This document shows, one piece after another, positions 1-64,000 of a stretch of 64,000 nt of DNA (its first letter is position 1; every line of letters begins with the position of its first letter). Source of the DNA: Guillardia theta CCMP2712. Lineage: Eukaryota; Protista; Cryptophyta. Below the pieces are notes generated by a model. It saw only the letters and a program-made list of their open reading frames with translations. It did not search any database and was not told the DNA's origin. The position numbers were made by a program, and so were the translations under genes. The DNA is taken from contig NW_005434607.1 of NCBI RefSeq assembly GCF_000315625.1, positions 1 to 64,000 of the forward strand, in the 5' to 3' direction.

Positions 1-599
1 AGAAAAAAAAAGAAAAAAGAGGGGAAAGGGGGGGGGCGGGGGTGGGTGATATCAGTGGTACGCTTGTCACGGACAAAGACTCATACGCACACGTGTGAGG
101 CACGTATAGGGAAATAGGTTCATGTCGTAGACGACAGATGTAGTCTGTCGTGCCCGTTGTGTTCTAGTAACCGCAGCAGTGATTGCTGTGGTGCTCTCTC
201 TTCTTCCCAAGGTTGTGTGTTCATCATGAGGAGAAGGACACGGCAGGGCAGGCAGGACAGGGTGAGGGAAGAGACGGAGGGGAGGAAGAGGATGCAAAGG
301 TCAGAGGCGAATACAGCAGCGCAGGGTCAGGAAAAGAGACAAGCAAAAAAGGATGTAACACAGGTGTGTGAGAAAGGATAGGAGAAAACAGTTCCAGGCA
401 ATGCAGTGGATATACTATCTTGCTCATCAGTTGGAACGTCTAATGTTGACCCTTCAGCTCACCCAGCCTGACTGAGAAAGCTTCAGCCCCCTGCTCGACG
501 CTCGTCTCACCGCCAGCTCTTGCCCCTAGCAGCACGAACACGCTCTTCCCCTTCCCCGCCATCCCCGCCTCCCCTCCAGCTGCACCACGACCCTCCCCA

Positions 600-3500
600 T
601 CACTCGGCATCGCGTCGCTCGAGCACGGACCTGAGCCGTCGGCGCGCCTCAGAAGCACGGGTGTCGGGGATGTTGGGAGGCAGGGCGGCGCCTCGGAGCC
701 GTCGGATGCGTCGGATGTTGTACGAGTTGTCGCTAGCAAGGCTGCTCAGAGCCTCCATCGCGCTATCCTCCAACCACCCGCTGCCCTCATGCCTTTGCAT
801 CGCCCTCGCTACGGCCTCGATCGCTCCCGCCTCCCGCGCCCGCGCCTGGCTGTCTGCCATGCCCGCCGTCATGCTGCGCAAGGCCGTGCATCCGTCACAC
901 TGTAGCCATCGTTCGTCCACATGTGTGGACATGGCGCTGACAACGGCCTCGATCGCTCCCGCCTCCCGAGCCCGCGCCTGGCTGTCAGCCATGCCCGCCG
1001 TCATGCTCTCAAGCGCTTGGCATGCTGACCAATGCAAGCACATCTCGTCTGCGTGCGTGGACATGGCGCTGACGACGGCCTCGATCGCTCCCGCCTCCCG
1101 CGCCCGCGCCTGGCTGTCAGCCATGCCCTCTGTCATGCTGCACAAGGCCTTGCATCCATCATTTTGTAGCCATTGCTTGTCTGCGTGCGTGGACATGGCG
1201 TTGACGACGGCCTCGATTGCTCCCGCCTGCATGGCCGGGAGCTTGTTCTGCTCGTGGCTCTCGGCTATCGCTGTCAGCACCTCGCATAGTCCTTGCTGTA
1301 TCTTCGCGTTGCTCTGGTGCCTGGTCATGGCGCTGACGACAGCCTCGATCGCTTTTGCATCTCTCGCTGTGCCCTGGTATCGGAAGTACTGCATTGTGTA
1401 CTTCAGAGCCCAGCACGCAGCCTGCTGTACTTGCCAGTCGTCCGCATACCTATCGAGGCATCTCATGACGGCCTCGATCGCTCCCGCCTCCCGTGCTCGC
1501 GCCTGGTTGTCTTCGATGCGACCGGACGGTATGTCTCAGGGNNNNNNNNNNNNNNNNNNNNNNNNNNNNNNNNNNNNNNNNNNNNNNNNNNNNNNNNNNN
1601 NNNNNNNNNNNNNNNNNNNNNNNNNNNNNNNNNNNNNNNNNTCGTGGCTCTCGGCTATCGCTGTCAGCACCTCGCATAGTCCTTGCTGTATCTTCGCGTT
1701 GCTCTGGTGCCTGGTCATGGCGCTGACGACAGCCTCGATCGCTTGCGCATCTCTCGCTGTGCCCTGGTATCGGAAGTACTGCATTGTGTACTTCAGAGCC
1801 CAGCACGCAGCCTGCTGTACTTGCCAGTCGTCCGCATACCTATCGAGGCATCTCATGACGGCCTCGATCGCTCCCGCCTCCCGTGCTCGCGCCTGGTTGT
1901 CTTCGATGCGACCGACGGTATGTCTCAGGGCCCAGCACGCAGCCTGCTGTACCCCCGCGTCGACTGCGTGTGTGGACATGGCGCTGACGACGGCCTCGAT
2001 CGCTCCCGCCTCTCGCGCCTGCGCCTGGCTCTCGTCCCTGAAGCTGACAGTGAAGCGCAAGGCCGAGCACGCAGCCTGCTGTACCCCTGCGTCGAATGCG
2101 TGCGTGGTCATGGCGCTGACGACGGCCTCGATCGCTCCCGCCTCTCGCGCCTTGACCTTGTCAGCCTCCCCGTTCCGAGCCATGCTGACCAAGGCTTCGC
2201 ACGCAGCCTGCTGTACCTCCGCGAGAGCCTCGTACGTCCTCATCTCCTGCATCACTGCCTCTATGCTGTCGTCAGCTCCCGTCCTCAGCAGCCTCCATGC
2301 CTCCCTTGCCGGCTGCTCCATCCCGACCGGCAGCGCCTGAGCTCCCGTCCTCAGCGAGCTGAGAGCGTCGCTGCCCGTGGACTCCAAGGCGATGCAAGCT
2401 GACTCTTGCAGCTCCACGAGCTCTGCGTACTTGCGCTTCCTGACTCTCCTCGCCACCGCCTCGATCCCTCCCCCCGCTGCCTCTCCGATCCTTCTCCATG
2501 CAGCTTCTGCCATGCTGCGTATGCCTCGGCATAGCGACTGGTTGCCGGCCCCTGCCCGCTGCTGTCCAGGCGTCCTGTCTGACCATGTCCATGCAGCAGC
2601 CCCCTCATCCCCCTCCGCTCCGGCTCTTCCTACAGCTACCGCAAGCTCGGCGAACCTCGGGCGGTCCTCCTCCCTCGTCGCCCAGCAGCTCTCCAGCAGG
2701 GCCCACAACCCGTCCGGGCATCCTCCGAGGAGGTGCTCTCGAGGCAGCCTCCCACCCCCGCACACGTACCCGATCACAGTCGGGTCCGTCATGGGGTAGT
2801 AGGGGGTCATGCCCGAGGTCAGGATCTCCCAGCACGTGACCCCGTAGGCCCACACGTCGCTCTTCTCCGAGCACCGGCCTCTCTGCATCGACTCTGGGGG
2901 CATGTAGCGCACCGGCAGCGCTCGCCCCGCTACCCTCCCGTCACTCCCGTCCACCAGCTCCCCTGCCCGCCCGTACCCCGCCACCTTCACCGACGTCCTC
3001 CCCACGTCCTCCTTGTCGAAGCCCATGACCAGCACGTGCCGAGCCGCGAGGTCCCGGTGCACGACCCGCTGCTCAGCCAGGTGCTCCATGCCCTGCGCGA
3101 TCTGCTCCATCATCGCCATCTGGTGCCCTCGTGTCACCTGCCCCGCCAGCCTCCCCAGCAGAGCCTCCCTCAGCGACCCCAGCTCGGCGAGCTCGGTCAG
3201 CAGCAGGGGACAGCCGTCGGCGTCGTGGCTCTGCCCCATGTAGCGTACAAGCCGAGGATGCGGCCCGAGTCTGAGCATGACCGCGGCTTGTCTGCCGCCG
3301 TCGTCTTGCCTGAGCTTGAGCACGGCTACCTTGATCTTGCCGGGCCCTGCTCTCCTTCCTTGCTGGCGGAGGTGACCTATGTAGAGGGTCTGGGAGGAGC
3401 CTGCTGAGATAGGCTGCCGCTCCATCTCCACGTCGTGCCTGGGGACGAGCAGCGCGTGTCGCTCCTGCCACTCCTGGATGGCGCTGCGGAGAGCGAGGTT

Positions 3501-3683
3501 GGGGACAAGGTGGTCGGAGGGGAGGAGGGCGCCTGTGAGGGGGCTGGAGAGACGATGGCGGAGCCAGGTCTCGATGGAGGATCTCTGGTAGGTGTGGCCA
3601 TCGCAGCAGGTGACAGGGTCGGTCATGAGCGCCATGCTGATGGGGCAGATGAAGGACGGGAGCGCTCCCTGGTCCGCTGCCAT
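600..3683 (-). CDS. U-box E3 ligase - tyrosine-kinase-like (pseudo)kinase - armadillo repeat protein
   Basis: ATG at 3683 (MAADQG). U-box motif FICPISMALMTDPVTCCDGHTYQRSSIETWL...SPLTG...LVPNLALRSAIQEW; TKL motifs [29 protein letters not shown]...RP; ARM repeats VQQAACxAL...AREAGAIEAVVSAMSTH with 132-bp spacing. Spans the gap at 1542-1641; 3' end approximate. Confidence 0.88.
780..2270 (-). repeat. Coding tandem array of 132-bp (44-aa) ARM repeats
   Basis: acggcctcgat(c/t)gctcccgcct recurs at 811, 943, 1075, 1207 and further copies up to ~2120. Confidence 0.85.
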
Positions 3684-4115
3684 GGCGGGCCGAGGAGCGA
3701 GGGGAGAGGAAGGGAGGGGATAAAGGGGGTACGTGCATCGAGGGAGAGAGGGGGTGCGAGGCCGGTCTAGGGAGGGGTAGGGGGTGGTACGAGGAGGGGA
3801 GAAGAGGGAGGTGGGGTGGTCCAAAAAAGAAAAGCTAATCCTACCAGCGGCTACGGGGGGAGTGTAAAACTAAAAAAAAGAAGAATAAGTCTTGTTGCTG
3901 CCTTTTGTGTACGATGGTATCTTGCGGGTATGTCTTGTTGCTGCCTTTTGTGCATTTGGTGCTGATGGTCTGAGGCGGGTGGCTTTCTACTAGGGAGAGG
4001 ACCAAGGGGATCAAGGGGGGAACCAACGACATTGGCGACAAGAAGAAAGACTGGACATACAGAGCTGCAGGATCTAAGGATAGATTGCAATCATTTCAAG
4101 ATATCTGATCAAGAA

Positions 4116-4601
4116 ATGACAACGTGGATGTCTTATGCGCAAAAAACGAAACTGAATCCTTTGATTGTGAAGTTCAACAAGATCAATCTTGAGAACTCTT
4201 GCTTGAGTGATGTCAAGGACATCATCTTTGATAGGTACATGGAGTTGTGCAAGACAGAGATCAAGGAATTCAACCTTGACAACTTTATGTGCCAGATTTG
4301 CTGCTCTTGGACACCTTGTAAAGAGCGGAATATATCGGATGTGTGCAAGACCTGCAGAGATAATTATTTTGTATGGAGATGCTCTATGTGTGATGATGAT
4401 GTGTTTGAGCACCTCGACGCAATAGTAACCGCAGAATATCTGTGCGATGGATGCTATATGGAGGTGCCATACTGCAAGAGATGTTACGAAGAGGAGCTCG
4501 AGTTCTCATGCTGGAAATGTGGAGACATATACAAGCTGTGTAATGGATATGATGAGGACTGTTGCTCATATGGTTGCACGTCTGGAGACGAATGGTGGTA
4601 G
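4116..4601 (+). CDS. Uninterrupted, AT-rich, cysteine-rich (multi-CxxC) hypothetical protein
   Basis: ORF 4032..4601, first ATG at 4116; CQICC, CKTC, CSMC, CDGC, CKRC, CWKC. Visibly lower GC than the flanking genes. Confidence 0.5.
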   Translation: MTTWMSYAQKTKLNPLIVKFNKINLENSCLSDVKDIIFDRYMELCKTEIKEFNLDNFMCQICCSWTPCKERNISDVCKTCRDNYFVWRCSMCDDDVFEHLDAIVTAEYLCDGCYMEVPYCKRCYEEELEFSCWKCGDIYKLCNGYDEDCCSYGCTSGDEWW

Positions 4602-6336
4602 ACAACAAGGATCCAGGGGGTTACATTTTACAAACTGTGCACCTTCAATCCAAGCATATTTTTTCATCAATGTTTGGATGTTCATTCTTACAAATCTCCA
4701 ATACACTCTTCACAATCTAGCCTTCTTCTCTTGTGGCTACATTGTTCATCTTCACAATCTAGCCTTCTCCGTTATCTACTCTCCTCTCCGCCAGCCTTTT
4801 CCTCTGACCTGATCTTCTCTTCTCTTTGATCTGCTCTCCTTTCACCTGCTTCCCCTCTCCTCTCCTCTCGTGCAAGATCTTCTTCTCTCCGGTCAGATCT
4901 GCTCCTCGCAGTCTCTTCCTTTCCTTCTTTCCGTCTCTTTCCTTCTTCCCCCTTCTCCTCGCTCCTCCATCTCTCTTCACTCGTCCCCTCCCTTGTCCGC
5001 TCCCCTTGTCATTTCACTCCACTACCTCCCCCCTGTCCATTCCTCTTCTCCGCTCTCTGCTCTCTGCTTCTCCCTGCCCTGCTCGTCTCTTCTCCTCCTC
5101 TCTCCTCTCCTCTTCCATCTGTTCCCTTTGCTTTTCTGATCGCCTTTCTACTCTACTGGCTGAGGCTTGAAGAGAAGCAGCTCGACAGGTAAAACCAACG
5201 AGAGAGAAACGAGAGAAGAGAGAAAACGACAAGGGAAGGGAGAGAGAGAGGGTAAGAAAGGGGAAGATGAACAAGCCAGTAGACAACGAGAGATGTTTAC
5301 AAGATGTTTAGGAGAGGGTGAGAAAGAGGGGAAGAGAAAAAAAAGCAGAATCACGACCAGCAGCCAAGATGAGAAAGAGAGAGAGAGAGAGAGAGAGAGA
5401 CAGTGAGAGACAGAGAGACAGAGAGACAGAGAGATAGAGAGAGGATAAGACGTGAGGTATGTATGAGGAGACAGACTCGAGTCGATAAAGAAAAGAGGCA
5501 AGCGAGACAGGCGAGAGAAACTCACGAGGAAGAGGAACATCGAATGACAATGCGAGATGAATAGAGGCAAGACAAATCATCAAGAGATGATGTGCAACAC
5601 ATCACTACATATACAGATAGACGAGAAGCTGTACTGCAACAAACATCAAGAAAGTCATATCTAGAGAGAGACTATGAGAAGAAGAAGAAAATAGGAGGAG
5701 GAAGAAAAGGATCAAGAAAATTAAGGAGAGGACGAAAAGAAAGAAGCAAAACCAAGAACTAACAACGACATCGGCGAAGGTCTGAGACGAGACAACAAGG
5801 AATGAGCAAGGGAAGCAGAGAGGTCTGAGATTGAGTGAGTCAACCTTGCAGTCACTCTTGTCTTGTCTCTTCTTCTCCTTCTCTCCCCTCTCTTCTCCTC
5901 TTCACTCCTCCCCGTCCCTTCCCCTCCGTATCTTTCTACCCCCCTACCCCCTCACCCCCTCACCCTTGCGACATCAGCGTAAAAATCTACACAGACTACC
6001 GGGTCCTACCCCATCACTTTCACGACCACCTACCCATCTCGTCCCTCTCCTTCATGTACCCTCTAGCCCCCTCCCATCAAGAGAGGTCAATCTTTTCTTT
6101 ATTCGAGCCCGAGTGCCCTCAGTGACCGGGCCTGGCCCCGAGGCCCCGGGGCCGCGGCCCGGTGCTTCAGCTACTCCCGTCCCGGGCCCGAGGAGGGACT
6201 CCGGTGAGTAGAGGAAGAGAGCTGCGGGGCTGTACAAGACATGTGCTATCCGAGTCATACGGCAGTAGATGGCTCACTAGTGCAAGCACAAGCGATGAGA
6301 GGCCTAGACCAGTCTCCTCGCATGTCTCCCTAGTCA

Positions 6337-9101
6337 CTAGTAGATCCTGCACATGCTCGTCCCGCTCGAGCGACACATCGGGCATGACCTAGACGTTTCT
6401 GCCTCCTTGCAGTCCCNNNNNNNNNNNNNNNNNNNNNNNNNNNNNNNNNNNNNNNNNNNNNNNNNNNNNNNNNNNNNNNNNNNNNNNNNNNNNNNNNNNN
6501 NNNNNNNNNNNNNNNNTGCAGACGACGCATGGCTGCCCGCGCTCTCCGACGGCATCATCGTATCGCTGCTGAAGCTCTTCCGCAGCTCGCTGAAGCTCGG
6601 CCGCTCCTTGATCTTCTCCCGCCAGCACTCTCGCATGATCGCATACACTGCTGGAGGGCATGCAGCAGGAGCCGCTAGTCGCTCCCCGTCCACAACCTTG
6701 GGTCCTACAAGCTCATCGTCGGTGATGGCCCAGTAAGGGACTTTGCCGTAAGTCCAGACCTCCCACAGCGTCACCCCGAACGCCCACACGTCGCTCTTCT
6801 CCGAGTAGCGATGTCTCAGCAAGCTCTCCGGCGCCATCCATCGCGCCCGTCCAGCCCTCGAGCCTGCCGAGCTCTCGCTCCCTACCCGACTCACTCCGTC
6901 ACCGCGCCAGCCCATGATCCATCGCCCGTAGTCGGCTACCTTGACCCTCACCCCGAGGTGATCCTGCCCTTGCAGACTCCAGACAAGCACGCTCCTCGCC
7001 GCCAGCTCCCGGTGTACAACCTCGTGCAGCGACAGCTGCTCCATCCCGTCGCAGATCTGCCTGGCCACCTCCAGCTGCACCAGCTCACCTATCGTCTCCT
7101 CCTCCTCCGCGAAGCTGCGCAAGGTCCTCTCGAGAGAGCCCTGGCAAGCGTACTCAGTCACCAGGCAGTAGTCGCCAGAGCTTGGCTCGACGGTGACGGC
7201 GAGGAGGCCAAGCAAGCTGCGGTGACGGCCCAGCTGGTGCCAGGTCTTGAGCTCCTGCTCGAGAGCTTGTCTCCTGGCAGTAGCTCCGCTGCCTCGGATA
7301 CGTAGGATGGCCACGTCAGCGGTGCTGGCGTGCGGCTGCAGCCAGCGAGCCTTGTAGACGAGCTTGGAGGAGCCTGAGCCGACCTGACGACTGTCGACCA
7401 GGCTGTCGTAGTCCACCGATGGCACGCTTCCCAGCTGGAGACGAGAGGATCACGTCAGTCATCGACCCTCGTACAGACACAAACAGGACCTGAGAGACAG
7501 CGCCCTGCTGGTTGTCGTCGTCAGACGCCTGCTGCTCCGCGTCTCTCCGCTGGCGCTTGCGCTGGCGCTTCTTGCTCTTGTCGCTTCTACACCTCTCATG
7601 TCGCTCGATCCCCTCCTGCGCGGGCTTGACGCTGCCTTGCAGTGCCGCTGACAGAAGCTCCCCGCTCCATCCCCCGCCGCATCCAGCCCTCTATCTTGCT
7701 CGCCAGCTCCTCGTCCTGCCTCTCTCGCGCTGCCTCCGCCGCTGTTCGTCCCAGCGAGTCTCGCAGCTCCCCGAGCTCTCCGCCCCCGACCTCCAGCAGC
7801 CTCTCACAGACAGACCAGATGCCTCGCGCCGCCGCCACGTGCAGCGCCGAGCCATCGGACTCCACCACACACTTGATAGACACGCTGGTCACCCAATCAA
7901 AGTCACCTTGAAGACAAGCCTTCTGCGTCATGCTCCAAGGTCCCACACCCTCAAGGTATGATCCCTACTCCCGCTAACAGCCGTCTTGCCGTCCCCGCTG
8001 ATCGCCACGCTCCATACCGTATCGCTATGACCTCTAAGACAAGCCTTCTGCTTCATGCTCACAAGGTCCCACACCCTCAAGGTCCCATCCTTCCCCCCGC
8101 TGACAGCCGTCTTGCCGTCCTTGCTGATCGCCACGCGAAATACCATTTGACTGTGACCTCTAAGACNNNNNNNNNNNNNNNNNNNNNNNNNNNNNNNNNN
8201 NNNNNNNNNNNNNNNNNNNNNNNNNNNNNNNNNNNNNNNNNNNNNNNNNNNNNNNNNNNNNNNNNNGCGTCATGCTCTCAAGTTCCATACTGCAAGAAGT
8301 CCATGCAACTGCTGACAGCCGTCTTGCGTCCCGCTGATCGCCACGCTCCATGCCAGCGATATTACCTTTCCAGGCAAGCTTTGCGTCATGCTCCCAAGGT
8401 CCCACACACTCAACGTTTTATCCATGCCCCCCACTGACAGCCGTCTTGCCGTCCTTGCTGATCGCCACGCTGTTGATCCGACCACCATCACTCTCAAGAC
8501 AAGCCTTCTGCGTCATGCTCTCAAGGTCCCACACCCTCAACGCCTTATCCATGCCCCCGCTGACAGCCGTCTTGCCGTCCCCGCTCATCGCTACGCTCCA
8601 TATCGCTTTACTATGACCCTCAAGACAAGCCTTCTGCGTCATGCTCCCAAGGTCCCACACCCTCAACGTGTTATCCTCACTCCCGCTAATAGCCGTCTTG
8701 CCGTCGCTGCTCATCGCCACGCTCTTTACCCAGTCACTATGACCCTCGAGACAAGCCTTCTGCTTCATGCTCCCAAGGTCCCACACCCTCAAGGACTCAT
8801 CCCAGCTCCCGCTGACTATGGCCGTGACCCTCGCTGGTCCTACTGGATGCCTCTGCTTCAGTCGCTCTGCTCCTGCACTCACAACCAGCGCTCTCACTTG
8901 CCCCTCATCTCCTCTCTCGATCGCTTCGATCAGCTGCTGCCGCTTCCTCTCATCCTCCTCCATCCTCTCCCGCTCGTCGTCGGAGACCAGGCTCATCCTC
9001 CTCCTCGCTCGTCCTGCAGCCCCAGCAAAAGGACCTCTTGTCTTCCCTCGCTCCTCGCGAGCAGACTGTCTGCCGTCCAATACCCCGTGCAGCGTGTTCA
9101 T
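6337..9101 (-). CDS. Ankyrin/WD40 - tyrosine-kinase-like pseudokinase - RING finger protein
   Basis: Ankyrin-like [17 protein letters not shown] and [11 protein letters not shown]...[12 protein letters not shown] flank WD40 repeats ([31 protein letters not shown]). Kinase exon ~7437-6560 ([31 protein letters not shown]). RING halves GQPCVVC and C..CPMCR...RIY* lie on either side of gap 6417-6515. Start uncertain (gap at 9111); frameshifts near contig ends. Confidence 0.8.
7870..8825 (-). repeat. Highly similar 126-bp WD40 tandem repeats (about 7 or more units, gap inside)
   Basis: (a/g)agacaagccttctgc register at 7911, 8036, 8162 (cut by gap), 8496, 8622, 8748. Confidence 0.88.
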
Positions 9102-9779
9102 CGGCGGCCANNNNNNNNNNNNNNNNNNNNNNNNNNNNNNNNNNNNNNNNNNNNNNNNNNNNNNNNNNNNNNNNNNNNNNNNNNNNNNNNNNNNNNNNNN
9201 NNNNNNNNNNNNNNNNNNNNNNNNNNNNNNNNNNNNNNNNNNNNNNNNNNNNNNNNNNNNNNNNNNNNNNNNNNNNNNNNNNNNNNNNNNNNNNNTCCTC
9301 TTCCTCTGCTTATCCTACCGAGCTCTGTCAGGACCCCTCCTTTATCCCTCCCTCCCACCCCTACCCCACTCCCTTACCCCCCAGTCCCCCACCCCCCCTC
9401 TCCCGGATCTAGGGGGTGGTACGAGGAGGGGAGAGAAGGTACGGGGGGTGGTGCAACTAATCCTAACTACCGTACCGAGGAGGAGGGAGGGGTGGAGGAG
9501 CAAGGGGCGGGAGGGAGGGAAGGGGCGGGAGGGGTGGTGGGGTGGGGTCGAGAGTTCAACCCTCTTTCTCGGTCACGTTGTCCTCCCGGCTGCACTACAA
9601 GGGCCCGGGCCCGTGGAATGTCCCGGCCCGGGCCCCGGGCCCGGTCTCTCAGTGACGTTGCCACGGTCTAGGGTCTTGAGCCTCCGAGGCTCCGGTGACT
9701 GAGACGTGAAGAAGGTGATGCTGTGCCGCAAGACTGAGACGCGAACTTGGTGGGTGACATGGGGCAGACAGCCAGGCGT

Positions 9780-10129
9780 CAGCCGGGAGACGGGCAGGTG
9801 GAGGAGAAGCAGGAGAAGCTGAGAGATGGTACAGCTGGACCTGAGAGGTGAAGGAGGCGAGAGAGGACCTGGAGGACATCAGTCACCTCCGGCTCTCCTC
9901 CAGCTCGCGCTCCTCTCAGGTCGATGAAGGAGGAGGAGAAGAGGCTAGCTGATATGTCGTGCAGCAGTAAGATACAGGAGGTCATCATCGTCATCATCGT
10001 CATCATCATCATCATCGTCATCATCATCANNNNNNNNNNNNNNNNNNNNNNNNNNNNNNNNNNNNNNNNNNNNNNNNNNNNNNNNNNNNNNNNNNNNNNN
10101 NNNNNNNNNNNNNNNNNNNNNNNNNNNNN

Positions 10130-10160
<31 letters not shown>

Positions 10161-10182
10161 GTCATCATCATCATCGTCATCG

Positions 10183-10250
<68 letters not shown>

Positions 10251-11527
10251 GTCATCATCGCGTCTACCGGCCGCTGACAGCATCTGGTCACAGAGTTCGA
10301 CAGACAGGCCACGGAAGCTTTGCATGAGGCATCTCTTAACGCTCAAACTCTCATTCCCCTTCTCAGTTATCGCCCGGCACCTGACGACTCCGTATCAGAG
10401 GCATGTCACCGTATCCTGCCTCCTCCCTCACCAGTCCTCGAACCCTGTGGCAAGGGAAGGAGCAGCTCCGTAGTTCATCAGCTCCTGCTCAGTCTCATCA
10501 CATGCAGCACAGCGAGCGCAAGCACTACCTCCTCCGTCGGATCCATGTATTTCTTTCCCACCTTGCTCCACACGTTTCCTTTCTTGTCTGTTCCCGGCGC
10601 TGTAGACACAACCCTCCCTCCCTGGTCAACCAGCACGACTCTTGTCTCCCCGCGGAACATCAGCTGAAGGTATACAGACGACACCACCCGCTCCTCCTGC
10701 ACAGCCGCACCCTCTTCACTCTCACCCTGCTCCTCCTTGTCCTGCATGACACCCTGTGCCTCTCCTCCCGCCGCGTCCTCGGGACTCTCCTGCTCACTTC
10801 CCTCCGACATGCTCTCGGAGTTTTCATCGTACAACCCTTCCACAGAGAAGACCTCGTCGTCACTGACTCCTGCTGCCTCCTCCTCTGCATTCTCTGCTTG
10901 TGTGCTCAGGGTCCGTTCGGTGAAGTCTAACCTGACCAGCCGGGCGAAAGGAACGAGCTCGACACGAGTGAGGTAAAGATCCCTGAGGCTCTCCTGCATC
11001 AACGTCGAGAAGGCGGAGGATTGCACATGACGAGGCTCCTCGCTCGAGACTGCTATCCTTCCATACTTCGGGTGCCAGTTCAACAGCAGGTAGACACTCT
11101 CTCCAACCCCCTCGGCCCTGCCCTCCTCTGCGCTCCCCTCTCTGAGGAAGCGCAAGGCGACCTGAGTTTGACTTGTTTGGAATGCTTTGTCAAACTTGAT
11201 CGGCAAGCACTCTCGCACATCCTCGCACAGTGCAAACAAGGTCGTGTAGTCGATGGGCTGGGAAGCAACCCGTTCCTTGGAAACCCCTTGGGACGTCGCT
11301 TGCATACTCAAACTCGATGCACCCGCCATGTACTGATCGGAGGAGAAGGAAGCATGAACTCTTCGTTGCATGCTCTTCGCAGTACCTACAGAACCAATAC
11401 GAGACCTGCAGGCATGCATGGAGTGTAGGGCCGCTTTGGAGAGGAACGGCAGCTTGCTCGGTGCGAGAAAGCCGGTGGAGGAGGGAATCGAAATGCAGAG
11501 AAACATGAGAAGACTAGCACACAGCAT
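9780..11527 (-). CDS. NFACT-N / FbpA (RqcH-like) N-terminal domain protein, probably plastid-targeted
   Basis: ATG 11527: signal-peptide-like MLCASLLMFLCISIPSSTG then FLAP and a Ser/Arg-rich transit-like region; QPIDYTTLFAL, LLLNWHPKYGRI, RLVRLDF, VYLQLM...VVLVD; later exon RCLMQSFRGLSVELCDQML (H2TH-like). 3' end uncertain. Confidence 0.65.
9983..10260. repeat. (CAT)n microsatellite containing an assembly gap
   Basis: Direct reading; probably intronic. Confidence 0.95.
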
Positions 11528-12922
11528 GGATGACCGACTTCTGCTTTTTCCTCTTTCGCCCTCTCCCTCTCGCTCCCTCCCTCTTTCTCTCTCCCTCTTT
11601 CTCTCTCCCTCTTCCTCTCTTCCTCTTCCCCTTCCTCTTCCTCTTCCCCTTCCTCTTCCTCTTCCTCTTCCTCTTCCTCCTCCTCTTCCCTCTACAGATG
11701 CGATCGCTCTTTGCAAGTCCGCAGGACAATGTCCTGCCAAATTTCTTTAAAACGGATTCGCAGAATCCCAACCGCCTCAGAGGAGATAGGGAACTCATCG
11801 CCCTCATTCACTCACCTCGAAGTCACCGTCGCACAGATCGGACTCTACACGACCACCAACCCCCCCCCAGGAAAGTCTCGCTCACTCAGTACCCCCTACC
11901 CTCCCTGATACTACCCCACCTTCTTCCCGAGTTGAGCACTACCATGGATATCAACCAGCCGAGGCTCCCTTGAAGCCTGGCTAGTACCCCCCTCTTCTCC
12001 CTACTTGTCGTCTATTGCACTGGGATACCTGGTCAGCCTCGGATATTTCACTAGGGACCCTAGCAAAAGTACCCCCCACATCCCCTCAGAGTACCCCTGT
12101 CTCCCTCACTGCAAGCCAGCGGTCCGAGTCGGGGTTCCCGGACTGCGGAGCTGATTATTTTAAAAAATTGAGAGAAGGGGAGGGGGTAGGGTCATTTGAG
12201 TACCTGGTACTTTTCGGACGATGTTGATTATTAAAGGGTGGGTGGGGTACTCGAATGATCAGGTGTATCAGGGAATGACCGGGCCCAAGAAACTTCGGGT
12301 CAGGACGGGGGTGGTGGAACTTCCGAAACATACGGAGAAGAGTAGGGTGGGTGACGTGGAGTGGGGGTGAATTTACCTGCGTCTGAAGGGAGAGAGAGTG
12401 GGTGGGTACTTGATTCCAGGGCTACGGCTACCGGTAGGGGGGGTGGTAAAGTGGGCGGAAATGGTACTGGTAGTAACCTGAGCTTGCATTTTTGTCATCA
12501 GTAGTGTCGGGTGGAAAAACAGACATAGGGTGGGTGGTACATGAATCTCCGAAAGGTAGGGATGTTTTCATTATCAGAATCCCAGTCACAAGTGGGGTGG
12601 GTAGAAAAGGACCAGGGTAGTCCTGCAATGGCAGGGGTGGAGTGGTCAGAGGGGTTGCCTGCGACGCGAGACAAACATGCGGAGAAAGAGCGGAGGAGGA
12701 GGAGGAGGAGAAGTAGAGGCGGGGTAGGGAGGACGCCAGGAAGCGGACAAGAGAGAGGCAGAGCACAAGGAGCAAGAACCAGACCGCGCTAAGAACAATA
12801 GGAAGGCACTGGAGAACAGTCGCTGAGCTGTCATGCAGGCAGCAAAGAACAGTAAGGAGGAGAGTGTTTCCTCTACGAAGATCGAAGCAGCAGACTCGTG
12901 AACGTTTTGGCAAGTTAGGAAA

Positions 12923-14717
12923 ATGTCCATCAACCATGCAAAAGGGATAGGCAGAAGACCCCGTGCGTGTTGACAATGAAAATATAGAGAGCGATGAAAG
13001 ATCTCTGCAGAGGATGAGCCATCACCACAAGCATGGGTTTGCAGACACGATTGAGGAGATTGATCAGACAGCGGAAGTTAGTCGGTTGCATATCCAGTTA
13101 ACAAGGGAAAGGCAGGAAGGGAATGCAGAGAAGAGAGAAGAAACGTGATGAGAGAGACGTTGGTATGATATGTGCGAATGTCAGCAAACCCAGTCTTTGC
13201 AGTGAATCATTGATTCGCAGAGACCAGTAGTCAATTGAGCAAGAAGAAGATTAATACAGCTCCTGCATGACCATGAGCGGAGAGAGAGGGAGTTTGCTTG
13301 CTGATAGTCTGAAACTTTGAAACAGTCAAGTCCGTCCACCGATCGCTCTGGTCGAGAAAATTGGAATATCTGTAAAGGAAGTTTAAGGATGCGATCGTTT
13401 ACTCGCTGATCTCGCTCTCTGTCGGAAACTGGGAACAAACATTTTGAAAGCATGGACATTCTGAATTTCGGCAAGGTGTTCAACCACGGGGACATAGAAA
13501 AGAAGGTCCGCCTGATCCTAACGCTCCTCCAAACCCTGAATGCACTTGTGTTTGAACAGCAGGAAGAGACTGACCACGACGGCAACCATGACAACCCACT
13601 CATGTCTTGGATCCTGCAGTCAGTCGTGAGTCCTCTGAAAGGGAGCTCCAACGTGAGTTGTTGATCTCTCCAGCATCTCCGGTGCTGATAGAGAGCCTGA
13701 CAGGGGGACGTTGTCGAGAGCAGCAGCCGTCAACAGATGGGGGGCGAAAACTCCAAGAGGTGATAGTCACATGTCTGTTGAAGAGATCCAACCGTGACTT
13801 GTCGATTGCAGTAAACCTCCACCAGAGCAGCGGGAGGCTGAGGACAAGCATGCCTCCTCTGACGGCGACATCAACACGTTTGTTGCTGGGTTCTGGGACT
13901 CCCTCAGCAGCTGGCCCAAGGCATCGGAGGAGGTGGATGCAGCGAAGGCGCCTGGGGCTGAGCCTGGTGAAACTTGTGACTCGCGGTCGCTCGTCGACAA
14001 GAAAGCTGGTGGTCAAGATATGGACCATGGAGCCTCAACAGAGAGATCTCGTCGTCAAGACGCTCATGGCAGCACTCGGAGTCCCTCAACCATGGACTTG
14101 CAAACCCCTCTGCACCTCAACGGAAAAGTGTCAGAGCTCGTAAGCAGAAAGGATTCGCCTCTGAAACATCTCACTACAAATCCACCGTTGGATCTGAACA
14201 AGAACATGATAGTTGCTGGTCCTCCCAAACAAAGTCAGGGTCATGTCAACCAGAGCCAGGCTCATCCCATGCAGAGTCATATCAGCAATGGCCAGGGTCA
14301 TGTCAACAACGGTCAACTGAAGCACGGGAGTATAGACCTGGCAGCGGTTACTCGGACCAACAGCTCGAGCAGCACGTTCATGAGCCCCAAGAGCAAGAAC
14401 ATCTACGTGTCCGACAGGCCGACGGTGCGTGTGCAGGACCCTCACTTGCAGGACATCAACATCTACGAGAGAACCCACATGCCCAACAAGGGCGGCAGCT
14501 TCCCCGCGCCTCTGCTCCTCACTCCCCCGAAGTCAGATAAGAAAATGTCCTCTTCCCCGCGATCAACTCCGCGGGTGCTGCAGGTCAAAGTCTTGACGCC
14601 TGTCGGGAAAGACAAGGGTGATCTGCAGAAGACAGTCTGAGGTGTCGAGGGCCGAGGAGCGCTGGACGGAGACTGCAAGCAAGGGAAGGGCAGCAAACAA
14701 AGATGTCATGAGTCTTG
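12923..14717 (+). CDS. Uncharacterised multi-exon protein with a Ser/Pro-rich disordered C-terminal half
   Basis: ORFs 13452..13664 and 13933..14640 with short GT-AG gaps; no recognisable domain; boundaries approximate. Confidence 0.5.
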
Positions 14718-14913
14718 AGATTTCAATCGGTTCCCATGCGCTGACATGCCTGCTGTGCTGCCCCCGGTGGTCTGCGAGAGATTATGTACTATAATGAAAA
14801 GCGGATCGATGGACGCGGGAGTGCAAGGTATCGCACGGAAGGAACAATGACAAGGACTTCATTGTCTCTCAAGTCATGAAACATCAATGACATGTACACA
14901 TCACATCACTGCA

Positions 14914-17900
14914 TTATCTCGCAAGCCCCTTGCCTGGCGTCCCAACGTTCCTCTTCTGTGATCGCACGTCAAGGGGTGCACAACATCTCAGGGGCGATAC
15001 CTTGAGAGAAATCTGCCAGATTTTCCACTCCTTCCACTTGAGGAACTTGCTCTCGAGCTTCGCCTCGATCTCTTGCGCATGCAGCGTCTTGAAGCAGTAC
15101 GGCATCCTCTCCGTTATCACCCTGCCCCTCGTCAGCCCCCAGCAGCGCCCCCGCCTGTCCTCACCTGAACTCGAAGGTCGCCAGATCAGACGCTCCCCAG
15201 CTGTAAATCTCGTCGAAGGTATAAAACGCAATCTCCTCCTCGAAACCCTGATACCCCGTAAGTGCGTGCGGTGACGGTGGTGAGTATGGGGTGGGGGGTT
15301 GGGGAACGAAGAGGAGGAGGAGGAGTTGGAGATGGTTATGGCAGTGGAGGTAGTGAATGGTTATGGTAGTGGAGGTAGTGAAGATGTTGGATGACAAGCA
15401 GGAGCAAGAGGAGAAGCAGTTGGGTTGGAGGAGATCTCCTTCAAGGAAAGGCAGAGGAGCCTCACCGGGTCGTACAGTCCGAGCTTCACCAGTCGCAGGC
15501 CTGTGCTCATCACCCCGAGGAGCAGCTCCCTTGAGAGGTCCAACCTGGAGGGAGGAATGAGACGATGGCTGAGCCTGCTGCCGTCCCTCCTCCTCTCTCA
15601 CCTCACGGTCTGTTCTACGTGGTAGTACGGGAAGTCCCTTTGAGACATCGCCTGCCGATAGCATGCGGCCCACTCGCGCAGCTGGGTCAGGCCCTCCGGA
15701 GTCTGACGAGTCACTCAGTCCCCCGGGCCCCACCGTGCCGGCAGCTACCATCGGATTCATCACTTGCATGCGGAAGATACGCGCTGGGGTGATGACGTCG
15801 AAGCAGCAGGTCTTCTCAGAGTAGTGGAACTGACACCTGCTACTGGCTCACCAACTCCTCCTCCTCCTCCTCCTCCTCCTCCTCCTCCTTCCTCCTCCTC
15901 CTCCTCCTCCTCCTGTGCTCAAAGGCATACTTTACCTTCGGATTGCGAAGAATCCGTCAGGGACAGAAGTCGGGCTTCGGCAGTAGTAGAGCGCAACATT
16001 GTCCAACACGAAATACCTAGTCGCGAGCATGAGAAGCAAACTCAGCACAAGGCAATGAGAGCTCTTGACGGAGGTTAAGGAGAAGAGAGAGACATGGAAG
16101 ACATGAGTTACCTCTTCTGCCACTTCTTCAGCTTCTTCGACTGCTTCAGGAGCCATCCTTCCTTGAGCACCTCCAGTGGAGGATCCGGATCGAGGGTGAC
16201 TGACAGGAGGATGTCAGTCTATATTCGTCCTCCCCAGCTGTACCTCCACCTGGTTGGACAGCCCCTTCTCTCTCCCCCTTGGACTCCTTCTTCTGGCTCG
16301 TGGGGGTTCTGTCAAGCACAAGGATCACAGCAGGAGAGTGAGGTCCTAGGGCAGACCCGCGGGCTTGAGAGGAGAGGCTATCTCTATCGTGACCGTATCC
16401 CCCGACCGAGACTGCGATCTTGTTGTCCATGTCCTCCTGCTCCTCTTCCTGCTTGGCCTGCCATTGGTTGAGCACGAGGGAGGGGCGGCAGAGGACGGGG
16501 AACCTTGGCCTTGGCAGCGGCTTCTGTCTCTAGTCGCTCGATCTCTTGCCTCATGGCCGCTGCCTGGGCTTCAGCTTCCTGCATTTCACTCTCTTCGATG
16601 CTCCTGCAGCTGCGTCAGGCTCCTCGTCGGGCGCAGGAGCCTCAGGTCGCTCACTCTCTCTCTGCCGCCTTGTTCCGCTCCTGCTGCACATCGTTGTCCA
16701 TCGCCTCCTTCGCTTTCATCATCTCCGCCTTGAGCTTCTCCAGCGCCTCCATCTCAGCCGACGCCGACCCGGCCCTGCCCATCCTTTCAGTCTCTCACAA
16801 GCCTCGCAGACTCCAGCATACCTCGAGTACGACTGTTGCGCTCGCTCGATGGCGGCGAAACCGTCGGAAATCTTCCCTTCCTTGAGGCACTGAGCCGCTT
16901 TCTGATACGCAGCGTCTCCCTGGTTCTTCAACGTTTGCCTGCCGCACTGTCACGAAGCTACTCGGCTACTTCCTCTGCTTCGTCGACCTGAACTCGATGT
17001 ACTGGATCCTGATGAGCACCTGACGCCCTCCACGTCATCGCAGGCCCCAGCATCTTCCTTCCGCTCTCCTCACCTTGTGCGCCCTCATGTTCCTGTCGTC
17101 GTCGGTGATCCCAGCGCGCTCGTAAAAAGCCTTTGCCCTAGCAGCTCTGCGTCAGCTGGACAGGATCGCAGCTCGCATGCTCACTTCTGGATCGCCGTCT
17201 GAGCCGTCTTGATGTCATCATCCACCAGTGCAGCCTCAGCACGCTCAAGTTCCTCGTCTCCTTCCTCAGTTGCCGTCTTCTTCTCCCTCGCCTGTGCTCT
17301 CCTGCCTCAGAAAGGCAGCGCCTCCCAGACTCCCCTCACCTCCTTGATGATCTGCCTTAGAGCTTCGACTTCGAGCTTCTTGGCCGACAGACCAATCTGA
17401 GAGTCGTCTCCTCGTCAGCCTCTCCTCCCCATCTAGCGGCAGGCAGACCTTCTCATAGAGATCGCTGGCTGACTCCAGGCACTCCGTTGCGAGATCGAGG
17501 TCTCCCGACTCAACACAGACTTTCACTTCCTCACAGAGGATGTCTGCTTGCTTCTCAACGCCTTCCTTCTCCTTCACTGCTCTCTCTGCACGCTCTCTTT
17601 CATCCTATCAGCTCCAGTCAGGAAGCTGAGGTCAACAGAGTTCAGTACCCTTGCAAGTCTCAATCGTTCTTCTTCCTCTTGCTTCTTCTTCTTCTCTTCC
17701 TCCTCCTTGGCGAATTGAATTCGCAGTTTCTGCACATACTTGTTCATGTACATGGCCCGACGCAGCTTCGCCTGCATGAGGAGAGAAAATTCCCGACGAC
17801 TGAAGAAGTTCTTTCGATCGAAGTATCGACTGACGTGACCGTTCAAACAAGGTTCGAGAGCAAGAATAAAGTTTTGACCTGATGGCCGCCTGTGAGAAAG

Positions 17901-20547
17901 TTGTGGCCTTTCGCATCTTGTGCATGTATCGATAAGCGCAGCTGGTCTGCGGCAGCAACAAGACGTCAGTCCTTGGAAGCTTTTCTGTCTGCGATGCACC
18001 TTGGCATGCTCAACAAGGGTTCGAATGGCAGCGACTTTCAAACGGAACTGGTTCAACGCTGACCACCTGGCAAGGGATATGAGGACCATGAACATGGTGA
18101 GCTCTTGAAGCAAAGGGTGTGAGACTGACATCCTGAAAGTCTTCTGGATCATCACGCAGCTCGTTCCCCACTTCTGATACTTGCTCCTCGTCAAGTATGC
18201 TTTCACGTGCGCCTGGGTCAAGAAGTCACCTGACCCTCTTGACTCATCATGACACCGAGCATCACCTTGAGCAGCAGACGGCAGTGCAGCTTGAACACTT
18301 TGTACTTCTCCTCGATGATAGACGAGGCGTGATCGCGCAGGAACACCTTCGACGTTCCGATCCGCCACATCTCAGGATCCTTGAGGAAGAACTGCCAAGA
18401 TGCGGTCGTCACCCTCAAGGACTCTTGGAATCTCCAGCAGGTACCTCAAGGATCTTGGTGTGATCGTAGGATGAGTTGCGACACCGGGCCGAGCTCACGT
18501 AGACCTCCCCGTAGCGGCTCACAAAATCTGCAAACGTGTAGGAGACCGGCCAGCCAGCTCTCCTAGCCCTCACAGTCTCGGTGACCCCTACAAGTCCGTC
18601 ATGAAGGGCCTTGAGCTGAGCAGCCACGCAAGGAGGCAGACAATAGACTCACCAGAGCATCTCAGCTGACGGATGACGTTGGGTGCCTCGAAGCAATGGG
18701 ACTGACGCACAGCATTAGGCTGGACTGAGTGAGTTGGTCTCGGCTACCTTTCTATCGTTGTTGGGTTTGACGCATCGAACGTAGTGAGCTTTTCCACTTT
18801 CGATCAGGCTCACGAGTTCCTGAAGCTGTTGCTTGAACTGGAATCCAAGAGAGCGCTTGTCCTGTTGCCGCTGCTTGGCAGAGGCCGCGCTCCTCGCTCC
18901 GGTTGTTCTTGTTGTTCCTCCTCCGACCCGTCGACCTCCGATCATTCTTCCTGCCGAAGCAGAGTCCTACAAAGAAGTGAGAATCACTGAGAACCGATGT
19001 CAACAAGTTATCACCTTGTCCGTATCATCCGCGTTGGACTCTTGCATGATGGTGCGGATCAGAGCGTGCTGGGAGCTTTTCAAAACAGTCTTGAGGCTTT
19101 CATTGATGGTATCGCGGTTCTTCTCCAGGAAAAGTGTCACGGTGTACTCCACCTCTCCAGCAAAGTGGCTGATCACGAATGCTTCTTTTGAGCTCTGGAC
19201 TCGTGCAGATCCATACTTGGAATGAGCGTTCGAGGTCTGCAAGCCTTCCTTCAAGTGAGGATCCGAGGAGGATCCTCCAGGTTTCAGATGTGTATGGCTC
19301 TTGTGGAGATCCATCAGCTTAGATAGAAATCCTTCTTCGGATCCCTTAGGCACATTGCATTCATCATCAATCAGCGCAAAGATTCCCATCTTGGACTCGA
19401 GCAAGTCAACACACGGGGAGTTGTCTTCGAAGGGGATAGCATCGACCTTCACGCCCTCCTTCTCGTATTGGGCCATCATCGAGTGCAACATTTGATTGAT
19501 GAACTGCTGCTGCAGGGTCTCATTCGCATAATTGATACAGAGCTGTTCGAAAGAATTGTATTCGAACACTTCGAAACCAAAGATGTCCAGCACCCCGATG
19601 AAGTGACTCTCAACTTTGCGCTTCTCGTTCTCGCTCAAATGAGAGAAGACGTCCGAGGAGCTCAGGCAAGTATTCACACACCCAACAAGCCAAGCGAACA
19701 GCTTCTCGTAGATCACCTTGCAAAGTGCATCGCGGGATGCTGCGGCAGATTCTGCTTTCTGAGGAACCTGGATCGGATTGGTTTCCCCGGTCACTTTGAC
19801 CATGCTGTGTGTAAGACAATTCTCAAGTACAGAGGCATCACATGATAGTAAATCTGCAGTGAAGGATAGAATGTCTCCATTGGATACCTTGGAGCCGTCC
19901 GCTGAGGTTTTGTTCTCTACACTCTCAAACTGGATATTCCCAAGGTGAAGGATAGCAGCCAAGACTTCCCAAATTTGCCGTTGCGTCACTTCTTCGATCT
20001 GCATCTGCGTCATGGATTGCTGCACTCGATCGAACTCCACAACTTCATCGCAGAGGGGTTTACCATCCGTATCGAGCAGCTGATAAACCCCACTCTGATT
20101 GAGATAGTGAAAGTTCTCTGGACCAGCAAGGTGGAGTTTATCCCTCAGTTCACCAGTCAATCCCGCACAGATTTGATAGAACACGTGATAATTCCTCTCC
20201 CCCTTGTGCTGTGACACAACCCGAGCCTTCTCGAGAAGGTAATGTCGTACGCGACCACCACATATCGTGTGGTCAGGGCTGAAGAGAATTTGAATGAATT
20301 TTCCAAAACGAGAGGAGTTTTCGTTGCGGACTGTCTTTGCGTTCCCAAACGCTTCGAGAAGAGGGTTGCTCTCGATGATTTGGTTCTGAACTTGACGAGT
20401 CTGGAAGAAGGGGTTTAGTTTGTTCCCTCCTCCCTTGAACGACGATTCCTTCGATGTGGTGGCGGCCTGAACCACGAGCTTGGCCACTTCGGTCTTTCCA
20501 GCCCCGCTCTCACCGGAGCACAGGATCGACTGGCAGACATTCTTACT
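14914..20547 (-). CDS. Myosin heavy chain with IQ motifs, helical/coiled-coil tail and PH domain
   Basis: P-loop QSILCSGESGAGKTE (~20535-20488), LEAFGNAKTVRNENSSRFGKF, YLLEKARVV, switch II LDIFGFE, NSFEQLCINYANE, HYVRCVKPN, IRQLRCSG, IGTSKVFLR; IQ-like IQKTFR; PH domain VLKEGWLLKQSKKLKKWQKR/YFVLDNVALYY (~16190-15940). 5' end unresolved. Confidence 0.92.
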
Positions 20548-20704
20548 TTACTCAAAGTATTCATTCACACGGTGCGGCCGGGCCGCGCCCCGGGCGGCCG
20601 CCGGCGGCGCCCGGCCAGAAATAAACTTTGAAGTTTCAAAGTTTGAAATGTCACATAACTTTAAAGTCCAAAGTTGAAGGGAAGGACAGGTGTCGGGTAC
20701 CACC

Positions 20705-21671
20705 ATGTCGGGGGAGGCAGCGTCGATGCTGCCAAGGCTGAAGGCGGCGATAAACGGAGGAGACATGGATGGAGCGAAGAAGCTGATGGTACAGCTCAAG
20801 GTGAGTCAATGGGATGTCATGCTGTTGAGACTTTGAGATGTTCGGATGCCGTCCAAGCCTGATGCATGAATTCAGATTCTCATGACTTCGTTCAAGTCCA
20901 CCCCGGGTGTGGTTGCAGCGAATGAGGCGAATGTACAGGAGTTGATGATCGTTCGTGAATTCTATGAGCTTGGGTGTCTAGTGTCAGCCCAGTCCGAGGA
21001 TATTGAAGGGTTTGAAAGGCATTTTGCAGTCGTGAAGAGCTGCTACACAGATTACGCTGGAGTGCTACCGCAATCAGAAAAACAATATGAGTTGCAAGGA
21101 CTGAATTTGTTATGTTTACTAGCTCAAAGTAAGATTGCTGAATTCCACACTGAGCTGGAGTTGATTCCTGTGAGTGGACATCGCGCGATCAATCTACTGT
21201 GTCTGACGTGTTCTTCAGGTGGACGTTTGGGAGAACCCGTTCATCAAGTTTCCGATCAATTTAGAGCAGTATCTGATGGAAGGAAGCTATCAAAAAGTTC
21301 TGGAGTCTCCGGGTGGCGTACCTTCCAAGTCATATTCATATTTCGTGCGATTGCTTTCAGGGACAGTCCGCGACTCGATAGCGGAGAGCAGTGAAGCTGC
21401 TTATGATTGGATGCCCATTGCCCAGGCCCTCAAGATGCTCAGCATGGGCTCTGCCAAGGATCTTTCTGATTACGTAGTATCGAAACAGAGGGAATGGGAG
21501 GTGGATGTGAATGCCAATGTGGTCAGATTCCGGGAGGATCAGAAGGTCGATCTTGAGGTGAGGACAATCGTGGGTGGAGTCTAGTTCTGATTTGTTCGGT
21601 ACCAGGTTCCTAGCCAAAGACTGATTGTAGAGACGCTCTCGTACGCTAAAGAGCTTGAACGCATAGTTTAA
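20705..21671 (+). CDS. RPN12: 26S proteasome regulatory subunit Rpn12 (PSMD8)
   Basis: Four exons; GLNLLCLLAQSKIAEFHTELELIP, LEQYLMEGSYQKV, terminal TLSYAKELERIV* (TAA 21669-21671). Confidence 0.95.
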
Positions 21672-21793
21672 ATCTTGAGAAACGATTACTGGACAGATGT
21701 GTGTCTACTTTACTGTGTGTCCCTAACCCAATTAGTTCCCTGCTCGATCCTTATGATGTACCAGAAGCTATGCAGCTCTGACTTTGACTTGCT

Positions 21794-24376
21794 TCACAAT
21801 CTATCCAAGTGTTCCATGATCCATTCTGAAATCTCGTTCTTCCGGCATTCCAATCTCCCTTCCTCAGCACCTAACCGTTTTTCTAGTTCTTGCCGGATCG
21901 ATCGTTTCGTCGCCTTTGAAAAATCTTCTATCGAATCAAAGATGTCCTTGAGGTGCTTTTTGATGGTTTTGTCATCAAACCCGCACTTTGCTTTGTTCCT
22001 CTCAGCTATCCATTTTGGATCACCAAACTTCGCTTTGCAATGTGTAGACCACTTCTTGCACTCTGACCAGTTGATGTCACATACCATACAGAAGCAATTT
22101 TTGCATGCATGCATCGCTTGCTTCGTATTGAACGGATGTCTGGGACACGATTCTCTCAAGTGAGGCAAATCATCAGTGAAATCACCCTCAGCCTGCAATA
22201 TGATAACATCTTCATCTTTGTCCTCAAGAGTGTCTTGGATGTGATGGGTTTCTTTCACTTTGTCGTCAGAATTTGCCGGTGTGCATGTGCTGAAGGAATC
22301 ATCCATAATGATGCAGTCATCGTCTTGAATCAACTCAACCATTTCGCTTTCCTCCTGATATTCGTCGAGTTGACCATGCACTGCATCAGCTACTTCTCCA
22401 TCTAATTGATTTTCTGGTTGGGCTTGTTGAAAATTTGGATTTGATTCGGGAGGTGTTGAGTTTGAGATCATGTCACGTTGGAACGATGACTCATTCGTGT
22501 CTGATTCCATTGCATTCTGGTCTTTCGAAAGAGTTTTGACCGATTCTGATTCATTCAGTCCAGCTGTTTGGCGTGCCATTGACTCTAGATCGTTCAAGTC
22601 ATTCCAATCTGTGTCCTCGATGTCCGAATCCGAAAAAGTTGGAGCTTGACGATTTAGGGCCTGATCATCTAAAACACGTCGTGTCACATCAGCCTTTGCA
22701 GTGACCGTGACTGAATTGCTCTTTGCAGTGTCTGAACCAGCAAGTGATGCTGTGCATATGGGTAAAACGTCTTTGTCTCCACTCTGTGCATTGGTGTGTG
22801 TTTCATCCCAATTATGACTTGAGGAGCAAGATTCATCTTCTTCATCAAATCGGTCTTTTGATTTCTCAGGATCATGATCCCTGCAGTAAGGACCAAACTT
22901 CAAATTCACAGTCGTGCCACATAAATGACCATCCCTGAATTGGTGTTAAAGAGCCAGTTTCAAAGATCACAAAGAACTTGCTTGTAGTGCTTGCATCGTG
23001 CAAAGTCTCGAGATCTGCCTAGAATCAGGAGTTGCCTGGAAATCTACTCAAACCTTTGGGCAAAAGTTATCAAAGCACCCCTAACCTCGAATTTTCCACC
23101 TTGACCTTAGGAACCGATGAGTCAGAATCTGAAGATTTTCTATAATTTTCAAGTCAAGTCTCATTCATTGATGGCAATGAGTCAAACACCGGCTGGAAGG
23201 GTCAGCTTCGAAGATCTTAGCATTTCTGATTAAGAGAACGGTTCCAACAGTCTGATTCAACACCAAAAGGATTAAAAAAAGGGTAGACTTCAAAACAGAA
23301 AATCACTTCTTTCCAATGTTTTTCGTAAGCATCTTGGAAGAGAAAAATCGTCTGATTTGATTCATGTCAAACAAGATGAGACATCACTATTCAATCCACG
23401 ACCAGATCATGCCCATTCAGGTCGCTCAGATTCCAGATCAAGTATTGTCCTTGCAGACAAGCTTTAAAAAAACTGAATATGGACAGGAAAGAATTACCTC
23501 CTATTTTAGACTTCAAGACGCGACTGCATGAAGTCATCACTCCTACGGTGAATTTATTCGCAAAGTTGCTGTCATCACTGACTTGAGAAACCAATGTTTT
23601 ACGTTCGTTCACAATACCTTAATGATCCAATACTCTTCAATGGAAAGTATTCGCTGAAATGAATTCAAATCAATTGTCTGGAGCATCGATTATTTTACAG
23701 CACGCCATACCCTCCCTTGCTTGTATCCATAAGTTCTTCATTTGAGATTCTCAAATTCTTAATCCGGAATCCACTGCAAAGATGTATCACATCGCGGCAG
23801 AGGTTTCACGGACATTTGACTAACCTGTGTGGACATGTGATGTCGCCTGTACTGACTGAAATTTCTTTATCGGGCTTCCTCTGTGTCGAGGACTTTACAG
23901 CGCTTGTGTTGGTAATATTCTTTGGGATGATCCGCACAGCCTGCAAAACAGTCGAAATCAAACGGAAGGGTATCTTTGCAGGTCAATACCTTGGGATGGT
24001 GGTTTACTTTGACAACATTTTCGATATTGTCTGAAACACATTTTCAATCATCATCCATCAAGCAGCCAGCAACCTTGTTGAAGAGATCGAAGTTTCTCAG
24101 AAAGAGAGGAATTAAAGGGAGTATCTGCCCATGAATCAGTTCCCTTGCCGCATTCAGTTCTGTTAGATGTCGAGCAACGCGTACCTGGATTTGACTGCTG
24201 AGGTATTTCTGTCCGCCCACCATCATCCTCAAGCTCATTCAACAAATTAGACATGAACTTGGCTTTTTTGAAATTTTTTAATGCATCATCATTGTCTGAT
24301 GACTTGGTCTTCAATCTTGCTCCTTCCATCGTCAATGTCTCGAGCAAACCCTGCTAATGCAATGCAATTTTTCATG
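21794..24376 (-). CDS. Nuclear-type protein with RIN13-like Cys/His domain and C-terminal DEK-C domain
   Basis: DLPHLRESCPRHPF...CKNCFCMVCD...ECKKWSTHCKA followed by DDKTIKKHLKDIFDSIEDFSKATKRSIRQELEKRLG...RKNEISEWIMEHL*. Upstream exons (22909-24376) are inferred and uncertain. Confidence 0.65.
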
Positions 24377-25754
24377 ACGAGCAGTGAACAAATATTTGAT
24401 CCACCACATCTTTTTGTTGAACCACATTCTATCTCTTCTATGCTTCAACAATCTGACGCCGGATGTATCTGCTACGCTGATCTTGACTCACATGTGCTCT
24501 TCCCCTCTCTCTGGCGCAGAAAGCCCCGTGAGCTCTCCAACTTCCGTTCCGTCACCTCTCTGCTTACCATACCTCCCCTAATCTTTCATTGTTCTCCCGG
24601 TTCATCTCGTCCAGGTGCTCGCTTTCTTCAGCCATTCATGTATCTTCGCATCTCACTCACGCTATATCTCAACGTCCACCTACTTTGCATACCCTCCCTC
24701 CTTTATTTCTCTCCTCTCTCCTTTCTGTCCTCTCTCCTCTCTCCTCTCTCCTCTCTCCTCTCTCCTCTCTCCTCTCTCCTCTCTTCTTCCAGTCCACCCG
24801 GAAGGGTCCCAAAGAGCATCTCAGCGGCAGAAGCGCGCCAAACTCACTGTATTACTCATCATCATGTATGGCTTGGTAATATTTCAGGCTTGCCTCAGAC
24901 ATTAGATTAGAAATTTTAAAAGACAGCGAATGATTTCCTTACAACCCAACTTCCATTCTTGGACATCGATGAAAAACTTGGAAATACTCGCTTCAATATT
25001 GAAAATCACAATAAGGATTTGAAATATCAACATTTTTACGGCACCAGTTATAATTAGCAAAATATAAAACGTTTTAAAAGCCGCCGCCCCCGGGTTTAAA
25101 ACCCATTGTATCTCAAAAACAATTTTAAAAGATCCAGTGTCGCAGAACCTGCCTCAGAGATTTGATAGGGAGGATTCTGAGGACAGCAGAGAGACAAGGG
25201 GATAAGATATCGCAAAGGCAGATGTATGCCGGATGCGATCGGGGATCTTTAGGAGCAGCGCCCCCTTGTTGATCAGCCGAAGGGATGGAGGGAGAGGAGA
25301 GGAGAGGAGAGGAGAGGAGAGGAGAGGAGAGGAGAGGAGAGGAGGAGGCCGTACTTGGCGATGAGCTCTGGAATCCATGGAGCTACAAGGAAAGCAGCTC
25401 CTGCTCACTAGAGGAAGGGGATATTGCGGTTTTGCTAGAACAAACTAGTGGGGAAATGATTGGAGGATGAGATTTTACTAGTTGCAGGCTGAGTACAAGA
25501 ATGAGGGCGTGGTACATCCTGTAATGAGTCTGTGGATGTTTTTCGATCATAGTTGTAGGGACTTTAGTTTGTCGAATTTCATAATGTGGGGCAAAACGGT
25601 TTTTGCATGAAGACTATGCAAACCGTTTTGTACGAGCATTCACGATGCTTTTCCAGATGACCAAGGAAAGTGAAAGATTCGAGTGTTTTGTTCCAAATAT
25701 GTTCCAGGGCTCTGAGTAAAGGTGCGAGGGCGAACAACGAGTGGTTGCGTCAAA

Positions 25755-28700
25755 ATGTCAGAGAAGGAGGAAGAAGTGGGACGGGAGGAAATCCCTCAAA
25801 CCGTTGACGCCCCTGATGAGCATACGGGGGGAAGTCGAAACCCAAGTCCAGGTACTTCACTTGTAGACAAACATTCTCCCTCTCCTGCCCTCTCCTGACT
25901 CCTCTCCTACCCAATCCCTTGCTTCAAAGACCCCATGACGTAGCTGCACTTTCTCCCAACCTGACACTTGTAACGTCCTCGGTCTTGTTTTGATGGCCCT
26001 AGTTGCAGACCTTGAACCTCAATCGCCGGATGTGACTAACGGAGGCGGCGAAGCAGACGAGACATCGTTCCTGGGCAGCATGTTCAGCTCCAGGAGGATA
26101 GCCTCGCTCAAGACTCTCTGCGAACTCGGTGGAGCAGGGGAGAATGCGGGCGAGGGCGACGCGGTACCGAGTGGGCTGATGACTTCTTGCTCCTTCGCCT
26201 CCTTCTTCTCAGCAGCGTCCAACATGGACGAAGGGAAGGACTGCGAGCAGGAGAGGGTGCAAGGCAGCAGAGAGGAGGACTCTGGTCCTATTGATGTGGG
26301 AGGAAAATCCTTGCAGGAGCAGGGCAATGTTGTTCTGCCCTCGCTTGTGAATCCCACGGCCATGGTCGGCAACTTAGGATGGTTCTGGAGGACCTTGGGC
26401 ACGAGCCTCTTCGGAGGAGCTGTGATGGAGAGGAAGCAAGTGGAGGAGATCCAGTCCGCGGCATCTTGTGGGACGATTGTGTACGTCGTCGAGGCCCACT
26501 CGTGGCTGCACCTGCTGTTCTGGAACTTTATCCTCATCCGGCATCGCCTTCCTCTCGCATCGCTCGCCGTCGGGCTGGTTGTCCTGCCCTACGTCTCCCT
26601 CATGTGGCCCGTGTGGCTCTTGTTTCACCTCCTGCAGCTCCTGGGGATGTCGCAGCAGCAGAGGAAGGAGTCACGAAAGTCCAAGGTCACGAGCCCCGTT
26701 TTGCACCCTCCCGCTGACTTGCTGGCAGGCTGTGCAGGCAGCTCGCAATGGGCAGCCGCTCATCTTCTCCGCAGGAGGAGGGAGGGGGGGGGAGGAGGCG
26801 TGCGAGCTTTTGGAGGACATCATCGTCCTCCAGAGGAATTCCTCCATGCCGTTGATCATCTGTCCGCTCATTGCGATCTGGAACCGAACGCCGCTCCCCT
26901 CCTCCGGACCTCATCGATCGAAGGGGTCGAGGGGGTTGGAGAGCCAGGAGGAGGCGACTGGCTTCCTGCAGTGCATCGTGAGCGGCGTGTTCGGGTCCAA
27001 GAGGCAGCCGAGCCCCTTGAGAGCGTTTGTGTCCTTGCTCCTCGACCTCCGCGATCACATGCAGGTGCTCCCTTGTTTGCTGCTGCTGCCGTTGCCGCTG
27101 CTTTCCCACCTCCTGCTCCTCCTGCTCCTGCTCGCTCCCCGTGAGCTGGTCTTAACGTGGAAACTCACTAGGTCGGGGGAGGGCTTCCGATCAACTTGAG
27201 CGAGTGGCTGCTGGACTATCGCGCTGCCTCCTCTCCAAAGTGATGCTCCGCCCTTGTGCCTCCTCGCCTCTGACCTCCTTGAACCCCTCAGCTCGAGCCT
27301 GTCAGATCGAGACCTGGCTGTCCTCTTGATAAACCAGGTCCTGCTGCTGCTGCTGCTGCTGCTCTCTGCTCTCTGCTCTCTGCTCTCTGCTCTCTGCTCT
27401 CTGCTCTCTGCTCTCTGCTCTCTGCTCTCTGCTCTCTGCTCTCTGCTCTCTGCTCTCTGCTCTCTGCTCTCTGCTCTCTGCTCCTGCTGCTGCTCCTGCT
27501 GCTGCTGCTGCTCTTGCGTTTAATGCTCCTCCTGGTGCTCCACATGATTCTTTGCTGACGTTGGAGCCCTGACTGTAGATATACCTTCGATTCGACAACC
27601 ATTGGCTGCAGGCATGATAAGTTTAGAGAAGAGGAAGGAGACAGGAGGAGTGAGGGAGAAAGAGAGGATAAATACGAGGAGGTGGGAGGCTGAAGGAAGG
27701 GAGTTGTTGAGGATTTTGGTAGAGGAGGGAGGCGGGGAGGAAGTAGTGAAGAGGGAGGAAGAGGAGGAGGAGGAGGAGGAGGAGGAGGAGGAGGAGGAGG
27801 AGGAAGAGGAAGAGGAGGAGGAGGAGGAGTCTTTGACCACGTTTTTTAGGTCACTGGCCCTGCTCGTCAGCTGAGGAGGGAAGCGAGGAAGGAGATCTTG
27901 TCGTCTGTGCGAGTGAAGGCAGCGATAGCAGCAGCGGCGGCTCAACAGGCTCAAGTAGGAGGAGGGAGGAATGGGCGAGAGGAGCTGATCGAGATCGATT
28001 AGGCCGTCAATGTGATCGAGAGGAGAGCGAGGAAAATCATCGACAGCATGGTTGCAGACAGGCGCCTCCTCATGGTCTCTTCTCCCCCCCCTCCCCCCCT
28101 GTGCTCGGTTGACCAGCCCGTGACAGGTCCGGACGATGTCCTGCTGCTTGCGAGGATTCTTCAATCTGATGTTTCATGCCGTCTACCTCGACGAGGAGGG
28201 ACTTTCAGCAGTCCAACGCGTCTCGATGGTCAGTGCAGAGACAGGAGCGCGGCAACGATGGCTAACGATGACGTTTCAACCTCGTGCTGCTCTCCCTCCT
28301 CGTCCCTGTCCTCATCCTTATGTTCGCCCTCCTGGTCATTACACTTTGTGTCGTTGTCCTCTTGAACTTCTTTCTCCCTCCTCCTCCTGGCTAATCTTCT
28401 TCCCTGCATTCTTGAACAGGAGAAGAACTGTCCTGTTATCTACGTGCCAACGTACCGAGGGGTTCTCGACTACTTGTTGTTGACTTACATTCTATTCACA
28501 AGGTAATGCTCTTCTCTGCTGATGAAAGCGCTTTCTTGTCTCTTGCTGCTGCTGCTGCTGCTTCCCCCCCCCCCCCATCCCGCTTCTTCTGGTGCTGCTG
28601 CTCGTACTCCTCCTACACGTTATGTTTCCTCTCTCTTCAAACTTCATCAAAACCTCCTCCATGGTCTCTTCATCTCGATCCTTTTGCTCTCCCCTCTGCT

Positions 28701-29025
28701 CTGTGTCGACCTGAGCCGCAAGCAGGGACATGGCAACGCCTGTGATTGCCTGCTCGGAGAGCTCGCATATGATCCTGAAGTTTCTCTTGAGGTGAGAGGA
28801 AGGAGGAAGCGGAAGTGGAAAGGAAGAGGAGATACAAGTTGAGAGAGAGGAGGAGGGAAGGGGAGGACGATGATCCATGTGTTGCTGATCAAGATTGCAG
28901 GCGTGTTGGCGGATTCTTCATGAGAAAGTCACTTGCAAGTGAAGACAACCTCTACAAGGAGATCTTTCGCGAGGTAAACTGCTCATACCCCCCTCTGCTG
29001 CTGGTGCTGCTGGTGCTGGTGCTGG

Positions 29026-29056
<31 letters not shown>

Positions 29057-32000
29057 GCTTCATTCCTTCTTCATTGTTGTCTCTGATTCAGACCATCCTC
29101 TCCTTACAAGGTCCTCTGATTTTCCTTCCGCCCTCCTGTCATGTACCTCCCCCTCTCTTAACCGCTTGACGTGTCTTGTGCAGTACATCTCCTTCCTGCT
29201 GGAAACAAGATCCAACCTTGAGGTCTTCATCCAAGGATCTCGACCCTACTCGTGAGATTGCGGCATCCTCTCTGCTCTCCTCTCCTCTCCTCTCCTCTCC
29301 TCTCCTCTCCTCTCGTTTTTTGTTCCTCTCCTCTCCTCTCTCCTCTTCTGTTTTCCTGATTGTCACTTCAGGGGAAAGAGCGGACAACCCAGGCAAGAGT
29401 TCTTGGGGAGTGGAGGAGTGGAGGGAGGATTGAAAGGGAACCGGGCAAGGAGAATGCAGGAAGCTCAGAGTAGCGATTTGAGAATTTGAGAGGAGATAGA
29501 AATTTCGAAGAAGAACAGCAGGGAAACATGAGAAAAGGAGGATGGAGAAGAGGAGAGCAGGTGAGGGGAGAGGACAGGACAGGACAGGACAGGACAGGAG
29601 AAGTGTGAAAGATGTTGCATCCATGAAAGTTCGTTATGATGGTACTTGCCAACAAGTGGGCAAGTCAACTGACGCCGGGGGCAGGATGGGGCTGGTGGGG
29701 GTTGCGGTGGAGGCGGTGATGAGTGGGAGAGTGAAGGATGTGGTAGTTGTTCCGATCTCCATCCAGGTCTCAACCTCTGCAGCCGCGGCAGCACCTGACA
29801 CTTGTTGCAGTACGATCGGGTCGTGGAGGGGAACAACTACGGGAAGCAGGTGGTCTCCCGATCACGACTCCCTTGCTCTCTCCCTGTCGCAGTCCTGCCC
29901 CTCCTCCTCTCTCGCCTCCGCCCTCCCTACTTCTCTCTCCCCATGGCTCTTCCTCGCTCTCGCTCTCTCTCCCCCTCGCTTTCCCTTCGCCTACTCTCCC
30001 GCACTTTCGATCTCTGTCATTCGCTTCCTTCACTTCCCTCCTCGCTTCTAACAACGTTGAAGATCTCAGGGGATCAGAAAGTCTCTCCTGCGCTTCCTGC
30101 CTTCCTTGCGTCTCACTGGTGACCTCGTTGCTCCACCTTTGTCCTCCATCAACACCATCACATCCTCTTCTTCTTTCTCCTACTCCTGTCGTTCTTGTTC
30201 TTGTTCTTGTTCTTGTTCTTGTTCTTGTTCTTGTTCTTGTTCTTGTTCTTGTTCTTGTTCTTGTTCTTGTTCTTGTTCTTGTTCTTGTTCTTGTTCTTGT
30301 TCTTGTTCTTGTTCTTGTTCTTGTTCTTGTTCTTGTCCTTGCTCTTGCTCGTGTTCGTGTTCTTGGTTTTGTTCTCCTCTCTTCTTCCCTCTCTTCTCTT
30401 CACTCCTTCATCTCGACCAACATCATCACCAACAGGAACATCCACATGGGTTTTGGAAACATCATCATCAACTTTGCAGAGCCGCTATCCGTTCGAGCAG
30501 GTGAGTTTTGAGAGCTTGCGACGTGCTCTGAGAGCAGGCAGGGTTGCAGCAGGGAATGCAGCCAGAGAGGAAGGCGGAGGGGCAGGAGGAGGAGAAGGAC
30601 GAGGCTCGCCGGTCAGGCTTCAATGTCGTTCGTACCGTTGCAACTTTAGTACATGAGGTGAGTGGGAGGAGGGAGGGGAAGGAGGGAGGGGAAGGAGGGA
30701 GGGGAAGGAGGGGGAGGGGGAGGAGGGAGAGGGAGGGGAAGGAGGGAGGGGGAGAGGGAGGGGGAGGGAAGGGGAGAGGGAGGGGAGGGGAGAGGGAGGG
30801 GAGTGGGGTGGTCATAGTTGCCAAAGGATCACTAGGATCAGTTTGAGTTGAGATGCAGGTTACTTGGATGGTAAATCAGAGAACAGTGATAATCCCAACA
30901 TCGCTTGTCGCTACGGTGACCTGCATCTCATATCCTCGTCCTCTACGTTCTCTTTCATCTTGGTTCCTGTTCCTGCTCCTCACTCGCATCCTCGTCCCCT
31001 TCCTCGTCCTTCTCCTCCTCTCTCGCATTATCTGCCTTCTCCTCCTCCTCTTCCTTCTCCGCCTTCTCCTCCTCCTCTCTGCTGCTGCTGCTGCTCTCTG
31101 CTGCCGCTCTCTGCTGCTGCTGCTGCTGCTGCTGCTCCCTGCTGCTGCTGCTGCTCCCTGCTGCTGCTGCTGCTCTCTGCTCCTGCTGCTCCTGCTGCTC
31201 GTGATCTTACTTTAATCTCTCACTTGTCTCTCCTCAGGTTCTTCTCACAAACTCCTGCCGGGGCATTTCGCTCTCCGATCTCGTCGAGAACGTGCAGGTT
31301 GACCCTCATCCCGCCCGCGGCTGCTCTGACGTGCCCGACCTCCATCGCCAGTGGTTGAAGATCGAGATCATGGCGCGAGGAGGACTCGTTGCTCCCATGC
31401 AGGAGATGGTGAGGGGTAGGAGTAGGAGAGCAGGAGAGCAGGAGAAGAGCAGGAGGAGGAGGAGCAGGAGCAGGGGGGAAGGGGGAGCAGCAGGAGGAAA
31501 ACGGAGAAAGGGAAGGAAACGTTTCTGACTTTCACCTGCCTTAGGCGCGAGCTGTTGGCAACAGTGTGAAGAGAATTTCCAACTTTGTCAAGATCCCCAC
31601 GCCTGAAAAGGTACCTGACGCAACCAGCTCCTCTAACCCTCCTCTCCTCTGCTCTCCTCCCTTCCCCTCCTCCTTCCTCTCCTCCTCCTTCCACTCCTCT
31701 CCTCTGTCTTCCCTCTTGTCATCCTTCTACTCCTCCTCTCTCGACCCTCTTCTTTCCTCCCTCTCCTCCACTCACTTCTCATTCGACTCAGGCCGGAAGG
31801 AAAGTGCACTGGATCAGGACTGCGACGCTCTTGCGAGATGCCGAGGTTGCCCCTCTCTCCCTCGTCCTCGTCCTCGTCCTCGTCCTCAATTCTTCTTCTT
31901 CGCTTCATTGTTTTTCTTCTTGTCATGAGCGCTGGCAGATTCTCGCTGAGATCCTCAAGCTTGAGTTCACCTACTCCCCCCGCGAATCAAAGGTCTGCAA

Positions 32001-34281
32001 GCTCCTCCTCCTCCTCCTCCTCCTCCTCCTCCTCCTCCTCCCTACTTTTCCTCCTCTTCTTCTTCCTCCTCCTCGTCTGTCTCTCCCAGTACCTCTACCT
32101 CCTCCCTCCTCTACCTCCTCTACCTCTGCTTCTTTCCCCCCAATATTGACACTTTCGAAGGATCGATTTCAAGATGCTATTGCACGATTGGCAGCACGAG
32201 GTACCTCCTCCTCCCCTTCCTCCTCCCCTTCCTCTTCCTCTTCCACCACCACTACCACCTCCTCCTCCCTTTCCTCCTCCCCCCCTTCCTCTTCCTCCTC
32301 CTCCACCACCTCCTCCACCTCCTCTTCCTCTCAGACTTGTTCCTCCTCCACTGTCTGGCAGATTGATTGCAACTCAGGGACTGTTCTTCCTCTCTATGAC
32401 GACGGATACGGTGAAAGAGTGCAAATTCTCACCACGAGACAGGTCATGGCCAATTCTGAATTCATCTCTCCTCCTCCTCCTCCTCCTCCTCCTCCTCCGC
32501 TCCTCCTCCTCTTCCTCACCTGAAACGCTGCAAAGTCGTCACGTTCCCCTCCTCCTCACCCTCCTCCACCCTATTGTTTCAACAATCGCCTCCTCCCTCA
32601 CTCCTTCTCCTGCTTATCCTTGAGACAGGCTCGGAGGATGATCGGCCTTCTTCGCGGCATGCTGCTTCCGTTTCTTGACGCTTACTGGGTGGCAGCGCTC
32701 AGGTGAGGAGGAGGAGGAGGAGGAGGAGGAGGAGGNNNNNNNNNNNNNNNNNNNNNNNNNNNNNNNNNNNNNNNNNNNNNNNNNNNNNNNNNNNNNNNNN
32801 NNNNNNNNNNNNNNNNNNNNNNNNNNNNNNNNNNNNNNNNNNNNNNNNNNNNNNNNNNNNNNNNNNNNNNNNNNNNNNNNNNNNNNNNNNNNNNNNNNNN
32901 NNNNNNNNNNNNNNNNNNNNNNNNNNNNNNNNNNNNNNNNNNNNNNNNNNNNNNNNNNNNNNNNNNNNNNNNNNNNNNNNNNNNNNNNNNNNNNNNNNNN
33001 NNNNNNNNNNNNNNNNNNNNNNNNNNNNNNNNNNNNNNNNNNNNNNNNNNNNNNNNNNNNNNNNNNNNNNNNNNNNNNNNNNNNNNNNNNNNNNNNNNNN
33101 NNNNNNNNNNNNNNNNNNNNNNNNNNNNNNNNNNNNNNNNNNNNNNNNNNNNNNNNNNNNNNNNNNNNNNNNNNNNNNNNNNNNNNNNNNNNNNNNNNNN
33201 NNNNNNNNNNNNNNNNNNNNNNNNNNNNNNNNNNNNNNNNNNNNNNNNNNNNNNNNNNNNNNNNNNNNNNNNNNNNNNNNNNNNNNNNNNNNNNNNNNNN
33301 NNNNNNNNNNNNNNNNNGGGGGAGGAGGAGGAGGAGAAGCGATCCCATCTCACTCGCGCAGCCTTCTCCCTCTACAGACTGAAGCGAAAGGAGGCGTGCT
33401 TCTTTCCTCCCACCTCAAGGTTCACTGCTGTGCCCTTCACATGCTTTGAACATGCTGCTCCTCCTCTTTCTCCTCCTCCTCCTCCTCCTCCTACTCCTCA
33501 TCTCCCTGCAGCGGATGCAGAAGATCGCACAGACCATGTACCTCGAAAACAAGGTCCGTGACCTCCTGCGTCTCCACCTTCCGACCCCCTCGTTCAGGTT
33601 CACAGCAGTGAAGCCTCGTCCTCCGTCAGCTTGATCAACGCTGTCACTATGCTTGAGGTTACCCTCCTCCCTCTCTCCTTCCTCCTCCCCCTCGGTTTTC
33701 TCCTCCTTTTCCTCCTCTTCTTCTCTCCCCTTGTTACCTCCTCCTTCCCTTCGTCCTCTCACTCCCCTTGTTATCTTCTCCTCACCTTCTTCCTCTCTCC
33801 TCCTCTCCCCCACCCTTCTACTCTCTTTTGTGGCTCTTGCTTGGCTCATCCGCCGTAGGCCAACCGGCTCATCGCCAGGAGCGCCATCGAGCAAGGCGTC
33901 CTCATTCGGTCTGACGTTCCTCTTCCTCCTCCTGCTGACCTCAACCATTACCAGGGTCAACGACACACGAGACCGCCCGACAGGTGAGAGGAGGGAGGAG
34001 GGGAGGAGAGAGGGAGGGGAGAGGGAAGGCAGGGGAGGGGAGAGGAGTTGTAGGAGGGGAGAGAAGAGAGATGAGGGGGGATGGGAGAGGATCAGGGATG
34101 TGAAGCTACGATGTGGAGCAGGCGAGGCTCTCTTTCGGTCCTTGGTCGATGCGATCAAGCAGATCGACGCGAGGAGGAGGATAGCAGGTCTTGCTCCTGG
34201 CCTCCTCCTCTCCCTCTACTCACCATCTACCTAGCGACCTTGCGTATGGGACCGCTGCAGCACGAGCCCAGCATCACCTGA
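25755..34281 (+). CDS. Glycerol-3-phosphate/DHAP acyltransferase family (PlsB/GPAT1-like), catalytic motifs degenerate
   Basis: Small exons encode CPVIYVPTYRGVLDYLLLTYIL (motif I), GGFFMRK (II), LEVFIQGSRPYSGK (III), DVVVVPISIQ/YDRVVE (IV), FGNIIINFAEPLSV, TVIIPTSLVAT, LAEILKLEF, MLLPFLDAYW, IAQTMYLE. Ends approximate; gap 32736-33317 inside. Confidence 0.85.
27362..27482. repeat. (CTCTGCT)n heptamer repeat, intronic
   Basis: Direct reading. Confidence 0.9.
30191..30335. repeat. (GTTCTT)n hexamer microsatellite, intronic
   Basis: Direct reading. Confidence 0.95.
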
Positions 34282-34630
34282 AGACGCGAGGAGCAGCTCC
34301 CTCCCTCTCTCCCTCCCCTTCCTTCCCCTCCCTCTCCCTTCCCTCGTCCTCTCCTCTCATCCAAGGCTCAGGGTTTGTAAGATATCTCCTGCTCTTAAAT
34401 ATTAACCGCAAAGTTGGTCGCGAATAATCGAGCTCTTTCGTTTCATTGCGGTCCCTGCTGCATTTCCTCGTCATGATTTTCTTCGCTACCTCCTCCCCCT
34501 CCTCCTCTTCCTGCTCCCTCTCTCTTCGTTCCTCCATCCCCCCCCCACCCCCTTGCTTCTTCACTCATCCCTGGAATTGAAAGGTGACATCCCATCCATT
34601 GATGTATGGATCTAGATTTAAATCGGTCAC

Positions 34631-34752
34631 CTGATCCAACACAAAGTCTGCGAATTCTTCAGACTCCACAACTCTCTTTCCAGAAGCTTCATAGGCCATT
34701 CGTAGGAGGCGAAGTTTGGCTGTCATAACCTTCTCATAGTCCAGCGGCTCGC
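34631..34752 (-). pseudogene. Isolated exon resembling 4-alpha-glucanotransferase (GH77; DPE2/MalQ)
   Basis: Bounded by ctgac...ctccag acceptor and gtgacc donor; encodes EPLDYEKVMTAKLRLLRMAYEASGKRVVESEEFADFVLDQ, like the GH77 DYexV...K..LL...eF..F segment. The rest of the gene is not seen. Confidence 0.5.
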
Positions 34753-35119
34753 TGGAGGTATATATCAGTCAGGTAGTCATTCTAGTGTATGTAGAAATAC
34801 AGCAATGTCGATCCGCAACTCTCGTCCACAACTGTCTGATTGCTGCCCTCATTCATTGACTTGACGGTATCTTGTATTTCCCGCAAGACTGTAAAACGCA
34901 AGATTTTAAATGCATGTTCTCGGCGGCCAATAAATCATCACCATCCAAAGGAAGATCTGGCAAGCTCTGNNNNNNNNNNNNNNNNNNNNNNNNNNNNNNN
35001 NNNNNNNNNNNNNNNNNNNNNNNNNNNNNNNNNNNNNNNNNNNNNNNNNNNNNNNNNNNNNNNNNNNNNCCCCTTGCTCCGCTCCCCCCTCTCAGTCTCT
35101 TTGCTCCGCCTCCCCCCTC

Positions 35120-37045
35120 TCAGTCTCTTTGCTCCGCCTCCCCCCTCTCAGTCTCTTTGCTCCGCCTCCCCCCTCCTTGTACCAGGCTTGGTCGTCCAGG
35201 CATGCCCGGGTTGCCGGGCATGGGGCCCATACCTTGAAGGACTCCTACACGCGGTGATGAGCACGAGACCTTGAAGGAGAAGGGAGGAGGCGAGGCAGGG
35301 CAGGGGACTGACCAGGGAATCCTGAAGTCATGGGGAGCAGCGGCTGACCCTGCGGCATCTGCTGGTTTTGGTTCATCCCGCCCATGTCTTGACCTGCAGC
35401 TGCTCATGGGGTGCGACCAGCAGGCAGTCGAGGCACCTGAGGCTCCAGGGCCGCTCTCAGAGGGTCGCATGAAGCACACGATGCAGTGCGCCTTGTTGTT
35501 CTTCCACAGGCAGTTCATCTCAACGCTGGAGGAAAGAAATCAGCGTTGCAGACTGGAGCAATAGACTTCACTTGAAGCTGGCGGTTGTTCCGTCCTGTGG
35601 CATCAAACCTTGTCAGGGAAGGAAGATTGAGGCAAGCAAGAAATGAAACCTGTCTCACGCAGTTCTGCGTCAGGGGAATATGGTTAAGCTCTCCAGAGAG
35701 AAGTTGCGAGACTGCCTTGAGGGTGTTCTGGGAGGAGATCAGCTGCCTTCTCAACGGCGGGCAGAAATCACCTGCATGTCTTGCGGGCTGACGAGAGAGA
35801 AGAAAGTTCGGCCGATCAGCTTGTATCGCTGACAACAATCATGAATCAACATAAACACACATGGTGGTGGTGGTGTGGGGCAACATCAACGAACAGAAAC
35901 ACATGGAGGTGATGGTTGGGGGGAGGGCAACCTGATCTGCTCCATAGCCAAGCATGGCAGCGAAGGCTGGATTGACCTGCGTGAACAAGCAAGAGTTTTT
36001 AGCGGCAGGAGAGAGGAAGACGAGTGGGGGAAGTGAACCTCTTGTATCGTTCCGTCGGCACCTGCGACACTTGAGAAGCAACGCCTTCTCTTCAGTTCTC
36101 ATCACACCTGCATACGCTATGCCCATCGAAGCCATGAGAAATCCTGACATGTACGCCTGCACTTGAGCCATGAGACAACTTCAAGTCTATGTCGTTCGAT
36201 TCCTGCTCTATGTCGTTCGCAGAAACTCCCAGCGCTCCTTCTGCTCCTGTTGCAAAGAGGTGAGGACAAGAGCTGGCCGCAGCTAAAAAGCTTTACCTCC
36301 ATTGGTGCCATTGCCAGAGCTTTGAGTCTGTACATTTGACGCGTTCTTGGATAGAAAGTCGATGGCACATTGAAGGACCTGGAACCACAGTCAACCTTCG
36401 CCCGCGTCCTTCAAGTGTTCATCGTCACAGTGTTCATCGTCAATGCTGCCGAGTTCGTCGAGTCGAGGTTGGGAAGCAAATCCTGGCCCATCCTCATCAT
36501 GCAAAGTCGCCTTGGGGCTGGCCAAAGGAACCTGAAGGTCGGCTAACAATTCTTTTGTCTGGAGAGCATACGTCAATGGCATGCTCGCACTGCAGCATGA
36601 GAACCCACCTTCTCTCTTCTTTTCTGCTCCACCACCTTGTGCTTCTCCTTGCGGTATTGCTCCTCTGCGCCAGGGTCAGACATCAGGCCACAACGTCGAT
36701 CCAAAGAGTTCCTCCGGTCGAGTTTCTTGGGCGTTTGGATCCAGGTTCTTCGTCGCTGTCACCTTCGCTATTGCTCTTCAAGTCGTCCTGCAGCATACAG
36801 GTTACCGCATGCGCTCCTGGAGTCCTTTTACTTGTTGGCTGGCATGTTGTCCGCCCATCCCGGGTGGGAAGTTTTCCATCTGGCGAGCAAGACTCAGAAA
36901 CATGTAGGTGCTCACTATGCAGCTTCTCTGTTCCACATGTCCCTCCTTCATCTCCTTTCGTTGCGATGCCATTAGCACTTCTACCCTTCCTTGCATCAAC
37001 CGCCCCCAACCTCCCTCCCCCATGGCCCCAACCTCCCTCCGCCAT
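35120..37045 (-). CDS. bHLH-PAS transcription factor
   Basis: Basic region YRKEKHKVVEQKRRE (~36660-36610), helix 1 TKELLADLQ, helix 2 VLQCAIDFL; PAS segments FLMASMGIAYAG, QVNPAFAAMLGY, AVSQLLSGE, MNCLWKNNKAHCIVCFMRP. 3' end may run into gap 34970-35069. Confidence 0.8.
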
Positions 37046-38398
37046 GGTTCAATTCGTTTCGGTCGACTCTTCTCTCCTCTCCTCTATCTCCTCTCCCTCT
37101 TCTCCGTCCCTCCCCCCGTAACCTGTTTGCTGTTCTCCTCTCCTCTCCTTCTCTCTTTGTGTTTGTGCGCATTTCCGTACGACTTTCTTCGTGTTTTTTT
37201 CTTCTTTTTTCCTTTTTTCTTCTGTTATTCTTCCCAGCGGGGACGGGCTGGGGTGTGCCAACCCCTAGCTAGGGCAGGGGTGGTAGGTGAGACGGGGGGT
37301 AGGGAACAGAAGTCAGAACATCAGAAGGGGGTACTCTGACTTTGGGTGTTGGATAATATATGGGTAGGGGTACATACCCCATCCCCTCTTAAACACCAAA
37401 AAAGGTTATGCAGGGTGGTACTACCCCTACCCACCATTCCAAGGACCTGCATGAAACGGTCACGGGCCGACTTATAAGAAAAAATATAACATTATAAAAA
37501 AACCATCAAAACTCAATGAAAAACAATATATAAATGGGATAGATAGTAAATACAAAAATCAATTATTGAACTCTCGTACAATTGCAGCTGCCTAAAACAT
37601 TAAGCTAAACTTTGTTTTATAAACTACGCCCGGGCCCGGGGCCCGGGACCGCCTGTCACTGAAGCCTGAGTCCACTGCGGCCCAGTGACTGCCGCGCCGG
37701 CCGAGTCAAGCCGCTCCGACTCCTCATCGGGAGTCGGTGACAGCCGCGCCGGCAGTGGCCGCGCACTGTCGGGTCGCGCCACCGCCGGGCCGGGCCCACG
37801 ATGAGATGGCCCCGCCGCCCGGCGCGGCGAGCTCATGGCCGTGAGGGCCCGGGGCCGGACCGCCCGCTGATCCCGGGCCGTGAGCCGCCCGGCGCGCCGG
37901 TCCGTCTGCTCTCGGAAAACTTGGGGAAGAGACCCCCACCACCCAGAATTTTCACTGCTACACTTGACCACCCCAGAATTTGTAATTAAGAAAAGGTATT
38001 TCGGGGTACCTGTTTGACTACCCCACCCGTCAAAATCGATGATATGCGAACAAAGTTTTAATATTTTTTAGATTATATCACGGTACTACATTTACAAAAC
38101 AATTAAAAACTAATACTGTCCCTTTGGTACAAAACATTCATTTTAGGGTGATATTAAAATCAGTAGGGACTCACCCCTACCCAGGTTTTCCCTCCTTGTT
38201 CCTCCATTGCTCCCCTCCCCGCTCGCTCCGTGAGCTCCTTCCCACCACCACCACCACCACCACCACCACCACCACCTCCTCCTCCTCCTCCTCCTCCTCC
38301 TCCTCCTCCTCCTCCTCCTCCTCATACTTCTACTTGACCTCATTCTCCAAGGAAACCTGATCTAAGGGTGCGCGTTGTTGCCTCTTCAAGCGAGCACA

Positions 38399-40267
38399 AT
38401 GAGCTTTTCAAAGTTCTATGTGATTGTTCTCACTGCCTTCCTTTTCCTTTCCTCGCTTTCGGATGCTGCTTGCCCCAAGACCTGCAACTGCGCACCAATT
38501 CCTCAGCAGAATTTCCCTGGGGAGTGCTGTAAACCCGGAAGTTTGCAGTACAACGACACTGATGTACCAAGTTTCTGCACAGACAAACCTTTTGAAAGTG
38601 GTTACACCATGAAGATCGATGAGAAGGTTCCGGTTCAGATCAATCTCGTGGATTATTGCACGGACCAAATAATCTTCAGCTCCTTCGTTGCTCCTCAGGT
38701 TGACCGTTTCAGTGTGGCCAACTTCCCCTGCTCGTTCCAACCTGCATCGTGCTCTGAAGTTCCGACTGCAGATCAGGCCTCGTGCCAGGCTGGTGAGAAA
38801 GTCTGGACCGATACCTTGGGCTGCACGTCCCTTGATGTGCAGAAGCTGCTGAATTCTCGAATCTGCAACAGCACCAACTACCCAGGAAAGACGGGAGATT
38901 ACGTCTGGGTAGATGCAAACCCTGGGGATCGTGTAATCCTGCCCACTGTCGGGTACTGCAACTGCAACTGGAAGAAGCGTTTCAGCGAGCTCAATGGAAC
39001 GGGCTTGACGAATGTGACGAAGGGAGTTCCGAACGGCTACATCAAGGAGGGTATGAGCACGTTCTATGTTCAAGTGATGATAGGAGGGAGAAGCACATCT
39101 GCCAACGACGATCCCACCTGTCAGTGTGCAAGCCCCTGGGATGTCTCACCTGAATGTGAGATTGAAACATCACATGACACCTCTCATGCTTGTCATCAGG
39201 TATGTGCGCCCTTGGAACAAGAAAAGTTCCATACATTTACAACTATTCGTACCTGCCCTCCCTCACCGCCCTTATCTCCATCCAGAACGGCCAAGTATGC
39301 AATTACTCTCTTCATGAATTCAACTCAAAATCCTGTCAGCTCATATACCAGAACACGTATGTGCGATACAACTTCGAGGAGCGGGGAATAGGTGAACAAT
39401 GCTCTCATCAAGAAAAAATGGCAGAGGCTAGCGACTGGTCAAGTCTGACAGAGCGTCTTCTTCTGTATAGGTTGTGTTGGCTGTTCCGTCGACTACTGCT
39501 GGGGAGTTCCGATGGTCCGTGCAGATTTGATTCCCTTTGTACATGGCAGCTGAACGAGCTGCAGGCTGGTGTTGACAGCACAGTCAGTGTTGAAGATCCT
39601 ACGCAAGAGCCTCCCACCCTCAACTTCCTGGTGCTGCTGTCTCCCAACCCCTCCCCTCGCTGTGTTTGCTTCGCGTGCTGATCGTGATGAATATGGCAGT
39701 GGAGAAGGATGGGATTCGACCTCACACTCTCGGTGAGGACCTTTCTCGTTATGACATGAGGGTCTGACTTACTGCCGCGAATCGTCGTAAAGTCGTCCAA
39801 ACAGTGTGCTATACGGAGGCTCCCTGACCCTAACAATGCAAATGCAGCCTACTGCCGGTAGATAGATGTTGTACTGCAAGTTAGGATGTGGATTGAACGA
39901 GCGCCATCGTCAGGTATCCAACTGCTGGTACAGAAGTCGACGTCTGCTCATTGAAAATCTACATCGCCTGGATCGGGACTGACGGTTTTGAGATCGCCCT
40001 TTAGTGTTGAAGATCTGAATTTTGTTTTTGCAGGATACGGGCAGCCATGTCAGAGTAGCAATGAAATGTTTTCAAAGGTAGTTCAACACATGAGAATTCC
40101 TCCAACTGACTTGCTCGTGAAGTTCACCCAAATGGGAGTCTCCAACATCGCGGCACAGATGTACACTGGCGCCTCAAGTCTGGTGAGAAGCCGAAGCTCA
40201 AGACTTGTGAGGGTGTTGAATGTTTGGTGGGCAGGCGACAAAAGTGGATCGGAGGGTCACTGGTTAA
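38399..40267 (+). CDS. Secreted cysteine-rich protein of unknown function
   Basis: Signal peptide MSFSKFYVIVLTAFLFLSSLSDA; many Cys; long first exon then short exons ending CSLKIYIAWIGTD/GYGQPCQSSNEMFSK/FTQMGVSNIAAQMY. Confidence 0.7.
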
Positions 40268-40472
40268 TTGTCAAACAATATTTCGCAAAATCTGTTCGCT
40301 ATAAAAGAGATGTAAAGCTCTTCGTGTACGTTTAGTCCCGCAAGGGCAAACTATCGAACACATTGCCATAAAGCGGGAGCTTGTGTTCCTGAAACAACAT
40401 CTTACTTGGCTCTGGCTGGGAGTTAGGATGTTGAATCCGTGGCTGCTCAAAGATCGTTATCATCATCCAATC

Positions 40473-41555
40473 TTAAAAGTCTTCACGTACTGGGAATTGA
40501 GCGTGACCAACGTTGGTTGACAGCCATTTCTTTTTGCTCTTCAACTTGTATATCCGGTCGGTGAACTGAGCAGAATTAAGCATGTGAATTGATAAGTATA
40601 TACGTTGCACTTACGTTTCGCCAGGCAACATCATCTGTGGACTTTACCTGGCTCTTTGCAGCTTCGACAATATCAAACTCGATATACTGTAAAATATCTT
40701 CCTGTCAATTTTTGTTAAACCCAGCTGTTAATGCGCAATCAGCAAGAGTTTCTTTACCCTGCACGGCAAATTTCGCATCATGTTGAGATCAGAAACTATC
40801 GTCCTGAATATGGAGAGGAATTCACGCTTCAAGCAGCTCCTCTTTTCAAAACGTCATACTCCAAAACCATAGTACAAAGATGACCGACCGAGCAATTGCT
40901 AGTGACACCATCTATCATTCGCCTCACAACTCCATTGAAGTTGAGGTCTCCGATCTGCAGAGCCTGCAACTTTTCTCGCTCCGCTTTCTGAAGAAATTCA
41001 TTTAGCTCTTCCAAGTACTTGTCCTGATCAAGAGGCAATCAAAAATATGTCGCTATGGGAGATTGACCATGATACTTGGAGATTCTTGCTGGTCTGTGCC
41101 TGGATAGCTTTCCTAACTCGATTCTCCACAGTTTGACTCTTGATCTGCACACCTCTTAACAGACAACACACGACACGCCATGGTGTTGAATATCTGTACT
41201 TACCTTCAAGGCATCCGCAAATGTCTGAAACATCAATGTAATGTTCTGTGCAGCTCCGGTCAGCGTTGTGGCGCTGCAATACTGAAAGGGCCAACTCACG
41301 CATTGATGCTGTTCCGCAACTCGGATGAGCTTGACCAGCTCTTCGATGTAATTTTTGGTCGAGTACTTCTCCTTCCTCTCGAGAAGATCGTCTATCTGCT
41401 TCTTGACCTTCCGCTTCAAGTCAGCCTGCAGCCAATCATAGCTCACATTTCACCTCCTCAACTTCCATTGGATTCTTGTCTCCCATTTTGAACCACGTCT
41501 TCCTCCGCTGCTTTTTGGGAGCTCCAGAGTCCCTCTCTGTACCATCCTCTTCCAT

Positions 41556-41597
<42 letters not shown>

Positions 41598-42209
41598 CTC
41601 TTCCTCCTTCTCTACATCGCTAGCTCCATCAAGCGATCTCTGTGTGTCAACATGAAATCCCAGATTTGAATCATGGGTCCTCTTTGATTCATGTTTAGCT
41701 TTTGCTCGCTTTTTGAATTTTTCAACCAACTCGGAATCATCAATCAGAGGGTCATCAAGTTCATAATCTTGTGAATCGTTGTCTGTGCCAGAATCTTCAG
41801 CACTTTCATCCTGTTCAAGGAAATCGTCAAGATGTCGTAAAAGCTTGCAAAATAGTATTCTTACATCCACGTCCTTGGGATTACTGGTCATAGATGACCA
41901 TTTGGCAATGATCTTGTCATAAATTCCACCTCCAAACCGTGGAGATTCGCTTGAAGGATCCTGCTTCTGGAGTTCATTGCTGGCAGCATCAAGGGATGTC
42001 ACTGCGCCGTTCGTCTCCCTTGCTCTCCTGCTCCTCTTGACAAGCTCCCAAAAGTTGATCTCGCCATTCGGAAAGTCCTCCAGATCAATCTCTATGGAGC
42101 CAGTTTTAGGCTCTCTAATTTTCCTCTTGGACGGCAAAATTTCTTCTTCAATGATGTCATGTTGTGCGTTCGCATCGGCGTTGAGACTCATGCTCATGCT
42201 CATGCTCAT
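40473..42209 (-). CDS. Hpc2/ubinuclein-like histone chaperone subunit (HUN/HRD domain)
   Basis: IEIDLEDFPNGEINFWELV and DYELDDPLIDDSEL...LGFHV match the Hpc2-related domain; acidic tract; further helical exons. Confidence 0.72.
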
Positions 42210-42519
42210 TCTTCACAATCAAGATGATTAGCTCATGCAAGAAATTCACTTCACACCTGTACAACCATTCAGATCCCCCAGGATTATTCTGGCAACTGCC
42301 TGGCCGGTTCTTCTTCCATCCTCCCTCCCCTCTATCTCGTCCGGCGGTTTCCCTTCCTCTCTCCCTCTCTGCTCTCCCCCCCATCCTTACCCCCGCTCTC
42401 CTCGCTCCACCTCCCTCCCAGCCTCCCTCCCTTCCTCCCCTCCCTTCCCAGCTTCCTTTCCCTTCCCCACAGTTCCCTCCTCTCCCTGCTAGGCTCTCCT
42501 ATCCTTTTGGCGCCAAATC

Positions 42520-42617
42520 TTATGAATTGGTGGTTCGTGGATCCAAATAATTTTGCATCTATCAGTACATTTGAAAATTTTCAACCTAATTTTGACCCAC
42601 GAACCACCAATTCATAA
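42520..42617. mobile_element. Small inverted-repeat element (MITE-like), 21-bp perfect terminal IRs
   Basis: ttatgaattggtggttcgtgg (42520-42540) is the exact reverse complement of ccacgaaccaccaattcataa (42597-42617); internal palindrome ttgaaaattttcaa. Confidence 0.5.
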
Positions 42618-42680
42618 AAGTGCAGTCGGGCCGGCTCAGCGGCCGGCCAGTCACCTGCCCGGCCCAGAGTCCGGAGCGAG

Positions 42681-42841
42681 TTTCACTCAAATTTAAGCTG
42701 TGTTGCATTGAGTAATATATTTACTCAAAGTTAAGTGAAACTTCAGTACGAGGACAGTTAGGAGAGTTTACTCAACACTGATGGTCTGTCTCGTACTGAT
42801 TTTTTAACTTAAATTTGAGTAAAAAAAAAATTTGAGTAAAA
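42681..42841. mobile_element. Second inverted-repeat element (MITE-like) with nested TTACTCAA/TTGAGTAA motifs
   Basis: tttcactcaaatttaag (42681) versus cttaaatttgagtaaaa (42808), 1 mismatch; inner arms tcagtacgag(g)acag / ctgtctcgtactga. Confidence 0.45.
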
Positions 42842-43704
42842 CAGACTTGTGCCTGAAGGCTGAAACGACTGTTTTAGCGCGACAAGGCCCCGGCCCCGGA
42901 CTCCGGGATGGCTAAAAGTACCGTGCGGGTACCATGCCACCCTGGCAGCGGCACCGAAGACCGTGACAAGCAGGGGTTCATATCCCAAAGAAAGAGGGTA
43001 AAAGGGAGGGGTTGAATGAGAAAAGAGGCTAAATACAGAAGGGGGTACGGTACTTTTAGACCCCCTAAATTGACGTTGAGACAGGCGGACCCTGATTTGA
43101 CCCTGATTTGACTACCATTTGACCGTCGATATCCCTGGTCTCGTGACTTTTCCTCGAACATTCCATCAGTTTGACCAACCGTTTGACCACTCATCAAATG
43201 TCATTAACAAAAATATCTGGTAGTGCTGACATTTTTGACTACCATTTGACCCAGCGATTTGACCATTATTTGACCGTGGTCAAATATCTATCCTATGATA
43301 GAGGGGTGGGAGACAATACCTTCCCTCGCGCCCTCCCTGCTGCATTAAAACAGCGGACATTGTTCCTTCGCTCACTTCAGCCGCTGCGACTGTCTCTTGC
43401 CACCAACCTTGTTCTAGCTCTCTAAATAGACCGACATCTCGGGTCTCTGAGCACTTCTCTCTATTCGATCCTTGCTTTTCCTCTTTCCTGGAAAACTGTT
43501 CCAACGGCTTTGTTCTGGTTAGGACAACCAGCGTTCTACCTCTATTTCCGAGTACCAGCAAAACTTCGGGGTTTCGATTCTTCTGAATTCTCTGTAACAG
43601 AGCAGTTCAAATTGGCCTTGTGATTGATTCTGCTTGTCAACGTTTGGTTCCGCAGAGACTGATCCTGTTGAGTTTGTCCTCCAACGGCTGTAACAAGGTT
43701 CAGT

Positions 43705-44157
43705 ATGTCGAAGACGTGCTCTACCATCTCCGCTCTCAGGACCTCTTGCATCTCATCGGTCAAAGGAAAGACTCATGCTTTCTCTTCAACGGCAAAAGAG
43801 TCTGTCCTCAGGTCCGTGCACACTGGGAGGAAGAACCCACTCAACTCGCATCACTACACGGACGGCCGAGTCAGAAACAGAGCCGTGTCACATGGGTCTG
43901 ACTTCATCACCGGAGGCAAGCACGCTCAGCAATCCTCCTTTCACAATATGAAGAGACTCGATGTGAACTTGATCAACAATGGAGCCTCCAAGAGTCACGA
44001 CTCCCTTGGTAGTCCTGGCAAGCCCAAAGCGATTCACGAACAATCCGTTCCTCAGCACGCTAACAAGGCTTCCAAGCCATGGAATGCTACTTTTCTTGAG
44101 TTTATCTCTTCTCTCGAAGAAGGCAGAGCTGCTCGACCTGACAACTCAAACTTCTAG
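43705..44157 (+). CDS. Hypothetical Ser-rich protein
   Basis: 150-aa ORF followed by an AT-richer UTR-like stretch; no domain recognised. Confidence 0.3.
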   Translation: MSKTCSTISALRTSCISSVKGKTHAFSSTAKESVLRSVHTGRKNPLNSHHYTDGRVRNRAVSHGSDFITGGKHAQQSSFHNMKRLDVNLINNGASKSHDSLGSPGKPKAIHEQSVPQHANKASKPWNATFLEFISSLEEGRAARPDNSNF

Positions 44158-44266
44158 CTTCTCTCTCTAGGTGCCGTGCGTGTTTAGAGCAAGACTGTAC
44201 TTCTGTGTTGTATTCTGTGCTGTATATAAACAAAGAAGCGATTGAACAACTCAGTTATCTGCATTG

Positions 44267-45288
44267 CTACTGCTTTCCATCGACTTGAGTCTTCTTTGCT
44301 TCCTCAACCTCGGCGATCATGGTGTCAATCATGAGGAAGAAGTCCTCCTGCGTATTGGTCTCTTTGGTGAAAGGAAACCTGTACTCTCCCCAGCGATCAT
44401 CAGTTCCGTCCTGCAGCCCGAAGAGACTGAATCCGGTCCTGTCAGCCGCATACATGAACGCGATCTCAACCTGGCAACGTGCGTTACACAATGATGGGGA
44501 AACAAATACGGAGTACTCACGGGCACCCCTAAGAAATCTCTGCAGAACTGTGGAAGGTAGTCGAAGTACTTGGTGTTGCCGATGTGGAGGATCTCATGCT
44601 GACAAGCGCTGAGAGGGTCCACGTAGGCTGCGGAAAAGTCGCGCATCGCGATGTTTTCTCTCTTGTTGAAGATGTCGATGAAGAGCACGCCATGTGTCTC
44701 CAGGCACATGAGATGGCCATCATCTTCCTTGAACCCAAGATCTTTCAAGTGATCGTCGCGCCCGATGCCTTGGTACAGCACGAGGTCACCCACGAGCCTC
44801 ACCGTTGGCGGAAGAAGTTCGAGATGCTTGAACACCGGAGTGAGCCGTGGAGGATCGATGTGTCCCGTGGCGACGGAAGCAGAAGCAATCTTGGAGATAT
44901 TCTCCCAGTGCTTCATATGACTTGTCTTGTTCTTCTCGAGGAACATGATCAAGCTCCTCGAGGCATTGTCCCACTTCCCCATCACTGGCGAGTTGGGATC
45001 CGAGAAGATGCTAGAACCATCGTTCTTATCATCCGGCAATCTTTGGTAACTTTGCACCTGAAACCTCTTGTTGGCAAACAAGAGGTTTTTTGCGCGCTCT
45101 GGATATATCAGATGCCCCTCTGCCTGCTTCGGCTCGATCGGCTTGTCACCATCGACATCGATGATCTTGGCGCTGCTCGAGAAGAGCTTGTCACTCACTG
45201 CACCCCAGCGACTACTGAGAGTCAGGTGTCCACTCGTGAGGCGGGGTCTGACTGATCTCCAAGAGTTCAGCAAGAGGTTCGGGAGCAT
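44267..45288 (-). CDS. Uncharacterised protein with mitochondrial-presequence-like N-terminus and HExxH motif
   Basis: ATG 45288 MLPNLLLNSWRSVRPRLTSG (Arg/Ser/Leu-rich, acid-free); QHEILH; one short intron near 44475-44520 joins to the CQVEIAFMY...DGKQ* exon. Confidence 0.65.
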
Positions 45289-45491
45289 CTGGTCGAGCTG
45301 TTGGGAACCCAGGTCAGTAATCACAATCAGATTGTTGCAATGAGTGTGGATGAAGAAGAAGGAAGTGAGTGTCAAGTTCCAACATGAACTCTTCCTGATC
45401 TCCTCCTTCTCCTACACTTTCCCCTACTCCTGGGTTTTCACTCTCCTTTCAAATCCGCGTTCATGATTTTCACTATCATCTCCATCATGCC

Positions 45492-45659
45492 CCCTATGAC
45501 AACTCAACTCTCCTTTCCTCCCTATGACAACTCAACTCTCCTTTCCTCCCTATGACAACTCAACTCTCCTTTCCTCCCTATGACAACTCAACTCTTCTTT
45601 CCTCCCTATGACAACTCAACTCTTCTTTCCTCCCTATGACAACTCAACTCTCCATTCCT
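45492..45659. repeat. 28-bp minisatellite, 6 copies (ccctatgacaactcaactct(c/t)ctttcct)
   Basis: Units start at 45492, 45520, 45548, 45576, 45604, 45632; head-to-tail with no spacers. Confidence 0.93.
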
Positions 45660-46464
45660 GCTCATATTTTATTGTGATCTTTCTCCTCCTTGTCTTCCAT
45701 GTCCTTATGATTGTTCTTGTGCCTGTGCTTGCCCCCTTCATCCTCCTTGCATTCCGTTCCTGCTGTGGTCCAAAGCTCATCTGGTCTTTTTTTCTGCGAG
45801 ATTCTTTTTTTCTTTTACAGAATGATTTCTAGCAATGCAGCCGCTCTCCCAGTAACAGGAATGGGAGTGAAGTAGAGCAGGAGAGGACGCGGAGCAGGGA
45901 GAAAGGAGCACAAGAACGAGCAGAGTCATGATGAGGCGAGCGGACAGGAAGAGTTCTAGAAGAGGAAGGAGGGAGAGGGAGGGAGGGAAGAGCCGGTAGA
46001 TAATGGAGGCCCCCGGAGGTTGAGAACTCAGGGGGGGTCTAGGGGCTGGAGGAGAGGGGCTGAGGTCAAGGAGGAAAGATACGAGAAATATGATCTGACG
46101 AATGCTCCAGGTCCTACAGGGATAGGTTCAGATGTGCAGCGTCGTCAGCCATAGTTGGGTGCGGGGAAGGAGAAGGGACTTGGTACCCCGCATCTCGATG
46201 ATCTCTATCTTCCTCATCAACTCAGCGCGCATCAACGCTTCCATGCACACAGCGCATGCTCCCTCGAAGGTCTGCAGGTCGATGGGATGGGTGGGCAGCG
46301 GCTTCTTCTCGTACAGGCAGATTACTTTGAGGGGGGGCAACGACAGTGCAGACAAGAACAGCAAGGCATCCAACTGCCCGTACTGCAACAAAGTTCATTC
46401 ATTGCGGGACAGCTGCAGGGCACAGCGGGTAGCGCAGACAAGAGCTTCGCAGGGTAGGAGGACG

Positions 46465-48206
46465 ATGGATGGCTGGGCGCTTCTGTCGGTCATGCGGGAG
46501 GCTAAGGTAGGAACGCCCAAGGGGGTGTCGGAGTATGGCTGGGGATCTGCTTCCTACAATGCGGAGCCGTCGATGGAGGGGTGGAAGGGAGACTTTGTCG
46601 TGCTGGGAATCGAGACTAGCTGTGATGATACGGCAGCTGCAGTCGTTGAGAGCAGCGGGAGGATACTGGGAGAGTCAAAGAGGACTCAAGATCAGATCCA
46701 TGCTGCATGGGGAGGTGAATGTCTGCTTGTCTCCTGCCAGAGTTCCCTCGGCTGATCTTGCTGTCGCGCATGTTGACAGGTGTGGTGCCTGGCTTAGCGC
46801 GCGATGCCCATGCCAGCGCGATCGAGGAAGTCGTGAAGGAGGCACTGGAGAAGGCGAACGTCACCGAAGATCAGCTGGACGCTGTGGCCGTCACGATGGG
46901 GCCAGGCCTTGAGATCTGCCTGAGAGTTGGTTTCCACCAGGTCTGCTCTCATTCCTGTGCTGTGAGGACTGACGACTAGGCAGGCCCGTGACATCGCCCT
47001 CAATTTCTCCAAGACCTTCGTGTCCATCCACCACTTGGAGGCGCACGTGCTCATGGTGCGGCAAGCGGACCAGAACGTCAAGTTTCCATTCCTCGTGCTC
47101 CTCGTGTCTGGAGGGTGATGCTGTGTGCTGCACCTGATCCTCTTGACATGCGCGAAGGCATTGTCAGATCCTGGTGGCCCGAGGGGTCGGGGACTACTTG
47201 ATGCTGGGCGGGACTCTCGACGACTCTCTAGGTCAGTCTTGACGAGGTTTGACAAGCGATCGATGATGGTGTGCATGGCAGGAGAGGCGTATGACAAGTC
47301 GGCAAGAATGCTCGGACTCGACGTGGGAGGTGAGTTGAGAAATAACAAGTCATAGACTGAAAGGAGGGGCAGGAGGCGGCGGCGCTGCCTTGGAGGCTCT
47401 TGCAGAGAAAGGAAACCCAAAGGCTATCAAGTTTGGAGTGCCGATGGCAAAGAGGAAGGATTGCCACTTTTCTTTTGCTGGGCTCAAGACGGTCTTGCTC
47501 GGCCAGTCTTGGTGTCATCATCATGACAAACACGTTGACACAGGCTGTGCGGCTAGCGATACAAAATGCAGGAGGAGACCTCACCAATCCTCTTAATGAC
47601 GCACAAGCTGCTGCTGATATTGCTGCCTCGTTCCAACATGTCGCGATTAGGTATTGCCCTTGCTCGGCCCGTTTCAATTCATGGAGTGGCTTGGCAGGCA
47701 TTTGGAGGATAGGATCGAGAGAGCCATGAAGCTCTGCAAGGAAGAGATGGGCATGAGCGACCTGAAGCACTTGGTGGTGTGCGGAGGGGTCGCAGCCAAC
47801 AAGTGACATGCTTTTCTGATGCCACTGCACATAAGTGACTGTCCTCACTAGGTGCGTCCGATCGAGAATCTCCGACAAGGCTCAGAGTTACAACATCACT
47901 GCAGTGTTCCCCCCAGCTCGGCTCTGCACAGGCCTGTCGCTTCCATGAATGGCTTGTGCCGCTGAACCCGTCTACAGACAACGGAGTGATGGTAGCGTGG
48001 GCTGCTGTAGAGAGGCTAAGGCTCGGAGTCTGTGAAGATCCTACCGAACTTGAGGTGAAGCACGTTGTGCTCTCCTGCGCACACGTTGATGTTCATCACA
48101 GGTTAGGGCCCGTTGGCCTCTAGGAGTCTCTCAAGTCTTGTCCCAAGAGAAAGCAAGGAGCGCAGCACACACTAAGTTGCCTCACACATCGTCCCCGCCA
48201 GCATAA
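46465..48206 (+). CDS. tsaD: tRNA N6-adenosine threonylcarbamoyltransferase, organellar/bacterial type (TsaD/Qri7/OSGEPL1)
   Basis: VLGIETSCDDTAAAV, GG/VVP...AH, GPGL, HHLEAH, FPFLVLLVSGG/H, GEAYDK, FSFAGLKT, IAASFQ, GGVAAN, LCT/DNGVMVAW; stop 48204-48206. Start uncertain and may lie further upstream. Confidence 0.93.
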
Positions 48207-48535
48207 CTGAGAAGGATGAATCACTATCCTTTTCAAGCTTTTTGTGGCTTTCGAGAAGATCTGGAAGAGATGGCTGCTCTTGTTCTATGAATTGCACAAT
48301 GGTTCAATCTGCAATGAGAGAAATTTACAGCATACACACTCTGTGTATGTTTGTTTTTCTTGTGTATTAATCTGGTTGTGGTGGCGGTGACAGTGGTAAA
48401 TTGCTCTACACATGGATGGATTCAACGACTTTATTCAAAGTGAACCATAAATATACATGTCAAATCAAGTATCCTCACACGCTAGAGTTACAACCTTTGT
48501 ACACCAAACAAATCTGAGAATATGAATCAAAGGGC

Positions 48536-48930
48536 TTAAATCGAATCATGAGCTTCCCGGAGATGTTTGTATTTCTTTCGCTTGCATTCTTCAAAACCGA
48601 TGGACGTGATGATACCCTTGGAGATACCTGAGCATGTCTGATGATTCCGATGATTTCTCCTTCTCTCTTCTCGAAGTTTATTCGGCGTGAACGATCTGTC
48701 ACAACCACCCAACATGCACTTAGGACTCAGGGATTTCTTCTCGAAAATACGGAAGTCGGTAATCAAGTTCTTGGAAGTTGATACCGGACACATGGTTGGA
48801 GAATAGCCATAAAAATCATCAAAAAGCTGCTTGCAGGCTGGATCCACATCTAGAGGTGTGTCCCAATAGATTGATTCTATCGCAGACATGATGAAAGTTT
48901 TGGATGGTTTCGCTAATTCAAGAAGATATG
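48536..48930 (-). CDS. Small AT-rich hypothetical ORF
   Basis: ORF 48536..48889 extends in frame to ~48930; no domain recognised. Confidence 0.25.
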
Positions 48931-49787
48931 GACGTGAGGGCTAGCACGTCGGGGGGATGAAGGAGAAAGGAGCAGAAGGTAAAGAGGATTCAAGTAGACA
49001 AACAGGGAGGTGGCACAGTCCGAAGTGAGATGAGATGGTTTTGAAACTGCCGGGTGATGAAGTTCTTTTTGTACTTGGAGGGGGGCGGGGGGCGGAGGGC
49101 GGACCCCCATCGTTTTTATGTCAGCAAGGTACATCCAAGATCCGAACAATATTCTTTTCGATGAATGCCATAAAAAACAGATATCTGTTCAAGGAGTCTG
49201 ACTTCATAATCTTGTCATCAACTGCTGCATGCATTGAAAAGATATCTTTCCACGGACAAACAAATTAAATTATAATATTTTTACGAAGGTGTAGCAGATG
49301 CGTCGGGGTCGCAGTCCGTCACATGACTGCCTGCTGATGACCCGCCTCAGTACCTTGCGGCTTGCTCCCCTCAGATCGCCTCTTTTCACTACCCGCGGGG
49401 ATGCATCCAGTAGCAGTGACTCCATAGCGACTGGCCGCGCCGGCAGGTGCCGGCAGGTAGGCCGTGCAGTCCGTACTGATTGCGAGCTGCTGCAATGTAG
49501 CGCTCCTGCTACGAGCATGGTCGCATCCCCTTCCAACGTTGTGCAACCGAGTCTGTCTGTTGGCCAGCATCATCCTCCCATCCTCCCCGTACCTGCGCAA
49601 GATAACTGACAGTGGTGGAGAAACGATAGGATAATTGATAGGATAATAGATAAACTCATGTGCATACACACACACTCCCCGCCTGCGCGCACCATCTCCA
49701 CTGCTACGCTACTTGAAAAACAATCCACGGACAAACCATGCCATGATCAGATAATACAGTTTATTCACAATCATACGTAAGCGCAAT

Positions 49788-52700
49788 TCATTTCTCTAGT
49801 TCTACGGTTGCAGGAAAAGATTCGATCATGTCTGTACGTGATACGTGTAAGTTTTGAACATGTGTGTACAAGTGGAAACGTAGCTCTCTGTTGGCTCGCG
49901 ACAAGCTGAACATGCCGAAGGTTGTGACATTGAGAGAAGCTTCGGCCATGAGATGGAACCTCGCGGACGTCAAGCAGTGCAGCAGAAGATGAGCAGATGG
50001 CTCAGATGTGATCAAGACCGGCGCGCACACTGGCACGAAAGGTTGGAGAGTCAGATCGTGCCGTTGCGCTGCTCTACTTGGTGTGCACTTTGTGCCATCC
50101 AGAATGATCTGCTTGATCCTCAGCACCCTTAGGTTTCGACAGTGTTGGACTTGTTTGCCGTCTAGCTGAGCAACCACGCACACCTCTCCATGTTCGACGT
50201 CAGAGTTGACGGCAGATATCCATTTCTGAGACGAAACACTCAACGCTCCTGTGACGGCGACTTGCTCTTGTGAAAGTTGTACTGATGCACAAGGAGTTTG
50301 GGAGATCGAGTCGACAGCTCTTACGTTGGCAAGTGCCAAGTGTAAACTGACTGGAGGGTTTGCAGTCATCAGAGAGGCACTGAAGGGATCGCAAAGAACA
50401 GCTGAATCATTTCCTGTGAGAGGGTTTACAAGGTCGAACATCAAGGACAGTCTTGTTGGAGACTCCTGACACTCGTCTTGTTGTTGCTCATACTTAAAGA
50501 CGTCAGAGATCAACCGTCTGAAATCCTGTACAGATGGTGTACCTACGGTGCCCTTTGTATCCATGCTCAGAAGCCACCTGTGCTGCCAGCTCTCGTTGTT
50601 GCTCGTTGCATTGAGTTTCAGGGGACAGCCGCTGCTGAAGTCAACTCCGTTGCCTGACAACTGAAGCGATGCGTTCGCTCTGTCACCAATGACTGCAGCG
50701 GGAAGACCACACAGTACCGAAGAGGAGGAGACGAATTCCGACAAGGTAGAGACGTATTCTCCTAGCTTGCAAAACATGGACTCGGTGAAAAATCGCCCGA
50801 CAACGGCAACCGAGGCTGAGCCGTCAGCAAAAGTTGTCAAAGAGCATGCGAGGAGGGTTGGGTCCTTGAACGTTGCGATCTGAGATGAAGCTGAGATGAA
50901 GTCAAGCCCGTTGATAGTGACGAACAGCTGCTTGCTACCCTCACTTAGAGCAGGGCTGTCGCAGACAAGCATCGAGATCGAAATCCAAGTAGCGCTGACC
51001 AAGGTGTCTGAGAACTTACACATCAGTGAGAGAGCCTCAGGAAAATCGCCCCCTTGAACTGAGATCCTTGTTCCCCCGTGCTCCTTCACTAATGTAGGAC
51101 GCAGAGAAGATATCTCTGCATCATAGAAAATGAACATGTTGTCTTGTTGAATCACTCGTTCAGAACCCGAAAGATACACGAAGACTGCCTGAGTCTGATG
51201 AGGAGGACTATTGCAAACAATCAACGTAGAAGTTTGCGGGTATGCAGCCACATGATTCGATGCTTCGCTGCTGGTGATCAAATCTGAATCTCTCTGGGAT
51301 GTGAAAACGCACGAGTAATGGATGTCAGGGTTGAAAAGGCTGCCGATGACACTGATGGGCGTTTGACCTTGGGAGGGACCCAACGACGGCAAGAGCGAAA
51401 TCACGAACTGATCGCTGAGGTACAGGAAAGGAACGGAGGATAAGATTGTGTCTCCCGACAAGACGGCCAATTTCACAAGGGCCGGTGCATGTGACGGAGT
51501 TTGGCACGACATCTGACTCGCAGTCAAGCGCAGGGCCAGAGCGACGTTCTGATCGAACTTGCAGTAGAGGAGTCCAAGAGGTAACAGTCCACTGATAGTC
51601 ACAACCTGACCGCCTGTGGTCGAGGACTTTGAAGGCTCAGCGAGGAACCGGGACTTGTCGTACTTGAATTGAGCGACAGAGGAAGAGATTAGGTGGAAGT
51701 CCCAGCTGGTGATACTGATTTCATACGAGCCTGGCGCAGACGCCAAAGGGCACGCGCAGGTTGCAAGGTGAACATCCTCTTTGATGAACCTGCACCTGGT
51801 GGTACCCCATTGACAGTGGAACGTGTCCTCGTACGGCAGATAATCCAACAACATCCGCACCTGTATAGGCTCTCCGATAAACGCCTGGGTGGGTGAAATT
51901 TTCAGGATCTTCAAAGGAGTTCGAACATACACAGGGAGCTTGATGTTGGAATCTAGGCTGGCTGTTGAACAGGAGATCAAGACCATGCCGTACGACAGGG
52001 GTGGTACGTGAAGAGAAGCCATGGTCGACGATACCATCTCAGACATAACTTGTTGCTCCGACACCTTGAAGACAGTGGAATCGTCAAAAAACTTGCCAAA
52101 AACGAAGATTTCATGGGCTTTCTCTGCAAAAACATTCTGTTGTGAGAGCAGTTGCATCTGGCACACTTGGAGATATCTAAAAGTGCCAATCTTTCTGGTT
52201 GGCTCGAAATTGTCGAATGATACTCGAATGGAAACCAGACCTTCTCGATGTTTTGGGTTTCTGCAGGACATGGCAGTTGATGAGACGAAATCAAGATTTG
52301 CTTTGAAATCGTCGAAGAAAACTACTAGACTATCCGAGCGGGTAAAGCTACCGGCGATGGTCAGTGTTTGCCCTCCTTCTGTGGATCCCATGGTTGGGAA
52401 CACTCCAGAAATCCTGACAGAGAGCAGCGATGAATACCTGTCTCGAAAGTGTTTAAGCGAATCTTGTGAATAATTATAAGAATGAGCCGCATCTTCGAAG
52501 ACGAAAATAGGAGAATCGGATGTAGATGAAACGTTGAAATCAATCGTCAATGTGAACATGCCAGGAGAGTTTCGTCGAGCTATACAGATAATTAAGGACG
52601 TGCTTACAAAATACCCTGGAGATTCAGAATCATCGATCTTGCATAGAATTGTTTCGGAATCAACAAATTGTTCACCCTGCACTGTAATAGGAGTATTCAA

Positions 52701-55700
52701 TCGCACAGGAGCCTTGCTTGGAACAAAGCTGAAGATTCTAGGAGAAGACTGAATTTGATAAAACAACTCGTTTCCGATAGATGTCTGATTTACACTCGAG
52801 ACGGAGATCTGAATTTGATTTGCGCTCCTATCGTAAATGAGAGGGCACAGCAACATTGAGCTACTTATCATCATAGCAGCCGTGTCTATCCTTTGTACGA
52901 AGCAGGTGTAAGAATTGTTGACATTGAAATTTTCACCAAAGATTGTCACCATGAAATATTCATGAGGGTATCCCAACGATGGCCTGATAGAATATATCTT
53001 GAAAGGTTGAGCAAATGAGATAGTGAAACCTGTCTGGCTCCAATCTTGTTTGTTTGTTGAGATCAACAGTTCACTCTGCCCTTCTGTGAATGTCACATTA
53101 CAGACAGCAAGTTTGTCAGACAAAACGACTCCTTTAAGCACAGAGGAATACTCAAAGGAGAAATAGAGTTCGCTCAAGAAATTTGATCCAAAGATCGTGA
53201 ATGTTTGATCCATCTGGGCGGAAAGAAAGATCGGAAACACACGATGAACCTCAACAACTTTGTGGAAAATGAACTCCAAATCATTCGAGGCGTATCGTCC
53301 GATGTAATCAACCACCTGCACTTTGCTCTCGATGGGTAATGCTGAACCTGGTGATGTGCAGGTGATTCTTGTACTCGATACAGCAATGCCTGGAACTCTG
53401 ATTGAACCAAATTGACACTGCAAACTTGGTCCAACAGTGAAGTTGTTTCCAGTGATGCTAATCCGCGTTCCCCCAGTGACAGCACCGAGCGACGGAGAGA
53501 GCGCAAGTATTGTGATTCTTGGCATGACCGCAAGCTTGAAAGAGTTGGACTTCACCTGGGTTCTGAGGACTTGTAGATACACTTCAATCTCTGTGTGGTT
53601 AACACGCGGACTGAGACAAGTGATCGCTTGAGAGGATATGATATGAATACCAGAAATCTGACCATCGATGACACAGACTGAGTCAGCGTCAATCATGCTA
53701 GATTCCAGATATACAGTGATATTGATTCGTTCATCCATCCACAGATATGAAGGAAGGACGTGAGAAATTTTAATCTCACTATGCACCAAAAATGTCAAGT
53801 TCGATTCAGCATATTCTACTGCGTTGTTGGATATTGACAAACTTTGATTTCCAATAGCATACAAAGTACCATTGCAAATGATTTCATCATCCTTGTTCAG
53901 GACTGCAGACAGTACTTCCTCCCCTACCTTGCAAAGAATACGATTTGTGAATGCGAAATTTTTGCCATGCACAGTGAACACAACCGAACAACCCGCGACA
54001 GAAGCCGAGGGGTCTGCCGATTGGAGCTGGGGCACGGGGAAATATTGAAATGAGAGGTTCTTAGTAGAGATAGGAACGTCCTGAGCTAACAAATGAATGG
54101 TCGTCACCTCCACGGCCCTTGGCCACGCAGGAACTTGACAGATCAATTCAGACGAGGAGACAAGTGTGGACGAGAGGGATCTGCGGGAGCCGAACGAACA
54201 TGTCACACCTTTGACTTGGAGATTGAACCCACCAACGACAGTGACAAGAATCCCTCCCTGCATCGATCCCAGGCTCGGCTCAACTCGCCACAGTGCGAAG
54301 GGATCTTGATAGACGAAAGTGAGCATGCCTGGCACATAAAAGCCCTCCGAGCTTGCAGCGACGAGGAAGGGAACCTTAGCTGGTTGGTTCCGGGGAGGAA
54401 CTGAGCAGGAGAGCATCTCAGCACTGATCCACTTTGCTGCTGTCTTGCTCTCACCAACCAAGCATTGATATGACTTTTCCGCAGAAAATCCATCACCAAC
54501 AACTCGAACAATAAAAGCTTCGGAGATTGGACCAAACGATGGTAGTACATGTCTTACTTTCACCGGTCTCTCAATTATTATCGCGGACGAATTCAGGACG
54601 CTGAGATAAGAATTCTTGAAAACAACACTATAATTTCCGACTGAAAGAGCAGGAACTGTACATTGCAACATGGAACTTGTGAGGAAGAGAGCGTGGAAAG
54701 TTCTGTTCATGCCGAAGATACATTTGGTCCAGTCTTCCTCTTGAAAGTTAGAACCAAAGATGGTCATGATTGATGCTTGATTTGCCAAGAAGGTCGACGG
54801 TTTCACCTGGAAGAAAGTGGAAGAATCAAACAGTTTGAATGGAAAGCTTGTAATGAAGAAATTGCTTTCAAATATGGAGATAGACAATTGTTGAGCTTGT
54901 TGCGCAGGTATCTCACAAACAATGCTTGAAGAGGAGATAATGAGTGTCGTAATAGCAGAATTCTGAACCTTGCATGAGATCCAGGTGACATCCTTTAAAT
55001 GCTTAAAAGTCAATGTGACCTGAGTACGGACAAGAGCAGATCCAGATGTCGGCCAGATCTTTTCGACCCGTACCCGTTGGTGATACACAAACCACGCCCC
55101 CTCTGTCTCCCTCGACCCTTCCCCGTACACTGACACTTGCCCTGCCTCGCCGCGAGGAGACAGGCAGCTCACTTCCCACTCCGAAGTCACATTACACCTG
55201 GCCTGACGATCACCAAAGTTGATGTTCACCACCTCCTTTGCATACCCATACCCCTCCACCCTGATCCAATCTCCTCCGTCCACGCCCCCGACTGAAGGCT
55301 CTATCCTCATCACCACAAACCCCGAAGTCCATTCGTACCCAAACCCATGGGTGTCCCAGTCAACTCCATTCCTGCTGATCCCAACAGTCATGTTCCCCTG
55401 CCACGCTGACCTTGCACGCCCAGGCACCAACACTACCACCATGGTGGACGAGACATACTCGCTTACTTCTGCCCGCTGAGACCCGAGAGTGATCCCACAC
55501 TCCCTGTCCAGATTCCTCCCGAGGATGGTGATCTTCTCCTCTTGCCCCACCCTTGCTGCCGACGGCTTGATCTCATCGATCCGGGGTGGCTCGTAGTAAA
55601 TGTAGCTTTGCTCTCCAACTATGTAATCAACGTCTCGTATCACAAGGCGAAGGCTCGTCCTCCCTCCTCCCTCAGACGACGCTGGCGCAACACACTCACA

Positions 55701-58700
55701 GACAGTACTCGATCGTACCTCTGCCCACACTCGCACTCTTGCAAACGCACACAGCAACATCTCAGCCTCGAAGTCTTCTCCCTCGAGGAGCAAACGTGTC
55801 CCTCCCTGGCTGGGGCCTGACGTTGGATGTATGCTGGACACAGAGGGTAAGCCCACGTATCGTACTACACACGCTGGGTTGATTTCCATGCTGTGTGCCG
55901 AGGGTCTCAGGCGATAGACTCCCTTGAGCTTGGGGGGGGTCACGCATGTGGCCTGGTCCGAGTCTTGGACTTGACAAGACATCGCATGGTCGCCTACCAG
56001 CAACTCAAAGGTGACCCTGTGCATGAAGTGCCCCGACAGCGTGACCTCAGTGCCTCCAGTCTCGTAAACAGCCGATGGCCTGATAGCTTGTACCGATGCT
56101 TCGCCAAGGTAGGTGAAGTTGAAGCTGCTCTCGCAGTACTTCACTCCTTGCATAGATAGCGATATCACCACCGAGCCTGCTGGATGCGGCGGCAGCTCGC
56201 AGGTCACGAGGCTTGACGAGAGCCACAAGCTCGTCGACTTTGCCGCCCCGAACCAGCACTCACGATCTTGTTCCTTCACAAACCCCTTTCCTGTCAGAAT
56301 GACGCTTTCGTTCCTCCCGCTTGAGGAGCCCACGTCTGGCAACGCTGAAACTAGAGAGCACGCCTCCATGATCCGCACTTGACCGCTCGGATGCTCTGTG
56401 CACTCAGTATCTTCCATGCCTATGCCAATCGTCAGATCCTCCGGGACGGCTGTGGCAGGAATTGTGCACTCAATCTTGCTGTCAGACACAACCGACGAAG
56501 GCAAGACGGTCGTGCCCATACAGCAGAGAAACCCGTCTTGAAAGCCTGATCCCACAACCTCCAGCCTTGTAGGAACGGAGGTCACCCCTAGCGATGGCAC
56601 TACATCTGTGATCTCAGGGGCTGCTATCACTTCCAGCACGAGCTCTGATGTCATCGCGCCGCCATCTTGAGAGACATACAGCAGCTTTTCCCCTGGCGTC
56701 TGACTCGGCGACAGGCAAGCAAGCTTAGTCGAGGTCAGCCAGACTGCCAGTTGCGGATGCGCTTCATCATGTCGGAAGTCGCACCAGTATTCTGACTTAT
56801 AGTCGAAGCCACGGCCAAACACCGTGATGCTGCCCGTCTGATGCGAGAAGAGCCTGCGAGGCTTCAAGTGCGAGACCGCGAAGCCTCGCAGAAACAAGAA
56901 GCTTGTCCCCGTGCTAAACCAGCTCCCTAACACCTGGAGACTCAGAGTCGCGTTCCCGGCGTCGTGCCGTGGCGTCGTACAGCTAATCATGTTGGCAGCT
57001 ATCCATCGCCCCCTGCTCGGCTCCGAGCCTTCTCCGAACCTGCAACCCACCCCCGCGTCCGCTTCGAAGCCTCTCCCTATCAGCGTCACCGGGGTCTCCC
57101 CGCTCTCGGGTCCGCATGAGGGCTCGATCCGGTGCACCTCAGGCGCCTCGTAGAAGGATAACACCTTCTCGTCCTGCGTGAAGTCGACTCCGTTGAGCGA
57201 CACCTCAACGTATACCTTCGGCTCCTCACGCGTTGCTGAGGCGATGCAATGCAGCAACGTCGAGGACGCAGTCCTTGCGGCGGTGACTTGAGTCCCCACT
57301 CGACACCACATGGAGTCCTCTCTGAAGTCTGTCCCGTATACTTGAATCTGCGTCTTTTGTTGGAGTTTGCAGAAGGAAGGTGTCAAATTCGTGATAGTGG
57401 GGGGTCTCACAAAAAGAAATTCTGCATTCCCAGAATGAATTTCGTTTTCCATGCCAAGTATTTTGTCGATAGACATAGTTTGCTCTGTCGTTGTCATTGG
57501 TGTCAAACACTGTATTTGAGAGCTTGAAGGTCTTGATATAAAATGGAATGGACGACAAGTAATTTTCTTTTTGATTATTGGATCGTAAGAAATAAGTATT
57601 TTGGTTCCTCCAGATATTGGACCAATAGTAGGATAAAATCGAATCGAGCTGGTTATAATCTGGATGGCTGCGGTCAAAACACATCTTTCATCAGGATGTG
57701 AAATTCTAAACGAAAAATTACCCGCACGTTGCAAATAAATGGTGCACTTCGCTGTAGTTGAGGAAATGATTTGAATGCCGGACCTTCGATTCTGAAACGA
57801 GCATAATGAATTGTTCAACATCTCCAAATTGCTGCCCCTCACAGTGATATCATGTTGGAGATCTTTGCTCCAGGAAATCACTGAAGGCATCACTTCCATG
57901 GACGGGAAAGAAGCAAATTTCAACAGGTGTCTATCACTCGTGCAGTCCTTCTCATTCAACCCGTACTCCACTGCTTGTACTGACGGGGAGACATAAGGAA
58001 TGTGGCATACAAGCTTGGATGAGGTTACAAATCTTGTGGGTACAAATTTCTGTCCAACTTTGCACTTCCCCTGACTTTCAAAAGACGAACCAAAAATTGT
58101 TATCAAAGATGTATCATTGGTACAAACTTCGGAAGGAAACAATGAAATTACTCGAGCAGCAAATTGAAGGAATTCAAATTTCAGTGTTTCCAACATGACC
58201 CGAGGATAGGAAGACGATTCATATACTTCCACCGTAACGAAACCTGCTGAGTGCTTTGGAGTAACACAGACAAACAACAATCGTGACTTTTTCTCACAGG
58301 ACGATGCTGTGCGATCAAAGAGAACTTGCAAATTGTGTTGTTCAACATTCAAGACAACTGACACATAGTCTCCTCCTGCAGCTGATCCAGAACTTGGAAC
58401 CAATTCGATATTACCACTTGAAATTGACAAAATACTGAATTGTTGCGATGACCATTCAGTTTCAAATGCATCAGATACGAAGGATGGAGCACTGAAATAT
58501 ACTTGGAAGCTATGATTTCCTTCACGTAAAGAAAGCGACACACAAGTAAGTTTCGTGCTAGACGCCATGACAGTCATCATCATATGCTTTTCAGCTACGA
58601 TGCATCTGTGTGATGACACATCAAAACTCTCTCCTATCACTGTGACAATCGATGGTCGAAACGATCGAAGAACTTTCGGTGATATTTCCCAGACTCGTGG

Positions 58701-61700
58701 GGGTTTACGTACGATGATCTTGAGAGAATTCATGCTTGATAGATGATCCATTCTTGCAGACACTTCAAATATTCCTTCAATCTCATTCGGAACTTGGCAG
58801 GTGATTGAATCAAAAGGAGCCGGGCTTGCCTCATATTGTTGAGATCGAACAATGCAAGAAATATTTTTGAATTTTGAAACAGATATGGAAAGCTTCAATA
58901 GCAAAAGAGTTGGTCGAAAAAGGAATCCAAAGGAAGGCTGGATAGACAAAATTCTGAAATCCTCACTCAAAAATTCAAAGTTCAACTTCGTTTGATACAG
59001 CTCGTTTTGGCCGTCAGTCACACGAAAGGAGTGATTACCCACAGTTCCTTCAGGAACGGTGCATTGAATGGAAGTAAAATTGATGTAGGCCGCTTTTGAT
59101 CTGAATGATCCGAAAAGACATCTGTAGGTGGATTCCACCTGAAAATTATTGCCTAGGACCGTGACATAGGAACCACCCTGTTCGCTTCCATAAGAAGGAA
59201 AGATCGAGAGAACATAAGTATTCTGAAAAATCAGAACATGTTCCATGAGGATTGACGGAAATTCCCTCCAAAACAGGTTGATTTTATTCTCCCCTACATT
59301 CAAAGAGACAAAAGTGCAACGAAGCATTGAAGAACTGAGAATAGAAGCCTCGTGATCCGCAATTTCACCCATTCGACATTTCAAGGTAAGGAACGGGGAT
59401 GAAAGTCCAACACCAATCATGGTTATTGTGCTCACTTTGGTGTTTGTACGATTTGGAATGATTTGATCTATTCTCGGTCTTTGCACGAATGGAAACATGC
59501 CGCCGTTAGCAATATACTCTGATGAAGACGATTTGAGGCTGAACTTCACCTGCGAGGGAGCATCTAGAATCGGTGTATGACAAATGGCAAGTGATCGATT
59601 CACGACTGATGCACGTACGTTTTGGGATCCAAAGTAACAAGTTGTGGTCATATGCATGGAAAAGTTTTGTCCATGTACATATACACTGGTACTCTCATAC
59701 AGAAATCCGACTGAAGGCTGGCATGTCACCAGTTCGACAGAGGGTACTTTCTGTGACATATTAGCTGTGACAAGGTTGAGTTTTGCTGAAGTTAATTCAA
59801 AGTCTATATTGTTGAAGCTCACATACATAGAAACATTGGAAATCAGTGGGACTGGCTCCAACGCGTACTGCACCTCGAAAGAGTTGTTTTGATTCTTCTG
59901 TGTGAGACGTTTCGATTGAACCTTTGCAAATTTCACCCGTACATCTGCATTCCAGTTAATGCTGCCAGTCACAGTCACAATACTTGCAGCATTTGCCAGG
60001 ATCTGTGTAGGATTCACAAGAATATCTTGCGACGGCAGCCAGTGATGAAATATTTTTTCATCAGACATCAATTCATGAGCAACAAAGCTTATTCGAAACT
60101 CAGAAACAGCAACATTTGACTTTGGGGAAAGGCATTGCAAAGCAGTTGAAGACATGAATGTTCCAGCTGTAAAAATGGTGTGGGTCCCATTTCGAAACCT
60201 GAAAGTAAATGCACATTTCCAGTCATCTTGCACAAAATGGATGCCATAGATTTGAACTTTCGTGTTTCCTGTGCTCGGAGCATTATTCGGGAATATATCG
60301 AACAGTAAAGGCGTCGGAATCACATTCAAATGAGTTCTTGACAGTATACTGTCTCCCAAAAGCAACTCAAACTGCATTCTCTTAGGAGCCCCCCCTGGGA
60401 AAATACAGGAAACTGAAGTCGAATTCATCCACACAGTTCGCACACGATGACCATCAAAGTTGCAGGAGACATATGGAGAGAATTGAAAATCTACTTGGCC
60501 AGAGCATACAGCATACAATCTTGAGCCACCACAGCTATATGCATATTCTGGAACAAGATTCCATTCATGTTGATCGGAGGTGTATAAGAATACAACTACT
60601 GATGTCTTGAGAGGTTGACTGTCTTGAACTAGAGTGAATTGAACATAACCCAAGGCGTTCTTAGGTACCCAAGTGATAGCATGTGTCTTATTCACTCTAT
60701 GAAGGTCTGCAATCGTCTCGCCAAATCTACACTTGACAGCAAAAGCATCTGGAAAGTATCCTAAGACAGTTATGGGATAACCACCCCGATGGCTCCCTGA
60801 AGTCGGGAATATACCTGCAAGAGAGAATCTGCTGTAATATTCAAACCAAACGCCTCCATGCGATTGGGAAAATTTCGAAACAACGGAAACTTGCACCATG
60901 CCTTTAGCATGGGGCGGGGACAAACACGAACAAGACGTTGACGTCAAAAATCTGAAAGCAGCTCCCGCCTCATCGCCAAACCTGCAGAAAGATGACGAGA
61001 CAATGAAGGTTCCTGTGATTGTCAGAACTGTTCCTCCATCCAAAGGACCAGACGATGGAAAGGCACCAGAGATAAAAGTATCTTCAAATATTTCAATTTG
61101 CTTCGAATTTGTCATCACATTCGATGAGCGATCGAATGCAAATTGCAGCGAGACATTTGAAATACCAACTTGCCTTGCGAGAGGTACAAAGCATCGAGCA
61201 ACACTTGAAGAAACCAACGCAAGATGAGTAAACTGCTGTCCAAACAAGCACTTCCATTGCTTGTAGGCGGGAGGAAAGATTCCTCTCAAGCTTATCAATT
61301 GACTGCCAAGCCTTGAAACTCTAGACGGAAACACTTCTAATAGAGCTGGAGATTGAACAAACAAGAATTTGAAATCTAAATAAACAACGTGCGAATGCAG
61401 TAAAATCAAACTAAGAGTCGCGTTCCCGGCGTCGTGCCGTGGCGTCGTACAGCTAATCATGTTGGCAGCTATCCATCGCCCCCTGCTCGGCTCCGAGCCT
61501 TCTCCGAACCTGCAACCCACCCCCGCGTCCGCTTCGAAGCCTCTCCCTATCAGCGTCACCGGGGTCTCCCCGCTCTCGGGTCCGCATGAGGGCTCGATCC
61601 GGTGCACCTCAAGCGCCTCGTAGAAGGATAACACCTTCTCGTCCTGCGTGAAGTCGACTCCGTTGAGCGACACCTCAACGTATACCCTCGGCTCCTCACG

Positions 61701-64000
61701 CGTTGCTGAGGCGATGCAATGCAGCAACGTCGAGGACGCAGTCCTTGCGGCGGTGACTTGAGTCCCCACTCGACACCACATGGAGTCCTCTCTGAAGTTG
61801 ACTCCTTCTACCTCCACAATCGTGTTGTCTACTCGTGGCACTTGCAAAGGATGGATACCAGAAATGCTCGGAGGCATCGCAAACTCAAAGATCAGGTCAA
61901 GGCTGTCCCTTTCCTCCCGCTCTTGTCCTATTCCAAACTTGACGGCTCCTGGATATTCGACTGCTCGTGTTATGCAATAAGCCTTGTCGCTCTCAACTAC
62001 TTCTGCTTCGACCGCTAGCTGCCCAAACCAGCATAAAGCACCTCTCTGTGGCAAGTCGCTTGCCGACACCTCAACCCGAGTACCACCTCCCAATGGACCA
62101 ATGGTAGGAGTGATCAAGATTGCCCTCGATCTTGGAACAGCCTCAAACACGACATCTCCAACACACTCATCAAGCCCAAACATCGAGACGCTCAGCGTTG
62201 TCGGACCTTCATGGCGTTGGGGAATCGAGCACTTCACCAGACTGGATGACAGCCACTGTCCGGGTTGAGATTGAGATGACGAGGCGTTCAAACGGCAGAC
62301 AAGGTCCTCCACCGACAAGAAATGAGACCCGATCACTGTAATGGATGAGTGAAGTACCCCATTCACATATCCAGAAACCGTCGGGGCTGCTTCGTATGAA
62401 ATGAGTATCTTGTTTGAGAAGCCATCTACTGCAGGTGTGTATATTGATAGCTCATACTTCCCCTGGGGCTGTGGAGAAAGATTGCATGTCACCATCGATC
62501 TGGAGTCTCCCATGACTGCAGTGCTGTCTCCGCCGACCTCGCAGAGGCTTAGTCCAGGCAAGAAATTCTGACCGTATATCGTCACCACTCCTCCTTTGTT
62601 GGATAAAGCTCGCCGAGGTATCACGTTGGATATTTCTGGGACTCCAGCGTCAACAAAAGAGAACGAGCTCGTTACAAGTGATCGCTTGTTTCCTATCAGC
62701 AGCTCGAGATGGACCTCCCCTGCATCATGCGGGGGAGCTGTGCACCTGACCTGAGTGGACGAGATGAGCGACGACTTGACTCTGAGCTGATCAAACACGC
62801 ATTCGATTGAAGCATGCGGAGGGAATACCCCGCTGACGTAGACCGCTGTGCCGCCACTCACGTCTGCCATGGACGGCTGTGCGGTCATCACAGATTCACG
62901 AGAGTGAAACATGATCGTGTATGGCATGCTCTTGTGACTCGAATCCTCTGACTCCAAGGTCAACGACATGTTGCCCACGGCCTTTGTTGGTCGCTCACAC
63001 ACAACTGCCGAGGCCGAAAGCGGCGTCAACCTTGATCGTAGATGCTGATACCCAAACCGGCAGTACTGTAGCAAAGAACCGCTGAACCCCTCGCCAATCA
63101 ACGTGATGAGATCTGTGGCACTATCGCTTTGTGTCGGCTGGACGTTCTTGATGTGTGGGACCTGCTTCAGCAGATACTGCACACTCTCTCCCTGCACCTT
63201 GTCATCCATGCTTCTGATTGTCACTTGGACACCGTCAGCTTGTAATGCCGGGACGACGCAGGTCAAAGATGTAGACGTCAAGACTTGAGCTGGTTCGCTC
63301 GAAGGTGTCTGATCGAACCAGCACGCAAGCCCGGCTTCCGCGAGGAAGTGAGAGCCCAATATCGTCACCATGGACTTCAATGCAGTGGGCCCTTCAGAAG
63401 GAAGCACAGCAGACACCTTCATAGGCTCATACACCAAGAATCCCAGGCCTTGGCTGTGGTGGTTACCGATGTGTACCGAAATGCTCACCAGACCTTGCAA
63501 GACTGGTGGAAGGTAGCATTGCACAACGTCAGACTGAGTGAATGATCCAGGCGTCATGATGCCATTCATCTCACAGGCAGCACTCCCACCGAACGACCAC
63601 CCTTGGTCGTCGAGAAGGACGTTTATCTCAACTCCACCTGCGGAAGGTCCTACGGAGGGGAAAATATTTTTTATCAAATGCATGTTTTCGTTCAGGAAGA
63701 ATGGCCTGGAGAATATTTTTCCATCATTTGAAAGTGTTACAGAGCTGTTTCTTGCAAGGATGTTTGTATGGGTCGAAATTGATAACAATATTGGAGATTT
63801 TTGATGTATCTCATCCTTGCCGAAGATGTGGGATCCAACTTTGCATTTCGAAAGATTTGTTATTAGAAAATTGGATCCCGAAATTTCTAAGAGAACTTTT
63901 CCTGGGGTACTGATGTAGTCGACTGCTACTTGATCTATGCTGGGGATTGGTTCCATGAATGTCACATTCTCTCCGCTGCAGACAGAATCATTGCTGAATA
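49788..64000 (-). CDS. Giant IPT/TIG-repeat protein (>4725 aa), 5' part probably outside the window
   Basis: Single 14-kb ORF of repeated P.i..i.P..gp..GG..vti.G..F.....C.Fg......S.....C..P units (IPT/TIG consensus); stop at 49788 followed by AATAAA (~49765-49760); no evident C-terminal transmembrane helix. Confidence 0.9.
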   Translation of the reverse strand, partial: FSNDSVCSGENVTFMEPIPSIDQVAVDYISTPGKVLLEISGSNFLITNLSKCKVGSHIFGKDEIHQKSPILLSISTHTNILARNSSVTLSNDGKIFSRPFFLNENMHLIKNIFPSVGPSAGGVEINVLLDDQGWSFGGSAACEMNGIMTPGSFTQSDVVQCYLPPVLQGLVSISVHIGNHHSQGLGFLVYEPMKVSAVLPSEGPTALKSMVTILGSHFLAEAGLACWFDQTPSSEPAQVLTSTSLTCVVPALQADGVQVTIRSMDDKVQGESVQYLLKQVPHIKNVQPTQSDSATDLITLIGEGFSGSLLQYCRFGYQHLRSRLTPLSASAVVCERPTKAVGNMSLTLESEDSSHKSMPYTIMFHSRESVMTAQPSMADVSGGTAVYVSGVFPPHASIECVFDQLRVKSSLISSTQVRCTAPPHDAGEVHLELLIGNKRSLVTSSFSFVDAGVPEISNVIPRRALSNKGGVVTIYGQNFLPGLSLCEVGGDSTAVMGDSRSMVTCNLSPQPQGKYELSIYTPAVDGFSNKILISYEAAPTVSGYVNGVLHSSITVIGSHFLSVEDLVCRLNASSSQSQPGQWLSSSLVKCSIPQRHEGPTTLSVSMFGLDECVGDVVFEAVPRSRAILITPTIGPLGGGTRVEVSASDLPQRGALCWFGQLAVEAEVVESDKAYCITRAVEYPGAVKFGIGQEREERDSLDLIFEFAMPPSISGIHPLQVPRVDNTIVEVEGVNFREDSMWCRVGTQVTAARTASSTLLHCIASATREEPRVYVEVSLNGVDFTQDEKVLSFYEALEVHRIEPSCGPESGETPVTLIGRGFEADAGVGCRFGEGSEPSRGRWIAANMISCTTPRHDAGNATLSLILLHSHVVYLDFKFLFVQSPALLEVFPSRVSRLGSQLISLRGIFPPAYKQWKCLFGQQFTHLALVSSSVARCFVPLARQVGISNVSLQFAFDRSSNVMTNSKQIEIFEDTFISGAFPSSGPLDGGTVLTITGTFIVSSSFCRFGDEAGAAFRFLTSTSCSCLSPPHAKGMVQVSVVSKFSQSHGGVWFEYYSRFSLAGIFPTSGSHRGGYPITVLGYFPDAFAVKCRFGETIADLHRVNKTHAITWVPKNALGYVQFTLVQDSQPLKTSVVVFLYTSDQHEWNLVPEYAYSCGGSRLYAVCSGQVDFQFSPYVSCNFDGHRVRTVWMNSTSVSCIFPGGAPKRMQFELLLGDSILSRTHLNVIPTPLLFDIFPNNAPSTGNTKVQIYGIHFVQDDWKCAFTFRFRNGTHTIFTAGTFMSSTALQCLSPKSNVAVSEFRISFVAHELMSDEKIFHHWLPSQDILVNPTQILANAASIVTVTGSINWNADVRVKFAKVQSKRLTQKNQNNSFEVQYALEPVPLISNVSMYVSFNNIDFELTSAKLNLVTANMSQKVPSVELVTCQPSVGFLYESTSVYVHGQNFSMHMTTTCYFGSQNVRASVVNRSLAICHTPILDAPSQVKFSLKSSSSEYIANGGMFPFVQRPRIDQIIPNRTNTKVSTITMIGVGLSSPFLTLKCRMGEIADHEASILSSSMLRCTFVSLNVGENKINLFWREFPSILMEHVLIFQNTYVLSIFPSYGSEQGGSYVTVLGNNFQVESTYRCLFGSFRSKAAYINFTSIQCTVPEGTVGNHSFRVTDGQNELYQTKLNFEFLSEDFRILSIQPSFGFLFRPTLLLLKLSISVSKFKNISCIVRSQQYEASPAPFDSITCQVPNEIEGIFEVSARMDHLSSMNSLKIIVRKPPRVWEISPKVLRSFRPSIVTVIGESFDVSSHRCIVAEKHMMMTVMASSTKLTCVSLSLREGNHSFQVYFSAPSFVSDAFETEWSSQQFSILSISSGNIELVPSSGSAAGGDYVSVVLNVEQHNLQVLFDRTASSCEKKSRLLFVCVTPKHSAGFVTVEVYESSSYPRVMLETLKFEFLQFAARVISLFPSEVCTNDTSLITIFGSSFESQGKCKVGQKFVPTRFVTSSKLVCHIPYVSPSVQAVEYGLNEKDCTSDRHLLKFASFPSMEVMPSVISWSKDLQHDITVRGSNLEMLNNSLCSFQNRRSGIQIISSTTAKCTIYLQRAGNFSFRISHPDERCVLTAAIQIITSSIRFYPTIGPISGGTKILISYDPIIKKKITCRPFHFISRPSSSQIQCLTPMTTTEQTMSIDKILGMENEIHSGNAEFLFVRPPTITNLTPSFCKLQQKTQIQVYGTDFREDSMWCRVGTQVTAARTASSTLLHCIASATREEPKVYVEVSLNGVDFTQDEKVLSFYEAPEVHRIEPSCGPESGETPVTLIGRGFEADAGVGCRFGEGSEPSRGRWIAANMISCTTPRHDAGNATLSLQVLGSWFSTGTSFLFLRGFAVSHLKPRRLFSHQTGSITVFGRGFDYKSEYWCDFRHDEAHPQLAVWLTSTKLACLSPSQTPGEKLLYVSQDGGAMTSELVLEVIAAPEITDVVPSLGVTSVPTRLEVVGSGFQDGFLCCMGTTVLPSSVVSDSKIECTIPATAVPEDLTIGIGMEDTECTEHPSGQVRIMEACSLVSALPDVGSSSGRNESVILTGKGFVKEQDRECWFGAAKSTSLWLSSSLVTCELPPHPAGSVVISLSMQGVKYCESSFNFTYLGEASVQAIRPSAVYETGGTEVTLSGHFMHRVTFELLVGDHAMSCQVQDSDQATCVTPPKLKGVYRLRPSAHSMEINPACVVRYVGLPSVSSIHPTSGPSQGGTRLLLEGEDFEAEMLLCAFARVRVWAEVRSSTVCECVAPASSEGGGRTSLRLVIRDVDYIVGEQSYIYYEPPRIDEIKPSAARVGQEEKITILGRNLDRECGITLGSQRAEVSEYVSSTMVVVLVPGRARSAWQGNMTVGISRNGVDWDTHGFGYEWTSGFVVMRIEPSVGGVDGGDWIRVEGYGYAKEVVNINFGDRQARCNVTSEWEVSCLSPRGEAGQVSVYGEGSRETEGAWFVYHQRVRVEKIWPTSGSALVRTQVTLTFKHLKDVTWISCKVQNSAITTLIISSSSIVCEIPAQQAQQLSISIFESNFFITSFPFKLFDSSTFFQVKPSTFLANQASIMTIFGSNFQEEDWTKCIFGMNRTFHALFLTSSMLQCTVPALSVGNYSVVFKNSYLSVLNSSAIIIERPVKVRHVLPSFGPISEAFIVRVVGDGFSAEKSYQCLVGESKTAAKWISAEMLSCSVPPRNQPAKVPFLVAASSEGFYVPGMLTFVYQDPFALWRVEPSLGSMQGGILVTVVGGFNLQVKGVTCSFGSRRSLSSTLVSSSELICQVPAWPRAVEVTTIHLLAQDVPISTKNLSFQYFPVPQLQSADPSASVAGCSVVFTVHGKNFAFTNRILCKVGEEVLSAVLNKDDEIICNGTLYAIGNQSLSISNNAVEYAESNLTFLVHSEIKISHVLPSYLWMDERINITVYLESSMIDADSVCVIDGQISGIHIISSQAITCLSPRVNHTEIEVYLQVLRTQVKSNSFKLAVMPRITILALSPSLGAVTGGTRISITGNNFTVGPSLQCQFGSIRVPGIAVSSTRITCTSPGSALPIESKVQVVDYIGRYASNDLEFIFHKVVEVHRVFPIFLSAQMDQTFTIFGSNFLSELYFSFEYSSVLKGVVLSDKLAVCNVTFTEGQSELLISTNKQDWSQTGFTISFAQPFKIYSIRPSLGYPHEYFMVTIFGENFNVNNSYTCFVQRIDTAAMMISSSMLLCPLIYDRSANQIQISVSSVNQTSIGNELFYQIQSSPRIFSFVPSKAPVRLNTPITVQGEQFVDSETILCKIDDSESPGYFVSTSLIICIARRNSPGMFTLTIDFNVSSTSDSPIFVFEDAAHSYNYSQDSLKHFRDRYSSLLSVRISGVFPTMGSTEGGQTLTIAGSFTRSDSLVVFFDDFKANLDFVSSTAMSCRNPKHREGLVSIRVSFDNFEPTRKIGTFRYLQVCQMQLLSQQNVFAEKAHEIFVFGKFFDDSTVFKVSEQQVMSEMVSSTMASLHVPPLSYGMVLISCSTASLDSNIKLPVYVRTPLKILKISPTQAFIGEPIQVRMLLDYLPYEDTFHCQWGTTRCRFIKEDVHLATCACPLASAPGSYEISITSWDFHLISSSVAQFKYDKSRFLAEPSKSSTTGGQVVTISGLLPLGLLYCKFDQNVALALRLTASQMSCQTPSHAPALVKLAVLSGDTILSSVPFLYLSDQFVISLLPSLGPSQGQTPISVIGSLFNPDIHYSCVFTSQRDSDLITSSEASNHVAAYPQTSTLIVCNSPPHQTQAVFVYLSGSERVIQQDNMFIFYDAEISSLRPTLVKEHGGTRISVQGGDFPEALSLMCKFSDTLVSATWISISMLVCDSPALSEGSKQLFVTINGLDFISASSQIATFKDPTLLACSLTTFADGSASVAVVGRFFTESMFCKLGEYVSTLSEFVSSSSVLCGLPAAVIGDRANASLQLSGNGVDFSSGCPLKLNATSNNESWQHRWLLSMDTKGTVGTPSVQDFRRLISDVFKYEQQQDECQESPTRLSLMFDLVNPLTGNDSAVLCDPFSASLMTANPPVSLHLALANVRAVDSISQTPCASVQLSQEQVAVTGALSVSSQKWISAVNSDVEHGEVCVVAQLDGKQVQHCRNLRVLRIKQIILDGTKCTPSRAAQRHDLTLQPFVPVCAPVLITSEPSAHLLLHCLTSARFHLMAEASLNVTTFGMFSLSRANRELRFHLYTHVQNLHVSRTDMIESFPATVELEK
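56944..57328. repeat. 385-bp near-identical copy of 61414-61798 inside the IPT gene
   Basis: Offset 4470 bp; 2 mismatches seen by eye (near 57142/61612 and 57217/61687). Confidence 0.92.

What the first reader, a model, noticed from the sequence alone, without database searches (positions are those of the whole stretch)
600..9101. Paired modular repeat-array + pseudokinase + E3-ligase genes: candidate algal surveillance/immune receptor family
Seen: two neighbouring co-oriented genes carry related TKL domains (shared AGSSQ/SGSSK glycine loop, HR[DE]LAAR, unusual insert before VKVA[GD][10 protein letters not shown]) but different accessory modules in different order: U-box/kinase/ARM array versus ankyrin+WD40 array/kinase/RING. 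Known: U-box and RING are interchangeable E3 folds, and swappable, internally homogeneous repeat arrays typify innate-immune sensors such as fungal NLRs. Inference: a mix-and-match family where a repeat array binds a ligand, a catalytically weak kinase acts as switch or scaffold, and ubiquitination is the output.
Basis: partly seen in the sequence, partly recalled or inferred. Interest (0 to 1): 0.82.

Follow-up and report, generated by a model that had tools for sequence, protein, structure and literature searches.

The report
Paired kinase–ubiquitin-ligase fusion genes, multi-copy
Two adjacent, expressed genes of the cryptophyte alga Guillardia theta each fuse a repeat array and a catalytically degenerate kinase to a ubiquitin-ligase domain. 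They belong to a large, undescribed cryptophyte gene family whose WD40 repeats vary mainly at predicted binding-surface positions, which suggests changing recognition specificities but does not show an immune role.

Summary
On the minus strand lie gene 1 (600-3683: U-box, kinase, ARM array) and gene 2 (6337-9101: coiled coil, WD40 propeller, weak ankyrin-like stretch, kinase, C-terminal RING; one spliced intron).

All three gaps were tested:
- Gap 1 is an unmerged ~290-nt contig overlap. Collapsing it gives an 897-aa ORF.
- Gap 2 really holds 54 nt and is in frame once a 1-nt reference error at 6575 is corrected.
- Gap 3 lies in the WD40 array and cannot be sized.

The genome is Guillardia theta. 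The two kinases belong to sister clades (at least 28 and 26 loci) of one TK-like family, seen by name only in cryptophytes. U-box–kinase–ARM is almost fixed. Kinase–RING is fixed, but its N-terminal module changes by subclade (WD40, LRR plus membrane span, coiled coil, beta-helix). So modules were swapped a few times, not freely.

Only the recently amplified subclades holding the window genes have lost catalytic residues. The pair recurs as a ~9.5-kb unit on at least five other contig places. WD40 units are 83% identical in DNA, and three predicted top-face positions give dN/dS near 7. RNA-like contigs cover both genes.

The ligase-with-sensor mechanism is inferred. The immune role is untested.

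The parts
600..3683 (-). Gene 1 coding region: U-box, pseudokinase, linker, ARM array. 897 aa once the duplicated gap flanks are collapsed; stop codon at 600-602.
   Evidence: ORF list; Pfam; collapsed ORF 858/860 identical to C337; RNA-like contigs over 3200-3661.
3456..3656 (-). U-box domain of gene 1 (aa 10-76).
   Evidence: PF04564, E 2e-17, 63.5 bits against a cut-off of 21.4.
2640..3410 (-). Kinase-fold domain of gene 1, a predicted pseudokinase. G-loop SAGSSQ, alpha-C Glu replaced by Gln, HRDLAARH (Asn replaced by His), GYG in place of DFG.
   Evidence: PF07714, E 6.5e-49; motif table; alignment to EGFR.
700..2276 (-). ARM repeat array of gene 1: 132-nt units, about 9 after the collapse. 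It contains gap 1 and its artefactual duplicate.
   Evidence: Pfam Arm and ARM_LRRK2; direct repeats with 132-nt spacing; unit list.
1252..1914 (.). Gap 1 (1542-1641) with its two 99% identical flanks (1252-1524 and 1642-1914): an unmerged contig overlap.
   Evidence: The left flank carries one extra g near 1525, which creates a stop.
4032..4601 (+). Cys-rich 189-aa ORF between the two genes. It is part of the repeated unit. Its status as a gene is uncertain.
   Evidence: ORF; copies at 85-99% identity; no Pfam hit; no usable Atlas hit; no RNA-like contigs.
6337..7434 (-). Gene 2 exon 2: pseudokinase and C-terminal RING, with the stop codon at 6337-6339. It contains gap 2 (real length 54 nt) and a 1-nt reference deletion at 6575.
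6574..7392 (-). Kinase-fold domain of gene 2, a predicted pseudokinase. GSGSSK, VAIL at the beta-3 Lys position, [11 protein letters not shown].
   Evidence: PF07714, E 4.5e-57; alignment to EGFR; motif table.
6340..6516 (-). RING finger (C3HC4_3 type). Only the last three Cys and the C-terminal tail are in the window (6340-6416); the rest lies in gap 2.
   Evidence: Paralog L033: PF13920, E 4.8e-13, all eight ligands present. Gap bridged by RNA-like contigs.
7435..7489 (-). 55-nt GT..AG intron of gene 2.
   Evidence: Splice joint 7434->7490 with ends CT..AC on the plus strand, in run X6. Paralogs have the same exon ends.
7490..9101 (-). Gene 2 exon 1: N-terminal helical region, WD40 array, ankyrin-like stretch and basic linker. 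The frame breaks at 7671 and about 7933 are contradicted by read-based contigs. The start codon is at 9101 or 8996.
   Evidence: Paralogs have an uninterrupted 483-484-aa exon.
7870..8810 (-). WD40 array with a 126-nt period and about 8 units counting one hidden in gap 3 (8167-8266). The stretch 8267-8420 is poorly supported.
   Evidence: The paralog array folds as a high-confidence propeller (pLDDT above 90).
7682..7853 (-). Ankyrin-like helical stretch, not confirmed.
   Evidence: Ank_2 E 0.034-0.043, below the cut-off; pLDDT under 50.

Best explanation
These are two real, transcribed nuclear genes of Guillardia theta. They belong to sister clades of one TK-like kinase family, found by name only in cryptophytes, whose members are fused to ubiquitin-system domains.

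Gene 1 is a cytosolic U-box E3 ligase with a dead kinase domain and a C-terminal ARM array. Gene 2 has a seven- or eight-bladed WD40 propeller, a weakly degenerate kinase domain and an IAP-like RING at the extreme C-terminus.

Proposed mechanism (inferred, not shown): the repeat array binds a protein target, the U-box or RING recruits a charged E2 and ubiquitinates that target or a partner, and the pseudokinase acts as a scaffold or conformational switch rather than as an enzyme.

The pair, with a small Cys-rich ORF between the genes, forms a unit of about 9.5 kb that has been copied repeatedly. The copies keep their E3 and kinase parts nearly identical under purifying selection, while the arrays differ in unit number, unit order and surface residues. 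The family therefore appears to be diversifying what it recognises.
For: Domains.

Organism: (GUITHDRAFT proteins).

Family size and recurrence of the pair. There are about 28 clade-A and 26 clade-B places. The same order and strand recur on C122 (twice), C239, C300 and C409.

Architecture table.

Tree. The combined clade is 99/91 and the WD40 subclade 95/86.

Loss of catalytic residues only in the amplified subclades: checked against EGFR.

Purifying selection on the non-repeat parts: U-box plus kinase dS 0.037 with dN/dS 0.37; gene-2 kinase dS 0.027 with dN/dS 0.56.

Arrays are the variable part. Between copies the kinase is 98-99% identical while ARM is 62-72% and WD40 69-78%. ARM unit order and number differ, and open frames range from 959 to 1196 aa.

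WD40 units are 83% identical in DNA. The three predicted top-face positions give dN/dS 7.1, against 0.57 for the rest.

Transcription and splicing. Two runs give zero cover over the intergenic 3794-5971, cover both genes, and one shows the GT..AG joint.

Relatives in other cryptophytes (Hanusia phi, Baffinella) and an environmental WD40–kinase–RING protein.
Against: - No biochemical evidence exists for ligase activity, target binding or lack of kinase activity.
- The whole family has an unusual N-lobe, so a pseudokinase call from motifs could be wrong for gene 2, which keeps the G-loop Lys, the alpha-C Glu and the DYG Asp.
- All laid data are contigs, so expression cannot be assigned to this copy rather than to a paralog at least 97% alike. 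The window's own letters at 7063, 7087, 7090, 7215 and 7251 are supported by no contig.
- The ARM arrays show no dN/dS above 1.
- The dN/dS estimates are pairwise counts on 19 repeat units that exchange sequence. They are not a site model on a tree.
- Some near-identical 'copies' (C337, C461, C612) may be allelic or overlapping contigs.
Confidence: 0.6

Rival explanations
1. One reading: the family is an innate-immune or non-self surveillance system. The arrays would sense pathogen or foreign molecules, ubiquitination would be the output, and the two linked genes might act as a sensor/helper pair.
For: - Copy-number expansion in clusters.
- Highly similar repeats with diversifying selection at three predicted binding positions. 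This is the pattern described for the fungal het-d/het-e WD40 receptors (PMC1805685).
- Relatives with a signal peptide, an LRR ectodomain and a membrane span before the kinase–RING core (L045 and L048).
- Physical linkage of the two genes kept in at least 6 copies.
Against: - No NACHT, NB-ARC, TIR or death-fold domain was found in any piece scanned.
- No expression data under challenge exist here.
- Gene-1-type copies (at least 15) outnumber gene-2-type copies (at least 9), so the pairing is not strict.
- Rapidly diversifying repeat proteins also occur in mating, self-incompatibility and surface-recognition systems.
- No paper on this family was found.
Confidence: 0.25
2. The genes are ordinary housekeeping or signalling E3 ligases. 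The many copies reflect neutral segmental duplication plus assembly redundancy, and the array differences reflect unequal crossing-over without selection for new specificities.
For: - The unit sits at a contig end next to single-copy housekeeping genes (NFACT, myosin).
- Several copies lie on very small contigs or are 98-99.9% identical.
- The ARM arrays show no dN/dS above 1.
- The reference carries indel errors in this region.
Against: - At the three positions chosen beforehand from WD40 structure, dN is 1.36 while dS (0.19) equals that of the rest of the repeat. Neutral shuffling does not predict this.
- Copies on large contigs (C122, C207, C239, C300, C62) differ by 2-7% in DNA and carry different arrays, so they are not assembly duplicates.
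Confidence: 0.2
3. Gene 2, and perhaps the whole unit, is a decaying pseudogene copy, or an assembly chimera with no function of its own.
For: - As assembled, gene 2 has frame breaks near 8425, 8300, 7933, 7671 and 6575, plus two internal gaps.
- The stretch 8267-8420 has almost no read support.
- The two flanks of gap 1 differ at a few bases, and the left flank matches C337, so the scaffold may join two copies.
Against: - Read-based contigs remove the breaks at 6575 (all four runs, otherwise perfect matches), at 7671, and at about 7933 in part.
- Paralogs have intact exons.
- dN/dS below 1 in the non-repeat parts.
- Spliced RNA contigs.
Confidence: 0.07
4. The repeated ~9.5-kb unit is cargo of a mobile element or of an integrated virus.
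For: - The multi-copy unit is dispersed, and its intergenic DNA and a Cys-rich ORF of unknown function are conserved between copies.
- GC-rich palindromic motifs lie on both sides of gene 2.
Against: - No transposase, integrase, reverse transcriptase or capsid domain was seen in the pieces scanned.
- Gene 2 has a spliced intron.
- Both kinase clades have many divergent host paralogs and relatives in other cryptophytes.
Confidence: 0.05

Closest known systems
Plant PUB-ARM E3 ligases (U-box followed by ARM repeats, e.g. ARC1, PUB12/13) and their receptor-kinase partners (from my own knowledge)
   Same: A U-box with a C-terminal ARM array. In plants the ARM domain docks onto kinase domains, so kinase plus U-box-ARM is a known working combination.
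   Different: Here a kinase-fold domain is built into the same polypeptide, between the U-box and the ARM array, and it has lost its catalytic residues. Plant U-box kinases (e.g. PUB33/70, weak hits) have the kinase before the U-box, and their kinase belongs to a different branch (an outgroup).
Arabidopsis KEG (RING, kinase, ankyrin and HERC2-like repeats; from my own knowledge)
   Same: One protein that combines a RING E3 domain, a kinase domain and repeat arrays.
   Different: The domain order is reversed (RING first in KEG, last here), the repeats are of other types, and no sequence relationship was tested.
Fungal HNWD/het-e NLRs with highly conserved WD40 repeats (PMC1805685, PMC4986451)
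   Same: 42-residue WD40 units that are very similar in DNA. Variation is concentrated at a few positions of the propeller's interaction surface under diversifying selection. The family has several members, and repeat numbers vary.
   Different: There is no NACHT NTPase and no HET or other death domain. The output domains are a pseudokinase and a RING. Exchange of repeats between loci was not shown here: C239 and C122b keep the positional order of their units.
WNK kinases (catalytic Lys moved to strand beta-2; PMC4718504)
   Same: Across the family the canonical beta-3 Lys column holds Leu or Gln, and the third glycine of the G-loop is Lys (GSGSFK). This is the arrangement I recall for WNK1.
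   Different: The family is not related to WNK by sequence. It has HRDLAARN and RWMAPE signatures, and its best solved matches are EGFR, CSK, Eph and Abl. The equivalence is at motif level only and was not tested on a structure. Gene 1 has lost this Lys.
Repeat-plus-pseudokinase scaffolds such as ILK (ankyrin plus pseudokinase) and the multi-repeat kinase LRRK2 (from my own knowledge)
   Same: A repeat array joined to a kinase fold that acts, wholly or partly, as a scaffold. Pfam's ARM_LRRK2 model matches the ARM array.
   Different: Those proteins have no E3 domain, and there is no close sequence relationship.

Membership tests
Eukaryotic protein kinase fold (Pfam PK_Tyr_Ser-Thr) | Significant match to the kinase-domain profile over its full length. 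| tested here: met
   Gene 1: 167 bits. Gene 2: 193.7 bits. Cut-off 23.1.
Catalytically competent protein kinase | Beta-3 Lys, alpha-C Glu, HRD Asp, catalytic-loop Asn and DFG Asp all present. | tested here: not met
   Gene 1: alpha-C Gln, Asn replaced by His, DFG replaced by GYG, Leu in the canonical Lys column. Gene 2: HRE, Asn replaced by Ser, Leu in the Lys column. Deeper relatives keep HRD, Asn and D[YF]G.
Tyrosine-kinase-like signature (TK versus TKL assignment) | HRDLAARN catalytic loop and the P-x-[KR]-W-x-[AP]-P-E activation-segment motif; placement within a named kinase group. | tested here: inconclusive
   Relatives carry both motifs, and the best solved matches are tyrosine kinases. 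However, the family forms its own clade apart from animal TKs (99/91). No group-level classification was run.
U-box E3 ligase | Match to the U-box profile above its curated cut-off. | tested here: met
   PF04564, 63.5 bits against 21.4, profile positions 4-71 of 73.
U-box E3 ligase | E2-dependent ubiquitin transfer. | not testable with these tools
   Needs an in vitro assay.
RING finger, C3HC4_3 (IAP-like C-terminal RING) | Eight zinc ligands with the C-x2-C ... C-x-H ... C-x2-C ... C-x2-C spacing, and a profile match. | tested here: met
   Met in paralog L033, which is 96% identical: PF13920, 49.1 bits against 27, all eight ligands present. In the window only the last three Cys lie outside gap 2. 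RNA-like contigs bridge the gap with 54 nt.
WD40 beta-propeller | Tandem WD40 units that fold as a closed propeller. | tested here: met
   PF00400 E 1.3e-28 in the window and 2.7e-64 in L033. The AlphaFold model has pLDDT above 90 over residues 60-350 with about 29 strands.
Ankyrin repeat | Profile match above the cut-off, or a confident helix-turn-helix repeat fold. | tested here: inconclusive
   Ank_2 15 bits against 27.3 (E 0.03-0.04). The modelled helices have pLDDT under 50.
Armadillo repeat array | Several tandem Arm units. | tested here: met
   PF00514 45 bits against 20.6 and ARM_LRRK2 49 bits against 26.2; 132-nt period.
NLR / STAND immune receptors | A central NACHT or NB-ARC NTPase domain. 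| tested here: not met
   No such Pfam match in any piece of either gene or of the paralogs scanned.
High-internal-conservation repeat receptors (the fungal NLR repeat pattern) | Repeat units highly similar in DNA, with hypervariable positions on the binding surface under positive selection. | tested here: met
   WD40 units have mean DNA identity 0.83. Positions 21, 23 and 39 give dN/dS 7.1 against 0.57 elsewhere. This is a pairwise estimate only. ARM units do not meet the criterion (dN/dS 0.59 at their variable sites).
WNK-type atypical kinase | A catalytic Lys supplied from strand beta-2 in place of the beta-3 Lys, shown on a structure or by mutation. | not tested
   Only the motif was seen: Lys at the third G-loop Gly in gene 2 and most relatives, Gln in gene 1. 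No WNK sequence was at hand to align.

The most novel reading that the evidence does not exclude
Cryptophytes may have evolved their own intracellular recognition system. It would consist of clustered, rapidly duplicating gene pairs whose WD40 (and perhaps ARM) arrays diversify at their binding surface as fungal NLR repeats do. The signal would be ubiquitination through built-in U-box and RING domains instead of an NTPase switch. The kinase lineage behind it would have relocated its catalytic lysine to the G-loop, as WNK kinases did, and then lost activity in the sensor subclades. The two linked genes would act together, for example as sensor and executor.
Probability: 0.2. Interest if true: 0.8.

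Novelty: new variant of a known kind. Interest (0 to 1): 0.6.

Why it matters
Little is known about how secondary-plastid algae such as cryptophytes recognise viruses, bacteria or other cells. No NLR-like system has been characterised in them.

A family of several dozen genes that wires repeat arrays and kinase folds directly to ubiquitin-ligase domains gives concrete candidates for such a system. One subfamily shows the same kind of repeat evolution as fungal non-self receptors.

It is also a natural experiment in how active kinases turn into pseudokinase scaffolds. The public gene models for this family are truncated to 'partial' kinase domains, so these architectures are not visible in current annotation.

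If the family turns out to be ordinary substrate-specific E3 ligases, the value is more modest: a corrected annotation and a lineage-specific domain fusion.

Tried and rejected
The unit's left border and any terminal repeats therefore remain unknown. Only about 3.8 kb around each kinase hit could be read.
- The Cys-rich ORF at 4032-4601 gave nothing in Pfam or the protein atlas and has no RNA-like cover.
- Positive selection in the ARM units was looked for and not found. My first dN/dS for the gene-2 kinase was wrong because of a coordinate offset and was redone.
- An ankyrin domain was tested twice and not confirmed.
- A viral or transposon origin was considered and given low weight (see rivals).
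- Paper searches for the family and a word search of earlier scan notes found nothing relevant.
- The spliced gene-2 product was never joined for a search. Exons were searched apart, by reference (L033:2402-3853 and L033:1315-2379).
- The only joining done was the collapse of the gap-1 duplicate inside a script, to test the reading frame.
- The large representative-protein search was not used.

Full report
**Identity and layout**

The window is the first 64 kb of contig C67 of an 87.1-Mb, 669-contig assembly. Protein hits name it Guillardia theta CCMP2712. Both genes of the finding lie on the minus strand.

Gene 1 starts at the ATG at 3683 and ends at the stop at 600-602. Pfam finds a U-box (aa 10-76), a PK_Tyr_Ser-Thr kinase domain (aa 92-348, E 6.5e-49) and Arm/ARM_LRRK2 repeats through to the end.

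Gene 2 runs from 9101 (or from a second ATG at 8996, which is the start used by paralog L033) to a stop at 6337-6339. It has a helical N-terminus, a WD40 array with a 126-nt period, a short ankyrin-like stretch, a basic linker, a 55-nt intron, a kinase domain (E 4.5e-57) and the tail of a RING.

The two kinase domains are 35% identical (E 4e-38).

**The gaps, tested first**

*Gap 1 (1542-1641).* It is flanked by a 273-nt direct repeat that is 99% identical. Contig C337 is 99.9% identical to window 1642-4931 and runs straight through: window 1104-1541 maps onto the same C337 bases as window 1642-1930. The flanks are therefore an unmerged overlap. Removing one copy gives an uninterrupted 897-aa ORF, identical to C337 at 858 of 860 residues. 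As assembled, the frame is broken, because the left flank has one extra g near 1525 that creates a stop.

*Gap 2 (6417-6516).* Contigs of two RNA-like runs bridge it with 54 letters instead of 100. All eleven paralogs compared on the same strand also have 54. All four runs insert a T after 6575, in contigs that are otherwise perfect. With that base and the 54 letters, the kinase frame runs into the RING frame.

*Gap 3 (8167-8266).* It lies inside the WD40 array. The repeat register on its two sides is 83 nt apart rather than 126, so the true gap is about 143 nt or 143 plus a multiple of 126. The 150 nt to its right (8267-8420) carry several frame changes and have almost no read support. Continuity and frame there are unknown.

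*Other frame breaks.* Read-based contigs also contradict the breaks at 7671 and, in about half of the depth, near 7933. Paralogs on C239, C122 and C409 have an intact 483-484-aa exon 1 and a 355-aa exon 2. I therefore read the gene-2 breaks as errors of the reference, not as decay.

**RING and ankyrin**

In the contiguous paralog L033 (96% identical), exon 2 ends with a complete C3HC4_3 RING (PF13920, E 4.8e-13). All eight ligands are present, and a short hydrophobic C-terminal tail follows.

The ankyrin call is weak. Ank_2 scores 15 bits against a cut-off of 27.3, and the AlphaFold model of exon 1 gives pLDDT under 50 for that stretch. The propeller, by contrast, is modelled above 90.

**Family census**

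Searching the whole genome with each kinase gives about 28 places for gene 1's clade. About 15 of these are 95-100% identical in protein, and the others are 47-80% identical. Gene 2's clade has about 26 places, of which about 9 are 95-97% identical and the others 49-70%. These counts are lower bounds.

The same order and orientation of the two genes recurs on C122 (twice), C239, C300 and C409. The intergenic DNA, including a Cys-rich ORF on the other strand, is repeated with them at 85-99% identity. To the right of about 10350 the window is single-copy and carries ordinary genes (NFACT, myosin head). The repeated unit is therefore about 9.5 kb, and its left side is cut off by the contig end.

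**Architectures**

Every clade-A locus with readable flanks is U-box–kinase–ARM, down to 47% kinase identity. The one exception (C38:549k) has another N-terminus and a ubiquitin-like domain after the kinase.

In clade B the kinase–RING core is kept throughout, but the part before the kinase differs:
- WD40 plus the ankyrin-like stretch in the near-identical copies and in C50.
- A signal peptide, LRRs and a membrane span in C9 and C8.
- A CxxC motif plus a charged coiled coil in several loci.
- A beta-helix in C6.
- An ankyrin array before a truncated kinase in C461.

A maximum-likelihood tree of 61 kinase domains places clades A and B together on a starred branch (99/91), apart from animal tyrosine kinases. 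The WD40 group (95/86) and the LRR group (99/96) are each monophyletic. Modules were therefore exchanged a handful of times, and each arrangement was then duplicated. The family is modular, but not a free mix-and-match.

Relatives with the same cores occur in Hanusia phi, Baffinella and unnamed environmental sequences. These include U-box–kinase–ARM, U-box–kinase–ubiquitin and WD40–kinase–RING proteins. I found no named non-cryptophyte member, and no paper on the family.

**Catalytic residues (register checked against EGFR)**

The whole family lacks Lys in the canonical beta-3 column (VAVLK in clade A; VAIQR or VAILR in clade B). Most members have Lys in place of the third G-loop glycine (GSGSFK). 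This recalls WNK kinases, where a beta-2 Lys replaces the beta-3 Lys (PMC4718504). The equivalence rests on my memory of the WNK1 motif and was not tested.

Most members keep the alpha-C Glu, HRDLAARN and D[YF]G.

The amplified gene-1 subclade has lost four of these in steps: Asn to His and DFG Asp to Gly first, then the G-loop Lys to Gln and the alpha-C Glu to Gln.

The amplified gene-2 subclade has HRE in place of HRD and Ser in place of the catalytic-loop Asn.

Both window genes are therefore predicted pseudokinases, and this is a derived state.

**Selection**

Between the near-identical copies, the U-box plus kinase of gene 1 has dS 0.037 and dN/dS 0.37. The gene-2 kinase has dS 0.027 and dN/dS 0.56. 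These parts are conserved, not decaying.

The arrays are the divergent part. ARM is 62-72% and WD40 69-78% identical between copies whose kinases are 96-99% identical. ARM units differ in order and number, and open frames run from 959 to 1196 aa.

Nineteen distinct WD40 units are on average 83% identical in DNA. Nine positions picked by entropy give dN/dS 2.0, against 0.36 for the rest.

Three positions were chosen beforehand from the known top-face hot spots of WD40 blades: two before and one after the conserved Val of strand A, and the residue before the conserved Asp. These give dN 1.36 with dS 0.19, a ratio of 7.1, against 0.57 elsewhere. This is the pattern reported for the fungal het-d/het-e WD40 receptors (PMC1805685).

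The variable ARM positions (22, 26, 29, 30, 33, 36) follow a helical period, as expected for one face of helix 3, but they show no excess of non-synonymous change.

These are pairwise counts on repeats that may exchange sequence. They are indications, not a formal test.

**Expression**

Four runs were laid on 3200-9110, all as contigs. The DNA run covers everything. Two runs guessed to be RNA give no cover at all over the intergenic 3794-5971. They do cover 3200-3661 (the 5' coding part of gene 1) and 6121-7557 (the gene-2 3' UTR, RING and kinase). One of them carries the joint 7434->7490, with GT..AG ends on the minus strand. These runs therefore behave as RNA, and both gene types are transcribed and spliced.

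Contigs cannot tell this copy from paralogs at least 97% alike. At five positions in the gene-2 kinase, no contig carries the window's own letters.

**Interpretation**

Shown:
- the domain make-up;
- the family structure;
- loss of catalytic residues;
- conservation of the non-repeat parts;
- concentration of variation at predicted WD40 surface positions;
- transcription.

Inferred:
- the arrays bind targets;
- the U-box and RING ubiquitinate;
- the kinase folds act as scaffolds or switches;
- the linked genes cooperate.

The extreme C-terminal position and the tail of the RING resemble dimerising IAP-type RINGs (my own knowledge). That would allow activation by ligand-driven oligomerisation, but this is speculation. 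An immune or non-self role is a reasonable hypothesis and was not tested. No NTPase switch domain is present, so the genes are not NLRs.

**Limits**

- The borders of the repeated unit and the full arrays of most copies could not be read.
- The spliced gene-2 product was never joined for a search. Exons were searched separately, by reference.

Noticed in passing
window 4032-4601 (+): A 189-aa Cys-rich ORF with many CxxC pairs lies between the two genes. It is conserved at 85-99% in the other copies of the unit. It has no Pfam or atlas match and no RNA-like cover in the two runs laid.
   Followed up: partly
L045 (G000:C9:1058983-1062837) and L048 (G000:C8:79702-83589): Relatives of gene 2 with a signal peptide, an LRR ectodomain, a membrane span, an apparently intact kinase and a C-terminal RING. 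This is a receptor-like kinase with a built-in E3 domain.
   Followed up: partly
all loci L001-L056 (motif table): The whole family lacks Lys in the canonical beta-3 column and has Lys in place of the third G-loop glycine. This is a WNK-like arrangement in kinases that otherwise carry tyrosine-kinase signatures (HRDLAARN, RWMAPE).
   Followed up: partly
L023 (G000:C38:547728-551522): A clade-A-related kinase without a U-box, followed by a ubiquitin-like domain (PF00240, E 3.8e-15). Environmental relatives combine a U-box, a kinase and ubiquitin.
   Followed up: partly
L038 (G000:C461:1264-4887): An ankyrin-repeat array (Ank_2, E 6e-25) lies directly upstream of a gene-2-type kinase that lacks its first ~80 residues, followed by the RING. 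It may be a shuffled variant or a misassembly; the contig has gaps.
   Followed up: no
L042 (G000:C234:37276-41127), 3546-3851 (-): A fragment of a PARP catalytic domain (E 6.4e-12) lies upstream of a kinase–RING gene, on the same strand. It is unclear whether it belongs to the same gene.
   Followed up: no
window 6575, 7671-7673, 7933-7934: The reference assembly has single-base indel differences from all or most read-based contigs at these sites. Each one breaks the reading frame of gene 2.
   Followed up: yes
window 6120-6190 and 9590-9650: GC-rich stretches built of GGGCCC/CCCGGG-type palindromes lie just downstream and just upstream of gene 2. Function unknown.
   Followed up: no
window 9960-10280 and 5380-5450: A long ATC/ATG-type trinucleotide run, interrupted by an assembly gap, that reads as poly-Met/Ile/Asp in the ORF lists, and a (GA)n microsatellite.
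   Followed up: no
window 10481-11740 (-) and 19003-20487 (-): Single-copy housekeeping genes (an NFACT N-terminal domain and a myosin head) begin directly to the right of the repeated unit.
   Followed up: yes
P0121, P0125, P0126, P0128 (NCBI GUITHDRAFT models): The public gene models of this family are 'partial' proteins holding only the kinase domain. The repeat arrays and E3 domains are missing from the annotation.
   Followed up: partly
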